Made by a program: the position numbers and the translations under genes
Source of the DNA: a virus
Direction: 5' to 3' (one strand)
DNA: 15,109 nt
UHGV virus genome: UHGV-0224297
Notes under the pieces: model-generated
Databases searched by the model: none
Told to the model about the DNA's origin: nothing
What the model saw: only the letters and a program-made list of their open reading frames with translations
Shown here: positions 1-15,109 of the stretch, one piece after another
How positions within the stretch are numbered: the first letter of the stretch is position 1
How the letters are laid out: each line of letters opens with the position of its first letter

Positions 1-12
1 GGGCCGGGCTAA

Positions 13-489
13 TTATAGCCCTAAGTGCGTGAGTGATAAAATAGGCTGTGTTTCACCTTTAATCGTCGCGAAGGAACGATACATTTCTGCGTTACTTGAA
101 AAAACTTCGTTAGCAACGATACATTCACCCGTCTCTAAAGAAAGGAGATAAATGTAGTCGCTCCATACGCTTTGTACCAATACCCACTCGAGCGCGGTGT
201 CATTTTCGCGTGTTGTCCGCAGGTGGTGAAAGTAAGGCCGGATTGCGTCAACCGCCGCATTAAAACGGCGATGATAAATTCGGGTTAAATCAAATGTCCA
301 GATTGTTTCCAGGTCAACTGGATGTAATGTGCGTACAGTGTCGATAATCGTCGACTGATCGTTAAGACGTGAGGCTTCGGCGATACGCAGCAGTTTCCAG
401 GCCACCGTTAAGTTGTGGCGAATTTGTTCAGGTTTAGCCGACAGGTCATGATGAAATTGCGCAGCTTGATAGACGTTAGATAATTGCAT
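13..489 (-). CDS. hypothetical protein (158 aa)
   Basis: Complete ORF with ATG at 487-489 and stop at 13-15. RBS CTAAAGGAG (plus 497-505) lies 7 nt upstream on the minus strand. Sits just downstream of the minus-strand terminator at 520-545. No recognisable motif. Confidence 0.7.
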   Translation of the reverse strand: MQLSNVYQAAQFHHDLSAKPEQIRHNLTVAWKLLRIAEASRLNDQSTIIDTVRTLHPVDLETIWTFDLTRIYHRRFNAAVDAIRPYFHHLRTTRENDTALEWVLVQSVWSDYIYLLSLETGECIVANEVFSSNAEMYRSFATIKGETQPILSLTHLGL

Positions 490-519
490 TTTAATACTCC
501 TTTAGGTAAAACATGTCGT

Positions 520-545
520 AAAAAAGGACCCCGGACATTCCGGGG
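520..545 (-). terminator. intrinsic terminator (minus strand)
   Basis: Hairpin CCCCGGA-CAT-TCCGGGG (529-545), followed on the minus strand by UCCUUUUUU (plus A-run 520-525). Lies 13 nt after the 558..947 stop. Confidence 0.7.
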
Positions 546-557
546 CCAAGACTACAC

Positions 558-947
558 TCAATGATCTAGTTCGATAGCACCAGCCATCTTGCCCCGTTCT
601 TCGATAACGATCAGATAACGGTCGCGAGATTTGCTTTTAGCGAGAGTTAAGACAACAGTAGGGTCGCACGTTTTCGTGGTGATAGGAAGAACCTCTCTTG
701 CAACGGAATCGAGTAGAAAGTAATAACCTGCGGGACACATCGTGCCGCCATCAGCTTTTACCAGAATATAGCGCCCGTCTGCGCCGACTTCTTGGCAGAT
801 TGTTTCACCGACTTCACAAACTTCAAACCCCGGAGGATTGTACTGGTAATCGGTATTGTTGTTTGGGGTTAGCAGTAAATCGTTAACTTGGGTAGATGCT
901 GCTACACCCAGGGAGAAGAAGAATGCTAAAGCGCAGATGAGACGCAT
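558..947 (-). CDS. small predicted secreted protein (129 aa), 4-Cys paralogue A
   Basis: ATG at 945-947 with TAAGGAG RBS 6 nt upstream. N-terminal hydrophobic segment MRLICALAFFFSLGVAAS looks like a Sec signal peptide. Shares a Cys signature with the 958..1368 product. Confidence 0.75.
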   Translation of the reverse strand: MRLICALAFFFSLGVAASTQVNDLLLTPNNNTDYQYNPPGFEVCEVGETICQEVGADGRYILVKADGGTMCPAGYYFLLDSVAREVLPITTKTCDPTVVLTLAKSKSRDRYLIVIEERGKMAGAIELDH

Positions 948-957
948 GAGTTACTCC

Positions 958-1368
958 TTAAATTTTAAGTTTATCCATAGCTACAACGATAGGTTTTTCC
1001 GAAGTGTCTAATATCCCTACCATCGGCACACCATCTACGACTTTGAAGAATGGTTTGTTGTTGCCTGAGCACAAATGTTTGTCGTTGTATTCAAGACGTT
1101 GTGCCTTCCACGTTTCAAGGTTGAGTACAGACATTGGGCTGTCGTAGCACCAGGCACCACCTTGCTCAACGATGAACACGTATCTGCTACCTTTGTATTT
1201 AAACAGGTTCTTCGCCTGGCAGTACAGACCGTCAATTTCCGTACAGTAGAAATCATCGGTGCTATTGACGTACTTAATACCGTCTGGCAACTGTATTGTT
1301 TTTGCTGATACGTTAACAGAGAACAGAATAGCAATTGCAATGAGAAGAGTGTTGATGATAGTTTTCAT
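958..1368 (-). CDS. small predicted secreted protein (136 aa), 4-Cys paralogue B
   Basis: ATG at 1366-1368 with AAGGA-type RBS. Signal-peptide-like N-terminus MKTIINTLLIAIAILFSVNVSA. Its stop overlaps the RBS of the next gene. Shares C-x(6-8)-CQ ... G-x-RY-[IV]-[LF]-[VI]-x-x-GG-x-x-C with the 558..947 product. Confidence 0.75.
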   Translation of the reverse strand: MKTIINTLLIAIAILFSVNVSAKTIQLPDGIKYVNSTDDFYCTEIDGLYCQAKNLFKYKGSRYVFIVEQGGAWCYDSPMSVLNLETWKAQRLEYNDKHLCSGNNKPFFKVVDGVPMVGILDTSEKPIVVAMDKLKI

Positions 1369-1379
1369 GATAAAAGTCC

Positions 1380-1865
1380 TTAGTATTTAGATTGTTCCGC
1401 GTATTTCTTAACCAGGTAAGCGAATTCAGCAACACCGATATCACCGAACCAAATCAGATAACCGGGGTCGATGTTGTAGTAATAACCGACGAGTTTCTTG
1501 GTGTGTGGGTTGTATAGCGTTACGATGTATTCCCAGCCACAAGCATTAGCTTTACAACCACCACTTTCAATCCAGATTTTGTTGTTGATGTTTACCGGAT
1601 ACATGTTACCGCCAGGGCCATCCATGTATCCTTTAGAGCCGAACATACCATCCAGTCCCACCGGGTCTAGTGTTTTATCAACAACGGCTTTAAATGACTT
1701 ATCGGTATCGTACAAGTCGTTGATGTTCGGGCACGCATTTGGCTGACCTTCCCAAGCGTTTCCGTCGCAGGTAAGCAATTCGTCTACGGAGGCCGCATCT
1801 ACAGTTGGTGTGGCACCGATAAACAAGAAAACCAGAAAGAACATCAGTGTATGTAAACGTTTCAT
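1380..1865 (-). CDS. small predicted secreted protein (161 aa)
   Basis: ATG at 1863-1865 with CTAAAGGAG RBS (plus 1874-1882). Signal-peptide-like N-terminus MKRLHTLMFFLVFLFIGATPTVDA. Four Cys in the mature part. Confidence 0.75.
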   Translation of the reverse strand: MKRLHTLMFFLVFLFIGATPTVDAASVDELLTCDGNAWEGQPNACPNINDLYDTDKSFKAVVDKTLDPVGLDGMFGSKGYMDGPGGNMYPVNINNKIWIESGGCKANACGWEYIVTLYNPHTKKLVGYYYNIDPGYLIWFGDIGVAEFAYLVKKYAEQSKY

Positions 1866-1883
1866 TGTAACTACTCCTTTAGA

Positions 1884-2270
1884 TTATTCGGCAGGGCGAT
1901 TTAAAGTAACACGGCCAATTAATTCGGCGTTATGAAAGAAGTCCACAGCGGTATAGTTACCAACTGATAGCGGATGGATACTAACTGACATTACTTTCGG
2001 TTGTTCGCAAGCAATATCGGTTAGACGTTGGTAGACTTGTGCACGGGTGTCAGCAATGAGTAATCCCGTACACGTTTCACCACGCACTAAACGATAAACT
2101 TGCAGTTTACCGAAACTGCGCATTAACGTGGGCGTCTCATCCGGGTTGATAATCGGTGACTCAGGAGCCGGTTCGTAATAGCGGACATCCGAATCACCGA
2201 AAGCATAAGTGCCAGTAATTCCGACCGCACAGAAAATAATGATAGTATAAAGTATAGTTCTGATATTCAT
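1884..2270 (-). CDS. small predicted secreted or membrane-anchored protein (about 128 aa)
   Basis: The ORF track starts at a GTG (2274-2276), but the in-frame ATG at 2268-2270 is the more plausible start. The RBS is weak (GAGTG). N-terminal hydrophobic stretch ILYTIIIFCAVGITGTYA could be a signal peptide or a signal anchor. Start codon choice is uncertain. Confidence 0.65.
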   Translation of the reverse strand: MNIRTILYTIIIFCAVGITGTYAFGDSDVRYYEPAPESPIINPDETPTLMRSFGKLQVYRLVRGETCTGLLIADTRAQVYQRLTDIACEQPKVMSVSIHPLSVGNYTAVDFFHNAELIGRVTLNRPAE

Positions 2271-2298
2271 TTTCACGCACTCTAAAAAAGATTAATAC

Positions 2299-2760
2299 TT
2301 ATTTGTTAGGACGGCTGTGTCCACAGTTCTGGAAAAACGTTTCGTTAAGGCGTTCGCCTTCTACGGTAAACCCTGCTGCCACGTTATCGTTAATAAGTAA
2401 ACTAAAATGTTTTGCCTCACCGACCGCTTTAATGAAATCCGCCCAGGCTTGTTCTGAACGGTCGCTACCGTCGATGGTAGGGATACGGTATTTTTTACCA
2501 TTCACGACAATATCGAGCGCGTTATCCTCAGCGTTTGTTGCCCCTGCAGGTTCTCCGTAATACCAAACATTGTGCCCGTAAAATTTACGATTGGCGGTTT
2601 CTGTACTGCAATTGATAGAGAGGCTGTTGCCTTCAGTGTCTTCGATTTCGTAGATGGCTTGGTCTGGAGACTGGATTTGTTCCCAGCTATTGATTGCTGC
2701 GTGTGCAGTATTGAGGCCCAGCGTTAAGAGGATGGTTAAAAGGGAAGTAAAAAATTTCAT
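2299..2760 (-). CDS. small predicted secreted protein (153 aa)
   Basis: ATG at 2758-2760 with AAAGGAG RBS (plus 2768-2774) 7 nt upstream. Signal-peptide-like N-terminus MKFFTSLLTILLTLGLNTAHA with an AHA-A cleavage-like site. First gene after the terminator and conserved element at 2810-2886. Confidence 0.75.
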   Translation of the reverse strand: MKFFTSLLTILLTLGLNTAHAAINSWEQIQSPDQAIYEIEDTEGNSLSINCSTETANRKFYGHNVWYYGEPAGATNAEDNALDIVVNGKKYRIPTIDGSDRSEQAWADFIKAVGEAKHFSLLINDNVAAGFTVEGERLNETFFQNCGHSRPNK

Positions 2761-2809
2761 TGTTTTGCTCCTTTAAGGCGTTAATGTATAAATGAGTTAA
2801 TCATAACTC

Positions 2810-2836
2810 TCACCTAAGTAATATATATCTGAAATT
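2810..2836. promoter_or_regulatory. conserved element copy 1 (core TAAGTAATATATATCTGAA)
   Basis: The 19-bp core at 2815-2833 is identical to 7179-7197, with similar flanks (TCACY before, WTT after). It lies between the terminator at 2856-2886 and the start of the second minus-strand cassette (2760). Strand of action is unknown. Confidence 0.5.
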
Positions 2837-2855
2837 ATTTTTAATGTTGACGAAC

Positions 2856-2886
2856 AAAAAATAAAAGGTGGGGGTAAACCCCCACC
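2856..2886 (-). terminator. intrinsic terminator (minus strand) ending the upstream cassette
   Basis: Hairpin GGTGGGGG-TAAA-CCCCCACC (2867-2886), followed on the minus strand by UUUUAUUUUUU (plus A-tract 2856-2866). Lies directly after the 2891..3469 stop. No U-tract on the plus-strand side. Confidence 0.8.
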
Positions 2887-2890
2887 GACG

Positions 2891-3469
2891 TTATACATCG
2901 AACCGATACTGCCGGGAGTTAATGAGGAACTCAGTATTCAGCTCAATCCATTCGAGTAATTCCCCCAACGGTAATCGGTTTGGGTTTTCTAACTCGATAG
3001 ATGCAACCGGATAAGAGTTTACTAATTCCGTAATCGCCTCAATCCCCTCTTGCGTTCCATCGTCTTCTAAGGTGATTGTAAACGGCATATCGGTACGTTT
3101 CGCATTAGGATTGTACAAACTGACTTTCGTTGCTTGCACAAACGCAGTCAGGTCGTCTCGCATAATGCGAATATCTGGCGCTAGAACTACCCAGAGATGT
3201 TGCCCTGGCTGGAGTTTACGTTTTGCGTAGTTTACGAAAGGACTTGCCGTCAAGTTCTCTAAACCACAACAGATGTTACGTAAACGAATTCCTCGCGGAT
3301 CTTTGTAATCCACGTCGAAAATCCCCACAGGTTCATTCGCTGCCCGCTTTATCAGAAAGGCTAATACCGTGTCCGCCCTTTCTGGTAAGGAAAGCCCAAC
3401 TCCCTCAAGCTCCCCATCGACGAGATTTTCCAACCAAACGTCTTTTCGCATTTCTATTAATCGGTACAC
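2891..3469 (-). CDS. hypothetical protein (192 aa)
   Basis: ORF with GTG start at 3467-3469 and GAGGTGG RBS 5 nt upstream. The first in-frame ATG, 18 nt downstream, has no RBS. Stop at 2891-2893 is followed by an intrinsic terminator. No recognisable motif. Confidence 0.6.
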   Translation of the reverse strand: MYRLIEMRKDVWLENLVDGELEGVGLSLPERADTVLAFLIKRAANEPVGIFDVDYKDPRGIRLRNICCGLENLTASPFVNYAKRKLQPGQHLWVVLAPDIRIMRDDLTAFVQATKVSLYNPNAKRTDMPFTITLEDDGTQEGIEAITELVNSYPVASIELENPNRLPLGELLEWIELNTEFLINSRQYRFDV

Positions 3470-3481
3470 GGTTCCACCTCA

Positions 3482-4255
3482 CTAATAATTAAGTTTTACA
3501 TCGGCAATAAACAGCAACTGTTTACCGTGTTGCTGCACTTCTTTCCAACCTAGCTTCATAGCAGCGTCAACAACATCTATCATGCTGTAACGAGACATCA
3601 ACGCGGTTGATTTTGTTCCTGACATTAAGTAGAGCGGCTCATTAGGGCAACGGTCGCGAGCATCAGGAAGTTCCCGAGAGACTGCTGATCCTTCGGGTAC
3701 GGTAACAACATGAATCACGGTAAATGGTCTCTTGTGGGTTAAATAGATACGAAACCCAACGTGTTCAGACTCATGAAAGACTTTCTTTACAACCACATCT
3801 TTTAGTGTCGTTTGAACATCAATCCCAGGTAATATCATGGATTCGCGAGAAACGAAACAACGACTATTTTCGACCGTGGAGAAATAATTACGTAACGGTA
3901 AACTGGCGTTATGATCGCGCAGTTTTTTGCTCAGTAGATCGAAGTTCAGTTCTTTAACTTTCTCTAGCCACTCTTTGGCTTGTTGAACGTAATAACTACC
4001 AACGGTGCGATAAGTTAATACCTTACCTGCGCTTACTTTCCAAAGTTTGATGGTTAGTGAGTTTGGCTTATAGCGACGATACTCACCCCGCGTATAGTTG
4101 ATGCGCTCGTAGCGCTCTACATCGTCAATCGGTGCAGATTCGACCGATTGTAACTGCAGCGTACGATCTAATCTATCGGCTAATAGTAGCGATGTTAGCG
4201 GACCTTCGATCATATACGGTTCGGTTTTAAAGATATCGTCTAAATGGACTTTCAT
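3482..4255 (-). CDS. GW-QLLF C-terminal motif family protein (257 aa)
   Basis: ATG at 4253-4255 with AAGGAA RBS. C-terminus LGWKEVQQHGKQLLFIADVKLNY. N-terminus MKVHLDDIF and internal LPGID ... GFRIY are shared with the 6069..6806 product. Confidence 0.75.
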   Translation of the reverse strand: MKVHLDDIFKTEPYMIEGPLTSLLLADRLDRTLQLQSVESAPIDDVERYERINYTRGEYRRYKPNSLTIKLWKVSAGKVLTYRTVGSYYVQQAKEWLEKVKELNFDLLSKKLRDHNASLPLRNYFSTVENSRCFVSRESMILPGIDVQTTLKDVVVKKVFHESEHVGFRIYLTHKRPFTVIHVVTVPEGSAVSRELPDARDRCPNEPLYLMSGTKSTALMSRYSMIDVVDAAMKLGWKEVQQHGKQLLFIADVKLNY

Positions 4256-4322
4256 TTCTATTTCCTTCTTAACAAAAGCCGCGACTAAAGCGCGGCAGTT
4301 AGAGAAAGTATATTTTCACTTA

Positions 4323-5474
4323 TTAAAGGTCAGCAACAAACAGTAGCTGACTGCCATACGGTTCGACAGATTTCCAACCGTAATCTTTACCGATCGTCGT
4401 TAAATGACTGGTAGTTAACTTTTTATCAATCGTCCGCAGATGTATCATTAGCGTATTGGACTCTGCCGCATCAAGTAACATCGCAGGTTCTTTTTCAGTG
4501 CGGTCGTCCGCTTTCGGGAAGAAACTGTAATATTGACTTTTGGGCAGATCGATTGACAACGTATAATTTTTCTTTGTAACGAATAACGCCATCCCTTCGA
4601 AATTGCAATCGAAACGATATTCCCAACCTGCTTCTGCTAAAACGTCTTTTAGCATTTCCATGACTTTAAGCTGATTAACACTAGGCAGTCGGTAAATTGC
4701 AAGACCACTTGGGAAAATGCGTATACCATCGACGACACTATCGGTGGTTTCGTCAATAAGTTCAGGATAACGTTGTGAGAAAATATGATCGCTCTTGCTT
4801 TTCTCTTCAACGTCACGAATGAATTGGGCTAATTCGTCTCTTAAGGCGGACATTTGATTTTCTCCTTTGTCTTCAATAATCAGGTGGGGTTCGCCGCTAA
4901 TTAAAATATGGTAAACGAGGTCGTCGGTAGAACGATAAGTGAGTTTGATAGCTTTATCACTTAACAATTCGTAGCGGAAGAAACTTTCGTACCAACTTAA
5001 GCCGAAATCGTTTTGTGTGAGTTCCTGCTCAACTTTGATGGTTTTTGCTTCAAAGCCGATTAACCCGCTTAATAACGCAAGTTCTGGTTTAGTTAAAATG
5101 GCCATGCCGTGAAAGGGCACTTGTTCAAGCTGAAAACATAAATTACTGACTTTACCACTTGGGAAGACTTTAAACATAATCTTCCGGCTGCTACTCTTTT
5201 CTCTAACAACGAGTTTACGGTAATTTAGTCCACAATTTGAGTAAACCGCGAACTGGTAACCTTCAATTTCTTCATCGTAAGTACAGACATCGACAGGCGC
5301 GATAATCTCATCGTATTCACTAAGTACACAGCAGCCCAAGTTATAACCAAACAACTCGCGTTGTAATGAAGACTCGATGGTTAAGCTTGGCAGAGGCCAA
5401 GTTCGATTATAGCATCTGTCCATCAGTTCTTTTAGGATCTTGGCATGTCCTGGTTTAGAAATAATATTTCGCAT
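4323..5474 (-). CDS. GW-QLLF C-terminal motif family protein (383 aa), with a second degenerate internal copy
   Basis: ATG at 5472-5474 with AAAGGAGAG RBS. C-terminus YGWKSVEPYGSQLLFVADL. A degenerate internal copy reads AEAGWEYRFDCNFEGMALFV. Confidence 0.75.
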   Translation of the reverse strand: MRNIISKPGHAKILKELMDRCYNRTWPLPSLTIESSLQRELFGYNLGCCVLSEYDEIIAPVDVCTYDEEIEGYQFAVYSNCGLNYRKLVVREKSSSRKIMFKVFPSGKVSNLCFQLEQVPFHGMAILTKPELALLSGLIGFEAKTIKVEQELTQNDFGLSWYESFFRYELLSDKAIKLTYRSTDDLVYHILISGEPHLIIEDKGENQMSALRDELAQFIRDVEEKSKSDHIFSQRYPELIDETTDSVVDGIRIFPSGLAIYRLPSVNQLKVMEMLKDVLAEAGWEYRFDCNFEGMALFVTKKNYTLSIDLPKSQYYSFFPKADDRTEKEPAMLLDAAESNTLMIHLRTIDKKLTTSHLTTIGKDYGWKSVEPYGSQLLFVADL

Positions 5475-5503
5475 TTTTACTCTCCTTTAGGGTTTTTCGT
5501 TAC

Positions 5504-6043
5504 TTAAGCAGGGTAAGCTAAGAATAATAACTGCTGGCCGAGTTTACGTACGGTATGCCAGCCGTGCGCTTTTGCTGTTTCTACTAATGTTTCCCAATCG
5601 TCAACGTTGCAACCGTCTTTTTTCAGTTTTGTAAGTAGTGTCTCTGCTTCTTTATCTGTCAGCAATAATCCTGGGTTACTTAACGTACACGTAAGAGGGT
5701 TAGGGAAATACGCGTAGCGTCTTACAAAAGTAAAGTCTACGAGATAGTGTGCTTTCCCCGTGTCTAGAAGCGTAACAACATCCACGCCGCCGTCGTAGGA
5801 CGCGCTCGTCACTTTCCATCCGGTACCGGAAAACAGTTGACTGAATAATTTGGTAAAGATATCCCCGGAACCGCGATAATAAAGCACAGCATCTTCGTTG
5901 ATTTTTTCTATTTCAATACCAGTGATCGTTGTACCCGGTTGGATAACGTTAGACAATATACTGTACGGGCTTTCAAAACGATGTTTACCCACACCCAGGT
6001 TAACAAACTTAATAGCTTGTTGTTTCATTTCGATACTAATCAT
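5504..6043 (-). CDS. GW-QLLF C-terminal motif family protein (179 aa)
   Basis: ATG at 6041-6043 with AAAGGAGAAA RBS. C-terminus AHGWHTVRKLGQQLLFLAYPA. An internal GW is also present (SGTGWKVTSASYDGG). Confidence 0.75.
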   Translation of the reverse strand: MISIEMKQQAIKFVNLGVGKHRFESPYSILSNVIQPGTTITGIEIEKINEDAVLYYRGSGDIFTKLFSQLFSGTGWKVTSASYDGGVDVVTLLDTGKAHYLVDFTFVRRYAYFPNPLTCTLSNPGLLLTDKEAETLLTKLKKDGCNVDDWETLVETAKAHGWHTVRKLGQQLLFLAYPA

Positions 6044-6068
6044 GATATTTTCTCCTTTAGGTTTTTAC

Positions 6069-6806
6069 TTACGCGGTTTTAATTAACAGCAGATAGTCCT
6101 TCGTAAACTCAGCACAACTCCACCCTCTCATCGTGGCGATTTTACGAAGATCAATTTTCTCGTGATATTTCAATAAGGGATCGTCTGAGTTAATCTCAAC
6201 CAGGTGGGTGGCTTTAGAAATCGTTTCCACATCTGGGATCTGTTTTGCTAAGTCGGATGCAATCAGTTCAATAACGCGGTAACCCTTTAACACAGAAACA
6301 TAGATGCGCAAACCATATAGCGTGCCCTCGTCTTCTAATGGACAAAGATCGATGCCGGGTCCAAGCAGTGATAACTCGACGTTATCGGGAAGGTTTTCTG
6401 CATTTCGGAGTAACCCTATCCCATTTCTAAACAGAGGGAAGTAAGAGAATAGTGGTGGTAAAGCCCAACCGTTCCCAATAAGCACATCATCGATACTAGT
6501 AGGCGTGTTCGCAAGAAGACGAATGTGGTCAGCCACAACTTCAAGTTCGGCATCACTGATCAACTTATAGATTAACATGACACTGGTTTCGGTATTAATA
6601 ACGAAGAAGACGCGGTTGGCGTAACTGCCTATCACGTATTCGTCAATCATACAGTCGATAACGTCACTGTCTGGATAATCTTCAGGTTTAATTGTTCCAG
6701 CATCGATTAACTTAGCAGGTTGCGATTGTTTTAATAGTTCGTTAACAACAGTAGAAGAAAGTTCTAAACTGGTGTTAGTAAAGATATCGTCTAATAATTC
6801 TCTCAT
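6069..6806 (-). CDS. GW-QLLF family protein, divergent member (245 aa)
   Basis: ATG at 6804-6806 with a weak RBS; first gene after the divergent control region. C-terminus RGWSCAEFTKDYLLLIKTA is a degenerate form of the motif. N-terminus MRELLDDIF and internal LLGPGID ... GLRIY match the 3482..4255 product. Confidence 0.7.
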   Translation of the reverse strand: MRELLDDIFTNTSLELSSTVVNELLKQSQPAKLIDAGTIKPEDYPDSDVIDCMIDEYVIGSYANRVFFVINTETSVMLIYKLISDAELEVVADHIRLLANTPTSIDDVLIGNGWALPPLFSYFPLFRNGIGLLRNAENLPDNVELSLLGPGIDLCPLEDEGTLYGLRIYVSVLKGYRVIELIASDLAKQIPDVETISKATHLVEINSDDPLLKYHEKIDLRKIATMRGWSCAEFTKDYLLLIKTA

Positions 6807-6901
6807 GATTTACTCGCTAATCTCAATAAAGGGGAGTCTATTATTATGGATTGCAGAAGAGGAATAAGGAAGTCACTACGTTCCTCTGGGAAGAGTATGT
6901 C

Positions 6902-6918
6902 GGTATACTACGTATACC
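6902..6918. promoter_or_regulatory. inverted repeat GGTATAC-TAC-GTATACC (7-3-7), candidate operator
   Basis: Perfect 7-bp arms with a 3-bp spacer. A third GTATAC lies at 6935-6940 and a GGTATCC at 6963-6969. A TATAAATA (T4 late-promoter-like) reads on the minus strand at 6924-6931. Confidence 0.35.
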
Positions 6919-7107
6919 TCCGCTATTTATATCCGTATACATAATGCCCCCTACCCCCTACCGGTATCCCGAGTAGCAGAATAAAGGGGCAGACTGTAAA
7001 ATTTTAGTACCTGTTATCGGAAGGTACTAAATGGAGTGTAGTCTTTAAGCCGTTTGAGCAGCTCATTGAGACTTTCTTTTTTAGTAGACATGATCTGTCA
7101 CCCCAAA

Positions 7108-7116
7108 TGGTATAAT
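7108..7116 (+). promoter_or_regulatory. candidate sigma70 extended -10 box (TGGTATAAT)
   Basis: Exact TGnTATAAT at 7108-7116 on the plus strand. No good -35 (TAGACA at 7085-7090 is 20 bp away). Would start transcription near 7123, toward the 7225 gene. Confidence 0.4.
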
Positions 7117-7143
7117 CAATCCGTTTCGAATGAAACGTGTCCG

Positions 7144-7172
7144 TAGGGACTGAAGTGCCAGTTCAGTCCCTA
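7144..7172. other. strong stem-loop (11-bp stem, 7-nt loop)
   Basis: TAGGGACTGAA-GTGCCAG-TTCAGTCCCTA. No U-tract on either side, so it is not a canonical terminator. Lies immediately adjacent to element copy 2. Confidence 0.55.
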
Positions 7173-7173
7173 T

Positions 7174-7199
7174 TCACTTAAGTAATATATATCTGAATT
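7174..7199. promoter_or_regulatory. conserved element copy 2 (core TAAGTAATATATATCTGAA)
   Basis: The 19-bp core at 7179-7197 is identical to copy 1. It sits 28 nt upstream of the ATG at 7225, next to the 7144-7172 hairpin, in the divergent control region. Confidence 0.5.
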
Positions 7200-7224
7200 C
7201 AATTCCGATCTAAGGAACGTCCCG

Positions 7225-8190
7225 ATGGAGAAATCCAGTGTTGATTTTTTCTCAATTGGTATCGTCGCGGAAGACAAACCCCGTGGTACAGATCGGGTAA
7301 AAGTGATACCAATTGAAACCAACTTTGCTAACCCTACCGTGGTGCAATCTGTTTCTTCAGCAACTGAAAAGACGCATGAAACATCTGGTGCAACAGATAA
7401 CCTAACCATTAAGACGGGTAACACGATAACAGCAAAGTGGTGGAAGTTTAACTCCAACCGAATTAATTCCCCTGACGTTAAACGAGAAGATTACGTTATC
7501 TTGTTACGTTTGGGGAAAACCGATATTTATTTTTGGATTGATCTGAACTTCGCTAACGTTAAGCGATTAGAGGATGCGGTTTATGCGTGGTCTGCTGATT
7601 CTGAAAACCAGATGGCGGATGACCTGTCCAATGCGTATGTGTTGAATATCTCGACGATTGACAAACATATCACGCTAAGAACAAGTATGGTGAACGGTGA
7701 GAAAGCGGCGTGGTTGTTTCAGTTTGATAATGCAAACGGTACGTGGCAGTGTGTTGACCATAAAGGAAACAAGTATTACATTAACTCGGTTGAAGATGAT
7801 CTCGGGTTTGAGAATGCGATGCTTTCAAAAGTGAACATCAACAAAGAAGATGCGTTCATTTATTCAAAGCGTTCTATTAACCTGGAAACGAAAACAATTA
7901 ATGAAAAATGCGAAGTTCGCAATACGGAAGCAGCGAAATCCGTTACGTTTAAAACGCAAACCTGGTTAACGGAAGCAGGGAGTTCGACAACATTTAAAAC
8001 GCCGAACTTTAAACAAGAAGGGAATGAAGCGATGTTCACCGGTAATCTGGAAATCGCTAAGAACTTCAAATACGGTGGTACGGGCAAAGGCGTCGGTGTC
8101 TTTACGGTTAAAGATGCCGTTATTTCTGGTATTACCTTTAGCGTTCACATTCACCAAGGTAAACATGGCCCGACATCACCTCCGCAATAA
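7225..8190 (+). CDS. putative baseplate central spike protein (321 aa; function tentative)
   Basis: ATG at 7225-7227 with AAGGA RBS (7212-7216). The N-terminal region (GIVAEDKPRGTDRVKV ... KWWKF ... DYVILLRLG) resembles, from memory, the OB-fold of P2 gpV-type spike proteins. The C-terminus VHIHQGKHGPTSPPQ resembles the His-rich metal-binding tip of such spikes. The coding call is firm; the functional call is not. Confidence 0.65.
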   Translation: MEKSSVDFFSIGIVAEDKPRGTDRVKVIPIETNFANPTVVQSVSSATEKTHETSGATDNLTIKTGNTITAKWWKFNSNRINSPDVKREDYVILLRLGKTDIYFWIDLNFANVKRLEDAVYAWSADSENQMADDLSNAYVLNISTIDKHITLRTSMVNGEKAAWLFQFDNANGTWQCVDHKGNKYYINSVEDDLGFENAMLSKVNINKEDAFIYSKRSINLETKTINEKCEVRNTEAAKSVTFKTQTWLTEAGSSTTFKTPNFKQEGNEAMFTGNLEIAKNFKYGGTGKGVGVFTVKDAVISGITFSVHIHQGKHGPTSPPQ

Positions 8191-8308
8191 TTCCCCTTTT
8201 TCTTACGTTGTTTTTATATATTGTGACCTGACGTTGGTAAAACTTTTTATCAACACTTTTCTTAAACCCATCGTTTAGTTAAGCAGGCCACTTTTTTCGC
8301 GCACTCTA

Positions 8309-8340
8309 CTCCTCCCTACGGGGAGGAGCTATCTTATGCT
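8309..8340 (+). terminator. GC-rich stem-loop; weak terminator or 5'-leader structure
   Basis: 8-bp stem CTCCTCCC / GGGAGGAG with a UACG tetraloop (8309-8328). Followed by a moderately U-rich CUAUCUUAUGCUU. Lies 120 nt after the 7225..8190 stop and 70 nt before the DUF1471 start. Confidence 0.35.
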
Positions 8341-8396
8341 TCGGTTGTAACACACGTCGGTCTTAGACCACTAACCTTTTGAAATGGAGAGCTGTT

Positions 8397-8606
8397 ATGT
8401 CTATTAAAGAGTTCTCTTCTGCTGAGCATATTCCAGAAGAGTTTAAGAAAATCGGTAACGTCAGCGCTTTCGGCGATACCGTTGATCATGTAACTGGTAA
8501 ACTGGCTGCTGAAGCCGAAAAAATTGGCGGCGACGCATTCAAAGTTATCGGTATTTCCGGCAACAACAAACTGCACGGTAACGCGATTGTCTACAAAAAA
8601 GACTAA
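8397..8606 (+). CDS. DUF1471 (YdgH/BhsA/McbA-like) domain protein without signal peptide (69 aa)
   Basis: ATG at 8397-8399 with GGAGA RBS (8386-8390). The track start at 8379 is a TTG and an in-frame stop lies at 8364-8366, so no N-terminal extension is possible. The C-terminal FKVIGISGNNKLHGNAIVYKKD resembles enterobacterial BhsA-type proteins as I recall them (ending ...TLHGTAVIYK). No hydrophobic N-terminal segment. Confidence 0.65.
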   Translation: MSIKEFSSAEHIPEEFKKIGNVSAFGDTVDHVTGKLAAEAEKIGGDAFKVIGISGNNKLHGNAIVYKKD

Positions 8607-8609
8607 GCG

Positions 8610-8667
8610 AAAAAAAAAACGTGCTACTCCTACCCTCTTAGAGGGTAGGAGGTTACTTTATTTTTTT
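8610..8667. terminator. bidirectional intrinsic terminator between convergent genes
   Basis: Perfect 11-bp stem CTCCTACCCTC-TTA-GAGGGTAGGAG (8627-8651). Flanked by an A10 run (8610-8619) on one side and a T-rich run (8652-8667) on the other. Sits between the DUF1471 stop (8606) and the minus-strand gene stop (8658). Confidence 0.8.
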
Positions 8668-9920
8668 CGTGCTTTAAAGCGATGCATTTCTAAATACACT
8701 TTTTCCCAGGGACCGAATGGACCAACGATTGCTTGAGCATCGTTAATCTTCTTCTGATTATACCACCGGGCTTCACGAAAGACGTAGTTTTGACTGTCGA
8801 ATTCGGTAGTGTTAAATACCCACTCACCTTCCTCCCACGTAGGCCAATAACCTACCGTCTTACCAAATCGATTATTTAAGTACCCTAATGGTTTTTCAGA
8901 ATCAGGATCGTTGGGGTCCTTGAGGTAACAGCGTCCCCAAACGGCGTTATGCGAAACACCCACAACTTCTTCTTCTAAATACGGATTATCTACCGTAAAG
9001 ATAAAAGAGGATTCGTGGAGTAAAAGCGCCTTCAGTGTTTCAGGGTTACGAATACGTTGAACGTTGGTAGGCGATGATAAATCCCCTACACCGATGCTAT
9101 CCCAGTCGTAATAACGGCGGGTTTCCAGAACGGTCCGTGCAAGATCAAAATTCGGTAAAGAAATCATGATCGCACGGTCAGAGAAATAACCGTCCGGGGG
9201 CAACCAACGTAACAATCCGCCTATGACGAAACCCACGGTTTTCCCCGTAATAGACTCAGGCAGCGATATCATTAACGTGGAGTAATAGTCGCGTGTAGTG
9301 TCGAGCTTGTTTAGCGTAAGGTTGGCGATTGGATAGGTTTTAACATTCCCTAGCTGACCAAAAACCATACAGCCAATATCTGGCGTACATGCTCTCCGTA
9401 CGATTTTACCGGCCCCAGGCAATCGAACACCTACGGTATCCGTCTGGTGTGGTACCCATTGACCGTTAATGTTGTACAGCACACTATTACGGTATTTGTC
9501 TTTCCACTTGTCCTCACAAACGACGACAACGTCATCAGCATCGTCTAAGCTGAAATCTTGACTGTGGTGGTACCCTGGTGGACACAGATATGTTTCGACA
9601 GGTACATCGGCATTAATTGATTGGTAGTGTGCCCAACTGAATTCCAGTTTCGGCAATCCAGCCTTTAGAGTGGGAATGACGTTTCCGGCCTTTTCGTTTA
9701 ACCAATCTTGTAAAGTGTCTGTTCGGTTTTGTAGTTCAGCAAGATGGTATTGACTGACTAACGTATAGTCTTTACCAAGTGCACTTAAACCGATCTCAAA
9801 GGTGTGGTAGTCTGAACACAACGTAGTTAAGGGTTGCGTGACATCGATGGCTCCCCAGGTACGGGACTCTCGAGAGAAGCCAAAAGCGCTGTCGGGCCGC
9901 ACTTGATAAGCAGTAGTCAC
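8658..9920 (-). CDS. hypothetical protein (420 aa), Trp/Tyr-rich, possibly structural or enzymatic
   Basis: Long ORF with GTG start at 9918-9920 and a GAGG box about 10 nt upstream; no in-frame ATG near the start. Stop at 8658-8660 lies inside the bidirectional terminator region. Transcribed opposite to both flanking plus-strand genes. Confidence 0.65.
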   Translation of the reverse strand: MTTAYQVRPDSAFGFSRESRTWGAIDVTQPLTTLCSDYHTFEIGLSALGKDYTLVSQYHLAELQNRTDTLQDWLNEKAGNVIPTLKAGLPKLEFSWAHYQSINADVPVETYLCPPGYHHSQDFSLDDADDVVVVCEDKWKDKYRNSVLYNINGQWVPHQTDTVGVRLPGAGKIVRRACTPDIGCMVFGQLGNVKTYPIANLTLNKLDTTRDYYSTLMISLPESITGKTVGFVIGGLLRWLPPDGYFSDRAIMISLPNFDLARTVLETRRYYDWDSIGVGDLSSPTNVQRIRNPETLKALLLHESSFIFTVDNPYLEEEVVGVSHNAVWGRCYLKDPNDPDSEKPLGYLNNRFGKTVGYWPTWEEGEWVFNTTEFDSQNYVFREARWYNQKKINDAQAIVGPFGPWEKVYLEMHRFKARKK

Positions 9921-9989
9921 AGCTCTTTTTCCTCTATAGATTCAAGTCATAGTATGAACTTCGACGCCCACGGACTATAGGAGTAGATA

Positions 9990-12900
9990 ATGGCTGTCGT
10001 CTTAGACCCACACTTCAAAAAACCGGGGAATAAAATAACCGGTGAAGCGGTCGCCGTCATTGGTACGAAATACCGAATGTTGGTACCTGCCCACGCCCCT
10101 TTTTTCACCACATCCCTGGTGGTCAAGAGCGGCGGCAAAATACTGACCTTAGGCGACGATTACGTTATTACACACCCGTACGAGACTGGTATGTTGCGCA
10201 CAGCCTATCTCATTCACGGGATGATTTGGATTGTTAATGACAAATACAAATCGAATTTTACTGTAGATTACCATGCTGTTGGTTGTGGTGAAGCAACCCA
10301 AGAGCAGATTACCGCAGAGCGCGAGCTTAATAAAGGTAAATACCCCTCCGCGTGTCAGTGGGACACCGTCATCGGAGACGTTTACTTTCCACCGGTCGAT
10401 ATCCAGTTCGATTGGGAGAATTGGAAAGGTGAACTGGAGCTAATGCAGGCCATTGCTGGGGTAGGCGATTCGTTAGGGGAAGTCGTGAGTCGACTTAACC
10501 CAATCGCGCGCAATACACTGGATTTGGAATATCGTGCTAATAGTAAGGTTATCACTTCCGAGCAGTATGCCGCGTACGACAATAAAGGCGGTTTCACCTA
10601 CAACACAGCTCGCCACCGTTATAGCTTGAGTTATAACGCGACAACCTTTAACGACTATTCCCTGTTGGTGAAACACAGAATTCCTGCTATTCTGCCAGAC
10701 ATGACAAAGTTGAATCCGAACGAACAGATCGATTGGATGCTCTGTTATGCCAACGGCGGTGCAAGCATTCTACGGTTACAGCTAAAACAGCGCAAAATCT
10801 CACTGGTCTTAACTGTCGCTATTGGCAGTGGTTCAACAAACTACGATTATACTTTAATCAACGGTTTAACTGACGATGAGTTAAAAAACGATATCGATTT
10901 TAGTGTAACCCGACAACCCGGAAACGGCGTTTACGTAATCGTAGTAAAAACAAATAAACAGACCATGGATTATACATTCAACGTCGATACGCCGCCTGAT
11001 GAGTTCTCGGCAGGGTATTCGAAAACGGATGTAGCCAAATGGTTGAAGTCTAAAACGAACATTAACCTGAACTGGTATGCGGCTGAAAACGATTATATTC
11101 AAATTCGTTCTTTACCCGGTGCGCCGGAGCCTGACGTCGATAACGATGTTTACCAGTTAATAGTTAAGTATCATCAGTTGGTTGAGCAGCTGTATCGTAA
11201 TGCGCCTGCGCACGAACACGTTACACGTAAGGACAACCCACACACAGATACGTGGGGTCCGATCCGTGCGTTGGAGTTGAACGGCATTGCGTCGGATGCA
11301 GCGTTAGCTTACGGGAAAACGAAGCCGCAGTTAACGGATTATGTTAATGCTAAGTATCCAACACAAGCGACGTTGACAGCACAAAAGAAACTATTGCGCA
11401 CGTCAGCTTCGAAAACAGCCGACGGAACCATTGGAACGCTACCCGGTTTTACTTCGTTCACGACAGAAGTTGATCCGGTTTCGATGTCTAAATACGTGAA
11501 CCCTTATTTTAGCGAAAGCTATGTTCGTCAAGGTCACACGTATCATGGCGCGCTTCGTTACACAGGAACGAAGAATGGATTTAGTGCTTCTTTTAATGCG
11601 GTGCCTGCCAACCTGCAAGATATTGACTTTATTGTTACCGGACGTAAAACAGCGTCAGGTAATGAAGCAGTCGGTACGGCTGGTTTACGTTTCTACGAAA
11701 ATCCCGGTAGTAACTCCGGCAAGTACGTAGAAATTATCGGTCAAATCTGGGGAGGTACTCTTACTATCGAACTGGCGTTGCACGGTTACGGGAATCCGGT
11801 ACCGTCAGTTCGGTATATTTCTCAAGCTCCTAATCCGGCAATACCGGATGGGGATTTTACGCTGCGTTTTCAACTGAAGCGTACAGGGAACGTGTTTGAC
11901 GCCGTTATTACCGTAAATGGTAAAACGTATAGCGCTCGGATTAACTTCGATAACATGGACGCTGCGTTAGAAGCATTGGAGAATCGGCATCACTTTAAAT
12001 CGCTGATCAATAATGTTGCCGATGGCGTCACTATTAGTTCGCAAAACAAAGGTAACACGGTTACCATTAAGAAAGCACCTGACGTCGTTGACGAGACACG
12101 TTTAGGTGCCCAGTTTGTCGTTGACCCGAAATCCATTAAGTTCATCGGCCAAGGTTCTACCGATGTTAACGTGGGTAATAACCCGGTAACGTTGCAAGCG
12201 GGCGATAACCAGCTTGTGCTATACCCCGATGACCGTGGATTACTGTGGCGTGGTAAGAAGCTCTTAGACCCCACCACGGTAGCGCCGTATTTGCCGGGCA
12301 ATACTGCAGGCGGAACGGGATTATTCTACGGTGCATCTACAGCTACGGTGGAGCTTACCGGTAGCGGGATTAAAGCATCACCATTCGTGGCAACGTTCAT
12401 TCTTCCGGTTGCCGAAGACGTTACTACGTTAGCGTGTTGGCAGTTAACGGACGAATTCGGTACGGCTGAAAACCTCGCGGCAACCCCTGCGTTAATCGAA
12501 AAACTGGACGCTGAGTTTACCGGTAAATTGGTTGCAGCTAAATCGTACATTAACGACATGCAACTTACCAGCTCAGTTACTATCGACAAAATTACCTTTG
12601 GTTTGGGTAACGTTGCGAATACACCCGATGTCGATTTGCCGATCTCTACAGCACAGCAGGCGGAGTTAGATAAATATTCGCCTAAAGTACACCACCACCC
12701 ATTTACCGCATTTGGTACCGGGAACGCAACCACCGCGAAACGTGGCTTGATTAAATTTGGTCTGGATGTGGACGATGCGACTTTAGCACTCGATGGTAGT
12801 GTGGTAATGGCGCAGACTTCCCAGATTGAAAAATTGGAAAATGCTGTCGGTGGCGTTGACTCGGAGGCACGTCTTGACATTATACGTTTTGGTAAGTCAG

Positions 12901-14312
12901 GTAACGACTTAATTGATGTTACGGTCAAAGACAAAATTCTGGTTACACTTCCAGCCTCAACGTATTATATCGGTGGTGAAACGTACGCCGTGCCGTTGAT
13001 GACGATTAACGTCAGTGAACGTTTTCCGAAATTGAATACGGAAATCTACGCGGGGATTTTTGTTGATATTGTTGACAACAAAGCGAAGTACATCATCCAC
13101 GACAGCTACAGTCAGGCTGAAACGGATACCATGACGCGTGTGGGATTAATCGGCGTCAATGACCTTTCTGAAGTGTTCGTTACAGAGATGCGTAATGTCA
13201 CACGGCTGGACGATTTCCGTGAACTGAAAGATCATGCTGCTGACGATAACGCACATATTCATCGCTCCACGACACGTGCAGTGCTTGGGTTAGCTAACTT
13301 AACAGTAGGTGCGCCCTGCTGGGCTTCTGGACTCCAGGCAGTAGTACGTGGTGAAGCAGACTGGCGTTATGTTGTCGGTGGACAGTATAAAGCCTTAGAC
13401 GGGGTGAAATACGACCAGATCGCATCAAGGTGGATTTTCGATGCGAAAGGGGTAAGTGATAACGTTCACGGGTTTATTCACAACCTATTCCCGACTTTCA
13501 AAAACGCAGGAATGCGGGTAAGTTGGGAAACAGAAAGCAACGCAAAAACCGGAACAGTGTTAGAAACTGTTTTAGGTTGTTGGAAGAACACCGACGGCGA
13601 GCTTATGCGGTTGTCATTACTTATCACTCGCGGTTATCGTTTAACTGACAGTAACGGTGAATATTGTTACGCAGGGTTCGGTTTGAACTTCGGTAACGGG
13701 AAATCGGTAGTGATAGGTTTCACACCAACGAAGCGTGTCACAGCTGCACCGTGGAGTTCATTACAACCCGAAGTATCGTTTACCCACAACCGTGGTGCGG
13801 ATAACGCAATAACGTTTAATGCAAGACTGATCTTAGCGGGGACTGCGTATACTGTTGTTGTGCATTTATCTGCGACGGACAAATACGTAAGCTGTACGGC
13901 GGCAGGAGGAACTACGCAGAAAATCCCATTAGCTGACCGTTTAACAGGGTTCAATATCGAACCTATCGTTAACGATCCGTATACCCCTATTTACTACGGT
14001 TTAGGGGGACTTTATGAGGATGAGGTCCGTGCCGATATCCGTTCTGCGGGAGATAGCGCAACTGCGAATAAAGTCTACGGTACGTTGTTGGACTATATTA
14101 GCAACTATTCCTCATTAAATCGTGTGCGCGTTATGGAATTGACCGGTGTCAGTTCAGACCCCGAAACGCTTAATGCGTTAGTGGCAACTGAATTTAATAA
14201 CAGCCTGGCGGATTACGCTGCGTTACCGGTACCTCCTTATCTTAACAAGGAGCGCGTAATGTCGTTTATCGACACCAACAATAAAGTGCAGGCGGTAATC
14301 ATTCGCGATTAA
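9990..14312 (+). CDS. giant protein (1440 aa), probable virion structural protein (tail fibre or baseplate-associated)
   Basis: Uninterrupted 4.3-kb ORF with ATG at 9990 and AGGAG RBS (9979-9983) 6 nt upstream. Composition is rich in G/T/N/V/D/Y, as in beta-rich fibre proteins. No Walker A motif, polymerase motif or YD repeat was seen. Confidence 0.85.
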   Translation: MAVVLDPHFKKPGNKITGEAVAVIGTKYRMLVPAHAPFFTTSLVVKSGGKILTLGDDYVITHPYETGMLRTAYLIHGMIWIVNDKYKSNFTVDYHAVGCGEATQEQITAERELNKGKYPSACQWDTVIGDVYFPPVDIQFDWENWKGELELMQAIAGVGDSLGEVVSRLNPIARNTLDLEYRANSKVITSEQYAAYDNKGGFTYNTARHRYSLSYNATTFNDYSLLVKHRIPAILPDMTKLNPNEQIDWMLCYANGGASILRLQLKQRKISLVLTVAIGSGSTNYDYTLINGLTDDELKNDIDFSVTRQPGNGVYVIVVKTNKQTMDYTFNVDTPPDEFSAGYSKTDVAKWLKSKTNINLNWYAAENDYIQIRSLPGAPEPDVDNDVYQLIVKYHQLVEQLYRNAPAHEHVTRKDNPHTDTWGPIRALELNGIASDAALAYGKTKPQLTDYVNAKYPTQATLTAQKKLLRTSASKTADGTIGTLPGFTSFTTEVDPVSMSKYVNPYFSESYVRQGHTYHGALRYTGTKNGFSASFNAVPANLQDIDFIVTGRKTASGNEAVGTAGLRFYENPGSNSGKYVEIIGQIWGGTLTIELALHGYGNPVPSVRYISQAPNPAIPDGDFTLRFQLKRTGNVFDAVITVNGKTYSARINFDNMDAALEALENRHHFKSLINNVADGVTISSQNKGNTVTIKKAPDVVDETRLGAQFVVDPKSIKFIGQGSTDVNVGNNPVTLQAGDNQLVLYPDDRGLLWRGKKLLDPTTVAPYLPGNTAGGTGLFYGASTATVELTGSGIKASPFVATFILPVAEDVTTLACWQLTDEFGTAENLAATPALIEKLDAEFTGKLVAAKSYINDMQLTSSVTIDKITFGLGNVANTPDVDLPISTAQQAELDKYSPKVHHHPFTAFGTGNATTAKRGLIKFGLDVDDATLALDGSVVMAQTSQIEKLENAVGGVDSEARLDIIRFGKSGNDLIDVTVKDKILVTLPASTYYIGGETYAVPLMTINVSERFPKLNTEIYAGIFVDIVDNKAKYIIHDSYSQAETDTMTRVGLIGVNDLSEVFVTEMRNVTRLDDFRELKDHAADDNAHIHRSTTRAVLGLANLTVGAPCWASGLQAVVRGEADWRYVVGGQYKALDGVKYDQIASRWIFDAKGVSDNVHGFIHNLFPTFKNAGMRVSWETESNAKTGTVLETVLGCWKNTDGELMRLSLLITRGYRLTDSNGEYCYAGFGLNFGNGKSVVIGFTPTKRVTAAPWSSLQPEVSFTHNRGADNAITFNARLILAGTAYTVVVHLSATDKYVSCTAAGGTTQKIPLADRLTGFNIEPIVNDPYTPIYYGLGGLYEDEVRADIRSAGDSATANKVYGTLLDYISNYSSLNRVRVMELTGVSSDPETLNALVATEFNNSLADYAALPVPPYLNKERVMSFIDTNNKVQAVIIRD

Positions 14313-14325
14313 GGAGAATTTTTTG

Positions 14326-15109
14326 ATGAAAGCGTATCCTTACGATCCTCGGGGGACGAAAACCGAGAATCACTTCTTAGAGGAGCGTATCATCGGGTCA
14401 GAAAACAACAACGATCGGGTGGTGATTTTAGACCATCGCCCGTTCTTTGAAGATTTAGTCGTCAGACAACCAGGTTCAACCACCCCACTGAGTCGTGGGG
14501 TGGACTACGAACTGCAATATCAGCTGACGGAACTGGATGACTCGGTAGCAGCCAACGTGTATTGTGGGGTACACCTTATCAACCCTTCTATCAAAGGTAT
14601 CGTAACCTTTGAAGGACAAATGCTCGGCGGTACGTTCTACGACCCGTTTGTTGATATTCTCGATGAACTGGTGAAATATTTGAATAACCCAGTCAGCGCT
14701 GACTGGTTGTTATTAGAAGGCAGACCGTCGTTATACCCGGCTACGCCTGCGGCAACGTCTTGGGCGGATTTGCTAAACAAAAAATATTTAGCGTCGGCAG
14801 TCCACGATGTTGAATTGAAAACCGATGACGCTAACCAGTTAATTAAAGATAAATTAGCCGAAGTTAAAGCGTTAGTCGCCGCGCTGGGTAAAGAAATCGA
14901 GGCATTTAACTACCCGGCACACATCGCGGAAACCAACCCGCACCAAACTACTTCTGCACAGATTAGCGCACATCCTGTTAACTTGAAAACACCCGACACC
15001 TTTATGGCGTACGGGTTAAAGTTGAAAGCACTGACGGATGAGCTGAAAGCGTTTCGTTTACCCCAGTCAGTTATTGACACGTATATCTCCCACTGGATTT
15101 CTTCAGAAG
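14326..15109 (+). CDS. hypothetical protein, 5' part only (runs off the window)
   Basis: ATG at 14326 with AAGGAG RBS at 14311-14316, directly after the giant ORF stop (14310-14312). Open to the window end. Likely co-transcribed with the giant gene. Confidence 0.75.
   Translation, partial: MKAYPYDPRGTKTENHFLEERIIGSENNNDRVVILDHRPFFEDLVVRQPGSTTPLSRGVDYELQYQLTELDDSVAANVYCGVHLINPSIKGIVTFEGQMLGGTFYDPFVDILDELVKYLNNPVSADWLLLEGRPSLYPATPAATSWADLLNKKYLASAVHDVELKTDDANQLIKDKLAEVKALVAALGKEIEAFNYPAHIAETNPHQTTSAQISAHPVNLKTPDTFMAYGLKLKALTDELKAFRLPQSVIDTYISHWISSE

Follow-up and report, generated by a model that had tools for sequence, protein, structure and literature searches.

A conserved cassette of exported-type proteins, one with a predicted Ivy fold, in SPN3US-type jumbo phages

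Ivy is an inhibitor of vertebrate lysozyme, and its classical proposed role is protection from animal lysozyme. Its activity extends to the control of lytic transglycosylases (Clarke 2010, as cited in PMC3660660). A phage protein with a comparable task is Spackle (gp61.3) of T4, a superinfection-exclusion protein that is an early, periplasmic and disulfide-bonded inhibitor of the tail lysozyme (PMC7677548). Nucleus-forming jumbo phages have been studied almost wholly for their cytoplasmic activities, and the words periplasm, superinfection and signal peptide are absent from a 2026 review of jumbo-phage biology; the operon of exported-type proteins described here points to an envelope layer in these phages.

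The DNA analysed, 15,109 nucleotides of the virus genome UHGV-0224297 (the whole stretch is called the window below), belongs to an uncultivated jumbo phage related to SPN3US and phiEaH2 (Chimalliviridae). The initial annotation had treated the locus as phage with a bacterial alternative, and its origin is an SPN3US-type jumbo phage. Whole genomes of this clade occur within bacterial assemblies: in that of a urinary E. coli one appears as a circular 'plasmid' of 221,873 bp, and in Salmonella one forms a contig of 223,413 bp. The former is the complete relative used for comparison throughout.

Gene order, boundaries and conservation

Five minus-strand ORFs of 153, 128, 161, 136 and 129 aa were recovered, reproducing in position and size the five consecutive genes described earlier. 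In order of transcription they are g1 (2299-2760), g2 (1884-2270 when read from its ATG; 130 aa when read from a GTG at 2276), g3 (1380-1865), g4 (958-1368) and g5 (558-947), separated by intergenic gaps of 28, 18, 11 and 10 nt. The dN/dS ratios lie between 0.01 and 0.18 for all five, so g1-g5 are real coding genes under constraint, and an annotation artefact was ruled out. Purifying selection acts on every gene, and allele replacement is seen in g1 and g3, a pattern as expected for exchangeable accessory genes.

The proposal that the cassette is bounded by terminators is borne out by strong minus-strand hairpins with T-runs on either side. The upstream limit of the unit is an intrinsic terminator at 2857-2886 (minus strand; stem GGTGGGGG-TTTA-CCCCCACC and T-run), which ends the upstream gene at 2891-3469 and whose hairpin (2886-2867) has eight pairs, seven of them G-C. 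The unit itself is ended by a second one at 518-547 (minus strand; stem GGCCCCGGA-ATG-TCCGGGGTC and T-run), with a nine-pair hairpin at 547-527 that again includes seven G-C pairs. Rfam and tRNA scans of the window returned no matches.

A promoter-like element, TCAGATATATATTACTTAGGTGAG, lies at 2809-2832 on the minus strand, 48 nt ahead of the g1 start codon. This TCAGATATATATTAC element is a 24-nt, AT-rich sequence that is near-invariant across the SPN3US/phiEaH2 clade. The conserved element reported earlier is thus real: positions 2810-2840 are repeated at 7174-7204 with 87% identity and are kept in related phages. The element heads the same unit in SPN3US, SPAsTU, phiEaH2, Asesino and IMG/VR relatives, and in relatives that share it the cassette proteins are only 30-50% identical. 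The complete relative carries nine copies, all on the main coding strand and six of them 47-51 nt before an ATG; shuffled sequences yielded none. When IMG/VR was scanned with a 14-nt promoter core, unrelated contigs dominated among the matches listed. No sigma-70-type promoter site was found ahead of g1. According to reviews of phiKZ-type phages, early promoters resemble this conserved AT-rich class, which makes the element a candidate early (virion RNA polymerase) promoter. The earlier placement of the cassette in an early region is an analogy with this promoter class of related phages, by which the cassette is probably expressed early.

A run of five such genes had been regarded as unusual for a phage early region, but the cassette is no peculiarity of the window: it is conserved and syntenic in the entire SPN3US/phiEaH2 clade. 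Cassettes of three to six exported-type genes occupy the same locus throughout the clade, and the synteny spans Seoulvirus, Erskinevirus and more distant relatives. The conserved core consists of g2, g4 and g5; g1 and g3 are absent from SPN3US and phiEaH2, and g3 is also absent from more distant relatives that keep the rest of the cassette. Syntenic orthologs of g2, g4 and g5 are found in SPN3US (ACQ60_gp086-gp083), phiEaH2 and Stratton (gp201-204) and Asesino (gp201-204), with the same promoter-like element and the same flanking genes, and all are annotated as 'hypothetical protein'. These sets differ from the cassette of the window in having four genes, with a further g4/g5 paralog as the third gene instead of g3, and in lacking a YfjT-type g1.

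Export signatures and protein families

Signal-peptide-like segments were called from Kyte-Doolittle hydrophobicity over 10 residues, basic residues and a small-x-small site. The hydrophobic start that the initial annotation had seen on each protein is confined to g1-g5 among the 15 large ORFs of the window, with 10-residue means of 2.55-3.32 against 2.0 or less in the other large ORFs. One or two basic residues precede the hydrophobic core, and a small-x-small site follows it, giving predicted cleavage at AHA-AI after residue 21 in g1, VDA-AS after residue 24 in g3 and VSA-KT after residue 22 in g4; the corresponding sites are TYA-F in g2 and VAA-S in g5. A later membrane segment was not found in any of the five. 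The predicted cleavage site of g2 is ambiguous, and this protein may be either exported or membrane-anchored. The mature parts of g1 to g5 contain 2, 2, 4, 4 and 4 cysteines, respectively, which are invariant or near-invariant in orthologs (C51 and C146 in g1, C67 and C88 in g2); the paired cysteines noted earlier for most of the proteins therefore extend, as an even and conserved count, to all five. From these features we infer that the products of g1-g5 look exported.

The opposite case, in which the N-termini are wrong starts or membrane anchors of proteins in the cytoplasm and the genes are grouped without functional significance, can draw on the nature of the signal calls, which are hydrophobicity and a cleavage-site pattern, and on g2, with its weak ribosome-binding site and ambiguous cleavage. 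Against it, the start codons show conservation, AGGA-type ribosome-binding sites precede four of the five genes, and in orthologs the N-terminus stays hydrophobic while its sequence varies. The cysteines are paired and conserved, and g3 aligns with the periplasmic protein Ivy. Furthermore, the complete relative has 10 signal-peptide-like proteins among 232 ORFs by a crude filter, and five of these form the contiguous cassette; by our own calculation from the 10/232 counts, the chance of such a five-gene run is about 1e-5. We consider the non-export case barely credible. Spanins or other lysis-cassette proteins were also rejected as an identity for these genes, as conservation of a lipobox is lacking: the g2 signal segment has a cysteine that varies, and the SPAsTU ortholog has none at all. 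In the complete relative the cassette is not adjacent to GH108 or SLT genes.

The protein with the clearest affiliation is g3, which by sequence and structure prediction is a divergent relative of the Ivy family (PF08816), not an ortholog. An AlphaFold2 model built on a deep alignment reached a pLDDT of 85.7 and a pTM of 0.77; this depth was needed for a confident model, as only 11 close homologs gave a pLDDT of 44. In a Foldseek search of the PDB with this model, the top eight matches were all Ivy (probability 1.00, target-normalised TM 0.62-0.68), and the next match had a probability of 0.11. The g3 family aligned with K-12 Ivy in hhalign at 96.8% (E 2e-10), with CKANAC placed on CKPHDC, so the structure and profile checks suggested for the mature proteins, as run for g3, both lead to Ivy. 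The family alignment from the profile search contains 26 of 32 members with a Pfam Ivy annotation (best E 7.6e-12), and a PDB profile search ranked Ivy second (E 1.1). g3 itself has no Pfam match and scores E 0.0013 and 18.6 bits against NCBIfam Ivy NF007443, for which the cut-off is 180. A disulfide-type loop, C104-KANA-C109, has both cysteines invariant in 33 sequences, and a further pair is formed by C33 and C45. The canonical CKPHDC with its histidine is not present in g3, whose CKANAC loop has no Pro, His or Asp; homologs in E. coli islands have CKAHAC, CKSNAC or CKANTC, and most distant relatives C-E/Q-x-H-N-C. The Ivy fold is rare in viruses: a search of the BFVD viral structure library gave no match to it with a significant score, and g3-type sequences were not found in 50,697 GenBank phage records. 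By hhalign, the g2, g4, g5 and position-3 families are unrelated to the Ivy-like family. With g3, the earlier suggestion of action in the envelope gains one concrete anchor, a protein with the predicted fold of a periplasmic lysozyme and lytic transglycosylase inhibitor; the choice among superinfection exclusion, lysis control and protection from toxins stays inferential.

For g1, sequence comparison gives membership in the YfjT family: BLASTP against E. coli K-12 YfjT returned E 3e-16 over 116 residues, hhalign gave 99.4% over 128 columns, and PF27224 (YfjT) is present on 10 of 12 g1 homologs in precomputed annotation. YfjT, encoded in the K-12 cryptic prophage CP4-57, shares with g1 its length, a predicted signal peptide and two conserved cysteines, and differs in sequence (27% identity). 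No g1 homologs were found among the same GenBank phage records. The g2 family, phrog_9424, is present in all SPN3US-like phages and has no Pfam or PDB relative. The exported-type, four-cysteine proteins g4 (phrog_8968) and g5 (phrog_5248) are paralogs in SPN3US-type phages; g4 also occurs in E. coli islands, and g5 has a conserved CPAGYYF motif. A weak and tentative resemblance of g5 to YfjS, likewise of CP4-57, extends over about 90 residues, with hhalign giving 53% (E 1.4e-4) or 13% depending on the alignment; the YfjS/YafY lipoprotein domain PF20494 gave no hmmscan match with g4 or g5, and g5 lacks a lipobox. A ThreeFoil match of the g4/g5 profile was discarded as the sum of three weak repeats, and a word-indexed protein search with g5 found near-identical sequences only. 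Searches of Pfam, NCBIfam, PADLOC and PDB sequences gave nothing usable for g1, g2, g4 and g5, and no PADLOC-DB v2 model was matched by g1-g5 or YfjS.

Homologs in E. coli islands and the T7 phenotype

Of 5426 complete E. coli genomes, 2452 (~45%) have CP4-57/SpLE2-type islands in which homologs of g2, g3 and g4 follow one another as they do in the phage. Such islands hold close copies of three or four of the cassette genes, and the g2 homolog in them is a frameshifted remnant directly upstream of the g3 homolog. A scan of GTDB species with g4 had a Shigella flexneri chromosome as its sole match. In the SpLE2 island of E. coli O157 Sakai, ECs_2799 and ECs_2800 are adjacent homologs of g3 (59% identity) and g4 (62%) in phage order, and they reach up to 75% identity to the sister phage lineage L016/L017. 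Unlike the phage genes they are chromosomal, adjoining yfjQ-yfjX-yeeS-yeeT-cbeA-yeeV and a dynamin/YjcZ/patatin operon, and have no g1 or g5 alongside; ECs_2799 further differs from g3 in its CKANTC loop and in being annotated with a 65-residue N-terminal extension.

A phenotype has been reported for one of these homologs. According to a preprint, T7 plated with an efficiency of 1.0-1.5 once hypo_04657 had been knocked down in E. coli O121, on which its plaques are otherwise absent, and the authors class this hit among genes for surface structures. The sgRNA that they used matches ECs_2799 at 20 of 20 bases, and the E. coli g3 ortholog is reported to be needed for T7 resistance, on the basis of one preprint and one sgRNA. 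Because CRISPRi is polar, the g4-like gene and further downstream genes were also silenced in the O121 knock-down.

The neighbourhoods of the two gene sets bear on the idea that the cassette is an array of orphan immunity proteins (type VI secretion, CDI or bacteriocins), which the initial annotation had offered as an alternative. This idea was rejected: genes for effectors, Rhs, CDI or bacteriocins do not adjoin the cassette or its homologs, the neighbours being phage genes in the one case and the dynamin/YjcZ/patatin operon and yfjQ-yfjX-yeeS in the other. A variant, in which the phage proteins would confer immunity to type VI muramidase or amidase effectors, colicin M or pesticin-type bacteriocins and keep the infected gut cell alive until burst, fits small, exported-type and disulfide-type proteins, one of them with an inhibitor fold for wall-cleaving enzymes, as well as the varying gene number and the g1/g3 allele replacement, which are also seen in immunity-gene arrays. 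The same lack of adjoining toxin genes argues against it, no solved immunity protein is matched in sequence, and the sole recorded phenotype concerns a phage. We regard this variant as quite unlikely.

The wide distribution of homologs in E. coli islands, together with the recovery of whole clade genomes from the E. coli and Salmonella assemblies, would also suit host-benefit morons, with the phage being extrachromosomal in some isolates and the cassette guarding its carrier from animal lysozyme or other host factors. However, strictly lytic relatives whose host is the plant pathogen Erwinia have kept the core genes, g1 is preceded by a phage-specific promoter and not by a sigma-70-type site, and g3 has not kept the canonical lysozyme-binding loop. 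A moron function is improbable in our assessment.

Proposed envelope inhibition and comparison with Ivy and Spackle

The reading that we favour, though with slightly less than even confidence, is that a single operon of a jumbo phage encodes exported inhibitors that shield the envelope from within the periplasm, with g3 blocking wall-cutting enzymes. It builds on the gene structure and its conservation, the signal-peptide-like features, the Ivy fold of g3, the YfjT affiliation of g1, the g4/g5 paralogy and the E. coli homologs; to these it adds, as predictions, actual export, early expression, the enzyme targeted and the exclusion of a second phage. In hosts that would include E. coli and Salmonella, the operon would be transcribed, probably early, from the conserved phage-specific promoter, and the five small proteins would be exported via Sec, with their signal peptides removed, and become disulfide-bonded in the periplasm. 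g3 would bind and block peptidoglycan-cleaving enzymes through its disulfide-closed loop, and its likeliest targets would be the tail-borne lytic transglycosylase or lysozyme domains of other phages, kin included. A second infection would thereby be stopped, as T4 Spackle does against the gp5 lysozyme, and g1, g2, g4 and g5 would probably bind other periplasm-exposed targets in the same role. The g2-g3 and g3-g4 parts would have been copied into the CP4-57/SpLE2-type islands, where they appear to serve as a phage barrier.

Possible targets in kin are represented in the complete relative by a 2377-aa SLT-domain protein of virion type and by a 228-aa SLT-domain protein that begins with a signal or SAR-like segment. 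The latter also lends itself to a different explanation, namely that the exported proteins, g3 above all, restrain enzymes already present in the periplasm over the long infection, either the phage's own SLT-type endolysin or host lytic transglycosylases, and so avert early lysis rather than block other phages. Retention of the cassette in all relatives is as expected of such a core infection function, but g3 is missing from SPN3US, phiEaH2 and the more distant relatives that have the rest of the cassette, in the E. coli islands phage lysis genes are missing from the vicinity of the homologs, which are tied to resistance to an unrelated phage, and the comparable inhibitor of T4 does not act on the endolysin. 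Lysis control is therefore judged unlikely.

A further step beyond the periplasmic block of incoming enzymes is more speculative, and we hold it to be rather unlikely. SPN3US-type Chimalliviridae would carry an undescribed 'periplasmic shield' operon from which E. coli captured g2-g3 and g3-g4 into islands now present in about 45% of its complete genomes, as an anti-phage barrier in which the Ivy-like protein and a partner block the wall-cutting enzymes of incoming phages. If true, this would constitute a new class of defence working in the periplasm before DNA entry, and y-genes such as yfjT would gain a function. The uncharacterised E. coli genes yfjT, ECs_2799 and ECs_2800 are neighbours or relatives of cassette homologs in nearly half of the complete genomes. 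Given the very large effect on T7 plating that is reported for one E. coli homolog, the cassette offers a direct, testable hypothesis for those genes and for defence before DNA entry.

Among described proteins, Ivy (PDB 1GPQ, 1XS0, 1UUZ and 4PS6) is the nearest in predicted fold. Ivy and the g3 model share a five-stranded antiparallel sheet flanked by helices, in the order of two helices, two strands, the C-x4-C loop, three strands and a C-terminal helix, as well as the position of the loop and a signal peptide, which is predicted in g3. They differ in sequence, with an identity of only about 12-17%, in the residues of the loop (CKPHDC in Ivy, CKANAC in g3) and in the additional conserved cysteine pair on the N-terminal side of g3, which scores under the curated Pfam and NCBIfam cut-offs and is phage-encoded within an operon of exported-type proteins.

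Spackle of T4 offers the closest parallel in proposed role. Judged by their sequences, all five cassette proteins may be of the Spackle type (small size, an export signal-like start and cysteine pairs), and PDB sequence searches with them returned no Spackle chains. Like Spackle, g3 as proposed here would be a small phage protein with a signal peptide and a disulfide that blocks an incoming tail enzyme in the periplasm. The two are not homologous, Spackle being a helical bundle and g3, in its model, a beta-rich Ivy fold, and their modes of inhibition would differ in type: Spackle docks next to the active-site cleft, and Ivy-type inhibitors insert a loop that lies between beta-strands (PMC7677548). 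Finally, Spackle is the product of a single gene, whereas g3 sits in a five-gene cassette.

Architecture and conservation of the cassette

The five minus-strand genes at 558-2760, namely g1 (2299-2760, 153 aa), g2 (1884-2270, 128 aa), g3 (1380-1865, 161 aa), g4 (958-1368, 136 aa) and g5 (558-947, 129 aa), are as described in the initial annotation, and each product begins with a signal-peptide-like N-terminus in which one or two basic residues precede a hydrophobic core and a small-x-small site follows it. The window's other ten large ORFs have no export-type N-terminus, and g1-g5 contain no membrane segment beyond theirs. The mature proteins carry 2, 2, 4, 4 and 4 cysteines, which are kept in orthologs. 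Intergenic gaps are 10-28 nt, AGGA-type ribosome-binding sites are present at four of the five starts, and the terminators proposed as bounds are strong hairpins with T-runs (coding strand, 2886-2867 and 547-527). In the complete relative (NZ_CP173450.1), a crude filter picked 10 signal-peptide-like proteins among 232 ORFs, five of which form the cassette run, and we estimate the chance of such a five-gene run at ~1e-5. Judging from these sequence features, the products of g1-g5 are predicted to be exported.

No close match to the window was found among 50,697 GenBank phage records. Its structural genes (8400-10600) share 72-75% DNA identity with SPN3US, phiEaH2, Asesino and relatives, which are jumbo phages of ~240 kb (Chimalliviridae), and g5 occurs at 100% identity on an IMG/VR contig of 220,786 bp. 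Whole clade genomes also lie within bacterial assemblies: one, from a urinary E. coli (NZ_CP173450.1), is a 221,873-bp circle deposited as a 'plasmid' and shares 77.6% DNA identity with the window across the cassette, and another is a Salmonella contig of 223,413 bp (L012, AALRCZ010000008.1). Because of the jumbo-phage matches and these assemblies, the locus is assigned to a phage, with E. coli and Salmonella as likely hosts. An array of orphan immunity proteins had been named as the alternative should the locus be bacterial; this does not fit, as toxin genes are absent beside the cassette both in the phage and in the E. coli islands with homologs. We regard immunity to the periplasm-acting toxins of other bacteria as quite unlikely to be the cassette's role, and benefit to a carrier host as less probable again. 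The deposition of clade genomes as an E. coli 'plasmid' from a human urinary isolate and as a Salmonella contig suggests a carrier state or culture contamination. Flanked by virion genes, a 69-75-aa ORF at 8379-8606 (plus strand) has a DUF1471/BhsA-like domain (NCBIfam BhsA, E 3.6e-12) and no signal peptide, which is odd because the BhsA-type proteins of bacteria are exported; it is kept in SPN3US-like phages, sometimes annotated as 'multiple stress resistance protein BhsA'.

The cassette locus is flanked by a ~190-aa gene and a ~160-aa gene, then a ~200-aa gene and an SMC-like gene. The number of signal-peptide genes at this position varies: the most distant relatives (L021-L024) have three; SPN3US (ACQ60_gp086 to gp083), EC001, SPAsTU, phiEaH2, Stratton and Asesino have four; the window's lineage has five; and L011 and L013 have six, two of them YfjT-type. 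Orthologs occur throughout the clade for g2 (45-52% identity) and g5 (36-50%); for g4 the identity is ~30%. The g4, g5 and third-position proteins, the last from SPN3US/phiEaH2, are paralogs (hhalign 94%, 98%, 89%), and g2 forms a family of its own (hhalign <13%); none of these families has a relative in Pfam, PDB sequences or PADLOC. The cassette is a clade-wide operon of proteins whose export is read from their sequence features. Another paralogous set, at 3482-6806 (minus strand), comprises four consecutive genes (257, 383, 179 and 245 aa) with a common C-terminal domain of ~110-140 residues ending GW...(G)QLLF (BLASTP E 4e-10 to 3e-4).

Homologs of g1 carry Pfam PF27224 (YfjT), which postdates the Pfam copy used for local scans, and g1 is a YfjT-family protein, matching YfjT of the K-12 cryptic prophage CP4-57 (BLASTP E 3e-16; hhalign 99.4%). 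YfjT has no known function, and its literature mentions are mere listings. The likeness of g5 to YfjS, the lipoprotein next to YfjT, is suggestive but unproven (hhalign 13-53%). Between close relatives, dN/dS is 0.01-0.18 across all five cassette genes; the synonymous divergence of g1 and g3 is raised relative to neighbouring genes, which points to allele replacement and not to fast in-place change.

A promoter-like element upstream of g1

The conserved element noted at the head of the cassette is real: its 31 nt at 2810-2840 are repeated at 7174-7204, on the same strand, with 87% identity. The core of this promoter-like element (TCAGATATATATTACTTAGGTGAG, minus strand) stops 48 nt short of the g1 start codon. 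It heads the syntenic unit in SPN3US, EC001, SPAsTU, phiEaH2, Stratton, Asesino and more distant IMG/VR relatives, in which the downstream proteins are just 30-50% identical. The complete relative has nine copies (counted at up to 5 mismatches; shuffled sequence gave none), all on the main coding strand, and six of the nine sit 47-51 nt before an ATG. No sigma-70-type site was found before g1. According to reviews, the virion polymerase of each RNA-polymerase-encoding jumbo phage recognises a conserved AT-rich ~10-nt motif near -10 of the early promoters (PMC7598289; PMC8244752); we therefore interpret the element as a phage promoter, by analogy probably of the early class.

The 7174-7204 copy (minus strand) is followed directly by a perfect hairpin (GGGACTGAAC...CTTCAGTCCC) and then by a ~370-nt leader to the gene at 6069-6806. 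This leader region (6807-7204, minus strand) contains a 25-codon ORF and a G-rich tract, and gave no Rfam match. In a close relative of the window phage (L015, 1770-2141), an extra 123-aa gene lies between the element and g1, and the same gene is also found behind another element copy in the complete relative (near 169,400). Since it stands behind two different copies, units of this promoter class seem to exchange genes.

g3 and the Ivy family

By itself, g3 matched no PHROG or Pfam family, and its segment GGCKANACGWEYIV is similar to the Ivy loop CKPHDCG. When a profile of its close homologs was compared with the PDB, Ivy ranked second (E 1.1), aligned at precisely this segment. Searched in full with HMMER against 1.84 billion representative proteins, the same profile gave 57 hits; the family alignment combines 29 of them with g3 and two close homologs, and 26 of its 32 sequences matched Pfam Ivy (best E 7.6e-12). 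The family aligned with E. coli K-12 Ivy (hhalign 96.8%, E 2e-10), and the NCBIfam Ivy model scored g3 directly at E 0.0013, far below the model cut-off. A Foldseek check of the AlphaFold2 model built from the deep alignment (pLDDT 85.7, pTM 0.77) against the PDB returned Ivy for all top eight matches (1UUZ, 4PS6, 1XS0, 1GPQ; probability 1.00 each), the next being at 0.11.

Both loop cysteines are invariant in the g3 family, and a second pair, C33/C45, is nearly so; E. coli Ivy is not known to have a corresponding pair. The loop reads CKANAC in g3, CKAHAC, CKSNAC or CKANTC in E. coli homologs and mostly C-E/Q-x-H-N-C in distant relatives. Within the Ivy inhibitor family, g3 represents a new variant carried by a phage, a divergent superfamily member and not an Ivy ortholog. 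The Ivy fold is rare in viruses: the BFVD viral structure library gave nothing better than E 0.4, tblastn with g3 found no GenBank phage, and E. coli Ivy as query matched one, PHB10.

E. coli homologs and a possible role at the envelope

Of 5426 complete E. coli genomes, 2452 contain DNA matching the cassette at ~70% identity; the match usually spans g3 and g4, in some cases g2 and g3, and the genes are ordered as in the phage. In O157 Sakai, the pair is ECs_2799/ECs_2800, carried by the phage-like element SpLE2 between a dynamin/YjcZ/patatin operon on its upstream side and yfjQ-yfjX-yeeS-yeeT-cbeA-yeeV close downstream. In other strains, the g3 homolog is immediately preceded by a frameshifted remnant of g2. 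The identity of ECs_2800 to phage g4 is 75% for a sister lineage (L016/L017), 62% for the window, 37% for SPN3US and 27-30% for the most distant phages; among GTDB species representatives, its only carrier was a Shigella flexneri chromosome. As g2 and g4 belong to families at the core of the clade, and the bacterial copies fall inside a single phage lineage, transfer from a jumbo phage of that lineage to E. coli islands is the simplest explanation; g3 probably entered the phage from bacteria earlier. The annotated 227-aa ORF of ECs_2799 (6817-7500 of the Sakai locus, L026) seems to be an in-frame fusion of an upstream signal-peptide gene remnant, related to a 180-aa gene of L002 (7098-7640), with an Ivy-like gene whose own start codon and signal peptide lie at residue 66.

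In a CRISPR interference screen of E. coli O121, where T7 makes no plaques, knock-down of 'hypo_04657', described by the authors as Ivy-like with a CKANTC loop, raised T7 fitness, and T7 efficiency of plating after knock-down was 1.09, 1.5 and 1.0 relative to permissive K-12 (bioRxiv preprint 10.1101/2024.04.20.590424). The validation sgRNA (GGGAATATAAAAATTACAGC) matches Sakai ECs_2799 at 20/20 bases. Given this match and these efficiencies, the g3 homolog or its operon is reported, in a preprint and with a single guide, to be needed for a very strong T7 block; CRISPRi has polar effects, and silencing extends to the g4-like gene 15 nt downstream and to later genes. Relatives of g3 are widespread in E. 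coli islands, with a reported anti-phage phenotype.

The action in the envelope first suggested for the cassette gains partial support from the operon of predicted exported proteins, its Ivy-like member and these E. coli relatives; the early timing is argued by analogy. The cassette would be expressed from a phage-specific promoter soon after infection, and its five products would be exported, oxidised in the periplasm and protect the envelope of the infected cell. Through its disulfide-closed loop, g3 may bind and block a peptidoglycan-cleaving enzyme; Ivy-type inhibitors insert such a loop into the enzyme active site (PMC7677548), and Ivy is reported to control lytic transglycosylases too (Clarke 2010, as cited in PMC3660660). 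The complete relative encodes SLT-type transglycosylase domains in two proteins, one of 2377 aa and virion type, the other of 228 aa and bearing a signal segment. Because clade phages carry such domains, a periplasmic inhibitor could halt infection by kin or by unrelated phages at the wall. The most serious rival, albeit an unlikely one, is that the cassette restrains host autolysins or the exported endolysin of the phage itself, since the same genome holds an exported-type SLT enzyme; against this, most relatives lack g3, and the E. coli copies function with no phage lysis genes nearby. The 228-aa protein (L154, 16997-17683), with its N-terminal signal or SAR-like segment, is likely an endolysin, and a 159-aa lipobox (LASC) protein near the GH108 gene of the same genome (L150, 33248-33727) could be a spanin.

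For envelope protection, two known systems offer a comparison. Relative to Ivy, g3 has a CKANAC loop in place of a CKPHDC-type loop, with the cysteines kept, and because the loop sequence differs its target is not readable from Ivy. The proposed g3-type inhibitor would act on the wall enzymes of incoming phages as T4 Spackle acts on the gp5 lysozyme.

What the first reader, a model, noticed from the sequence alone, without database searches (positions are those of the whole stretch)
558..1368. Two adjacent secreted proteins are paralogues with a conserved 4-Cys signature
The 558..947 and 958..1368 products align over their mature regions. One reads FEVCEVGETICQEVGADGRYILVKADGGTMC and the other FYCTEIDGLYCQAKNLFKYKGSRYVFIVEQGGAWC, giving C-x(6-8)-C-Q ... 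G-x-R-Y-[IV]-[LF]-[VI]-x-x-G-G-x-x-C. Both also have N-x-TD-x-x-Y near the mature N-terminus. This fits a disulfide-stabilised periplasmic fold that was duplicated and diverged.
Basis: seen in the sequence. Interest (0 to 1): 0.5.

Follow-up and report, generated by a model that had tools for sequence, protein, structure and literature searches.

The report
Exported paralogue proteins of a jumbo phage
Two neighbouring small genes of a giant Salmonella/E. coli phage are real but very old copies of one exported, cysteine-bridged beta-protein related to the uncharacterised E. coli prophage lipoproteins YfjS/YafY, and they sit in a five-gene, probably early, operon of periplasm-directed proteins whose function is still unknown.

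Summary
The core observation holds. On the minus strand, 558..947 (p1, 129 aa) and 958..1368 (p2, 136 aa) both carry signal-peptide-like N-termini and four Cys in the same order.

The pair alone is only marginally similar once the signal peptides are removed (p about 0.03). Profiles of their orthologues from five jumbo-phage genera align at 93% probability (E 2e-7), and the four Cys are 90-100% conserved across 30 sequences. The N-x-TD-x-x-Y motif is coincidental.

The duplication is ancient and belongs to a larger family:
- A third 4-Cys paralogue (SPN3US gp181 type) is missing from this window.
- A 2-Cys branch covers p4 (1884..2270), CR5 gp205 and E. coli YfjS/YafY.
- Chromosomal copies lie in the yfjS slot, next to yfjT, in Yersinia and Pantoea islands.

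Here p5 (a YfjT homologue), p4, p3 (weakly Ivy-like), p2 and p1 form one unit. It follows a phiKZ-type early-promoter motif and is bracketed by two strong terminators.

An AlphaFold model of p2 (pLDDT 72) is all-beta and has no convincing relative among solved structures. Disulfide geometry could not be measured.

Function is unknown. My best guess is an early periplasmic envelope-protection or superinfection-exclusion role.

This is modestly interesting: a new variant of a known but uncharacterised family.

The parts
558..947 (-). p1, 129 aa. Predicted signal peptide residues 1-18 (nt 894-947). 4-Cys mature domain with Cys codons at 816-818, 795-797, 735-737 and 666-668. Orthologue of SPN3US gp183.
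   Evidence: ORF. phrog_5248 at E 6e-30. Orthologues in 64 phage records. Family alignment.
958..1368 (-). p2, 136 aa. Predicted signal peptide residues 1-22 (nt 1303-1368). 4-Cys mature domain with Cys codons at 1243-1245, 1219-1221, 1147-1149 and 1069-1071. Orthologue of SPN3US gp182.
   Evidence: ORF. phrog_8968 at E 7e-32. tblastn finds orthologues. AlphaFold model with pLDDT 72, all-beta.
1380..1865 (-). p3, 161 aa. Exported protein that occupies the slot where related phages carry the third 4-Cys paralogue. Weakly Ivy-like, with a CKANAC loop aligned to Ivy's CKPHDC loop.
   Evidence: NCBIfam Ivy model at E 0.0013. BLASTP against E. coli Ivy at E 2e-5. hhalign P 0.0013, above all 150 shuffles. 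Weak hit to the Ivy PHROG 13619. No tblastn hit in the phage collection.
1884..2270 (-). p4, 128 aa if it starts at the ATG at 2270 (the listed ORF starts at GTG 2276). Exported 2-Cys protein, orthologue of SPN3US gp180. Probable distant member of the same superfamily, keeping C3 and C4 only.
   Evidence: phrog_9424 at E 3e-40 plus phrog_5248 at E 0.0024. hhalign against the p1 family: P 9e-4 over 75 columns, above all 150 shuffles. The orthologue in L048 was called at 128 aa.
2299..2760 (-). p5, 153 aa. Exported homologue of E. coli YfjT and first gene of the unit.
   Evidence: BLASTP against YfjT at E 1e-13. The orthologue in L048 carries PF27224:YfjT. Both p5 and YfjT hit phrog_3429.
2810..2833 (-). 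Promoter-like motif TTCAGATATATATTACTTAGGTGA, 57 nt upstream of the p5 ATG. It matches the published early (virion RNA polymerase) promoter consensus predicted for phiKZ-like jumbo phages.
   Evidence: The 16-mer occurs twice in the window against 0.03 expected. Both copies are intergenic and on the minus strand. Consensus taken from PMC7058600 Table 2. The same motif lies upstream of the cassette in SPN3US, L048, phiEaH2, Asesino, SPAsTU and SNUABM_29.
2867..2886 (-). Intrinsic terminator (8-bp stem, 7 GC pairs, T-run) that ends the upstream gene and insulates the cassette.
   Evidence: sequence
527..547 (-). Intrinsic terminator (9-bp stem, 7 GC pairs, T-run) 11 nt after the p1 stop codon. 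It marks the end of the p5-p1 unit.
   Evidence: sequence

Best explanation
What it is. p1 and p2 are ancient, strongly diverged tandem paralogues of one small all-beta domain. The domain is exported by a cleavable signal peptide and is most likely held by two disulfides, C1-C2 and C3-C4.

Wider family. The domain belongs to a superfamily restricted to Enterobacterales. Its members are:
- the 4-Cys families of SPN3US-like jumbo phages (gp181, gp182 and gp183 types);
- a 2-Cys branch (the gp180 type, which is p4 here, and CR5 gp205);
- the inner-membrane lipoproteins YfjS/YafY of CP4-57- and CP4-6-type islands.

Context in this phage. The genes form a five-gene unit, p5 (YfjT-like), p4, p3 (Ivy-like), p2 and p1. 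The unit begins after a phiKZ-type early-promoter motif and is bracketed by two strong terminators.

Most likely mechanism (inferred, not shown). Early in infection the proteins are secreted into the periplasm and oxidised by the host Dsb system. There they bind envelope or periplasmic targets so as to protect or re-programme the infected cell's envelope. The likeliest purpose is exclusion of superinfecting phage, or protection against murein hydrolases carried by incoming virions. The paralogues would have diverged to bind different targets.

What is shown: homology, conservation, synteny, purifying selection, and the promoter and terminator motifs.
What is inferred: export, disulfides, early timing and function.
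For: Homology.
- Trimmed profiles of the p1 and p2 families: hhalign 93%, E 2.4e-7.
- p1 family against the gp181-type family: 95.5%. p2 family against the gp181-type family: 98.3%.
- None of 150 shuffles reached the observed scores.
- PHROG cross-hits agree.

Cys pattern. C3 and C4 are invariant and C1 and C2 at least 90% conserved in 30 sequences. The Cys are lost in pairs in the 2-Cys members.

Link to YfjS.
- p1-family profile against YfjS: 74%, E 2.8e-5 over 97 columns, score 33 against shuffles of 11 +/- 2.
- YfjS hits phrog_5248 over its full length at E 4e-5.
- The CR5 2-Cys protein is a member of phrog_5248.
- gp181-type homologues occupy the yfjS position (GTPase, WYL regulator, this gene, YfjT, RadC, CbeA, CbtA) in Yersinia rohdei and in two Pantoea-type islands. 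Compare E. coli CP4-57.

Export signals are present on all five cassette proteins and absent from the flanking genes.

Operon and timing. The genes are 10-22 nt apart. Terminators lie at 2886-2867 and 547-527. An early-type promoter motif is conserved upstream in seven related phages.

Real, selected, fast-evolving accessory genes.
- dN/dS is 0.02-0.18 (the p1 value rests on a saturated dS).
- Protein identity to a sister phage is 64-83% for p1, p2, p3 and p5, against 91-96% for the neighbouring structural genes.

No virion role is reported. The main text of the SPN3US virion and essential-gene study does not mention gp180-gp184.

Periplasmic theme. p3 gives weak but concordant Ivy hits.
Against: - No experiment or transcript data bear on function or timing. 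The promoter assignment rests on similarity to a consensus that was itself predicted.
- Disulfide geometry was not measured.
- The p1 model is unusable (pLDDT 46) and the p2 model is only moderate (pLDDT 72).
- The Pfam YfjS_YafY model does not hit any phage member, even at E up to 10. The superfamily link is therefore remote, and YfjS itself has no known function.
- PADLOC finds nothing.
- An exhaustive HMMER search with the p2 + gp181-type profile did not retrieve the p1 family at database-wide significance.
- The C-terminal thirds of p1 and p2 align only weakly (P 0.017).
Confidence: 0.5

Rival explanations
1. The resemblance is chance or convergence. Two unrelated small secreted proteins happen to share signal peptides and a similar spacing of four Cys.
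For: Similarity of the mature regions alone is marginal (z 2.5, p about 0.03). The BLASTP alignment includes the signal peptides. The N-x-TD-x-x-Y motif is indeed coincidental.
Against: Signal-peptide-free profile comparison gives E 2.4e-7, with no shuffle reaching the score. Both families also link to a third family at 95-98%. Bridging sequences exist, such as P0110, which combines an FWC...C N-terminus with the ETCPNGFY and CQPD motifs. The genes are adjacent in every related genome examined.
Confidence: 0.03
2. The proteins modulate envelope stress signalling rather than exclude phage. Like over-produced YafY, they would trigger or tune the Cpx response, or another periplasmic signalling or quality-control pathway, to condition the host envelope for phage development.
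For: YafY, an inner-membrane lipoprotein of unknown function, was one of only two of 90 E. coli lipoproteins whose over-production activated Cpx (PMC6538781). The p1 family is remotely related to YfjS/YafY. The unit appears to be early.
Against: p1 and p2 lack the lipobox and membrane anchor of YafY (read). Cpx activation by over-production may be non-specific, and deleting yafY had no phenotype in that study. Multiple fast-diverging paralogues fit target-binding arms races better than a single signalling input.
Confidence: 0.15
3. The proteins regulate lysis or murein turnover. As periplasmic antiholin-, spanin- or inhibitor-like factors they would control the timing of lysis or restrain the phage's own murein hydrolases.
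For: They share an operon with a weakly Ivy-like protein. In the sister phage an SLT-domain protein lies about 6 kb downstream and is preceded by the same promoter motif.
Against: No similarity to holins, antiholins or spanins appeared in Pfam, PHROGs or NCBIfam. There are no membrane-spanning segments beyond the signal peptide. Chromosomal homologues sit in non-lytic islands. An early-type promoter is unexpected for lysis functions.
Confidence: 0.12
4. They are virion or tail-assembly components, given that they lie next to baseplate and tail-fibre genes.
For: The baseplate gene (7225..8190), the gp171-like tail gene (8658..9920) and a 1440-aa fibre gene lie within 9 kb.
Against: Cleavable signal peptides would remove the proteins from the cytoplasm, where virions assemble. 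They lie on the opposite strand, in a separate terminator-bounded unit with an early-type promoter. gp180-183 are not mentioned among SPN3US virion or tail proteins. Homologues occur in islands without tail genes next to them.
Confidence: 0.03

Closest known systems
E. coli K-12 YfjS / YafY (Pfam PF20494, 'Lipoprotein YfjS/YafY domain'; cryptic prophages CP4-57 and CP4-6)
   Same: About 110-residue exported domain. The two core Cys (C3, C4) and the surrounding strands align, with motifs such as GC.GG.YY.LVD ... C. hhalign gives 74%, E 2.8e-5. YfjS hits the p1 PHROG at E 4e-5. It is partnered with a YfjT gene, as here. Function is unknown in both.
   Different: YfjS/YafY are lipoproteins (LSAC lipobox) with only two Cys. 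p1 and p2 have SPase-I-type signal peptides and an extra N-terminal C1-C2 hairpin. The Pfam model does not detect the phage proteins. The phage genes occur as 3-5 tandem paralogues.
PHROG families 5248, 8968, 17072 and 9424 (SPN3US gp183, gp182, gp181, gp180 and orthologues in Seoulvirus, Erskinevirus, Machinavirus, Wellingtonvirus and Derbicusvirus)
   Same: p1, p2 and p4 are ordinary members of 5248, 8968 and 9424 (E 1e-30 to 1e-40). Gene order is the same.
   Different: PHROGs keeps these as four separate families of unknown function. Here they are shown to be one superfamily. This phage lacks the 17072 (gp181-type) member and instead carries the unrelated p3, plus a YfjT homologue that no phage in the reference collection has.
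T4 Spackle (gp61.3) and Imm, and T5 Llp: periplasmic or envelope superinfection-exclusion proteins (from my own knowledge, not tested here)
   Same: Small, signal-peptide-bearing or envelope-targeted accessory proteins of virulent phages, made early. This is the functional model I favour.
   Different: No sequence relationship was found. The p2 model is all-beta, whereas Spackle is helical as far as I recall. No exclusion phenotype has been tested.
Ivy, periplasmic inhibitor of C-type lysozyme (relevant to the neighbour p3 only)
   Same: p3 aligns to the strand, C-x4-C loop, strand core of Ivy. Evidence: NCBIfam E 0.0013, BLASTP E 2e-5, and a weak hit to the PHROG that contains Ivy.
   Different: The loop is CKANAC (CKSNAC in the sister phage), not CKPHDC. 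The inhibitory His is therefore absent. Scores are far below the family cut-off (18.6 against 180 bits). The p1 and p2 families show no similarity to Ivy (P at least 0.5).
Beta-propeller blades, including the disulfide-bridged blades of PfCyRPA (structural resemblance only)
   Different: The scores are low and generic, identity is 3-17%, and Foldseek finds nothing significant. No internal repeat is detectable in p1 or p2.

Membership tests
YfjS/YafY lipoprotein family (PF20494) | Match to the Pfam model at or above its gathering score (27 bits) | tested here: not met
   YfjS itself scores 228 bits. None of 30 phage members, including p1 and p2, shows any PF20494 hit at E up to 10. CR5 gp205 has none at E up to 1.
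YfjS/YafY lipoprotein family (PF20494) | Lipoprotein signal peptide with a lipobox Cys (L-S-A-C in YfjS) | tested here: not met
   The p1 signal peptide ends ...GVAAS/TQ and that of p2 ends ...NVSA/KT. Neither has a Cys at +1 (sequences). YfjS has LSAC.
YfjS/YafY-like superfamily (remote homology) | Profile-level alignment of the mature domain, including both core Cys | tested here: met
   hhalign of the p1 family against mature YfjS: 74%, E 2.8e-5, 97 columns, score 33.3 against shuffles of 11.3 +/- 2.2. YfjS hits phrog_5248 at E 4.2e-5 over residues 3-137.
YfjS/YafY-like superfamily (remote homology) | Genomic partnership with a YfjT-family gene | tested here: met
   p5 (2299..2760) is homologous to YfjT at E 1e-13. 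Its L048 orthologue carries PF27224. gp181-type homologues lie immediately upstream of yfjT in three chromosomal islands.
PHROG 5248 (p1) and PHROG 8968 (p2) | Full-length significant match to the family profile | tested here: met
   p1: E 5.7e-30 over residues 3-128. p2: E 6.9e-32 over residues 1-130.
   Basic N-terminus, 12-residue hydrophobic core (Kyte-Doolittle 2.5-2.8) and a small-x-small cleavage motif. No dedicated predictor or experiment was available.
   Model coordinates are not returned. Only indirect support exists: the Cys are invariant and are lost in pairs, C1+C2 together while C3+C4 are kept.
Ivy lysozyme-inhibitor family (for neighbour p3 only) | Family model above cut-off and a CKPHDC inhibitory loop | tested here: not met
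   18.6 bits against a cut-off of 180. The loop is CKANAC, with both Cys present but no His. Resemblance only.
Known anti-phage defence or superinfection-exclusion proteins | Match to a PADLOC model | tested here: not met
   No hit for p1-p5, the gp181-type protein P0034 or YfjT. YfjS gave only a sub-threshold WYL hit (E 0.029).

The most novel reading that the evidence does not exclude
The p5-p1 unit is a previously unrecognised early 'periplasmic immunity cassette'. It would be shared between SPN3US-like jumbo phages and CP4-57-type integrative islands. Its diversified YfjS-like beta-domains (p1, p2, p4), a YfjT-like partner and an Ivy-like inhibitor would bind envelope components and virion-borne murein hydrolases, blocking entry of competing phages. 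If true, this would give the first function to the E. coli y-ome genes yfjS, yafY and yfjT.
Probability: 0.2. Interest if true: 0.65.

Novelty: new variant of a known kind. Interest (0 to 1): 0.35.

Why it matters
Jumbo phages carry hundreds of genes of unknown function. Very little is known about what they send into the periplasm.

This work merges four 'unknown' phage protein families and the E. coli y-ome proteins YfjS/YafY into one exported, Cys-bridged superfamily. It pairs that superfamily with YfjT. It also places the phage copies in a compact unit that is probably expressed early and can be cloned and tested as a block.

If the cassette proves to mediate superinfection exclusion or envelope protection, it would explain a conserved module of both jumbo phages and widespread enterobacterial islands. 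If it does not, the result is still a clean annotation improvement for about 60 phage genomes.

Tried and rejected
- Pairwise statistics alone were too weak, so I moved to profiles.
- Pfam, NCBIfam and PADLOC found no family for p1 or p2.
- A PDB sequence search with the superfamily profile gave only a spurious repeat match to the designed protein ThreeFoil.
- The AlphaFold model of p1 had pLDDT 46 and was not used for fold search.
- The afdb50 fold library was unavailable.
- I tested for an internal duplication, prompted by RYILVKADGG against RYLIVIEERG. None was found (P above 0.1).
- I tested whether the p1 and p2 families are Ivy-like, as p3 may be. They are not (P at least 0.5).
- I tried to deepen the YfjS profile with a scan of genome contigs. 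Only relatives at 87% identity or more came back. tblastn of YfjS against phages was not significant database-wide.
- The literature on SPN3US gp180-183 says nothing.
- The N-x-TD-x-x-Y motif was rejected as coincidence.
- Sigma-70 promoter scans gave no more sites than expected.
Full report
SOURCE AND GENE CONTENT
The window comes from a jumbo phage related to Salmonella phage SPN3US and Erwinia phage phiEaH2. It is about 72-75% identical to them in nucleotide sequence over the baseplate and tail region. Proteins identical to those of the window occur on contigs of about 225 kb in many Salmonella, Shigella and E. coli assemblies. All genes from 13 to 6806 lie on the minus strand. The finding concerns p1 (558..947, 129 aa) and p2 (958..1368, 136 aa). 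These are the orthologues of SPN3US gp183 and gp182.

CHECK OF THE OBSERVATION
The quoted strings and the four mature Cys are present. The pair alone is weak evidence. BLASTP gives E 5e-5, but the alignment includes the signal peptides. Mature regions alone give z = 2.5, and 60 of 2000 shuffles scored as high.

I therefore collected orthologues from 12 phage loci in five genera and from metagenomes. I built family alignments, removed the signal peptides and compared profiles. The results were:
- p1 family against p2 family: 93.4%, E 2.4e-7, 79 columns.
- Both against a third 4-Cys family (SPN3US gp181 type, 'F3'): 95.5% and 98.3%.
- Against the unrelated neighbouring family, used as a control: at most 2%.
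- Column-shuffled controls never approached the observed scores: 43.9 against 11.6 +/- 2.3.

Curated PHROG profiles agree independently. p1 hits p2's PHROG at E 0.007 within the mature region. F3 hits p2's PHROG at E 1e-9. In a joint alignment of 30 sequences, C3 and C4 are invariant and C1 and C2 are at least 90% conserved, at 13-22% identity between subfamilies.

The N-x-TD-x-x-Y motif is absent from all orthologues and is out of register with C1. It is coincidental. The similarity is concentrated in the segment C2, strand, strand, GG-x-x-C3, strand (P 6e-7). The C-terminal third aligns only weakly (P 0.017). No internal repeat is detectable.

THE FAMILY IS LARGER THAN THE PAIR
- p4 (1884..2270, SPN3US gp180 type) has two Cys, and these align with C3 and C4. 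It hits the p1 PHROG at E 0.0024. It aligns to the p1 profile over 75 columns at P 9e-4, above all 150 shuffles.
- The CR5 and Derbicus proteins are bona fide members of the p1 PHROG and also keep only C3 and C4.
- Because C1 and C2 are always lost together while C3 and C4 are retained, the likely connectivity is C1-C2 and C3-C4.
- E. coli YfjS (CP4-57; Pfam PF20494 YfjS_YafY) belongs to the same 2-Cys branch at the level of remote homology. hhalign gives 74%, E 2.8e-5 over 97 columns, score 33 against 11 +/- 2 for shuffles. YfjS also gives a full-length hit to phrog_5248 at E 4e-5. The Pfam model itself does not detect the phage proteins.

Genomic context supports the link.
- F3 homologues lie on Yersinia rohdei and Pantoea chromosomes. 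The Yersinia protein is 73% identical to that of phiEaH2.
- These homologues sit between a YfjR-like WYL regulator and yfjT, followed by RadC, CbeA and CbtA.
- That is the slot yfjS occupies in CP4-57.

An exhaustive HMMER search of 1.84 billion representatives with a p2+F3 profile found only 24 clusters. The family is therefore narrow, confined to Enterobacterales phages and islands.

THE SURROUNDINGS
Five consecutive genes (p5, p4, p3, p2, p1) have a basic N-terminus and a hydrophobic core typical of signal peptides. The flanking genes do not. The five genes are 10-22 nt apart, each with a Shine-Dalgarno sequence.

- p5 is a YfjT homologue: BLASTP E 1e-13, and the sister-phage orthologue carries PF27224.
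- p3 replaces the F3 paralogue found at this position in other phages.
- Neither p3 nor p5 has any tblastn match in the phage collection.
- p3 gives weak but concordant matches to Ivy across the C-x4-C loop, CKANAC against CKPHDC.

Strong intrinsic terminators lie just upstream of the unit (2886-2867) and 11 nt after the p1 stop codon (547-527).

Fifty-seven nt before the p5 ATG lies TTCAGATATATATTACTTAGGTGA.
- It recurs almost identically upstream of the neighbouring minus-strand cluster, at 7174-7197.
- The 16-mer is expected 0.03 times in the window.
- It matches the early-promoter consensus predicted for phiKZ-like jumbo phages: phiKZ TATATTAC; N1M2 ...TTTCARRYAKATATTATYWAAGTGWA (PMC7058600 Table 2).
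- The same motif precedes the cassette in SPN3US, the sister phage L048, phiEaH2, Asesino, SPAsTU and SNUABM_29.

The unit is therefore probably an early transcript made by the virion RNA polymerase. This rests on motif similarity only.

SELECTION
Compared with the sister phage L048, the neighbouring structural proteins are 91-96% identical. p1 is 83%, p2 77%, p5 75% and p3 65% identical. dN/dS is below 0.2 throughout. It is 0.17-0.18 for p2, p3 and p5, against 0.02-0.04 for the baseplate and tail genes. dS is saturated for some genes, including p1. These are real, constrained genes that evolve fast, as accessory genes do.

STRUCTURE
The p1 model was poor (pLDDT 46). The p2 model reached pLDDT 72 and pTM 0.68. 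It is all-beta with seven strands, and C3 and C4 lie in loops after strand 2 and before strand 5.
- Foldseek against PDB finds nothing.
- In BFVD the only confident match is the Wellington orthologue.

No informative fold relative is known.

INTERPRETATION
Three amendments apply.
1. The duplication is ancient and multiple.
2. The family reaches YfjS/YafY.
3. The genes belong to a terminator-bounded, probably early operon of periplasm-directed proteins.

Function is unknown for every member. YafY is an inner-membrane lipoprotein of unknown function whose over-production activates Cpx (PMC6538781). yfjS and yfjT are listed in the E. coli y-ome (PMC11551758). The main text of the SPN3US essential-gene and virion study does not mention gp180-184.

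I commit to an early periplasmic envelope-protection or superinfection-exclusion role as the most likely mechanism, at about 30-35%. Envelope-stress modulation (about 15%) and control of lysis or murein hydrolases (about 12%) are the alternatives. A virion role and chance resemblance are each unlikely (about 3%).

VERDICT
This is a genuine but modest finding. It unifies several families of unknown function and yields a compact, testable cassette. It does not reveal a new kind of system.

Noticed in passing
window 1380..1865 (-): p3 is an exported 161-aa protein with a conserved C-K-[AS]-N-A-C loop. It aligns weakly but consistently with the inhibitory CKPHDC loop region of the lysozyme inhibitor Ivy (NCBIfam E 0.0013, BLASTP E 2e-5, Ivy PHROG E 0.076). 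It has no homologue in the 50,697-record phage collection, and it replaces the third 4-Cys paralogue found at this position in related phages.
   Followed up: partly
window 2299..2760 (-): p5 is a homologue of the uncharacterised E. coli CP4-57 protein YfjT (E 1e-13; PF27224 on the sister-phage orthologue). No other phage in the reference collection has one.
   Followed up: yes
window 2810..2833 (-) and 7174..7197 (-): Two near-identical copies of TTCAGATATATATTACTTA[GA]GTGA lie in the only two minus-strand promoter positions of the window. They match the predicted early-promoter consensus of phiKZ-like jumbo phages. In the sister phage, the degenerate form of the motif also precedes an SLT-domain gene (L048 16378).
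   Followed up: partly
window 3482..6806 (-): Four consecutive genes (257, 383, 179 and 245 aa) form a second paralogue family. Pairwise BLASTP gives E 1e-10 to 3e-4. Three of the four share the C-terminal motif GW..V...G.QLLF.A (weaker in the 245-aa protein). They lie downstream of the second promoter motif.
   Followed up: partly
window 8397..8606 (+): A 69-aa YdgH/BhsA-like (DUF1471, PF07338) protein without a signal peptide is encoded between the baseplate gene and the gp171-like tail gene. It is conserved in SPN3US (gp172).
   Followed up: no
whole window (protein clusters of p1, p2, p3, p5): Identical proteins occur on contigs of about 221-228 kb in dozens of NCBI isolate assemblies labelled Salmonella enterica, Shigella flexneri, Shigella sonnei and E. 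coli. This suggests that the jumbo phage is frequently co-sequenced with clinical isolates, either as a carrier state or pseudolysogeny, or as contamination.
   Followed up: no
L013 8001..8501 (Yersinia rohdei chromosome); L050 and L052 (Pantoea-type islands): The gp181-type 4-Cys protein is 73% identical between Erwinia phages (phiEaH2, Asesino) and a Yersinia chromosomal island. It always lies between a WYL regulator and yfjT. This implies recent gene exchange between jumbo phages and CP4-57-like islands.
   Followed up: partly
protein P0112 (411 aa): A metagenomic protein carries six tandem repeats of about 35 residues (FYCNSEDLYQGRTYITDMGNNSRCEKAARSENNGR) that match the C1-C2 hairpin segment of the profile. 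This may be an independent use of that mini-motif, or a chance match.
   Followed up: no

Follow-up and report, generated by a model that had tools for sequence, protein, structure and literature searches.

The four adjacent genes analyzed here are directly supported as a lineage-specific, fourfold tandem expansion of a jumbo phage-restricted protein family. By its sequence relationships, this family is that of SPN3US gp175, and it is found only in giant (jumbo) phages. The genes lie within a 15,109-nucleotide stretch of the UHGV virus genome UHGV-0224297 (the window), from an uncultured giant phage. With this placement, five PHROG families that had stood apart and unannotated join several small stand-alone proteins in one domain family.

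Relatedness of the four tandem genes

As the first-pass annotation had described, the window holds four adjacent minus-strand open reading frames, p245, p179, p383, and p257, each ending in the tail reported for it (Table 1). In the six-frame translation of the window, a loose form of the tail motif, GW-x6/7-[GK]-x-[QY]-LL-[FL]-[ILV], has four occurrences, each of them at the C terminus of one of these proteins. For the strict form, 2e-8 occurrences are expected in 2123 aa, and it appeared in 0 of 20,000 shuffles, which disfavors chance as its origin. BLASTP aligns p257 with p383 (E = 7e-10 across 142 aa), p179 with p383 (E = 3e-9 across 116 aa), and p245 with p257 (E = 4e-4 across 140 aa). 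When orthologue alignments are compared by hhalign, p179 (3-178) is equated with p383 (208-383) at 97% probability, p383 with p257 at 96%, and p179 with p257 at 73%, the comparison of p245 with p257 reaching only E = 1.6e-3. Against the family profile, p257, p383, and p179 score 99 to 130 bits, with PHROG matches at their C-terminal ends, and these three proteins are clearly related to one another.

The similarity proposed for all four members is thus upheld for three and marginal for p245, which reaches 5.8 bits with a profile from which it had been left out, the best of 2000 shuffles scoring 4.9. The top non-self match of the p245 orthologue profile is p257 (E = 3.6e-4), and an AF2 model of p245 (pLDDT 75) has the same order of C-terminal secondary-structure elements as p179. 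We consider p245, of which some 70 orthologues are carried on contigs of about 225 kb, to be a weak but probable member, marginally significant by sequence. The notion that the resemblance arises by chance or composition, or that the reading frames are not genuine genes, has a negligible probability: its sole support is the weak p245 match, against which stand the motif expectation, E-values of 1e-9 to 1e-10, and orthologues of all four genes under purifying selection in at least seven independent contigs, and for p179, p383, and p257 a chance origin is already refuted.

Identity at the DNA level in the tail region is 49 to 54% among the three canonical copies (p179, p383, and p257) and 32 to 42% with p245, and the divergence is therefore old. 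All four genes are under purifying selection (dN/dS 0.08 to 0.5), which is stronger in the core described below, and p257 is the most constrained (omega 0.1 to 0.2). These values support the earlier view of tandem paralogues that diverged long ago under constraint. The description of the paralogues as diversifying fits the exchange of modules and the change in copy number but not gene-wide selection, which is purifying, no sign of positive selection being seen in dN/dS over the whole genes. The N-terminal regions differ, as had been claimed, and within the N-terminal extensions neither a significant relation to one another nor extra copies of the shared unit could be detected. The N-terminal module of p383 is recombinationally mosaic, as this module and the C-terminal unit diverge independently among p383 orthologues (L014 and L015 versus L008), and only one partial orthologue of the module was found elsewhere.

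Table 1. Coordinates of the array and of flanking features in the window
Feature	Position	Strand	Description
Baseplate gene	7225-8190	+	Opposite strand to the array at 3482-6806 (-)
Early promoter motif	7179..7197	-	phiKZ-type (virion RNA polymerase), TTCAGATATATATTACTTA(AGTGA), upstream of array
p245	6069..6806	-	245 aa; first array gene; acidic (pI 4.5); most divergent; degenerate core; tail RGWSCAEFTKDYLLLIKTA
p245 core equivalent	about 6072-6245	-	
p179	5504..6043	-	179 aa; essentially the bare shared unit (~175 aa); canonical tail
p179 core equivalent	5507-5713	-	
p383	4323..5474	-	383 aa; N-terminal module plus shared unit
p383 N-terminal module	about 4854-5474	-	aa 1-207; without homologues outside the lineage
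p383 shared unit	about 4326-4853	-	aa 208-383
p383 core equivalent	4326-4526	-	
Hairpin with T-tract	4278..4296	-	GCCGCG-N7-CGCGGC; in the 67-nt p383-p257 spacer (4256-4322); terminator/attenuator-like
p257	3482..4255	-	257 aa; basic (pI 9.1); full core motif LPDARDRCPNEPLYLMS...GWKEVQQHGKQLLFIAD kept
p257 core domain	3485..3676	-	Last 64 aa, from core alignment
p192	2891..3469	-	Final gene of transcription unit; homologue of SPN3US gp177 and Asesino gp197 (phrog_20879)
Intrinsic terminator	2867..2886	-	Strong; ends transcription unit
Second early promoter copy	2815-2833		Just past the terminator

The C-terminal domain and its family

The region shared by the paralogues covers about 130 to 175 aa at the C terminus and is larger than the tail of about 20 aa. 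Its core, the last 65 aa or so, is modeled by AF2 as a beta-alpha-alpha-beta-beta domain with the motif [ILF]-P-D-x2-3-[DE]-R-[ST]-x-N-[DE]-P-x-Y-L-M-S ... G-W-x-x-V-x3-G-x-Q-L-L-F-[ILV]-[AS]. In the model of p179, the pLDDT is 73 overall and 81 to 93 within the core, of which the QLLF[ILV]A segment is the final beta-strand. The shared C-terminal element is therefore real, but it is a folded domain within the larger region and not a linear tail. As the segment is a strand inside a confidently modeled domain, this argues against the suggestion that it serves as a degron or as a peptide for protease, chaperone, or packaging recognition. The canonical polar loop of the core is kept in p257 and p383 and lost in p245 and p179, the N-terminal loop of the p179 core being degenerate (FPNPLTCTLSNP), and this distribution suggests sub- or neofunctionalization after duplication.

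In other large phages, the core is found as stand-alone proteins of 72 to 125 aa, and on this basis it is an autonomous domain. Across the wider family, which includes Derbicus-like members, a near-constant C terminus is joined to widely differing N-terminal regions. The idea that a stand-alone core gene might be the second half of a split upstream gene of about 280 aa (L010 and L016) was rejected, because the proteins encoded upstream show no relationship to the family or to one another. Two weak neighborhood hints may be recorded: in L020 and L021, the second gene upstream of the stand-alone core gene is Tad2-like, and macro-domain and acetyltransferase genes occur further along the SPN3US operon.

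The family is present, unannotated, in PHROGs 26772, 33648, 24489, 18480, and 22167 (all "unknown function"). Among 1.84e9 proteins searched, 27 family representatives were found, exclusively in phages; a broadened profile gave 17 matches, all on phage contigs of 157 to 280 kb, and the structural matches in BFVD are all uncharacterized jumbo phage proteins. SPN3US gp175 (SPN3US_0175, YP_009153469.1) and its positional homologues Phobos gp176, Asesino gp195, and Machina gp185-187 have the C-terminal core motif in common with the array and, like it, are encoded by the first or second gene of an operon diverging from a baseplate gene (phrog_3216), with an early-promoter-type motif nearby. This synteny is seen in the window, SPN3US, Phobos, Machina, and Asesino. 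SPN3US, Asesino, and Phobos each carry a single copy and Machina carries three, compared with four in the window lineage, and the N-terminal regions are unrelated in sequence and differ in length (223 to 412 aa). The array protein that aligns best with gp175 and its positional homologues is p257, which is also the member closest to the single-copy orthologues (SPN3US gp175 and Phobos gp176).

Scans of the four proteins, their neighbors, and 10 distant members against Pfam, NCBIfam, and PADLOC gave nothing above threshold, and the statement that the motif belongs to no recognized family is accordingly accurate for these curated sets. Profile searches against PDB sequences and fold comparisons with the PDB likewise gave no match, and for no member did a fold or family match point to any activity. 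We found no paper describing gp175 or its homologues. The proposal of an undescribed system has to be revised on both points, as the family had already been seen in the form of gp175, its homologues, and the five PHROGs, and no indication of a multi-component system was found. In this regard, p192 was considered as an obligate partner and rejected, since it co-occurs in only 31 of about 57 records. The SPN3US counterpart of p192 is gp177, not gp176, and the leader region of the window contains no remnant of SPN3US gp174 or gp176.

Early promoter and transcription unit

The published consensus sequences for early promoters are TATATTAC in phiKZ, TTTRARR-BTATATTACDWHDGTG in 201phi2-1, and TTTCARRYAKATATTATYWAAGTGWA in N1M2, and the motif upstream of the array fits them (PMC7058600; PMC7598289). 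Two exact copies occur in the window, with 0.01 expected. Operons of the phiKZ-like early type are recognized by a conserved AT-rich motif at their head, which contains TATATTAC and lies about 10 nt before the start site; judged on the sequence motif, the exact copy preceding the array qualifies it as such a unit. L008, L011, and L014 retain the motif at the corresponding position, and it is also found upstream of Phobos gp176. SPN3US and Asesino form phage nuclei, and transcription of early genes is carried out by the virion RNA polymerase (PMC13282480). As the array is the first transcription unit after a promoter motif of the phiKZ early type, its transcription would fall to the injected virion RNA polymerase and take place at the very start of infection.

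Further elements of the unit are conserved. The p383-p257 spacer that contains the hairpin is nearly invariant in seven relatives, with dS in the flanking coding DNA of up to >1, and the terminator that follows p192 is kept in relatives, with compensatory changes in its stem. An Rfam scan of the window gave no match.

Possible roles of the array proteins

The array proteins could be early, non-virion, modular proteins for host takeover or counter-defense, a reading that we put forward tentatively and rate slightly below an even chance. N-terminal modules of 0 to about 350 aa, mutually unrelated and exchanged by recombination, precede the C-terminal domain. In such a scheme, the proteins would act in the host cytoplasm early in infection. 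Through the constant C-terminal domain they would have one activity in common, be it self-association or docking to one conserved partner, and the variable N-terminal modules would determine target specificity. The counter-defense component draws on genomic context together with copy-number change and module swapping, which other accessory functions would be expected to show likewise. Viral families that combine constant and variable modules include the T4 internal proteins, with their capsid-targeting sequence, and tail fibers, in which a conserved anchor carries exchangeable tips. The array resembles these in pairing a conserved module with interchangeable ones and in recombination at the junction, as in the p383 mosaic, but its constant part is a folded domain at the C terminus of putative non-virion early proteins.

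It is also conceivable, although somewhat unlikely, that the C-terminal domain is mainly an oligomerization module and that the array provides the subunits of one homo- or hetero-oligomeric complex displaying different N-terminal modules. The array members would then not be independent effectors, and the single-copy proteins would assemble as homo-oligomers. The most conserved segment is consistent with this, as it is a very hydrophobic C-terminal edge hairpin (V-x3-G-x-QLLF[ILV]A) of a small three-stranded sheet, which in stand-alone proteins of 72 aa has no other packing surface, and all four copies are cotranscribed and retained in every relative examined. However, the conserved polar loop P-D-x-x-D-R-S-x-N-E-P resembles a ligand or partner site more than an oligomer interface, and single-copy phages manage with one protein.

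A nucleic acid-binding role, which we regard as unlikely, would have the shared unit consist of a degenerate PD-(D/E)xK (Mrr-like) fold with a winged-helix-like domain after it. On this view, the array would encode early regulators that bind DNA or RNA, or else nucleases that have become inactive. The middle part of the shared unit weakly matches the Mrr-like PD-(D/E)xK domain (PF04471) in local sequence, and its predicted topology is compatible with that domain. The match scores 14.5 bits against a cutoff of 21, with no significant structural match, and the catalytic acidic and lysine positions are conserved among neither orthologues nor paralogues, so that by the Pfam gathering threshold and the catalytic residues the unit falls outside the PD-(D/E)xK/Mrr_cat nucleases. 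Winged helix-turn-helix membership would call for a tight helix-turn-helix whose recognition helix is basic, together with a significant structural match, and this combination was likewise not found.

Very improbable is a role of the shared C terminus as a targeting signal, for virion cargo or for protease or chaperone recognition, or an association of the proteins with the baseplate. The array genes do directly adjoin baseplate and tail-fiber genes, and jumbo phages of this group package many proteins (PMC5694885). Yet SPN3US gp175 is missing from the virion mass spectrometry tables in which gp168-171 and gp173 are present, and it lies outside SPN3US virion paralogue families A, B, and C (gp53/54; gp83, 138-154, 161, and 237; and gp168-170) by listed membership (PMC5694885). 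Those families, like that of the array, are multi-copy and lineage variable in the same jumbo phage group (PMC5694885), but they comprise late-expressed head or tail-fiber proteins of the virion and have no sequence relationship to the array family. The array, moreover, is on the strand opposite the structural genes and behind an early promoter, and its tail is modeled as a structured beta-hairpin in a folded domain and not as a disordered peptide. Virion packaging, which had been suggested for the tail, is hence unlikely, and, taking SPN3US as the only guide, the array proteins are probably not virion components.

A further reading, which we consider quite doubtful, is that the C-terminal domain is a dedicated docking module that would take interchangeable N-terminal effectors to one conserved hub of early chimallivirus infection. 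This hub could be, for instance, the early infection vesicle, a conserved host complex, or the nascent nuclear shell or import machinery. If true, nucleus-forming jumbo phages would have a previously unrecognized modular scheme for targeting effectors, in which copy number and N-terminal modules are tuned to host defenses.

The work itself reveals no new mechanism, and it is the function of the proteins that we infer. The family is assigned to a fixed genomic position and to an early transcription unit; between clades, the number of copies (1, 3, or 4) and the N-terminal modules vary, and the C-terminal domain stays constant. SPN3US gp175 offers a testable handle, being encoded by a phage with amber-mutant genetics. 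Nucleus-forming jumbo phages are rich in early genes of unknown function, which probably decide the survival of the infection in its first minutes.

A constant C-terminal domain with exchangeable N-terminal modules

The four adjacent minus-strand genes p245, p179, p383, and p257, named by their length in amino acids, lie exactly where the first-pass annotation placed them and end in the tails that it quoted. Translated in six frames, the window contains a loose form of its GW-x6-G-x-QLLF-[ILV]-A motif four times, always at the C-terminus of one of these proteins, and the motif is beyond chance, with an expectation of 2e-8 for the strict form and no occurrence in 20,000 shuffles. Among the window's own proteins, BLASTP relates p257 to p383 (E = 7e-10 over 142 aa), p179 to p383 (E = 3e-9 over 116 aa), and p245 to p257 (E = 4e-4 over 140 aa). 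In hhalign comparisons of orthologue alignments, aa 3 to 178 of p179, which is the whole protein, correspond to aa 208 to 383 of p383 with 97% probability, and aa 173 to 383 of p383 to aa 75 to 253 of p257 with 96%. The shared C-terminus is therefore real but is not merely a tail: it is a region of approximately 130 to 175 aa that includes a folded domain, with the tail as its best-conserved end only. The N-terminal extensions (approximately 207 aa in p383 and 100 to 110 aa in p257 and p245) have no significant relation to one another or to the shared unit, in agreement with the earlier view that these regions differ.

Within the shared region, a conserved core of approximately 65 aa opens with [ILF]-P-D-x2-3-[DE]-R-[ST]-x-N-[DE]-P-x-Y-L-M-S, followed by a helix and a linker of about 7 to 40 aa, and continues with a second helix ending in G-W and then V-x3-G-x-Q-L-L-F-[ILV]-[AS]. 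As the core forms the C-terminus of proteins of 213 to 412 aa and also stands alone in proteins of 72 to 125 aa, it is an autonomous domain. The model of p179 gives it with confidence (pLDDT 81 to 93) as a beta-alpha-alpha-beta-beta fold, of which the QLLF[ILV]A segment is the last strand. In Derbicus-like members, the last 62 or so aa are nearly identical and the N-terminal parts cluster separately at 50% identity. A winged-helix reading of the core was rejected because the interhelix linker varies, no helix is basic, and the pI of the core spans 5.1 to 9.4. In two libraries, the middle of p179 has a weak resemblance to Mrr-type nucleases, with compatible topology; this reading was also set aside, as scores are under threshold and catalytic positions are not conserved.

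Scans of Pfam, NCBIfam, and PADLOC gave no match above threshold for the family proteins, in line with the first-pass annotation, which did not recognize the motif as a known family, and PDB sequence profiles gave none to the family; structural matches in BFVD are uncharacterized jumbo-phage proteins only. Four or five PHROGs, each annotated as of unknown function, match the C-terminal parts of p257 and p383, in every case through the C-terminal end of their profile. An exhaustive HMMER search found only 27 family members among 1.84 billion representative proteins, and a broadened core profile gave 17 matches, all on phage contigs of 157 to 280 kb.

The weak member is p245. Against a profile built without p245-type sequences it reaches a marginal 5.8 bits, more than any unrelated ORF and any of 2000 shuffles (maximum, 4.9), and the best non-self match of its orthologue profile is p257 (E = 3.6e-4). 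The C-terminal elements of its AlphaFold model (pLDDT 75) follow the same order as those of the p179 model (pLDDT 73), namely, beta-beta-beta-alpha, loop, beta-alpha-alpha-beta-beta. It is probable that p245 is a degenerate family member.

Lineage, copy number, and module exchange

The window derives from a jumbo phage whose distant relatives include Salmonella phage SPN3US and the Erwinia phages Asesino and phiEaH2, with about 73 to 75% nucleotide identity in structural genes; nucleus formation has been demonstrated experimentally for SPN3US and Asesino (PMC13282480). The array region has no megablast match among 50,697 phage records. Orthologues of its proteins are found on contigs of 223 to 227 kb in Salmonella, E. 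coli, Shigella, and Enterobacter isolate assemblies and in gut metagenomes, and the lineage is consequently uncultured yet widespread. These orthologues (P0001-P0120) suggest a lineage that frequently accompanies enterobacterial isolates.

A family member starts the operon divergent from the baseplate assembly gene in SPN3US (gp175, 412 aa), Phobos (gp176, 319 aa), Asesino (gp195, 223 aa), and Machina (gp185, 235 aa), a layout shared by the window. By tblastn, each cultured genome has one family place. A profile search of neighboring genes identified Machina gp186 and gp187 as further members (36 and 30 bits), and Machina thus has three tandem copies. The window lineage has four; all contigs examined carry them in the fixed order 245-179-383-257, followed by p192, and orthologue identity goes as low as about 62%. 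The copy closest to the single-copy genes is p257. The canonical polar loop of the core is kept in p257 and p383 and lost in p179 and p245; similarly, Machina has a canonical gp185 and degenerate gp186 and gp187.

The family member is followed by gp176-179 in SPN3US and gp196-199 in Asesino, pairwise conserved between both phages. The window's p192 corresponds to SPN3US gp177 and Asesino gp197, and not to gp176. A small BhsA/YdgH-like gene near the baseplate gene is kept in SPN3US (gp172) and relatives.

All four array genes are under purifying selection, with p257 the most constrained, and selection is stronger in the core (omega 0.08 to 0.3) than in the N-terminal parts (0.15 to 0.5). Orthologues of p383 are mosaic, with approximately 205 N-terminal and 175 C-terminal aa showing discordant divergence among relatives. 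In two relatives (L014 and L015), aa 1 to 205 are very different and the remainder almost identical, and a third (L008) shows the reverse, from which it follows that N-terminal module and shared unit are exchanged independently. The array is a genuine, old, tandemly expanded family confined to jumbo phages, in which a constant folded C-terminal domain is combined with exchangeable N-terminal modules.

Placement behind an early-type promoter

The 19-nt sequence TTCAGATATATATTACTTA has two minus-strand copies in the window, with 0.01 expected, and matches the published phiKZ-like early-promoter consensus (TATATTAC in phiKZ, TTTRARR-BTATATTACDWHDGTG in 201phi2-1, and TTTCARRYAKATATTATYWAAGTGWA in N1M2), which is recognized by the virion RNA polymerase (PMC7058600; PMC7598289). 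Both places are conserved in relatives. The motif is present upstream of Phobos gp176, perfect between Machina gp185 and gp186, and degenerate approximately 100 nt upstream of SPN3US gp175. The array sits behind an early-type promoter.

Features of the window and of loci in relatives
Feature	Position	Strand	Remark
Five small ORFs	558-2760	-	153, 130, 161, 136, and 129 aa; consecutive
19-nt promoter motif, copy 2	2815-2833	-	after array
Strong terminator	2867-2886		closes array transcription unit
p192	2891-3469	-	last gene of array transcription unit
Spacer p383-p257, 67 nt	4256-4322	-	contains hairpin GCCGCG-N7-CGCGGC and T-tract
p383	4323-5474	-	mosaic orthologues
Leader	6807-7178	-	~365 nt, between early promoter and p245
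32-aa leader ORF	6844-6942
25-aa leader ORF	7014-7091
19-nt promoter motif, copy 1	7179-7197	-	upstream of array
BhsA/YdgH-like gene	8379-8606	+	PF07338; between virion gene (8658-9920) and baseplate gene
Machina tandem copies	L022 3497-5553		three copies
SPN3US gp176-179	L002 9331-11679		each 175-195 aa
Asesino gp196-199	L023 4672-7011		each 175-195 aa
Stand-alone core gene near Tad2-like gene	L020 and L021, 5948-8300		two distant large-phage contigs

The p383-p257 spacer has hardly changed in seven relatives, despite divergence of the neighboring coding DNA (dS up to >1). It probably serves as a conserved attenuator, terminator, or processing site between the three additional paralogues and the ancestral pair, p257 and p192. 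The leader has no remnant of SPN3US gp174. In three relatives (L011, L012, and L015), its 32-aa ORF and the p245 orthologue form a single in-frame fusion of 278 to 279 aa; the two are separated in the window by stop codons and a frame difference.

Behind the second promoter copy, the five small ORFs form their own unit, all with signal-peptide-like N-termini; their products would be a group of phage proteins made early and either secreted or periplasmic. They have no Pfam matches in the window; p129 and p136 are weakly similar (BLASTP, E = 8e-4), and the p153 orthologue in L008 is tagged PF27224 YfjT.

Possible roles of the family

The array proteins may be expressed early and in the cytoplasm, where they could act in host takeover or counter-defense, with the C-terminal domain as a common docking or association module. 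Such a role is suggested by the early placement, the probable nonvirion status in SPN3US, the variable copy number, the module swapping, and weak hints from gene neighborhoods. The SPN3US virion mass-spectrometry tables contain gp168-171 and gp173 and then gp193; gp175 is absent, and hence probably not a virion protein, nor is it among virion paralogue families A to C. As to neighborhoods, a stand-alone 99-aa core gene has a glutaredoxin gene next to it and a Tad2-like gene (PF11195, anti-Thoeris) two genes upstream, and the SPN3US operon contains macro-domain and acetyltransferase genes further along.

The main rival to a docking module is a C-terminal domain that serves in oligomerization; nucleic-acid binding is less likely. 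The proposal that the shared C-terminus is a packaging or degradation signal is unlikely, given the folded core and the absence of gp175 from the virion tables.

The finding is real, and its anatomy is somewhat richer than first described, with a domain rather than a tail, recurrent expansion, and early-promoter placement. Its novelty is lower than the first-pass annotation claimed, because all SPN3US-like phages, and PHROGs as well, contain homologues, and we find no evidence of a "system." The array family is an uncharacterized addition to a known class, the accessory gene families of jumbo phages that vary between lineages.

Follow-up and report, generated by a model that had tools for sequence, protein, structure and literature searches.

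A conserved single-copy non-coding element with a predicted, covarying stem-loop beside the spike gene of phiKZ-like jumbo phages

Results

The window analysed here, a stretch of 15,109 nucleotides from the virus genome UHGV-0224297, belongs to a jumbo phage of the phiKZ-like kind whose relatives include Erwinia phage phiEaH2 and Salmonella phage SPN3US. Transcription in such phages is carried out by their own multisubunit virion and non-virion RNA polymerases (PMC7598289). Several split RNA-polymerase β/β′ genes, a hallmark of phiKZ-like jumbo phages, are present in phiEaH2. The region under study (6807-7224, 418 bp) was initially annotated as a divergent control region between a leftward paralogue array and a spike gene, and this description holds. 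The leftward ORFs are paralogues with a common C-terminal module, and the spike ORF (7225-8190) is identified by its match to PHROG 3216, “baseplate assembly protein”, and by the annotation of its homologues in relatives as a baseplate puncturing device. The spike protein shares 72% identity with gp095 of phiEaH2 and about 61% with the SPN3US homologue. Sister genomes with spike identities of 93-100% occur in IMG/VR and in metagenomes; one of them, IMGVR_UViG_3300045988_113438, is near the window in sequence, yet differs from it. The region is partly coding, as a 25-codon ORF occupies 7014-7091 on the minus strand.

Direct reading and a repeat finder both place the perfect inverted repeat GGTATAC-TAC-GTATACC at 6902-6918, and a third GTATAC (6935-6940) and a GGTATCC (6963-6969) likewise lie where the initial annotation had put them. 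Other listed features needed correction. The direct repeat AATAAAGGGG exists, but at 6825-6834 and 6980-6989, offset by two and one positions from the earlier coordinates; its left copy (6825-6834) is unconserved even among sister genomes and is thus probably functionless. The tandem repeat at 6947-6960 is genuine, but its unit is the 7-mer CCCCCTA in two copies instead of CCCCTA, and what is conserved of it are two C-runs (6947-6951 and 6954-6958). The sequence TATTTATA, which reads TATAAATA on the minus strand, is present at 6924-6931, but the T4-late-like role given to it is not upheld, as phiEaH2 does not have the spacer that contains it and other relatives have a different one. Late genes of the clade instead carry TAGTATG, and these phages use their own multisubunit RNA polymerases with different promoter signals.

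Taken by itself the inverted repeat is not significant, since perfect inverted repeats (stem 7 or longer, loop 3-8) arise in 17% of dinucleotide shuffles of the region and the exact 7-3-7 pattern with at most two mismatches in 12 of 200 shuffles of the window. The window itself contains 22 perfect inverted repeats of the former kind. Three GTATAC boxes within 40 bp were seen in none of 300 shuffles, two of the three being the two arms of the 7-3-7 repeat. What does indicate that the repeat matters is its conservation and covariation in relatives.

A Megablast search of the region against the phage collection returned no match, and blastn matched the coding part alone. As DNA searches yielded no non-coding relatives, these were gathered through the spike protein, and the sequences upstream of the spike gene were aligned for phiEaH2, Stratton, Asesino, SPAsTU, SPN3US, SNUABM29, ChrisDB, Caitlin, Kwan, Phobos, Derbicus and uncultured relatives. 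The comparison indicates that the inverted repeat is a stem-loop, here called P1, of a conserved non-coding element of about 130 nt, which in the window spans about 6862-6995 on the minus strand and holds the predicted hairpins P0, P1, P2 and P3 together with the C-runs (G-runs on the minus strand). At least six genera carry it in front of the spike gene (Erskinevirus, Seoulvirus, Machinavirus, Wellingtonvirus, Derbicusvirus and the window lineage). Its conserved parts are, in order, AAGGA-n-GTCG, the stem-loop, CTCCG, a variable spacer and C5-N3-C5, followed after about 45-60 nt by CGTAAAAAAG, TA(G/A)TATGA, a ribosome-binding site and the ATG. Within the window, GTCGG occupies 6899-6903, its GTCG being invariant in 15 of 15 aligned relatives, and the block 3′ of P1, CTCCG (CGGAG on the minus strand), occupies 6918-6922 and is invariant as C74-G78 of alignment A5. 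No relative departs from the C-runs of C5-TA-C5 (6947-6958; on the minus strand G5-UA-G5). The P0 hairpin, AGGAA-GTCACTACG-TTCCT (6867-6885), is common to the window and Erskinevirus only. In the 13 sister-genome contigs recovered the element block is nearly invariant and both flanks are mosaic; the gene on the left differs among lineages.

The element is present in single copy. A covariance model (R1) seeded with 13 relatives, the Derbicus clade lying outside the seed, matched the window once (6885-6995, 84 bits) and the complete 243-kb genome of phiEaH2 once (67 bits); it also gave weaker orthologous matches in the Derbicus clade and nothing else better than E = 0.6. Pattern searches of the complete phiEaH2 genome likewise found the hairpin pattern once and the G5-N-G5 pattern once. 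A stricter pattern applied to IMG/VR matched each of 12 jumbo-phage contigs exactly once, in all cases upstream of the spike gene, and gave two obvious chance matches besides, and the matches listed for a loose pattern, ATGTCGGT-N8-16-ACCTCCG, were mostly due to chance. The element is absent from two more distant phages, pVa-21 and L185.

Searches for known classes gave little. Rfam 15 returned no relevant match in the window (E up to 10) or in nine relatives (E up to 5), a tRNA/tmRNA scan had no match, and literature searches found no description of the element. A coding reading was rejected, the short ORFs across the element being broken by indels in relatives. So was a replication origin: cumulative GC skew in phiEaH2 tracks gene orientation only and thus gives no origin signal. 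The sequences gave no support for CsrA-like GGA motifs or a G-quadruplex. No Pfam DNA-binding domain was found in the neighbouring proteins or in the gp096-type neighbours, and several clades that keep the element are without the gp096-type gene, which was therefore dropped as a candidate regulator.

An alignment of all clades with MAFFT and RNAalifold placed P1 out of register and predicted little. As the register was lost, we tabulated P1 by anchoring on GTCG and CTCCG. Between these invariant blocks the relatives carry nine distinct stems, all perfectly complementary: GGTATAC/TAC/GTATACC in the window (6902-6918; −3.9 kcal/mol as single-stranded DNA, −7.4 kcal/mol as RNA), GGTGAC/CGTT/GTCACC in Erskinevirus, GGTATCC/TAC/GGATACC in SPN3US, GGTACTC/TGTA/GAGTACC in SPAsTU, GGTACCC/TCC/GGGTACC in SNUABM29, GGTAGC/AGGGAC/GCTACC in SNU6/10/43, CGGAG/TCA/CTCCG in other Machinavirus members, GTCT/9 nt/AGAC in Kwan and GGAT/9 nt/ATCC in L160. 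The stem-loop varies in length (7-3-7, 6-4-6, 7-4-7, 6-6-6, 5-3-5 and 4-9-4), and Derbicus-type phages keep the flanks with no stem. Since the stems differ and stay complementary, it is the pairing that appears to be selected and not the GTATAC sequence, and selection on pairing of the arms would mean that the element works as a single-stranded nucleic acid. No G·U occurs among the approximately 50 pairs of P1, which, being wholly Watson-Crick, is uninformative on the strand; in ChrisDB-type phages, P1 includes a single G·T, on the plus strand.

The other two helices do bear on the strand. P2 is a weak hairpin on the minus strand (UUAUGU/AUAUAA, 6927-6944, with one G·U) that spans most of the third GTATAC; homologous helices lie in relatives between the G-run and GCGGAGG. 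P3 (CUAC-U-CGG GAUA CCG GUAG, 6958-6976, minus strand) adjoins the G-run and has GGTATCC, noted earlier as a separate motif, as its apex. Most relatives, including Machinavirus (minus strand), have a GAAA loop where the window apex is GG-GAUA-CC. The two helices were tested within one genus only: in eight Machinavirus sequences, 96.1% of P2 and P3 pairs are standard on the minus strand, a value reached by 1 of 500 shuffles, a figure that overstates the significance as the helices were defined on the same related sequences. Slid controls gave 20-55%, and the same helices on the plus strand 81%, where the wobbles become A·C. Two pairs, both in P3, are compensatory, and one pair is seen as GU, AU and GC. 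Single changes elsewhere keep pairs on the minus strand only, such as U·G in SPN3US for U:A in L182/Lh1B, and C:G to U·G in SNU6. P2 and P3, with their G·U pairs, therefore appear to fit the minus strand better than the plus strand. Overall the helices show more compensatory and G·U-preserving changes than controls, both in P1 and, within the related sequences that defined them, in P2 and P3.

Folding energies point the same way, with the caveat that G-rich strands always fold better than their complements: for Machinavirus, alifold gives −32.5 kcal/mol with the minus strand and −10.1 kcal/mol with the plus strand. Mean folding z-scores over 18 relatives are −1.41 (minus) versus −0.67 (plus), and those of the window −1.91 versus −0.86; these scores are modest, and by clade the count is about 3 to 2 for the minus strand; Seoulvirus and Wellingtonvirus lean towards the plus strand.

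On the minus strand, P1 can be extended by pairing GGAGG with the conserved UCCUU block, and a U-rich tail, UCCUUUAUUCUUUU, follows P1 or the extended P1 in 7 of 11 lineages. A hairpin followed by a U-tract can be recognized by eye in Machinavirus, Derbicusvirus, SPN3US and Kwan, and in L136 the element has a UUCG hairpin after it on the minus strand, ahead of the next early promoter. P1 of the window has no such U-tract, its minus-strand tail reading AUACUCUUCCC, and a terminator scan raised no flag there. An alternative 11-bp helix could form between 6907-6917 and 6935-6945, with two U·G pairs on the minus strand. It is the minimum-energy fold in a 70-nt context only, is 6.3 kcal/mol worse in a 161-nt context and is absent from relatives; a terminator/antiterminator switch through the third GTATAC was accordingly rejected.

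Early- and late-type promoter signals occur around the element. A candidate early-type promoter, TTCAGATATATATTACTTAAGTGAA, occupies 7173-7197 on the minus strand and is directed leftward; the minus strand has a second, almost identical copy at 2809-2834, and both are intergenic. Five copies occur in phiEaH2, all on the strand of the early-type genes and each followed by a hairpin. Published early promoters of jumbo phages carry an AT-rich motif, some 10 nt long and with its centre near −10 (PMC7598289), and the motif at 7173-7197 probably belongs with these, to judge by its AT-rich core of about 10 nt, its high conservation, its repeated placement upstream of leftward operons and its 5′ hairpin. 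It is a neighbour of the inverted repeat, however, and not the repeat itself. An extended −10 box, TGGTATAAT (7109-7117), was set aside, being unconserved in sister genomes.

The rule for phiKZ late promoters is T(−3)ATG(+1) (PMC7598289), and late specificity goes beyond TATG alone, so that further regions or factors are expected (PMC7598289; PMC7618050). Late structural genes of the clade carry TAGTATG(A/T) upstream, often with an A-tract, CGTAAAAA(A)G, just before it. This motif precedes the spike, tail sheath, gp092 and gp137 genes in phiEaH2 and, at 9950, a gene for a 1440-aa protein in the window, and it matches the phiKZ rule. The window departs from that rule at the spike gene, where the proximal promoter has decayed: relatives read CGTAAAAAAG-N-TAGTATGA and L127-type sister genomes keep TACTATGA, whereas the window has GTAAAATTTTAGTAC (6996-7010, plus strand; GTAAAA at 6996-7001 and TAGTAC at 7005-7010). 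In the L127-type genomes, GTAAATTTTAAGTAATACTATGA directly follows the element. In every lineage, about 45-130 bp separate the element from the spike late promoter, or from what remains of it, farther downstream. A TATG also lies within the element of the window lineage (6896-6899, plus strand), three bases before P1; relatives have no TATG at the element and read GATG, AAGG or AGGT at this position.

Downstream of the late promoter, the window lineage carries an insertion of about 220 bp with the antisense 25-codon ORF, two or three hairpins and the early-type promoter. The ORF, MSTKKESLNELLKRLKDYTPFSTFR (7014-7091, minus strand), is conserved as a protein in sister genomes: L127-L129, L177, L178, L180 and L184 have a similar protein with different DNA, and L126, L175, L176 and L179 are without it. 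Its stop codon is overlapped by a 10-bp hairpin (7003-7031), which on the minus strand is followed by AUUUUAC. A terminator-like hairpin, CGTTTC-ATTC-GAAACG (7122-7137, minus strand), has a variant in L176 that pairs on the minus strand only. An 11-bp hairpin with a covarying stem (7144-7172) has its loop in both orientations among sister genomes, with intermediates that are G·T on the plus strand. In relatives without the insertion, no minus-strand promoter for the element was identified.

Discussion

From these patterns we infer that the element is transcribed, on which strand, with which RNA ends and to what effect. Our tentative preference, held with a probability of roughly 45%, is for a structured RNA on the leftward strand, acting as a small RNA or a leader. 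Such an RNA would be transcribed on the minus strand, as are the leftward accessory genes, and would read, 5′ to 3′, P3, G5-N3-G5, P2, GCGGAGG, P1, CCGAC and a pyrimidine- and U-rich tail. In most of the related genera, P1 or the extended P1 with UCCUUUAUUCUUUU resembles a 3′ terminator or 3′-end hairpin, which would close a small RNA some 110-130 nt long. The element of the window lineage would instead lie within the 5′ leader of an early leftward operon, with the early-type promoter at 7173-7197 and the 25-codon ORF upstream and a gene for a 245-aa protein downstream, and P1 would then serve as a structural, stabilizing or punctuating hairpin.

The element resembles bacterial and phage small RNAs with an intrinsic-terminator hairpin at their end, and attenuator leaders, in its short helices with compensatory and G·U-preserving changes, in the 3′ hairpin and U-rich tract of most lineages, and in its placement between a promoter region on one side and the next gene on the other. 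The window adds a short upstream ORF and an alternative pairing that uses the third GTATAC. The differences are that Rfam has no match, that P1 of the window lacks a U-tail, and that the alternative pairing is unfavoured and absent in relatives. The element would be a new candidate of a familiar type, a phage cis-element or small RNA that is structured and conserved, and no new category.

A more specific proposal, which we consider somewhat improbable, is that the element is a minus-strand non-coding RNA gene of about 110-130 nt, present in at least six genera, divergent to the spike late promoter and acting in trans, for example through G5-N3-G5, or else a hairpin DNA signal for the phage multisubunit RNA polymerases. 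The virion RNA polymerase of phage N4 is a single-subunit enzyme that uses several hairpin promoters at early genes. In geometry only, the element is like these, with a stem of 5-7 bp, a 3-nt loop, conserved flanks and structure favoured over stem sequence; it differs in having one site per genome and in belonging to a phage group with multisubunit polymerases.

The leftward structured RNA has to be weighed against an element acting in the DNA. The conserved blocks (AAGGAnGTCG, CTCCG and C5N3C5) and the palindrome might be bound by a phage factor, or extruded as a cruciform or hairpin, and so tune the spike late promoter, an A-tract and TATG 45-130 bp downstream that would be read by the non-virion RNA polymerase. 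We think this unlikely, yet it explains one set of observations best. All lineages have the element at a fixed position and in a fixed orientation with respect to the late promoter, the gene on its left varies, and the insertion in the window lies downstream of the promoter remnant; a role in the DNA there would explain this fixed position equally well. The pairs of P1 are Watson-Crick throughout, as a need for both strands would predict, which also fits a palindrome in DNA. A late specificity that TATG alone leaves unexplained (PMC7598289; PMC7618050) would leave room for such an element. Covariation is what it appears to explain worst. Complementarity without sequence conservation, in stems of varying length, is hard to fit to one sequence-specific binder of double-stranded DNA, and the G·U-compatible changes of P2 and P3 go unexplained. 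Moreover, the Derbicus clade has the flanks and no stem, and other late promoters of phiEaH2 (tail sheath, gp092, gp137) are without the element.

It is distinctly doubtful that the structure acts on the opposite strand, in a leader of the spike mRNA. The TATG at 6896-6899 would then be a late promoter of the window lineage, transcription would start at G6899, and P1 would be a protective 5′ stem-loop, the whole replacing the decayed proximal promoter. The site GAGTATGT matches seven of the eight positions of the late core TAGTATG(A/T); its TATG is found in all genomes of the window lineage and in no other clade, and is the only one in the window from 6850 to the spike start codon. The window-type proximal promoter, which reads TAGTAC, has lost its TATG, and the G·T intermediates of the 7144-7172 hairpin are also on the plus strand. 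The same site is, however, confined to one lineage, relatives having GGATG, GGAAG or GGAGG there, and L127-type sister genomes have the proximal TACTATGA together with the distal TATG. On the plus strand, P2 and P3 acquire A·C mismatches, and the untranslated leader from TATG to the spike ATG would be 326 nt long.

The initial annotation took the repeat for the palindromic operator of a dimeric repressor that sets a switch between accessory and structural modules, and this we now find very improbable. The symmetry in the window is perfect, 10 bp separate the half-site centres, and, as with operators of the lambda/P22 type, the dyad lies in a divergent control region; symmetric change of the half-sites could in principle reflect a co-evolving dimer. 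Unlike those operators, the repeat is single-copy, both in phiEaH2 and in the 12 other jumbo-phage contigs, its half-site sequence and spacing are unconserved across nine stems, and it overlaps neither the early-type (7173-7197) nor the late-type (6996-7010) promoter motif. No regulator was identified, the adjacent proteins having no DNA-binding domain that we could find. Further copies of GGTATAC-N3-GTATACC did not emerge: among the matches listed, three contigs of the window lineage contain it, each at this locus only, which is suggestive. A functionless chance palindrome, for which the 17% of shuffled regions with an equally good inverted repeat would speak, is scarcely credible and is already contradicted by the comparative data, in which the element is conserved and nine complementary stems occupy one anchored position in different genera.

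Little is understood of how phiKZ-like jumbo phages regulate their genes, and their known regulatory RNAs and cis-elements are few. For this clade, working promoter motifs are now at hand, TTTCAGATATATATTACYTARGTGAG for early genes and an A-tract followed by TAGTATG for late genes. End-mapping and compensatory mutagenesis are within reach, since phiEaH2 and SPN3US are cultured. A single-copy structured element, conserved from genus to genus, beside the gene for the cell-puncturing spike offers a concrete and testable handle, and its value would be that of a testable regulatory feature in phages whose transcription signals remain poorly defined.

Hairpins and alternative pairing

To the right of the element, the conserved single-copy non-coding block beside the spike gene, lies an 11-bp hairpin (window 7144-7172) with a covarying stem, for which the variants GGGACTGAA, GGAGCTGAA, GGGGTTGAA and GGGGCTGAA are found across the sister genomes. 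Its 7-nt loop occurs in either orientation, GTGCCAG in the window versus CTGGTAC in the related genome L135, with GTGCGAG versus CTCGCAC as a further pair, which suggests a polymorphism by inversion of the loop. In two intermediates, a G·T is present on the plus strand. A hairpin flagged as terminator-like, CGTTTC-ATTC-GAAACG followed by GATTGATTAT, is located on the minus strand at 7122-7137, directly downstream of the early-type promoter motif on that strand. In the sister variant L176, its pairing is preserved on the minus strand only.

Within the element, positions 6907-6917 could pair with 6935-6945 to form an alternative helix of 11 bp, in which the third GTATAC box would be paired to the loop and right arm of the stem-loop P1. 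On the minus strand, two of its pairs are U·G; read on the plus strand, they become C·A. This helix is the minimum-energy fold in short context only. It is restricted to the window lineage, i.e. the window and its sister genomes.

Coding sequences around the element

Reading of the sequence also revealed a 25-codon ORF, MSTKKESLNELLKRLKDYTPFSTFR, on the minus strand at 7014-7091, lying antisense inside what is presumed to be the 5' leader of the spike gene. Its counterparts in sister genomes, MSTEKKSGLDEVIELFKRYNPAIPR and MFAEQKDGIEEVVRLFRHYSPYLPR, are alike in protein and differ in DNA; part of the sister genomes do not have the ORF.

In Erskinevirus and Seoulvirus, the gene adjoining the element on the left encodes a protein 105 aa long whose function is unknown (phrog_18565; gp096 of the Erwinia phage phiEaH2, L001 7506-7823), and there it has no early-type promoter of its own. 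This gene is absent left of the element in the window lineage. The leftward genes of the window (13-6806, minus strand) include several small, secreted-looking proteins (ORFs between 558 and 2760), with signal-like sequences at the N-terminus, as well as a family of paralogues that have the C-terminal motif GW..V...G.QLLF in common.

Promoter-like signals

A perfect extended -10 box of the host sigma-70 type, TGGTATAAT (7109-7117, plus strand), is probably fortuitous, because it is not conserved in the sister genomes. The early-type promoter motif occurs a second time as TTTCAGATATATATTACTTAGGTGAG (2809-2834, minus strand), in the gap separating ORFs 2891-3469 and 2299-2760; this copy divides the array of leftward genes into two or more early units. 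The near-palindrome TCATAGTATGA (9947-9957) presents TATG on both strands; the plus-strand gene for 1440 aa begins 34 nt beyond it, and the minus-strand gene for 420 aa is 28 nt away on the other side. The arrangement recurs in phiEaH2, at about 81113, and the site is a candidate bidirectional late promoter.

Follow-up and report, generated by a model that had tools for sequence, protein, structure and literature searches.

A perfectly repeated 19-bp element occurs twice in the analysed stretch of DNA (15,109 nt, hereafter the window), and with a probability of about 85% both copies are minus-strand early promoters that belong to a jumbo phage of the phiKZ-like type (Chimalliviridae), with the injected virion RNA polymerase (vRNAP) as the enzyme that most likely recognises them. 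The sequence match to published early promoters, the number of copies and their orientation were observed directly. The recognition by vRNAP, the early timing and the exact start site we infer from the homology of the motif to those of phiKZ and 201phi2-1. The 19-mer TAAGTAATATATATCTGAA is present exactly at 2815-2833 (copy 1) and 7179-7197 (copy 2) in plus-strand coordinates, and no third site was found within the 15,109-nt window when up to 3 mismatches were allowed. Two matches appeared in none of 200 dinucleotide shuffles, so the repeat is far beyond chance. The likeness of the two copies extends over 31 nt with 87% identity (2810-2840 vs. 7174-7204) and ends there. Thus, the initial annotation was right to describe identical 19-bp cores with similar flanks. 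The same annotation had held that its reading would fall if the two copies lay inside a larger recent duplication; such a duplication is ruled out, since the sequences farther out do not align.

On the minus strand the element reads TTTCAGATATATATTACTTARGTGA, and the longer readings are AATAATTTCAGATATATATTACTTAGGTGAGAG for copy 1 and TTGAATTCAGATATATATTACTTAAGTGAATAG for copy 2. The core of copy 1, TTTCAGATATATATTACTTAGGTG, occupies 2811..2834 (minus strand), contains the exact 19-mer and fits the published phiKZ-like early promoter consensus, with the TATATTAC octamer at 2825..2818. It is preceded by an A/T-rich upstream element, ACATTAAAAATAA, at 2835..2851 (minus strand), the counterpart of the regions conserved at -20/-30 in phiKZ-type early promoters; the upstream consensus gATTAAAAAtAATTTC is present in most related instances. 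The core of copy 2, ATTCAGATATATATTACTTAAGTG, lies at 7175..7198 (minus strand), also with the exact 19-mer, and has its octamer at 7189..7182; the syntenic site is kept in relatives. TTTCAGA and ATTAAAAATAA, which represent the -20 and -30 elements, are found upstream of copy 1 and of most related instances, and upstream of copy 2 TTCAGA is kept and the -30 region is poorer. Transcription is predicted to start at about G2811 or A2810 for copy 1, as judged from the mapping in 201phi2-1 and phiKZ, and at about G7175 or A7174 for copy 2 (both minus strand). This placement relies on the position of the core about 10 bp upstream of the start in the mapped phages and on the published MEME motif (-50 to +1), which ends at GTG, and the predicted sites are uncertain by about 2 nt. 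In a promoter of this type, A/T-rich sequence around -30 would be followed by TTTCAGA near -20 and by the near-invariant TATATATTAC near -10; five further bases then lead to GTGA, the predicted start.

The minus-strand sequence of copy 1 given above fits the published early-promoter consensi, and the near-invariant AT-rich core is found in both copies. The consensus reported for the Klebsiella phage N1M2 is TTTCARRYAKATATTATYWAAGTGWA, tabulated as TBYAWWWWWTTTCARRYAKATATTATYWAAGTGWA (PMC7058600). The same source gives a consensus of the same motif type for OBP (…TTTYARRYAKATATTATYWWADTG), that of 201phi2-1 (…TTTRARR_BTATATTACDWHDGTG) and that of phiKZ (TATATTAC) (PMC7058600). The long consensus of 201phi2-1, OBP and N1M2 matches the element almost position for position, the terminal GTG included (PMC7058600, Table 2; PMC11512511), although these phages differ in host range and clade from the enterobacterial SPN3US-like phage considered here. 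The strong sites of this clade use TATATTAC, as do 201phi2-1 and phiKZ, and a weaker second class, seen in SPN3US, has the OBP-like ATATTAT. 

The comparison with phiKZ itself reveals an identical TATATTAC core and the same arrangement of TTTxAGA, 2 nt, TATATTAC, 5 nt and TG. In both cases the sites are multicopy and intergenic, have an A/T-rich sequence upstream and are co-oriented with operons of small genes of unknown function. The first 50 kb of phiKZ contain seven TATATTAC sites with the layout TTTaAgA-NN-TATATTAC-N5-TG, all of them facing downstream genes. One of these sites lies upstream of the nuclear-shell gene PHIKZ054, to which dRNA-seq of phiKZ has assigned an early promoter. The flanks in the present clade are, however, far more fixed than in phiKZ, with TTTCAGATA before the core and YTARGTGA after it, and there are about 6-12 copies per genome in this clade vs. 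32 in phiKZ.

Every jumbo phage that encodes its own RNA polymerase has, in front of its early operons, a highly conserved AT-rich motif that spans about 10 nt around position -10, and the motif was confirmed as an early promoter wherever transcripts were profiled (PMC7598289). In phiKZ, dRNA-seq detected the motif at 32 start sites. The early promoters of phiKZ and 201phi2-1 are conserved at -10, -20 and -30, and ONT-cappable-seq of 201phi2-1 places the motif about 10 bp upstream of the start site (PMC11512511). Early transcription in phiKZ and AR9 needs neither the host polymerase nor new protein synthesis, and for this reason it is attributed to the injected virion polymerase. Altogether, the promoter family has been validated experimentally in phiKZ, AR9 and 201phi2-1, where primary 5′ ends are found about 6-10 nt downstream of the core and early transcription is insensitive to rifampicin and independent of new protein synthesis. 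Ceyssens in 2014 reportedly dealt with the early promoters of phiKZ and their use by the virion RNA polymerase. The early promoters of phiKZ and its virion polymerase were also addressed by Wicke (2021) and Putzeys (2024).

The origin of the window agrees with this assignment. Its only alignments are with jumbo phages of the SPN3US, phiEaH2 and Asesino type, which share about 72-75% identity with it over 8.4-10.6 kb; judged by its sequence, it belongs to an uncultured SPN3US/phiEaH2-like jumbo phage (phiKZ-like, Chimalliviridae). Parts of the uncultured IMG/VR contig 3300045988_113438 (220.8 kb) are 96-98% identical to the window, and the contig 3300029126_000001 (225 kb) is about 83-93% identical to it. 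No polymerase gene is located inside the 15-kb window; both contigs encode a homologue, 76% identical, of SPN3US gp241. The latter protein was found in virions and is the beta-N subunit of the multisubunit RNA polymerase packaged there (PMC5105663). Within the window, the plus-strand genes to the right of 7225 are structural and encode a baseplate assembly protein, a BhsA/YdgH-like small protein and a 1440-aa virion protein. The minus-strand genes to the left of 7092 encode small proteins with no known function assigned. An Rfam search of the window with E values up to 1 gave no match.

The element turned out to be widespread among related phages. The complete genome of SPN3US has 12 sites, 6 strong (TCAGATATATATTACYTAGGTGA) and 6 variant (e.g., TCAGATAGATATTATCTA.GTGA). 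All 12 are intergenic, all 12 lie on the strand of the next gene, and they precede its start codon by about 50-160 nt. Both copies in the window are likewise intergenic and share the strand of the operon downstream. The 22-mer TCAGATATATATTACYTARGTG gave 48 matches in 46 IMG/VR stretches, mostly contigs of 100-246 kb, with the copies co-oriented within each contig and with 6 exact copies in the nearest relative of the window. Among 47 unique contexts, a Shine-Dalgarno sequence and a start codon follow downstream, mostly at 43-63 nt. A 36-nt query matched 126 cultured-phage records at 465 places; nearly all the records listed represent genomes that measure 200-306 kb and usually have 4-7 such places, and the hosts include Erwinia, Salmonella, Pseudomonas, Klebsiella, Serratia, Cronobacter and others. 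These matches almost always fall where the annotation shows no feature. Both the intergenic position of the sites and their restriction to jumbo-phage records are direct observations, and no match to the 22-mer was found in bacterial and archaeal genomes (185,579 species genomes, 596 Gb). A looser pattern, AGATATATATTACNTANGTG, was discarded: it also matches a coding region (…EDIYYVGE…) of numerous small marine viral contigs that have nothing to do with the element. The IMG/VR scan was repeated with the 22-mer in its place. A distant BLAST search of the conserved leader block against cultured phages returned nothing.

Individual sites can be followed between phages. Positions 2804-2845 of the window (42 bp) recur with 100% identity at one phiEaH2 site, while the two phages are only about 75% identical in their best-conserved genes; this phiEaH2 site, the counterpart of copy 1, carries no annotation. 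The site syntenic to copy 2 is exact in the relative L005 and has one substitution in the relative L008. SPN3US has no recognisable site at the position syntenic to copy 2, and individual copies are therefore dispensable.

The genes and terminators around the two copies suggest an operon picture for the minus-strand half of the window. The terminator scan called minus-strand terminators at 4296-4278, 2886-2867 and 547-527. The second of them, GGTGGGGG-TTTA-CCCCCACC followed by TTTTATTTTT (2867..2886; fold -17.7 kcal/mol, z = -3.3), is the intrinsic terminator of the upstream operon and lies about 30 nt before copy 1. Copy 1 lies 51 nt upstream of ATG 2760 on the minus strand, which would give a 5′ UTR of about 51 nt, and the first gene after it (2299..2773, minus strand) has a Shine-Dalgarno sequence AAGGAG at 2773..2768 and encodes 153 aa from this ATG, for which neither Pfam nor PHROG has a family. 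Copy 2 precedes ATG 7091 by about 84 nt on the minus strand. The first ORF after it in the ORF list is a 25-aa micro-ORF, MSTKKESLNELLKRLKDYTPFSTFR (7014..7091, minus strand), and a similar 25-aa ORF is found at the same place in the relatives L173, L174 and L175. A hairpin at 7003..7031 (minus strand; fold -10.3 kcal/mol, z = -4.6) is positioned directly 3′ of the micro-ORF. We infer that copy 2 would open an operon that runs leftward from 7175 through the micro-ORF, a long leader and the genes 6806..2891, with an internal terminator at 4296-4278 and its end at the terminator 2886-2867. Right after the latter, copy 1 would re-initiate transcription and drive 2760..558; the terminator 547-527 and then the ORF 489..13 would lie beyond this unit. 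The sequence TGGTATAAT at 7109-7117 (plus strand) looks like an extended -10 element; it is mutated in a 98%-identical relative and was treated as a chance occurrence.

The alternatives to an early promoter on the minus strand concern the strand, the polymerase and the very nature of the element. Read in the plus direction, copy 2 stops 27 nt short of ATG 7225, and the initial annotation compared its position before the 'spike' gene to that of a late promoter. Under such a reading, a polymerase other than that of the virion would use the element as a late or middle promoter for the baseplate gene. The product of this gene is indeed a structural baseplate assembly protein, probably late, and the late promoters of these phages are poorly defined (PMC7598289), which makes an overlap conceivable. 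However, copy 1 read on the plus strand would point at the stop-codon end of a minus-strand gene, there is no plus-strand gene for it to drive, and the phiKZ late motif TATG (PMC7598289) is absent from 7092-7224 of the plus strand. The orientation of the published consensus corresponds to the minus strand here, all 12 SPN3US sites are aimed at a downstream gene on their own strand, and the Shine-Dalgarno sequences and start codons of the 47 contexts are placed in the minus-strand sense at their mostly narrow distance. A late promoter for gene 7225 seems therefore highly improbable, and the proposal does not survive, since the family is co-oriented with the downstream gene. The other proposal of the annotation, one shared promoter type in front of two minus-strand cassettes, is supported by the same consensus orientation and the SPN3US sites. 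A degenerate third TATATAT box had also been proposed. The string exists, at 8215-8221, and it is no member of the family, having more than 8 mismatches in 25 positions to the extended consensus; a hairpin separates it from the BhsA-like gene.

A host sigma-70 promoter with an AT-rich -10 box such as TATATT, used early by the bacterial polymerase, appears equally improbable. The core does hold TATATT- and TATTAC-like hexamers, and most phages transcribe their early genes with the host polymerase (PMC4496689). Nevertheless, a sigma-70 scan gives no call at the two elements, whichever strand is read, and there is no TTGACA-like -35 hexamer at a spacing of 16-18 nt. The block of 22-24 nt is near-unchanged across phages that are about 72-75% identical in their best-conserved region, and it is absent from all bacterial genomes scanned. 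Moreover, phiKZ development is rifampicin-resistant, and the early genes with the motif are transcribed without the host RNA polymerase. The initial annotation noted that the conservation is tighter than between typical sigma-70 promoters, which proved correct and reflects a phage-specific polymerase. It is also very unlikely, if slightly less so, that the element is primarily a site for protein binding or recombination (an operator, a homing or recombination hotspot, a packaging or replication signal) and not a promoter. A highly conserved repeat would fit such a site as well, and the indels that adjoin both copies in L008 recall the shuffling mediated by PeSLs, the early-promoter stem-loops of T4-like phages. 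Yet inspection of the sequence revealed no dyad symmetry in the element. Its co-orientation, the constant distance to the Shine-Dalgarno sequence and start codon and the placement after terminators are properties of a promoter, and in phiKZ and 201phi2-1 mapped transcription start sites fall at the homologous motif. If repeated promoters recombine, this would be a side effect and not an alternative function.

Both copies are accompanied by a hairpin, as the initial annotation had pointed out, and the hairpins are present at the positions it gave. The hairpin of copy 1, GAGUUA-UGAU-UAACUC (2794..2809, minus strand), is located at the predicted 5′ end and folds with -6.0 kcal/mol (z = -1.9). That of copy 2 (7144..7172, minus strand) has an 11-bp stem, UAGGGACUGAA/UUCAGUCCCUA, and a 7-nt loop, folds with -16.4 kcal/mol (z = -3.7) and is kept in L173, L174 and L175 with compensatory changes. 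Each transcript would thus begin with a stem-loop. We examined 32 independent promoter instances, clustered on the 35 nt downstream. A perfect stem of at least 6 bp within 8 nt of GTG occurs in 18 of the 32, as compared to 15% of shuffled sequences and 6-9% of the control segments taken at these loci, so the stem-loop beside each copy is a recurrent feature and not a coincidence. The mean folding-energy z-score of the promoter-proximal hairpins is -1.9 for these 32 instances. Of the 23 instances whose fold reaches -4 kcal/mol or lower, 21 have their first paired base at most 2 nt from the final G of GTG. The stems themselves differ (GAGAGTTAA/TTAACTCTC, GAGATTAC/GTAATCTC, GAGCATTGA/TCAATGCTT, GATAGA/TCTATC and the stem of copy 2), and at stem positions 4-7 three to five different Watson-Crick pair types are used, i.e., the sequence is variable and co-varying. 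About a third of the instances have no clear hairpin. While most copies in this clade have a hairpin downstream, at the predicted 5′ end, such hairpins are not consistent at the seven sites in the first 50 kb of phiKZ, and we therefore do not claim the hairpin for the whole family. The OBP/N1M2-type pattern gave only 5 loci, which is too few for a hairpin test in that clade.

Stabilising stem-loops at the 5′ terminus are known from mRNAs of bacteria and phages, such as the leaders of ompA and T7 phi10. The hairpins described here resemble such leaders, by analogy only, in that a stem-loop of variable sequence and conserved position lies a few nt from the 5′ end. Our leading interpretation is that a 5′-terminal RNA stem-loop may protect the early mRNAs from 5′-end-dependent decay. 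It is unlikely that the hairpins instead serve as leader attenuators or act on the DNA in promoter recognition, where they would be extruded like the hairpin of phage N4. What would suit a role in the DNA is that their start varies by no more than about 2 nt relative to the conserved motif, that the sense strand folds only slightly better than the antisense strand (p = 0.04) and that the N4 virion RNA polymerase needs a promoter hairpin (PMC4496689). N4 promoters are also early, are used by an injected virion-borne polymerase and have an inverted repeat beside a conserved sequence (PMC4496689). However, the N4 polymerase is a single-subunit enzyme and recognises the hairpin itself, a GC-rich structure that has its centre at -11, ahead of the start, as well as a 3-nt loop and conserved bases (PMC4496689). 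The hairpins of the present clade are located downstream of the motif, at or after the predicted +1, with loops of 3-9 nt or longer and with stems that vary, so that an N4-type hairpin promoter was rejected. The instances with no hairpin indicate that it is not obligatory for promoter identity. An intrinsic terminator or leader attenuator was rejected as well, since a T-run (at least 5 T in 8 nt) comes after just 2 of the 23 hairpins.

The initial annotation also compared the arrangement of promoter and stem-loop with the mobile cassettes of T4-type phages. PeSLs are composite cassettes of terminator and early promoter in T4-like phages and serve as recombination points (PMC2839356, PMC4122927). 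Like the element described here, they are short, highly conserved, repeated regulatory cassettes between small genes, and copy 1, with the terminator 2886-2867 followed by the promoter, shares their layout. Copy 2 does not: it has no upstream terminator and lies in a divergent intergenic region. Furthermore, PeSLs contain early promoters of the host sigma-70 type and their stem-loop is the upstream terminator, whereas here the promoter is specific to a phage polymerase and the recurrent stem-loop is downstream of it. In L008, an extra 123-aa ORF with its own hairpin and leader is inserted between copy 1 and the homologue of the 2760 gene, and a deletion immediately past the hairpin of copy 2 removes about 100 nt together with the micro-ORF. 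Such indel junctions adjoin both promoters in L008 only; the other relatives are collinear across the promoters. The likeness to T4-type cassettes is only partial and concerns the layout of copy 1 and perhaps the indels of L008. Membership among the PeSLs is rejected, as the promoter is not of the sigma-70 type used by the host and the phage resembles phiKZ and not T4. The resemblance is one of layout and perhaps of evolutionary behaviour.

The element belongs to a promoter family that has already been described; the new data extend this family and leave its current understanding unchanged. What goes beyond the literature consulted is only the recurrent hairpin and a possible cassette behaviour. 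The minus-strand half of the window can now be annotated as two early transcription units of an uncultured jumbo phage, with predicted starts and terminators, and a sharply defined promoter consensus of 22-24 nt is available for the SPN3US/phiEaH2 clade. According to a study of AR9 from 2017, no phiKZ-related virion RNA polymerase had been purified by then, and a strong, well-defined and clearly oriented promoter is a useful template for in vitro work on the virion polymerase. The recurrent hairpin at the predicted 5′ end provides a testable hypothesis on how the first mRNAs are handled. A broader proposal, which we put forward tentatively and consider doubtful rather than probable, is that in the SPN3US-like clade the early promoter forms part of a conserved module in which the hairpin is required. 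In that proposal, the module would consist of a terminator, the promoter, a 5′-terminal hairpin and a leader with a Shine-Dalgarno site, and such modules would double as recombination points of early genes, as a counterpart of PeSLs in jumbo phages. If this is true, the hairpin would serve, for example, to protect or direct the earliest mRNAs transcribed from the injected genome, and the repeated modules would let small early-gene cassettes be gained and lost.

In the predicted 5' hairpin of promoter copy 2 (7144-7172), the 7-nt loop at 7155-7161 reads GTGCCAG on the plus strand of the window but CTGGTAC, in inverted form, in L005, a 98%-identical relative. A second relative, L008, carries the L005 type at the equivalent position. 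The 11-bp stem is unaltered despite the loop inversion, and the difference looks like a flip inside a perfect inverted repeat.

Larger changes in L008 also lie at the two predicted early promoters. Immediately downstream of promoter copy 1, this relative carries an additional ORF of 123 aa (L008 9576..9947), inserted at L008 9527-9980 relative to window 2774-2805; the hairpin and leader of this ORF resemble another promoter cassette from the same genome (L002). Immediately past the copy 2 hairpin, L008 lacks about 100 nt (L008 about 5284-5286 vs. window 7035-7133). The junctions of both the insertion and the deletion adjoin the promoters. The deletion removes a minus-strand micro-ORF of 25 aa (MSTKKESLNELLKRLKDYTPFSTFR, 7014-7091), the first reading frame downstream of promoter copy 2, and in L005 a 1-nt homopolymer difference shifts this frame. 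A 25-aa ORF of similar sequence (e.g., MSTEKKSGLDEVIELFKRYNPAIPR) occupies the matching position in three other relatives, L173, L174, and L175.

TGGTATAAT, a perfect extended -10-like string at 7109-7117 on the plus strand, is oriented toward the baseplate assembly gene. In L005 it is altered to TGGTTTAAT, and its occurrence is therefore probably due to chance. Among the matches listed, AGATATATATTACGTAGGTG in the IMG/VR loci L029-L106 belongs to a conserved coding region (…YTEDPNFEDIYYVGEVK…) and not to a promoter; these contigs are small, unrelated viral ones, many of them marine. Motif scans performed without the TC prefix collect such AGATATATATTACGTAGGTG coding false positives.

Within the predicted minus-strand early operon, an exact 16-mer, TAAAGATATCGTCTAA, is common to the 5' ends of ORFs 3482..4255 (at 4228-4243) and 6069..6806 (at 6779-6794), where it is translated as …LDDIF… in both. 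The C-termini of ORFs 3482..4255 and 4323..5474 alike match phrog_26772. The common 16-mer and the joint phrog_26772 match suggest a small paralogous family within the operon.

On the plus strand, the baseplate assembly gene contains two copies of a 34-nt repeat (7924-7957 and 7969-8002; 76% identical, spaced 45 nt), giving a repeated peptide, …TEAAKSVTFKTQ… / …TEAGSSTTFKTP…. The same structural-gene region includes a plus-strand YdgH/BhsA-like (DUF1471) gene of 75 aa (8379-8606), which is also present in SPN3US and its relatives. Strong hairpins at 8309-8328 and 8627-8651 flank the gene, and the whole unit (8309-8651) resembles a self-contained moron.

The window shares with five related IMG/VR contigs a near-identical non-coding block on the minus strand (…CCCTTTATTCTGCTACTCGGGATACCGGTAGGGGGTAGGGGGCATTATGTATACGGATATAAATAGCGGAGGTATACGTAGTATACCGACATACTCTTCCCAGAGGAACGTAGTGACTTCC…, about 6865-6995), roughly 130 nt long; the coding DNA on either side of it is far more diverged in these contigs. 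Six jumbo-phage contigs each contain a single copy of the 25-nt core of this block; one of them is SPN3US, which retains only part of the block. Neither Rfam nor a distant BLAST against cultured phages gave a match. Folding yields a z-score of -2.05, and the hairpin of the block shows a compensatory change in SPN3US (GGTATCC/GGATACC vs. GGTATAC/GTATACC). The block is possibly a leader RNA element or a different type of promoter.

Follow-up and report, generated by a model that had tools for sequence, protein, structure and literature searches.

Gene content of the locus

The window, by which we mean the whole 15,109-nucleotide stretch of the UHGV virus genome UHGV-0224297 analysed here, contains a plus-strand open reading frame at 7225-8190 that a preliminary description had read as a candidate baseplate spike. 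Translation bore out this frame, with an ATG start and 321 aa plus a stop, and the sequence strings quoted from its product were all recovered in place: residues 12-27 are GIVAEDKPRGTDRVKV, the WW pair occupies 72-73, VILLRLG lies at 91-97 and the final 15 residues (307-321) are VHIHQGKHGPTSPPQ. The ATG is backed by relatives that open with the identical MEKSxVDFFSIG. A full-length match to PHROG 3216 (phrog_3216, 'baseplate assembly protein'; E 1.7e-112, residues 1-314 against profile positions 1-316 of 325) and a family that an exhaustive profile search put at 1,589 representative clusters, of which 956 reach E <= 1e-30, together indicate a real gene. Features of the gene and its downstream neighbours are as follows.

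7225..8190, plus strand: probable central baseplate spike gene, ortholog of SPN3US gp173 and Stratton gp192, homologue of phiKZ gp164
7225..7554, plus strand: N-terminal OB-fold domain (~residues 1-110), from the AlphaFold2 (AF2) model and its superposition on 6ORJ
7555..8121, plus strand: beta-strand-rich shaft (~residues 111-299), from AF2 pLDDT and alignment to the phiKZ gp164 beta-helix
8122..8187, plus strand: apex domain (~residues 300-321), from homology to the Mu gp45/P2 gpV apex
8146..8154, plus strand: H308-I309-H310, predicted histidine-cage motif, from gap-free alignment to Mu and P2 and from conservation
8164..8166, plus strand: H314, lineage-specific third His, from alignments
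8309..8328, plus strand: GC-rich hairpin 119 nt past the spike stop, from a terminator-like scan (8 pairs, 6 GC)
8397..8606, plus strand: YdgH/BhsA (DUF1471) domain protein of 69 aa (PF07338, 38 bits against a cutoff of 27), ortholog of SPN3US gp172, with the gene call taken from scaffold L008
8658..9920, minus strand: ortholog of SPN3US gp171 and homologue of phiKZ gp130 (PHROG 3337, E 3e-144)
9990..14312, plus strand: virion structural protein of 1440 aa, counterpart of SPN3US gp170 by position (PHROG 7557, E 0, and synteny)

The window belongs to a jumbo myovirus from the group that holds SPN3US (Seoulvirus) and phiEaH2 (Erskinevirus), in agreement with the earlier inference of a myovirus-like phage. 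Neighbouring genes gave 73-76% nucleotide matches to the Erwinia phages Asesino, Stratton and phiEaH2 and to SPN3US-type Salmonella phages, identity of the spike protein is 72% with Stratton gp192 and 62% with the SPN3US-type ortholog, and gene order around it is conserved in SPN3US-, Stratton- and phiEaH2-type genomes. An identical spike protein with identical neighbours occurs on a 222,830-bp metagenome scaffold, scaffold_4 of ENA ERZ28649315, and a 93%-identical protein (P0001) was found in many Salmonella enterica isolate assemblies. P0001 represents 275 member sequences named from such assemblies, the longest contig being 220 kb, which suggests that this lineage is often co-sequenced with Salmonella isolates, perhaps through a carrier state or pseudolysogeny.

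The preliminary description had also expected the gene to open the tail and baseplate module, but no contiguous module of that kind begins with it. It adjoins, at one edge, a baseplate-periphery and fibre cluster in a genome with scattered structural genes; the sheath gene lies ~70 kb away in Stratton, the closest complete genome, and divergently transcribed genes of unknown function lie upstream. On the downstream side, the DUF1471 protein occupies the slot of the phiKZ PAAR tip gene and is unrelated to PAAR; in the portion of the SPN3US virion tables drawn on here, gp173 comes straight after gp171, without gp172. SPN3US gp171 corresponds to phiKZ ORF130 and is essential and tail-associated, and the phiKZ atlas describes gp130 as an outer-baseplate connector and fibre-docking protein. 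SPN3US gp170 is a member of paralog family C and a phiKZ gp131-like baseplate/fibre protein. Its counterpart here is ~200 residues longer, and because residues 693-1440 match positions 473-1221 of phrog_7557, the extra sequence falls in the N-terminal half.

Two GC-rich hairpins were seen on the plus strand, at 8309-8328 after the spike gene and at 8627-8651 after the DUF1471 gene, the latter between convergent genes. Seven terminator-like sites were counted in the region against 1.8 expected in shuffles, and the hairpin at 8309..8328 is a possible, if weak, candidate for a transcript end. A sigma-70 promoter scan of 6700-8700 gave four sites against 3.9 expected, hence no signal, which is unsurprising because phiKZ-like phages use their own RNA polymerases.

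Two further gene groups lie on the minus strand of the window. Between 3482 and 6806 are four tandem paralogous frames (257, 383, 179 and 245 aa) that share a C-terminal '...GW..V...G.QLLF.A', with G236, W237, L247 and L248 invariant in their alignment; searches gave no significant Pfam match and only weak PHROG matches to families of unknown function. Between 558 and 2760 are five consecutive small frames (129, 136, 161, 130 and 153 aa) with signal-peptide-like hydrophobic N-termini, the 153-aa frame being marked PF27224 (YfjT) on scaffold L008. We read these as a cluster of predicted exported proteins whose position is conserved in SPN3US and Stratton.

A phiKZ gp164-type spike body

The best PDB sequence match of the spike protein was phiKZ gp164 (PHIKZ164; 6ORJ, 9XPH; E 9e-22 over residues 4-259), strengthening to E 7.5e-56 with a profile of 25 relatives. 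We built an AF2 monomer model from 29 relatives, with a mean pLDDT of 76 and values above 87 in most of residues 1-30 and 65-250 (91-96 for shaft residues 121-240, and 87-89 for the OB-fold outside an insertion). OB-fold strands were placed at 6-14, 24-30, 68-72, 90-96 and 102-106, followed by a long series of short strands; residues 33-64 form a variable, low-confidence hairpin insertion within the OB-fold. Foldseek searches with the model returned the phiKZ baseplate central region (9XPH, E 1.5e-16) and central spike (6ORJ, E 3.6e-16), then spikes of extracellular contractile injection systems (eCIS), type VI secretion system (T6SS) VgrG, the PVC spike and the P1 baseplate, with weaker matches to the R2 pyocin spike, Mu gp45 and P2 gpV. 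The window protein thus has the OB-fold followed by a beta-helical shaft that marks gp164-like spikes, and in a trimer the shaft is expected to form an intertwined triple beta-helix. By analogy with phiKZ, the OB-fold domain would dock onto the hub protein, and trimerisation and a part in penetration are likewise inferred by homology.

The eCIS and VgrG matches (AlgoCIS, Anabaena CIS, T6SS VgrG and PVC spikes, E 3e-6 to 2e-3) could be taken to mean an effector-carrying VgrG-like or eCIS-type spike, or part of a non-phage contractile injection system. We regard this as extremely improbable. Those targets are 527-613 residues long and were matched only over the OB-fold and beta-helix (target-normalised TM 0.10-0.18), but the window protein has 321 aa, begins with its OB-fold and carries neither a gp27-like hub domain nor a post-apex extension. 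The hub in SPN3US-type phages is a separate protein (SPN3US gp64, phiKZ ORF101), and the genomic context is the 222.8-kb jumbo-phage scaffold syntenic with SPN3US and EaH2. Protein length, domain content and genomic context effectively refute this reading and leave us with a phage spike.

The kinship to gpV-type spikes proposed in the preliminary description from the N-terminal 100 residues lies at the level of fold for the body; at the level of sequence it is confined to the final ~55-75 residues, through Mu gp45. The profile check proposed at the outset failed, Phage_base_V giving no match to the spike at E <= 10. In hmmscan, no Pfam family matched the whole protein at E <= 1, or its N-terminal 125 and C-terminal 81 residues at E <= 10, and the gathering thresholds of Phage_base_V, Phage_spike (PF18715) and Apex (PF18946) were not reached. 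Mu gp45 itself scores below cutoff on Phage_spike (26.8 bits; cutoff 28.2) and Apex (11.5 bits; cutoff 20.8), so for the apex the Pfam result is uninformative. A nearly full-length match to the spike profile (E 1.4e-34) was also given by chain qs of PDB entry 36za, a 362-aa chain named 'Tail terminator gp51'; by sequence this chain resembles a gp164-type spike, and the molecule name may be wrong or the chain labels swapped.

The gp164 family is already solved, and its place in the virion is known from experiments on homologues of the window protein. The 2026 phiKZ cryo-EM atlas shows gp164 as a trimeric spike on hub gp101 and within pin ring gp174, with hairpins of gp101 touching the OB-fold domains of gp164. 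Thomas et al. give SPN3US gp173 as the phiKZ ORF164 homologue, and the SPN3US-phiKZ homologue table pairs gp64 with ORF101 (hub), gp173 with ORF164 (spike) and gp223 with ORF174 (pin). In their data, gp173 (34.6 kDa) is of low abundance in purified virions: Table S4 lists 8, 4 and 8 spectra in complete particles and 0 in the tailless am27 sup-, a pattern that matches the known tail proteins gp167-171 and gp202-203. Had the protein been absent from purified virions, the spike assignment would have been in trouble; its SPN3US ortholog is present in virions and missing from tailless particles. Baseplate position is therefore known from phiKZ and virion tail association from SPN3US, each in a homologue of the window spike. 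As a separate point, SPN3US gp64, tentatively labelled a head/neck protein in a 2016 paper, is the homologue of ORF101, the baseplate hub in the 2026 atlas, and this accounts for the lack of tails in the gp64 amber mutant.

The vague family annotation 'baseplate assembly protein' might point to a different beta-helical protein of the baseplate or fibres, located off the tail axis. We consider this very improbable, since the protein that it matches best in both structure and sequence, far ahead of any other, is a phiKZ protein experimentally placed on the baseplate axis, the low gp173 spectral counts fit a protein present in three copies, and the apex homology described below is specific to spikes. 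Length, domain content and context led us to reject that assignment in favour of the axial spike.

Close orthologs agree in the main with the window protein. The SPN3US gp173, Stratton gp192 and phiEaH2 orthologs (PHROG 3216) share 62-72% identity, synteny and the H-x-H motif with it. The Erskinevirus orthologs differ in length (308 against 321 aa), the window spike having an extra shaft rung of 13-15 residues at TFKTPNFKQEGNEAM.

The H-x-H apex and the question of a separate tip

The spike contains six histidines (51, 148, 179, 308, 310 and 314), three of which fall within the final 14 residues, an arrangement with a chance probability of ~0.002 (20 x (14/321)^3). Residues 268-320 matched Mu gp45 (3VTN, 3VTO, 9KI1) by phmmer at E 1e-3 to 6e-3 (best 1.3e-3), with a pairwise BLASTP value of 2e-8 and a profile E of 1.1e-7 for the apex. 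A gap-free alignment pairs H308 and H310 with Mu H183/H185 and P2 gpV H197/H199, and the motif stands 11 residues from the C-terminus, against 12 in both Mu and P2. H-x-H occurs close to the C-terminus in all 28 close relatives (P0001-P0028); across an alignment of 25 sequences, distant relatives among them, H310 never varies and H308 is at least 90% conserved. The AF2 monomer has pLDDT below 50 at residues 308-319, too low to define the fold of the apex.

Papers from the Leiman laboratory describe how three symmetry-related H-x-H motifs build an octahedral histidine cage round a buried Fe ion, and by the published rule a C-terminal H-x-H denotes a fused apex without a tip protein. Both marks of a fused-apex spike, the C-terminal H-x-H and homology to a solved apex, are present in the window protein. 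In a trimer, the three H308-x-H310 pairs would place six histidines round one metal ion, most likely Fe, the metal coordinated in P2 and Mu. Of the C-terminal histidine cluster proposed earlier as a metal site, the H308-x-H310 pair thus stands, aligned and conserved, but H314 does not, as relatives read E-Q-G-D-G there.

Among known spikes, the iron-loaded class (P2 gpV, 3QR7/3QR8; phi92 gp138; R2 pyocin PA0616) shares the combination of OB-fold, beta-helix and H-x-H apex with the window protein; P2-class spikes carry the Fe cage 12 residues from the C-terminus and fuse spike and tip in a single gene. Mu gp45 (197 aa) is homologous over its last ~55-75 residues, including H-I-H and the next glycine; its N-terminal half carries Pfam Phage_Mu_Gp45, unlike the window spike, with which it has no detectable N-terminal similarity.

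The comparison with phiKZ gp164 (6ORJ crystal; 9XPH cryo-EM) runs the other way, through the body to a different end. In phiKZ, gp164 has a blunt end on which the PAAR protein gp163.1 sits as a cap; the phiKZ-type protein (293 aa) ends '...FTAPRYDFT', without H-x-H, and the 88-aa gene after it passes Pfam PAAR at 28.7 bits against a cutoff of 27. The window spike is ~28 residues longer (321 against 293 aa), with ~60 residues past the gp164-aligned region that end in H-x-H, and where gp163.1 immediately follows gp164 in phiKZ, the next gene here encodes the unrelated DUF1471 protein.

We searched for a separate PAAR tip in three ways. tblastn with phiKZ gp163.1 matched 78 phage records, nearly all of them Pseudomonas jumbo phages, with none among Salmonella or Erwinia phages. 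An HMM built from seven diverse phage PAAR tip proteins, which detects PAAR-like tips only and recovered the phiKZ-type control at E 1.5e-41, was run on all six-frame segments of at least 40 aa from the complete Stratton genome, the window and L008, a 21-kb piece of the metagenome scaffold; no segment scored better than E 0.5, which is noise. The SPN3US-phiKZ homologue table has no partner for ORF163/163.1. With H-x-H present and PAAR not detected, we set aside the class of blunt, PAAR-capped spikes (phiKZ gp164 with gp163.1; T4 gp5 with gp5.4). Because phiKZ gp164 is PAAR-capped and lacks H-x-H, and no PAAR was detected here, we read the window protein from its sequence as a body of gp164 type that carries a fused apex of P2/Mu type with H-x-H. 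Within the PAAR-like range that the search covered, it is predicted to do without a separate tip protein.

One could instead suppose a central spike in which H-x-H serves as a clamp for trimer register or stability and a separate, unrecognised non-PAAR tip caps the end. H-x-H cages do occur along tail fibres, distant from the tip, where they keep chains in register; tip genes need not adjoin spike genes, a novel non-PAAR tip having been proposed for RB43; and the PAAR search covers PAAR-like proteins only. The motif of the window spike nevertheless sits 11 residues from the C-terminus, much as in P2 and Mu at 12, and the ~50 residues around it share homology with the apex of Mu. That type of apex is pointed, without the flat beta-helix platform of the type that PAAR binds, and PAAR was not detected in Stratton, the window or the Salmonella and Erwinia phages. 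We judge the clamp with a separate cap improbable, and prefer a fused, self-tipping apex.

Taken together, the homology, the fold, the conserved motif and the failure to detect any PAAR gene, all of them observed here, make the gene product very probably a central baseplate spike from a jumbo myovirus of the SPN3US/EaH2 type, self-tipped with a predicted H-x-H metal apex. Sequence, profile and fold comparisons and experiments on homologues all support the original proposal of a contractile-tail central spike with an OB-fold, a beta-helix and a histidine site at the apex.

The likely mode of action can be sketched from these parts. Three copies would form a needle whose N-terminal OB-folds rest on the trimeric hub that ends the tail tube; some ~190 residues in the middle would intertwine as a triple beta-helix shaft, and the final ~20 would close to a pointed apex in which the three H308-x-H310 pairs cage one metal, most likely Fe. 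On sheath contraction, the tube would push this needle through the host outer membrane, and the spike would then dissociate in the periplasm, leaving the tube open for delivery of the genome and ejection proteins. Outer-membrane piercing and periplasmic dissociation are taken from P2 data and the phiKZ model. The P2 apex is dispensable in laboratory infections, tip diameter being the main factor, so the functional weight of the tip in the window spike is uncertain.

These results fix the identity of one 'hypothetical' or 'baseplate assembly' protein of SPN3US-like jumbo phages, which are a genetic model system and candidates for phage therapy against Salmonella and Erwinia. They predict a difference from the phiKZ baseplate atlas, namely that the spike of SPN3US-like phages is self-tipped and iron-loaded and lacks a PAAR cap, which is useful for carrying the phiKZ model over to other jumbo phages. 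The known H-x-H rule is extended to a new lineage, and current understanding is not overturned.

Tip variation in the window protein and across the family

Beyond the H-x-H pair, the window apex reads H-I-H-Q-G-K-H-G-P-T-S, two residues shorter than that of the orthologs, which read H-x-H-T-E-Q-G-D-G-K-D-V-S. Where Mu, P2 and close relatives have an acidic G-D-(S/G)-G loop, the window apex has a Lys and the third His (K313-H314); these two correspond to D188-S189 of Mu gp45, with H314 at the Ser189 position of its G-D-S-G-G loop. Among relatives, H314 recurs only in P0001 (93% identical) and the distant P0190. The Asp of the Mu gp45 loop (D188) reportedly binds a Ca ion linked to membrane binding. 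It is conceivable, though unlikely, that the H314 side chains of the trimer, lying close to the axis, make up a second metal site further towards the tip, or that the K313-H314 substitution alters how the tip engages the membrane. The published Mu gp45 apex contains both Fe and Ca ions. We regard the substitution as a minor oddity of the window spike.

Across the family, 58 of 185 retrieved sequences carry H-x-H within the last 30 residues. The other endings found in this set include '...HGGPPCC' in nine sequences, '...SHGPH' in six and '...SAPNV' in many. The first of these, '...(S/T)HGGPPCC' (P0031, P0033, P0036, P0039-41, P0049, P0050 and P0052), gives each chain a group of one His and two Cys at its very C-terminus; the second occurs in P0032, P0034, P0035, P0038, P0051 and P0081. 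Both could be alternative metal-binding tips, and we found no description of either in the spike literature examined. A broader reading, in which the window carries a rare apex (H-x-H-x-G-x-H-G-P-T-S-P-P) and the tip of the spike family is an exchangeable module with several, partly undescribed solutions, strikes us as unlikely.

On a neighbour-joining (NJ) tree of 184 sequences (N-terminal 235 residues), the H-x-H state requires at least 15 changes, against ~50 with states shuffled; the tree is rough, since NJ was applied to divergent sequences, and chance may account for a few of the H-x-H matches. Tip type therefore appears clade-structured yet evolutionarily labile, with the window clade forming one uniform H-x-H block, and the pattern suggests that the body and the tip of these spikes are modules that can evolve separately.

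Follow-up and report, generated by a model that had tools for sequence, protein, structure and literature searches.

A DUF1471 domain protein without a signal peptide in the tail module of an uncultivated jumbo phage

Few small envelope proteins of E. coli and Salmonella are induced by stress as strongly as those of the DUF1471 family. An N-terminal Sec signal and a periplasmic or outer-membrane location have been described for "most" members (PMC4092069), and the domain is restricted to Enterobacterales (PMC4092069; PMC11705850). The family member SrfN binds oxyanions and sulfated polysaccharides (PMC4092069), while YdgH without its signal does not complement (PMC11705850). The likeness of the DUF1471 fold to that of RcsF has already been documented (PMC4092069). 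In the jumbo phage SPN3US, gp171 is an essential tail protein and a homolog of phiKZ ORF130 (PMC5105663), and Table S2 of PMC10052503 lists gp173 among the tail proteins. The late promoters of phiKZ have the consensus 5'-TATG-3', in which the G is the start site (PMC4666361).

Here we describe a 69-aa DUF1471 protein encoded in a stretch of 15,109 nucleotides (hereafter the window) from the UHGV virus genome UHGV-0224297. The source is an uncultivated phage of ~225 kb, whose tail region has ~73-75% nucleotide identity to its nearest sequenced relatives (over about half of a 3-kb query). The protein adds to an already annotated, unstudied phage family (PHROG 8068), and the novelty implied by an earlier sequence-only reading of the window was overstated, since the SPN3US ortholog already bears the RefSeq name "DUF1471 domain-containing protein", and in several Erwinia phage records the name given is "BhsA". 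Our literature search found no paper linking DUF1471 or BhsA to jumbo phages.

Domain identity and the missing signal peptide

The coding sequence specifies a protein of 69 aa and 7.4 kDa with 0 Cys (translation MSIKEFSSAEHIPEEFKKIGNVSAFGDTVDHVTGKLAAEAEKIGGDAFKVIGISGNNKLHGNAIVYKKD*; Table 1). Comparison with the Pfam profile PF07338 (YdgH_BhsA-like) gave 38.2 bits and an E-value of 1.4e-9, with residues 17-67 aligned to profile positions 2-55 of 55, against a gathering cut-off of 27 bits that is also passed by the orthologs of SPN3US, Kwan and CR5. The DUF1471-like domain proposed from the sequence is borne out by this score, by a profile comparison that matched the solved YahO (E 1.6e-6) and by agreeing fold matches. 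The AF2 model of the protein (pLDDT 89.4; strands at residues 4-6, 16-26, 47-54 and 59-68, helix at 29-42) predicts a mixed alpha+beta fold with a first strand, a helix and a three-stranded sheet, which is the fold of solved DUF1471 domains. Its best Foldseek matches in the PDB were 4EVU, 2M2J, 2MA8, 2JNA and 2NOC (TM 0.73-0.78), with YdgH, STM1478, SrfN and YahO among the proteins so matched, and a search of viral folds in BFVD returned only orthologs and paralogs of the same family, with no characterised viral protein. The model superposed best on RcsF, the outer-membrane lipoprotein sensor of Rcs envelope stress (2Y1B; query-normalised TM 0.85, rmsd 1.9 Å). RcsF needs its disulfides, whereas the phage protein, which is 12% identical to it, has no cysteines and no lipobox or signal peptide.

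The protein shares its domain, predicted fold and mature size with the single-domain DUF1471 proteins of enterobacteria (BhsA/YcfR, YbiJ, McbA/YbiM, YhcN, YahO and SrfN), has 38-49% identity with BhsA-like proteins across that domain, and carries the conserved C-terminal DUF1471 motif G-N-N-k-l-H-G-x-A-I-v-Y-K. The bacterial C-terminus TLHGTAVIYK, which the sequence-only reading had quoted, is indeed that of BhsA-type proteins. Unlike its enterobacterial counterparts, the protein has no Sec signal and a phage-specific N-terminus, and its gene belongs to a virulent jumbo phage and is preceded by a phage-type promoter motif, in contrast to the stress-regulated host promoters of the enterobacterial genes. 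Among the NCBIfam models BhsA (NF047859) scored best, with 46.8 bits over model positions 30-85 of 85 only, and every NCBIfam equivalog cut-off was missed, that of BhsA/YcfR being 90 bits. Given this score and the partial coverage of the model, the "BhsA" label in some phage records is an over-annotation.

The equivalence of the product to a mature periplasmic protein of the BhsA/YbiJ-like kind is well supported. BLASTP against true BhsA pairs phage residue 13 with BhsA residue 30, and the hydropathy maximum in the first 30 aa (10-residue window) is 0.4, compared with 2.0-3.1 in full-length bacterial homologs. A tblastn search of 50,697 phage records with a true BhsA gave matches confined to the SPN3US-like jumbo clade, all of which started at BhsA residues 26-31 (30-31 in all but one). 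A word-indexed homolog search recovered 7 close phage-type proteins only, and the bacterial homologs were reached by an exhaustive HMMER profile search of 1.84 billion representatives, in which the top four clusters contained proteins of 68-78 aa, none with a signal peptide, and bacterial proteins of ~84 aa with signal peptides began at rank five. Replacement of a Sec signal peptide of ~22 residues by a short N-terminus conserved among the phage copies (MSIKEF.S.E.IP) is likewise well supported. With nothing to direct its export, the protein remains cytoplasmic, a location that had been deduced before and that is consistent with the proteomics of SPN3US gp172, whose abundance in the cell was noted as unusually high.

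The in-frame TAG upstream of the ATG (8364-8366) was confirmed, and stops are abundant in all three frames of the 206-nt spacer 5' of the ORF, so that an N-terminal extension of the product is impossible; no signal-peptide-like ORF was found in the three frames of this spacer. A frameshift that would restore a signal peptide was looked for and is excluded by these stops together with the agreement of the assemblies, since six independent metagenome assemblies share this protein together with its upstream stop. We rejected the broader explanation of an artefact, whether a spurious ORF or a secreted protein whose signal peptide is masked by a frameshift or by a wrong start call, as having a negligible probability. 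Only the short length speaks for it, but seven independent assemblies agree, the upstream stop is conserved, peptides of the ortholog have been observed with 81% coverage, and six strain variants have exactly the same protein (100% identity), with pN=0 against pS values of 0.13 and 0.33 in the two variants tested.

Transcription unit and descent of the gene

Table 1. Annotated features of the locus, in window coordinates
Feature	Position	Strand	Evidence and remarks
Baseplate assembly protein, SPN3US gp173 ortholog	7225..8190	+	phrog_3216, E 1.7e-112; upstream neighbour
GC-rich stem-loop CTCCTCCC-TACG-GGGAGGAG	8309..8328	+	Terminator scan; terminator-like for the upstream baseplate gene
TATG motif, putative phage (non-virion RNA polymerase) middle/late promoter core	8335..8338	+	Conservation and phiKZ analogy
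Small hairpin GGTC-TTA-GACC in predicted 5' leader	8359..8369	+	Read from sequence; loop holds TAG 8364-8366
Shine-Dalgarno GGAG	8386..8389	+	7 nt 5' of ATG; GGAG/GAGG kept in 9/9 loci
DUF1471 (YdgH/BhsA/McbA-like) domain protein without signal peptide	8397..8606	+	Pfam, PHROG, AF2, selection, synteny
Bidirectional intrinsic terminator	8610..8667	.	Terminator scan, fold z-scores; common to the convergent gp171-like gene
SPN3US gp171 ortholog, tail/baseplate	8658..9920	-	phrog_3337, E 3.2e-144; convergent downstream neighbour

The stem-loop and the bidirectional terminator between which the sequence-only reading had placed the gene are both real, and the gene lies between them as a self-contained unit. 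The upstream stem-loop, which has 8 bp (6 of them G-C) and lies 7 nt 5' of the TATG motif, is held within a 51-nt stretch (8295-8345) that folds with -18.1 kcal/mol and a z-score of -2.5. An equivalent hairpin followed by a clear T run is present in most of 8 relatives compared, most clearly in Stratton, Kwan, pEa29, pEa4 and Huxley, and in the strain variant L005 the stem is unchanged and the loop is altered from TACG to TTCG. The downstream terminator is made up of an A10 run (8610-8619), a hairpin of 11-12 bp (8627-8651; CTCCTACCCTC-TTA-GAGGGTAGGAG) with z-scores of -5.7 and -5.9 on the two strands, and a T-rich run (~8657-8667), and a strong GC hairpin occupies the same position in all nine loci compared. 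The pattern CTCCTNCC...GGNAGGAG is found at both hairpins and nowhere else in the window, where the chance expectation is 0.

When the upstream spacers of nine phages from five genera are aligned, TATG, which is a common tetramer, is the sole 4-mer block without variation, and it lies 45-69 nt before the ATG. Its context in the window reads TCTTATGC and does not fit the pattern TWNTATGC. The two neighbouring tail genes are also preceded by TATG, 31 and 37 nt upstream, and in 7 of 9 relatives a TTTAC that resembles the phiKZ middle-promoter element lies ~16 nt upstream; a scan for sigma-70 promoters found zero sites upstream of the gene. G8338 is the predicted transcription start, which would give a leader of ~58 nt. 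The assignment of the motif to the late or the middle promoter class is uncertain, and we infer the promoter class and timing of the unit by analogy with phiKZ. Relatives have a leader hairpin of other sequence (AGAC-ATAGG-GTCT) at the same place. An Rfam scan of positions 6700-10100 under E-value thresholds returned nothing relevant, and a tRNA search of the window found none. The gene would form its own transcription unit, composed of a terminator hairpin, a TATG promoter-like motif, the short predicted leader with its small hairpin, GGAG, the ORF and the bidirectional terminator.

Residues 1-69 of the protein match positions 1-70 of the 70 in the PHROG 8068 profile (E 4.5e-32, 111 bits), and its identification as the ortholog of SPN3US gp172 (SPN3US_0172, YP_009153466.1) is well supported. 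It shares with gp172 and the other members of PHROG 8068, which are 66-73 aa long, the lack of a signal peptide, the synteny and the terminator-TATG-terminator layout; identity to gp172 itself is only 45%, compared with 72-80% to the SPAsTU/Erskinevirus/Machinavirus allele. The order of gp173-like gene, DUF1471 gene and convergent gp171-like gene recurs in 9 annotated loci from at least five genera (Seoulvirus, Erskinevirus, Machinavirus, Wellingtonvirus and Derbicusvirus), never with a signal peptide, and the gp171-like product of the window is 76% identical to that of SPN3US. Goslar and Vibrio phage pVp-JHP1101 have homologous convergent tail genes with no copy of the gene between them. A tblastn search with the 69-aa protein retrieved 52 phage records with 40-80% identity over at least 93% of its length, and all 52 come from phages of Salmonella, Erwinia, Escherichia, Cronobacter or Proteus. 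Together with the range of DUF1471 in Enterobacterales, this makes the enterobacterial host suggested earlier a sensible inference, and it is consistent with capture of the gene from such a host.

With a GC content of 42.9% and a GC3 of 44.3%, the gene resembles its neighbours (41.9-45.9% and 43.5-47.5%, respectively). It is under strong purifying selection, and omega between genera ranges from 0.05 to 0.6. We dropped the proposal that it is more conserved than its neighbours, as its 15 synonymous and 0 amino-acid changes compare with ~1.8 amino-acid changes expected from the ratio in the gp171-like gene, by our own estimate, a difference that is not significant. The most likely history is a single capture from an enterobacterial host by an ancestor of the SPN3US-like jumbo phages, which would have placed the gene in the convergent junction between two tail genes and would have been followed by vertical inheritance.

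Morons, as defined for lambdoid phages, are independent promoter-gene-terminator insertions between conserved genes. The locus resembles them in its terminator hairpins on both sides, its promoter-like motif, its position between conserved genes and its absence from the corresponding junction of distant relatives, and the suggestion that it is an acquired moron holds to the extent that this architecture, and the lack of the gene in outgroups, agree with an old insertion of the moron type. A recent or sporadic acquisition is contradicted by the occupation of the same site in five genera, the neighbour-like GC and GC3, the purifying selection and the TATG motif in place of a sigma-70 promoter. 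Morons differ from the present gene also in being expressed from prophages, and because these jumbo phages are virulent, the classical moron logic of a benefit to the lysogen is not applicable. We consider it very improbable that the gene is a recent moron which works like BhsA/McbA and alters the stress or biofilm physiology of the host. BhsA is the closest of the NCBIfam models, and the promoter-ORF-terminator architecture and the missing outgroup copies would suit such an origin, but the score is far under the BhsA equivalog cut-off, the composition is ameliorated, the gene is fixed in five genera of virulent phages with no lysogen to benefit, and the protein lacks the signal peptide, a periplasmic location having been needed in the one family member tested (PMC11705850).

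Proteomics of the SPN3US ortholog and candidate functions

In the 2017 data on single-CsCl virions of SPN3US, gp172 was detected with 6 spectra that covered 81% of the protein, and its spectral count, normalised by mass, was close to those of the portal and baseplate proteins. The am27 experiments labelled it "Tail". In Table S2 of Reilly 2020, the same protein has 13 spectra after crude differential centrifugation, 6 and 3 after single-step CsCl, and 2 in heads without tails; for tailed virions that had been doubly purified, the count is 0. In the doubly purified prohead-plus-tail samples of that table it has 0/0/0 spectra, against up to 39 for gp171 and up to 27 for gp173, and the authors remark on its "Unusually high abundance in cell". 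In a mutant of the head protein gp47 it is missing, and the dual-CsCl virion and head lists of 2023 do not include it among 102 identified proteins, the smallest of 10.5 kDa, despite a more sensitive instrument. A reading of the 2017 detection as evidence for a structural protein was dropped, because the 2020 and 2023 supplementary tables show the signal vanishing with purity. Since its signal is lost with stringent purification and is high in the cell, gp172 is probably a cytoplasmic protein that is non-structural or loosely bound.

Our best guess, offered tentatively, is that the protein is made late and in abundance and has an accessory task linked to the assembly of tails. It would be a soluble, non-catalytic binding protein, made in the middle or late phase with the surrounding tail genes, that would remain cytoplasmic and, as in SPN3US, would be very abundant without being retained on highly purified virions, heads or tails. 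Like a chaperone or a scaffold, such a binder may aid the morphogenesis of the tail or baseplate, or it may ride loosely on tails, and the phage DUF1471 protein would have no role in envelope stress. The full account, in which an ortholog of gp172 was captured from a host, forms its own unit and yields a cytoplasmic protein with a tail-linked accessory role, is the best explanation we can offer, and we place it, taken as a whole, slightly below an even chance. A morphogenetic role has to be set against several observations. Goslar and the Vibrio phage have gp171/gp173-like genes and phiKZ has a gp171 homolog, all without the gene, so that such a helper was not ancestrally needed; the convergent terminator junction is moreover a permissive insertion site, and the position of the gene therefore need not imply its function. 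Host manipulation, more than assembly, is what one typically sees in a gene that was taken from the host and, like its source family, is confined to Enterobacterales. The detection of gp172 in tailless heads and not in doubly purified tailed virions contradicts the "Tail" label. The gp47 mutant, too, lacked gp172.

Unlikely in itself, but almost as likely as the tail-assembly reading, is a cytoplasmic decoy or sponge directed at the host or its defences, which would bind an Enterobacterales-specific partner or ligand and blunt the host response or abortive infection. Candidates for this role are the targets of the DUF1471 proteins of the host, for instance an anionic glycan, a precursor of it, or a small molecule used in signalling. 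The host origin of the gene, the limitation of both the source family and the phage clade to Enterobacterales, and the fact that relatives with homologous tails do without it are in keeping with such a function, as are a small product that is highly abundant in cells and not stably present in virions, the binding of oxyanions and sulfated polysaccharides by SrfN, and a fold class that includes small ligand binders, of which Se-binding protein and dodecins were also among the fold-search matches of the AF2 model. However, host DUF1471 proteins act in the periplasm, no cytoplasmic partner is known, and signal-less YdgH fails to complement. Takeover and anti-defence genes are usually early, whereas the promoter motif looks middle or late; the PADLOC defence-protein models gave zero matches to the 69-aa protein, and known sponge families were not matched in fold searches of its model. 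The purification series speaks against a further explanation, in which the protein is a genuine salt-labile or low-copy virion component, either on the tail or baseplate or packaged and ejected, that meets the envelope from outside and lost its signal peptide because virions assemble in the cytoplasm. Adsorption would bring it into contact with the compartment in which host DUF1471 proteins act, and SrfN binds anionic polysaccharides; the gene lies inside the tail module, the am27 comparison gave the "Tail" label, and both the coverage and the portal- and baseplate-like spectral count were obtained from CsCl-purified virions. We nevertheless regard this explanation as improbable, for the signal of gp172 is highest in the crudest sample, falls as purity rises, reaches 0 once tailed virions are doubly purified and likewise in the purified samples that contain tails, and is absent from the more sensitive 2023 list.

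Implications for jumbo phages and the DUF1471 family

On a practical level, phage proteins of this family should not be named "multiple stress resistance protein BhsA", and database records should be corrected in this respect; the gene is also a clean marker for an uncultivated jumbo phage infecting Enterobacterales. More broadly, a clade of giant phiKZ-related phages that keeps one conserved DUF1471 copy minus its export signal amounts to a natural experiment: the domain, strongly conserved, stripped of its signal and, in SPN3US, unusually abundant in infected cells, serves a purpose in another compartment. It is quite improbable, on our assessment, that a periplasmic host domain has been turned into an abundant cytoplasmic binder that captures an Enterobacterales-specific ligand or partner and acts as a mimic or sponge during infection. 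What it captures could be a signal of defence or stress, or else the ligand of the DUF1471 family, such as an anionic glycan of the envelope or the lipid-linked precursor of one. Were this reading true, phages would have in gp172-type proteins a new class of counter-host factor, and these proteins would provide the first soluble, signal-free handle on DUF1471 ligands. To find the partner of gp172-type proteins would shed light on the biology of jumbo phages, whether on how tails are assembled or on how the host is controlled, and equally on what the host family does.

A phage DUF1471 domain that is host-derived and obligatorily cytoplasmic

By sequence and predicted fold, the 69-aa product is a member of the Pfam DUF1471 family. 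It matches PF07338 (YdgH/BhsA/McbA-like, DUF1471) across nearly all of the 55-position model and scores 38.2 bits (gathering threshold 27), which bears out the DUF1471-like domain proposed in the sequence-only reading. A profile of the phage proteins recovers the solved YahO structures 2MA4 and 2NOC (E 1.6e-6), and the AlphaFold2 model of the window protein (pLDDT 89.4) is closest, within the PDB, to the solved DUF1471 domains of YdgH/SssB, STM1478, SrfN and YahO (TM 0.73-0.78). RcsF aligns to this model with a TM of 0.85, a likeness of the DUF1471 fold that has been described previously (PMC4092069).

Most DUF1471 members carry a signal peptide and are periplasmic, the usual family hallmark, which the phage protein lacks. 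The sequence-only reading had made the same claim on the strength of an in-frame stop at 8364-8366, and a TAG is indeed found there; in the 206-nt spacer that separates the gene from its upstream neighbour, every reading frame is closed by stops, and no hydrophobic leader was found in any of the three. We take the ATG as the start because the alternative, a TTG at 8379, adds just LKWRAV and lacks a ribosome-binding site; orthologs start at the same residues. The match to the NCBIfam BhsA model (85 positions) begins at position 30, and in BLASTP against a bona fide bacterial BhsA (P0027, 125 bits to that model) BhsA residue 30 pairs with window residue 13, so that the phage protein is equivalent to the mature form extended by a few residues. 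When 1.84 billion representative proteins were searched exhaustively by HMMER with the phage-protein profile, 91 matches came back: ranks 1-4 are proteins of 68-78 aa with the domain from the very start, while those from rank 5 onward are ∼84-aa proteins bearing classical signal peptides. Hydropathy over the first 30 residues reaches at most 1.3 in the phage type versus 2.0-3.1 in full-length bacterial proteins. When 50,697 phage records were searched by tblastn with a true BhsA, matches were confined to the SPN3US-like jumbo group, where they start at BhsA residue 26-31 (30-31 in all but one record), and to two records that proved to be misfiled Salmonella contigs. A signal peptide masked by a sequencing frameshift is excluded, since six independent metagenome assemblies agree on both the 69-aa protein and the upstream TAG. 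Together, these comparisons show a host-derived domain that is obligatorily cytoplasmic.

The window also contains five consecutive small ORFs of 129-161 aa, each with a classical signal peptide. Four were scanned (all but 1884-2276); two matched PHROGs of unknown function and none matched Pfam. As the phage exports several small proteins, a signal-less DUF1471 protein stands out.

Features of the window discussed in the text
Feature	Position	Strand	Remarks
Signal-peptide ORFs	558-947, 958-1368, 1380-1865, 1884-2276, 2299-2760	-	e.g. MKTIINTLLIAIAILFSVNVSA, MKFFTSLLTILLTLGLNTAHA
Baseplate assembly protein	7225-8190	+	SPN3US gp173 counterpart
GCCACTTTTTTCGC-like box	8287-8300		just ahead of terminator-like hairpin; nine-phage alignment
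GC hairpin, 8 bp	8309-8328		surrounding 51 nt folds at -18.1 kcal/mol
TATG, usually TATGC	8335-8338		invariant, 45-69 nt ahead of ATG; nine-phage alignment
GGAG	7 nt ahead of ATG	+	ribosome-binding site of DUF1471 gene
DUF1471 gene	8397-8606	+	69 aa, MSIKEF...AIVYKKD
Hairpin, 11-12 bp	8627-8651		between A10 run and T-rich run; z ∼-5.8 on either strand
SPN3US gp171 counterpart	8658-9920	-	
gp170 counterpart	9990-14312	+	baseplate/tail-fibre paralog family

Synteny, descent and selection

The window is part of an uncultivated jumbo phage of ∼225 kb, whose nearest sequenced relatives are SPN3US-like phages of Salmonella, Erwinia and E. coli (∼73-75% nucleotide identity in the tail-gene region, over about half of a 3-kb query). 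A public assembly collection has the exact 69-aa protein in 876 indexed blocks, often on contigs >200 kb, so the phage is common in sequenced samples and appears to be widespread; many of the matches lie on near-complete ∼225 kb contigs (among them L004-L009, 223-228 kb), which come from ENA metagenomes and a single NCBI assembly.

The ORF clearly belongs to the gp172/PHROG 8068 family, and its SPN3US ortholog is SPN3US_0172 (gp172). The order baseplate gene, DUF1471 gene, convergent gp171-like gene, gp170-like gene recurs in annotations of Seoulvirus, Erskinevirus, Machinavirus, Wellingtonvirus and Derbicusvirus; gp171 is essential, tail-associated and homologous to phiKZ ORF130 (PMC5105663). 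All 52 records found by tblastn, with one copy per genome, are phages of Enterobacterales. The next relatives with recognisable convergent gp171 and gp173 homologs are Goslar (E. coli) and pVp-JHP1101 (Vibrio), and no DUF1471-type ORF lies between these homologs in either. The GC content of the gene (42.9%; GC3 44.3%) is indistinguishable from that of its flanking genes. The most economical explanation is that the gene was acquired once, long ago, from an enterobacterial host, was inserted at the convergent terminator junction and has since passed down vertically. Of the proposal that the gene is an acquired moron, the moron-like architecture stands; given the shared order in five genera and a GC content like that of its neighbours, however, it is neither recent nor sporadic. 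The bacterial proteins closest to it are of the BhsA/YbiJ-like kind and mostly score under the BhsA equivalog cut-off; the phage protein itself scores 46.8 bits against a cut-off of 90 and is not a BhsA equivalog, so the name “BhsA” in several phage records is an over-annotation.

The gene is clearly under purifying selection, with pN = 0 and pS = 0.33 and 0.13 against strain variants L005 and L007, respectively, and omega of ∼0.05-0.6 across genera. All six variants encode an identical protein (100%), compared with 94-99.8% identity for the two flanking tail proteins, a difference that is not significant with so few sites.

Several variations were observed in and around this locus. Seoulvirus holds two divergent alleles (L001, L002 and L013 compared with the window): that of SPAsTU is of the KKIGNV...HG.AIVYK type (80% identity to the window), and that of SPN3US and pEa_SNUABM_29 of the VEAGTVQVSG...FGNAIYYVNA type (45%). 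The adjacent gp171 is 76-80% identical in all three phages, which suggests allele exchange or accelerated divergence. In Wellingtonvirus (Kwan gp190, L011 2787-3347; also Wellington) a second signal-less DUF1471 gene lies immediately downstream; with a DUF1471 domain (Pfam, 29.7 bits) and an acidic low-complexity C-terminal tail of ∼120 aa, it looks like a tandem duplicate plus an added tail. The annotated GTG start of Erwinia phage Derbicus gp168 (L018 3790-4032, 80 aa) adds 12 residues (VSCRSPTTEDDV) found in no ortholog, and is probably miscalled because an internal ATG yields the usual 68-aa protein. Finally, a 418-nt spacer at 6807-7224 contains a CCCCCTACCCCCTACC direct repeat and no ORF >41 aa; SPN3US and most relatives encode a ∼105-aa protein (gp174) at the equivalent site, and the strain variants have no called gene there either.

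Hairpins and promoter-like motifs

The stem-loop and the bidirectional terminator said to bracket the gene are both present, and share a CTCCTNCC...GGNAGGAG pattern that occurs nowhere else in the window. Alignment of the upstream spacers of nine phages (206-310 nt) revealed three conserved elements: the GCCACTTTTTTCGC-like box, the GC hairpin, followed by a T run in relatives, and TATG. A strong GC hairpin also lies between the convergent stop codons at 9/9 loci. In phiKZ, TATG is the late-promoter consensus, with its G as the start site (PMC4666361). The motif also precedes the two adjacent tail genes in the window, at distances of 31 and 37 nt, the two copies forming a divergent pair that overlaps. 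TTTAC, which recalls the phiKZ middle-promoter element, is found ∼16 nt upstream of TATG in seven of the nine phages and is missing from the window. On the basis of TATG, and of TTTAC in these relatives, we assign the putative promoter to a “middle/late” class. The gene is functional and forms a putative expression unit of its own inside the tail-gene block.

Other motifs were noted in the window. The palindrome TCATAGTATGA (9947-9957), in the 69 nt that separate the gp171-like gene from the divergent gp170-like gene, supplies the TATG ahead of either start codon, one per strand, in the manner of two overlapping promoters that face away from each other. Directly after the baseplate stop is a second promoter-like motif (TTAC 8203-8206, N15, TTGTGAC 8222-8228; TATGAC or TGTGAC at the latter position in relatives). 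The spacer 8191-8308 could encode a short non-coding transcript of ∼100 nt; it has no match in Rfam. An exact 17-nt repeat on the minus strand, CAGATATATATTACTTA (2815-2831 and 7179-7195; two seen, 0.05 expected), heads a leftward gene block at either copy and looks like an AT-rich phage promoter, the phiKZ early promoter consensus being presumably similar.

Proteomics of gp172 and possible functions

Virions of SPN3US purified by a single CsCl step contained gp172 (6 spectra, 81% coverage), described as “the smallest SPN3US virion protein”. Its spectral count per mass of 0.86 resembled those of portal and baseplate proteins; a gp47 mutant lacked it, and its virion status was left open (Ali et al. 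2017). Subsequent data (Reilly et al. 2020, Table S2) gave 13 spectra in a crude differential-centrifugation sample, 6 and 3 in single-step CsCl samples, 2 in doubly purified heads, and none in doubly purified tailed virions, in three doubly purified prohead-plus-tail samples (gp171 up to 39 spectra, gp173 up to 27) or in a CsCl band of membrane-rich material with abundant host porins. Gp172 is annotated there with “Unusually high abundance in cell”, and as “Tail” on the basis of am27 experiments. A 2023 study based on two rounds of CsCl purification and an instrument of higher sensitivity listed 102 phage proteins, the smallest of 10.5 kDa, and gp172 is not among them. Taken together, the three studies indicate that gp172 is certainly made, and that it is abundant, soluble, not membrane-bound and not stably incorporated into heads, tails or virions. 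That it is nevertheless a true virion protein, salt-labile and acting at the envelope, seems improbable.

We tentatively favour a role as an abundant middle/late accessory to tail or baseplate morphogenesis, or as a protein riding loosely on the tail. Its tail-gene neighbours, the TATG motif it has in common with them, the am27-based “Tail” label and its abundance in cells with loss from particles all favour such a role; from the same signature, Weintraub (2019) reportedly proposed gp22 as a scaffold. However, Goslar and the Vibrio phage retain both flanking tail genes, and phiKZ at least a gp171 homolog, without the DUF1471 gene, and the convergent junction may simply be permissive for insertion. 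The host origin of the domain, and the restriction of source and phages alike to Enterobacterales, would also suit a decoy or sponge directed at the host or its defences; the lack of a cytoplasmic partner and the late-looking promoter count against this reading, which we consider somewhat less likely. A BhsA-like stress or biofilm moron, as the sequence-only reading had it, is very improbable for this cytoplasmic protein, and that the ORF is an artefact is scarcely credible under the purifying selection seen here.

The gp172/PHROG 8068 proteins already carry the RefSeq name “DUF1471 domain-containing protein” and have been detected by mass spectrometry, but the family has never been studied, and our literature searches returned no discussion of their missing signal peptide or their function. 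As SPN3US has an amber-mutant genetic system, the question is cheap to test, and the function of gp172-type proteins is now a well-posed problem.

Follow-up and report, generated by a model that had tools for sequence, protein, structure and literature searches.

What does a reading frame of 1440 codons contribute to the tail of a jumbo phage, and which of its parts might meet the host? The question is raised by a 15,109-nt stretch of the virus genome UHGV-0224297 (the window), in which a sequence-only reading had noted a single uninterrupted ORF with a ribosome-binding site and had proposed a fibre or adhesin-like virion protein. The ORF runs from an ATG to a TAA with an unbroken translation (Table 1), and the probability of as many stop-free codons arising by chance is ~1e-33 (calculated with ~5% stop codons at the present base composition). 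It is a real gene, confirmed together with its Shine-Dalgarno sequence, and its start is supported by an M1-A2-V3 that is invariant across 31 family representatives. A further gene does begin, as had also been noted, 14 nt past the last stop base (ATG at 14326, a 13-nt spacer), and is preceded by a GGAG of its own (14313–14316).

Table 1. Features of the window around the 1440-aa ORF, with the basis of each assignment
Feature	Coordinates	Strand	Basis
gp173-like gene with homology to phiKZ gp164 (the central spike, or 'baseplate assembly protein')	7225..8190	+	blastp E=9e-23; PHROG 3216 E=1.7e-112
gp171-like gene, homologue of phiKZ gp130, divergent from ORF	8658..9920	-	blastp, phmmer, PHROG 3337
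Shine-Dalgarno GGAG, ATG 6 nt downstream	9980..9983	+	read directly
Complete ORF, 1440 aa, SPN3US gp170 orthologue (tail fibre/baseplate paralogue family C)	9990..14312	+	ORF listing, translation, PHROG, tblastn, blastp
N-terminus, aa 1-165: phiKZ gp131-like fibre-anchor domain (aa ~4-137) and helix (aa ~140-165)	9990..10484	+	hhalign, blastp, tblastn, AF2
Domain A, aa 185-385, predicted LamG/ConA-like jelly-roll	10542..11144	+	AF2 pLDDT ~80-90; Foldseek
Region B, aa 386-499, conserved helix and first His motif	11145..11486	+	family alignment, hhalign
INS, aa 500-700, predicted second LamG-like jelly-roll	11487..12089	+	blastp gap vs gp170; AF2 pLDDT 75-92
Shaft, aa 701-975, conserved	12090..12914	+	AF2, alignment, hhalign, PHROG
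HHH, aa 901-903 (KVHHHPF), family-invariant HxH	12690..12698	+	sequence and family alignment
Domain D, aa 976-1075, small beta domain	12915..13214	+	AF2 pLDDT ~80; hhalign E=1.6e-8
Linker, aa 1076-1114, third His motif	13215..13331	+	family alignment
Domain E, aa 1115-1355, predicted ConA-like (legume-lectin/glucanase-type) jelly-roll, variable	13332..14054	+	AF2 pLDDT 85-93; Foldseek
Domain F, aa 1356-1440, small C-terminal alpha/beta, variable	14055..14309	+	AF2, family comparison
gp169-like fibre paralogue start, truncated by window end	14326..15109	+	68% identity to gp169 aa 1-261; PHROG 8078

For the whole protein, no Pfam-A family matched at E up to 1 and none of NCBIfam did, in agreement with the earlier statement that T4-fibre, YD, Walker and polymerase motifs are lacking. 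The family, first described as unrecognised, can be named: the profile of PHROG 7557 ('virion structural protein') matches with E=0 and 1423 bits in two stretches, tblastn finds gp170 of SPN3US and its relatives at ~54% identity with 86–91% of the length covered, and blastp aligns aa 1–494 with SPN3US gp170 1–492 (69% identity) and aa 701–1440 with gp170 495–1237 (44%). By these alignments the protein is the orthologue of gp170, which in SPN3US makes up paralogue family C together with gp168 and gp169. The two share module position and orientation, the N-domain, domain A, the His motifs, the shaft and domains D, E and F; gp170 differs in being without the LamG-like domain (aa ~495–700) that the window protein has between region B and the shaft, and the C-terminal domains share just 32–44% identity. 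The orthologue was detected in SPN3US virions by mass spectrometry and figures among the baseplate/tail-fibre candidates (PMC5694885), and it is down >10-fold in tailless 255(am107) particles compared with wild type (PMC10052503). These virion data bear out a fibre-type virion protein, a reading that also stands after a check for homology to a non-structural enzyme family, none of which was found. The phage itself is a Chimalliviridae jumbo phage of a ~223–225-kb 'Bapsvirus'-like lineage related to Seoulvirus/SPN3US. Genomes of this lineage, known from bacterial assemblies alone, occur in isolates of Salmonella, E. coli and Shigella.

The gene order matches SPN3US gp173/172/171/170/169/168, including the gp171 homologue on the minus strand. 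The gp171-like protein aligns with phiKZ gp130 (blastp E=2e-11 with 22% identity over 412 aa; phmmer 1.8e-12), an outer-baseplate protein beneath which the fibres dock (PMC13250141). The gp169-like paralogue, 1400 aa at full length in the complete contig (L006), also has a gp131-like N-terminal domain and matches phiKZ gp131, gp134 and gp135. Three large fibre paralogues of 1440, 1400 and 1727 aa lie side by side in L006, the other two being ~48–49% identical each to their SPN3US counterparts. On these matches, the module is syntenic with phiKZ gp130 (dock), gp131–135 (fibre paralogues) and gp164 (spike). The ORF had been singled out as the best guide to host range; it is instead one among three adjacent large fibre paralogues that have diverged similarly from SPN3US, and therefore, on the best reading, not the sole host-range determinant.

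The likeness to phiKZ resides in the N-terminus, which aligns with the N-termini of gp131/133/134/135 (by hhalign over 133 columns, with Prob 98.5% and E=2.5e-15 against 0.34 for the reversed control), reaches phiKZ gp131-type proteins by blastp (E=1e-7), and has tblastn matches in 57 Pseudomonas phiKZ-like phages. The homologous domain (~30% identity at profile level) is followed in both systems by a helix, which in the window protein is present in the AF2 model and strongly conserved (invariant F140, D141, W145, E148, L151 and M152). Both systems also have a paralogue array divergent from the gp130 homologue and a spike homologue close by. In phiKZ, gp131 and gp133–135 form the fibre base of 12 baseplate fibres, docked under gp130 (PMC13250141); a hetero-hexameric fibre base with a six-helix bundle has been shown for phiKZ only, and what is seen in the window protein is the conserved helix after the N-domain. 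Beyond gp131 aa 169, blastp finds no sequence match to the window protein. Furthermore, gp131 has 771 aa and ends in a seven-bladed beta-propeller, of which AF2 and Foldseek give no match in the C-terminal half of the window protein (confident there are the ConA-like beta-sandwich at aa ~1120–1350, a small beta domain at aa ~974–1070 and a short alpha/beta end), and gp133–135 have ~460 aa, whereas the window protein combines a long conserved shaft with three predicted ConA-like jelly-rolls. The window protein thus shares the anchor domain of phiKZ gp131, without its tip.

Between and beyond the jelly-rolls lies a conserved scaffold. Region B, common to the paralogues gp169 and gp168, carries the first His motif (APAHxHV..KDNPH, with H410 and H418 invariant). 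The shaft, found also in gp169, has the fibre-type motif GLGNVxNxxDxxLPxSxxQ, and PHROG tail-fibre families weakly match its GLGNV/HxH segment (aa 842–937); as a monomer it does not fold in AF2 (pLDDT <50), and Pfam and NCBIfam detect no repeats or domains of T4-type long tail fibres (gp34–gp37). What had been read as an HHHH run in this part is HHH, in which H901 and H903 are invariant and the middle His is not. Several Cys had been noted in the C-terminal half; there are indeed 5 there, 8 in the whole protein, with C122 alone invariant. Domain D has its counterpart at aa 1302–1403 of gp168, and the linker holds the third His motif (RE..DH....NAH..R, with H1082, H1089 and R1092 invariant).

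On this scaffold, the structural models place three ConA-like/LamG jelly-roll domains (aa ~190–380, ~505–695 and ~1120–1350). Mean pLDDT is 62–64 overall, and folds were called from confident blocks alone (pLDDT 75–93). In Foldseek, the model of the N-terminal half gives tandem LG/LNS matches (laminin LG 5xau_D at E=8e-10, neurexin LNS, Gas6), and domain E matches a legume lectin (1q8q, E=2.7e-5), the SasG A-domain (7smh), PL7 and GH16; single-domain TM-scores are modest (~0.3–0.5). LamG/LNS and legume-lectin domains usually bind a ligand, sugar or protein, and often occur in tandem. With laminin LG, neurexin LNS, the Gas6 LG pair, botulinum toxin HC and the SasG A-domain the window protein shares the predicted jelly-roll fold; the likeness is at fold level only, with 7–14% identity, and the curated LamG and lectin models of Pfam-A give no match at E up to 1. 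No conserved ligand site (sugar, Ca2+ or protein) is apparent among the family invariants.

In the family alignment variation is concentrated in the jelly-rolls, with the remainder conserved: among the 31 representatives, invariant positions amount to 3% in A and 2% in E vs 30% in the N-terminal region (aa 1–165), 22% in B and 21% in the shaft. Furthermore, P0132 (Seoulvirus-type) and P0128 diverge from SPN3US in domain A alone, with 18–21% identity there vs 91–100% elsewhere, and P0092 combines a backbone of the window protein's type with a domain A that shares 89% identity with P0132's. Family members of ~1020 aa are without domain A. These comparisons indicate that domain A is a cassette exchangeable between lineages and missing in some. 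A hypervariable distal region had been anticipated; the most exchangeable part is the N-proximal LamG-like cassette, not the C-terminus alone. In the evolved Dit and BppA of lactococcal siphophages, carbohydrate-binding modules decorate conserved tail scaffolds, their number varying among related phages. There, as here, whole beta-sandwich modules are inserted into or appended to tail scaffold proteins; phage class and scaffold are different, with no sequence relationship, and sugar binding is demonstrated there whereas here the fold is predicted.

INS is a 206-aa insertion with no gp170 counterpart (the aligned stretches end at aa 494 and resume at aa 701). It has no tblastn match in 50,697 phage records, and a search of 1.84e9 representatives returned its own cluster only. 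It occurs in the ~225-kb 'Bapsvirus'-like lineage, including IMG/VR loci, and in one STsAS-type protein, P0169 (~45% identity over the aligned region, 40% over the INS domain proper), with none further found. By hhalign, INS matches domain A at E=1.4e-8 (reversed control 0.012) and domain E at 0.32, so that it is, at profile level, a remote relative of domain A and a lineage-restricted extra copy. Its dN/dS of 0.13, with a hot spot of variation at aa 561–600, argues that INS is a functional domain. Purifying selection extends over the whole gene (dN/dS 0.05–0.17), and dN/dS exceeds 1 in no window of it: the maximum, 0.58, comes from 40 codons where substitutions are nearly absent (dS 0.03), and the next highest, 0.29, from aa 561–600. 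There is therefore no residue-level signature of an arms race, only cassette exchange.

The role that we consider probable is that of a baseplate-anchored tail-fibre subunit, one of three paralogues, presenting lectin-like host-binding modules. By analogy with phiKZ, the N-domain and the next conserved helix would sit beneath the gp171-like protein, in a fibre base of several subunits to which the gp169-like and gp168-like paralogues also belong, on the pattern of phiKZ gp131/133/134/135. The conserved B and shaft segments would oligomerise, probably as a trimer, and the HxH-type motifs may hold metal on the fibre axis, a feature of other phage fibres. From the shaft, the three modelled lectin-like modules would project and bind the host surface, either its glycans or the flagellum, which SPN3US uses and which its tails touch via baseplate and fibres (PMC7411985). 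Module gain, loss and swapping would tune host range.

Alternatively, the protein could be purely architectural, its jelly-rolls binding other proteins within the tail (for example to keep paralogues or folded-back fibres in place), with the gp169-like and/or gp168-like protein binding the receptor. Several phiKZ gp131-like paralogues enter the fibre base with their N-terminal parts only (PMC13250141), gp168 is the paralogue named 'tail fiber protein' (PMC7411985), and both the purifying selection over the whole gene and the failure to find sugar-binding residues in the jelly-rolls would suit such a scaffold. However, conservation is lowest in the jelly-rolls, and domain A is swapped between otherwise near-identical proteins and dispensable in some lineages; an outward-facing specificity module therefore fits better than a fixed internal contact, and we regard the architectural role as unlikely. 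A fibre-borne enzyme, with domain E a PL7-type lyase or GH16-type glycanase cutting capsule, O-antigen or biofilm polysaccharide, is very improbable. Foldseek does match domain E to PL7 alginate lyases (2z42, E=1.7e-4), a glucuronan lyase and GH16 enzymes, and the N-half model to alginate lyases as well, but lectins outscore the enzymes, the domain has just four invariants (R1126, R1207, N1233 and G1337), aa 1115–1355 hold neither a conserved Arg/Gln/His/Tyr set (PL7) nor ExDxxE (GH16), and no enzyme family of Pfam or NCBIfam matches. A head-associated or ejected protein, as the 'head and packaging' category of PHROG 7557, 8078 and 2163 and the many 'structural head protein' names in old phiKZ annotations would have it, can hardly be credited given the depletion of the orthologue from tailless particles, the homology to the phiKZ gp131 fibre-anchor domain and a place among spike, dock and fibre genes.

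Within the fibre-subunit reading, a bolder and rather doubtful extension is that the three modules make a multivalent combinatorial adhesin, in which lineage-specific INS and A-cassette exchange would allow glycan attachment in several enterobacterial genera and may favour a persistent, carrier-like association with the host; if true, this association would account for these lytic jumbo phages co-sequencing with their hosts. On the same tentative footing, the fibre might be a heterotrimer of the paralogues, not three homotrimers, since the paralogues share shaft segments.

To our knowledge, the fibres of the Chimalliviridae (nucleus-forming jumbo phages) are poorly understood, the phiKZ fibre base alone having been visualised, and we know of no receptor-binding domain defined in the SPN3US group, members of which are used in Salmonella biocontrol. 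The tail-fibre/baseplate protein class (SPN3US gp170, phiKZ gp131 family) is already known; what is added here is the lineage-restricted jelly-roll copy. In the domain map, an anchor and a shaft, both conserved, stand apart from three lectin-like modules, one of them a natural plug-in cassette, another occurring in 0-, 1- or 2-copy states across relatives. The lectin-like domains are likely the swappable host-binding parts, and the map gives exact boundaries for host-range engineering together with candidate binding domains.

The 1440-aa product of the long plus-strand ORF is very probably a baseplate-anchored fibre subunit, as regards its fibre and anchor parts. The sequence-only reading had located this ORF exactly, from ATG to TAA, and it is not a random reading frame, since stop codons make up ~5% of random codons at the window's base composition and 1440 open codons would arise by chance with a calculated probability of ~1e-33. 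GGAG lies 6 nt 5' of the ATG, the start codon is fixed by the invariance of M1-A2-V3 among relatives, and the next gene starts at 14326 with its own GGAG ahead. Sequence look-up found no record of the exact protein, and P0002, a 99% identical homologue, was taken as its stand-in. Pfam and NCBIfam scans gave no match. The earlier description of an unrecognised family is nevertheless wrong, as the protein matches PHROG 7557 (E=0) and is the orthologue of gp170 of phage SPN3US; tblastn located full-length homologues in 78 jumbo phages, whose hosts include Salmonella, Erwinia and Klebsiella.

Residues 1-494 align to gp170 1-492 (69% identity) and residues 701-1440 to gp170 495-1237 (44% identity), while aa ~495-700 have no gp170 counterpart and constitute an insertion (INS). 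AlphaFold2 models of two overlapping halves, built on a 32-sequence family alignment, are of mediocre overall confidence (pLDDT 64 and 62) and contain six confident blocks. In Foldseek searches of the PDB, the N-terminal half matches tandem LamG/LNS pairs (laminin LG, E=8e-10; neurexin; Gas6; botulinum toxin HC), and the C-terminal half matches legume lectins (E=2.7e-5), the SasG lectin domain, PL7 lyases and GH16 enzymes. From the matches of both halves, domains A, INS and E are predicted to be three ConA-like jelly-rolls. Searching PDB sequences with the protein alone or with the family profile yielded chance-level matches only, in a PDB copy apparently without the phiKZ atlas chains.

Coordinates of the features, with the fraction of positions invariant across 31 family representatives and the model-based assignments
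Feature	Position	Strand	Invariant positions	Confident AlphaFold2 block (aa)	Predicted ConA-like jelly-roll (aa)
1440-aa ORF	9990..14312	+			
N-domain	aa 1-165		30%	10-110	
Domain A	aa 185-385		3%	190-380	~190-380
Region B	aa 386-499		22%		
INS	aa 500-700			520-695	~505-695
Putative shaft	aa 701-975		21%		
Domain D	aa 976-1075		10%	974-1070	
Linker	aa 1076-1114		15%		
Domain E	aa 1115-1355		2%	1120-1350	~1120-1350
Domain F	aa 1356-1440		5%	1380-1440	
gp172-like gene	8379-8606	+			
Small ORF 1	558-947	-			
Small ORF 2	958-1368	-			
Small ORF 3	1380-1865	-			
Small ORF 4	1884-2276	-			
Small ORF 5	2299-2760	-			
Four tandem ORFs	3482-6806	-			

The segment between INS and domain D is the best-conserved long stretch of the protein but is not foldable as a monomer (pLDDT <50). 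It contains a fibre-type motif, GLGNVxNxxDxxLPxSxxQ, is common to the paralogue gp169 (E=6.5e-8) and is where PHROG tail-fibre families match; we infer that it forms an oligomeric shaft. Three invariant His motifs lie along the scaffold (H410/H418, H901-x-H903 and H1082/H1089). The second coincides with a run previously given as HHHH, which is in fact HHH (aa 901-903); of the eight cysteines, five lie in the C-terminal half, where several had been remarked, and none of those five is conserved. In other phage fibres, such as T4 gp37, metal ions sit on the trimer axis, bound by HxH motifs.

We slightly favour the idea that the predicted jelly-rolls bind host surface structures. That they are purely architectural is unlikely, and a fibre-borne lyase or glycanase, to which the PL7 and GH16 matches might point, is highly improbable. 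This enzyme reading was dropped because conserved catalytic residues are lacking, the only invariants of domain E being R1126, R1207, N1233 and G1337.

Virion data from SPN3US bear on the protein's location. Mass spectrometry of virions identified gp170 there, and it was entered in paralogue family C as a 'baseplate/tail fiber candidate' (PMC5694885); in tailless particles it is >10-fold depleted (PMC10052503). A head or ejected protein, suggested by the PHROG category label, is hardly credible and is contradicted by this tailless-mutant proteomics. Since the orthologue is virion-detected and tailless-depleted, and homology to a non-structural enzyme family was not established, the fibre-type virion protein proposed from sequence alone survives.

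The N-terminal 160 aa match 170 phage records, 57 of them from Pseudomonas phiKZ-like phages, and the family N-domain profile matches the N-termini of phiKZ gp131/133/134/135 (Prob 98.5%, E=2.5e-15, 30% identity; reversed control 0.34). The 'gp131' of the RAY core-genome paper is an unrelated helicase. Two neighbouring genes also have phiKZ homologues: gp130 (E=2e-11) for the divergent upstream gp171-like gene, and the spike gp164 (E=9e-23) for the gp173-like gene. The phiKZ layout, gp130 on the minus strand followed by gp131-135 on the plus strand, is the same as that of the window, and the window and SPN3US share the gene order gp173-like spike, gp172-like BhsA-domain gene, gp171-like gene (opposite strand), then gp170-, gp169- and gp168-like genes. 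A helix is predicted after the N-domain (aa ~142-165; invariant F140, D141, W145, E148, L151 and M152), consistent with a phiKZ-type helix bundle at the fibre base. No beta-propeller of the kind at the phiKZ gp131 tip was found in the AlphaFold2 models by Foldseek against the PDB. The small gp172-like protein, encoded between the spike and fibre-dock genes, carries a YdgH/BhsA/McbA-like domain (PF07338, E=1.7e-9), typical of a bacterial periplasmic stress/biofilm protein family; the 7-kDa SPN3US gp172 has been reported in virions.

In sequence comparisons, domain A behaves as an exchangeable cassette. The homologue P0092 has a backbone of the query type (shaft 94% and E 87% identical), but within domain A it shares 21% identity with the query and 89% with the Seoulvirus-type P0132. 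P0132 and P0128, in turn, are 91-100% identical to SPN3US gp170 outside A and 18-21% within it, and five family members of ~1020 aa are missing domain A. Among the closely related cultured Seoulviruses SPN3US, Lh1B, SPLA5c and EC001, no swap was found (A ~95% identical); domain A of STsAS differs (19% identity), yet STsAS has diverged throughout, and a swap on a near-identical backbone occurs in assembly-derived variants only.

A tblastn search with INS through 50,697 phage genomes gave no match, and its occurrences in IMG/VR are confined to ~225-kb contigs of the window's lineage (68-93% identity). Exhaustive phmmer against 1.84e9 representative proteins retrieved only its own cluster, from a library that is incomplete, because P0169, a 1444-aa protein on a 23-kb Salmonella TPA contig, carries an INS copy (~40% identical over the domain, ~45% across a wider aligned stretch). 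P0169 has INS at the same position in an STsAS/SPAsTU-type backbone, and its closest relatives (P0168, STsAS) are without it, which argues for transfer or repeated loss of the whole domain at a precise junction. In profile-profile comparison INS matches domain A (E=1.4e-8 over 177 columns; 7e-7 in local mode; controls: reversed A 0.012, domain E 0.32), a link that was not significant in a plain blastp self-comparison. Given the specificity of this match, INS is a second, divergent representative of domain A's module type, and members of the family have 0, 1 or 2 copies of that module.

Among six lineage members (the query and its homologues at L006 and L012-L015), dS varies about 40-fold along the gene, from 0.03 to 1.3, being lowest (~0.03-0.05) at codons 1-80 and 1401-1440 and highest (~1.2-1.3) at codons 161-240; this unevenness argues for recombination breakpoints inside a mosaic gene. 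No 40-codon window has dN/dS >1. The top value, 0.58, falls where substitutions are almost nil (dS 0.03), and the maximum elsewhere is 0.29, at aa 561-600 in INS, the gene's main clear hot spot and also the site of highest entropy among 89 close homologues; further hot spots are at aa 201-240 and 1241-1280. INS as a whole has a dN/dS of 0.13, and is thus a functional domain.

In the mechanism we propose, the gp131-like N-domain and helix would dock under the gp171-like protein alongside two paralogues, the conserved His-motif segments would build the shaft, and three lectin-like modules would be exposed to bind host surface structures. The gene had been put forward as the most informative one for host range, which is not borne out: with two further fibre paralogues beside it, it is not the single host-range gene. 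Region B and the shaft are common to gp169 (gp169-like protein, 1400 aa) and domain D to gp168 aa 1302-1403 (gp168-like protein, 1727 aa); in SPN3US the spectral abundances of the three are alike and near that of the 12-copy portal. A hetero-oligomeric fibre of the three is possible. The viral structures outside the family that the C-terminal half model (aa 691-1440) matches in BFVD include a protein with a collagen-like domain (E=1.8e-8, 342 columns) from Bacillus phage PBS1, a flagellum-binding jumbo phage. SPN3US infection is flagellum-dependent, its tails touching flagella via baseplate and fibres (PMC7411985; PMC11428620), and the PBS1 match beside this may be coincidental.

The window is part of a ~223-kb lytic-type jumbo phage whose genomes make up entire contigs in assemblies of Salmonella, E. 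coli and Shigella isolates, a lineage absent from the deposited phage collection. A 223,009-bp contig (AAIDUY010000004.1) from the assembly of a Salmonella Weltevreden isolate shares 96-98% identity with the window, near-identical proteins (76-99%) are found on 215-227-kb contigs from isolates of these three hosts, and no deposited phage genome covers >14% of the window. By size, hosts and Seoulvirus synteny the phage fits 'Bapsvirus', a recently proposed Chimalliviridae genus known only from bacterial assemblies, and it matches the 'bacterial assembly-associated phage' phenomenon (PMC12768965). Elsewhere in this jumbo-phage window, five consecutive small ORFs (129-161 aa), each with a signal-peptide-like hydrophobic N-terminus, apparently encode a clustered set of small proteins that are secreted or periplasmic; small ORF 5 has a YfjT (PF27224) match in the gene table of a near-identical contig. 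At their C-termini, the products of the four tandem ORFs (257, 383, 179 and 245 aa) have a motif in common, GW...(G)xQLLF(I/L/V)AD, and the ORFs form an apparent paralogue array; the only PHROG match is a weak one (phrog_26772, to residues 296-379 of the 383-aa product).

As a class, the protein is already known, being an SPN3US gp170 orthologue within the phiKZ gp131 family. In the literature searched, no paper named SPN3US together with gp170, and none described a domain map of this protein, its three ConA-like modules, the way domain A behaves as a cassette, or the additional LamG copy confined to the lineage. The main use of the domain map is as a concrete, testable guide for host-range work on Seoulvirus/'Bapsvirus' phages.
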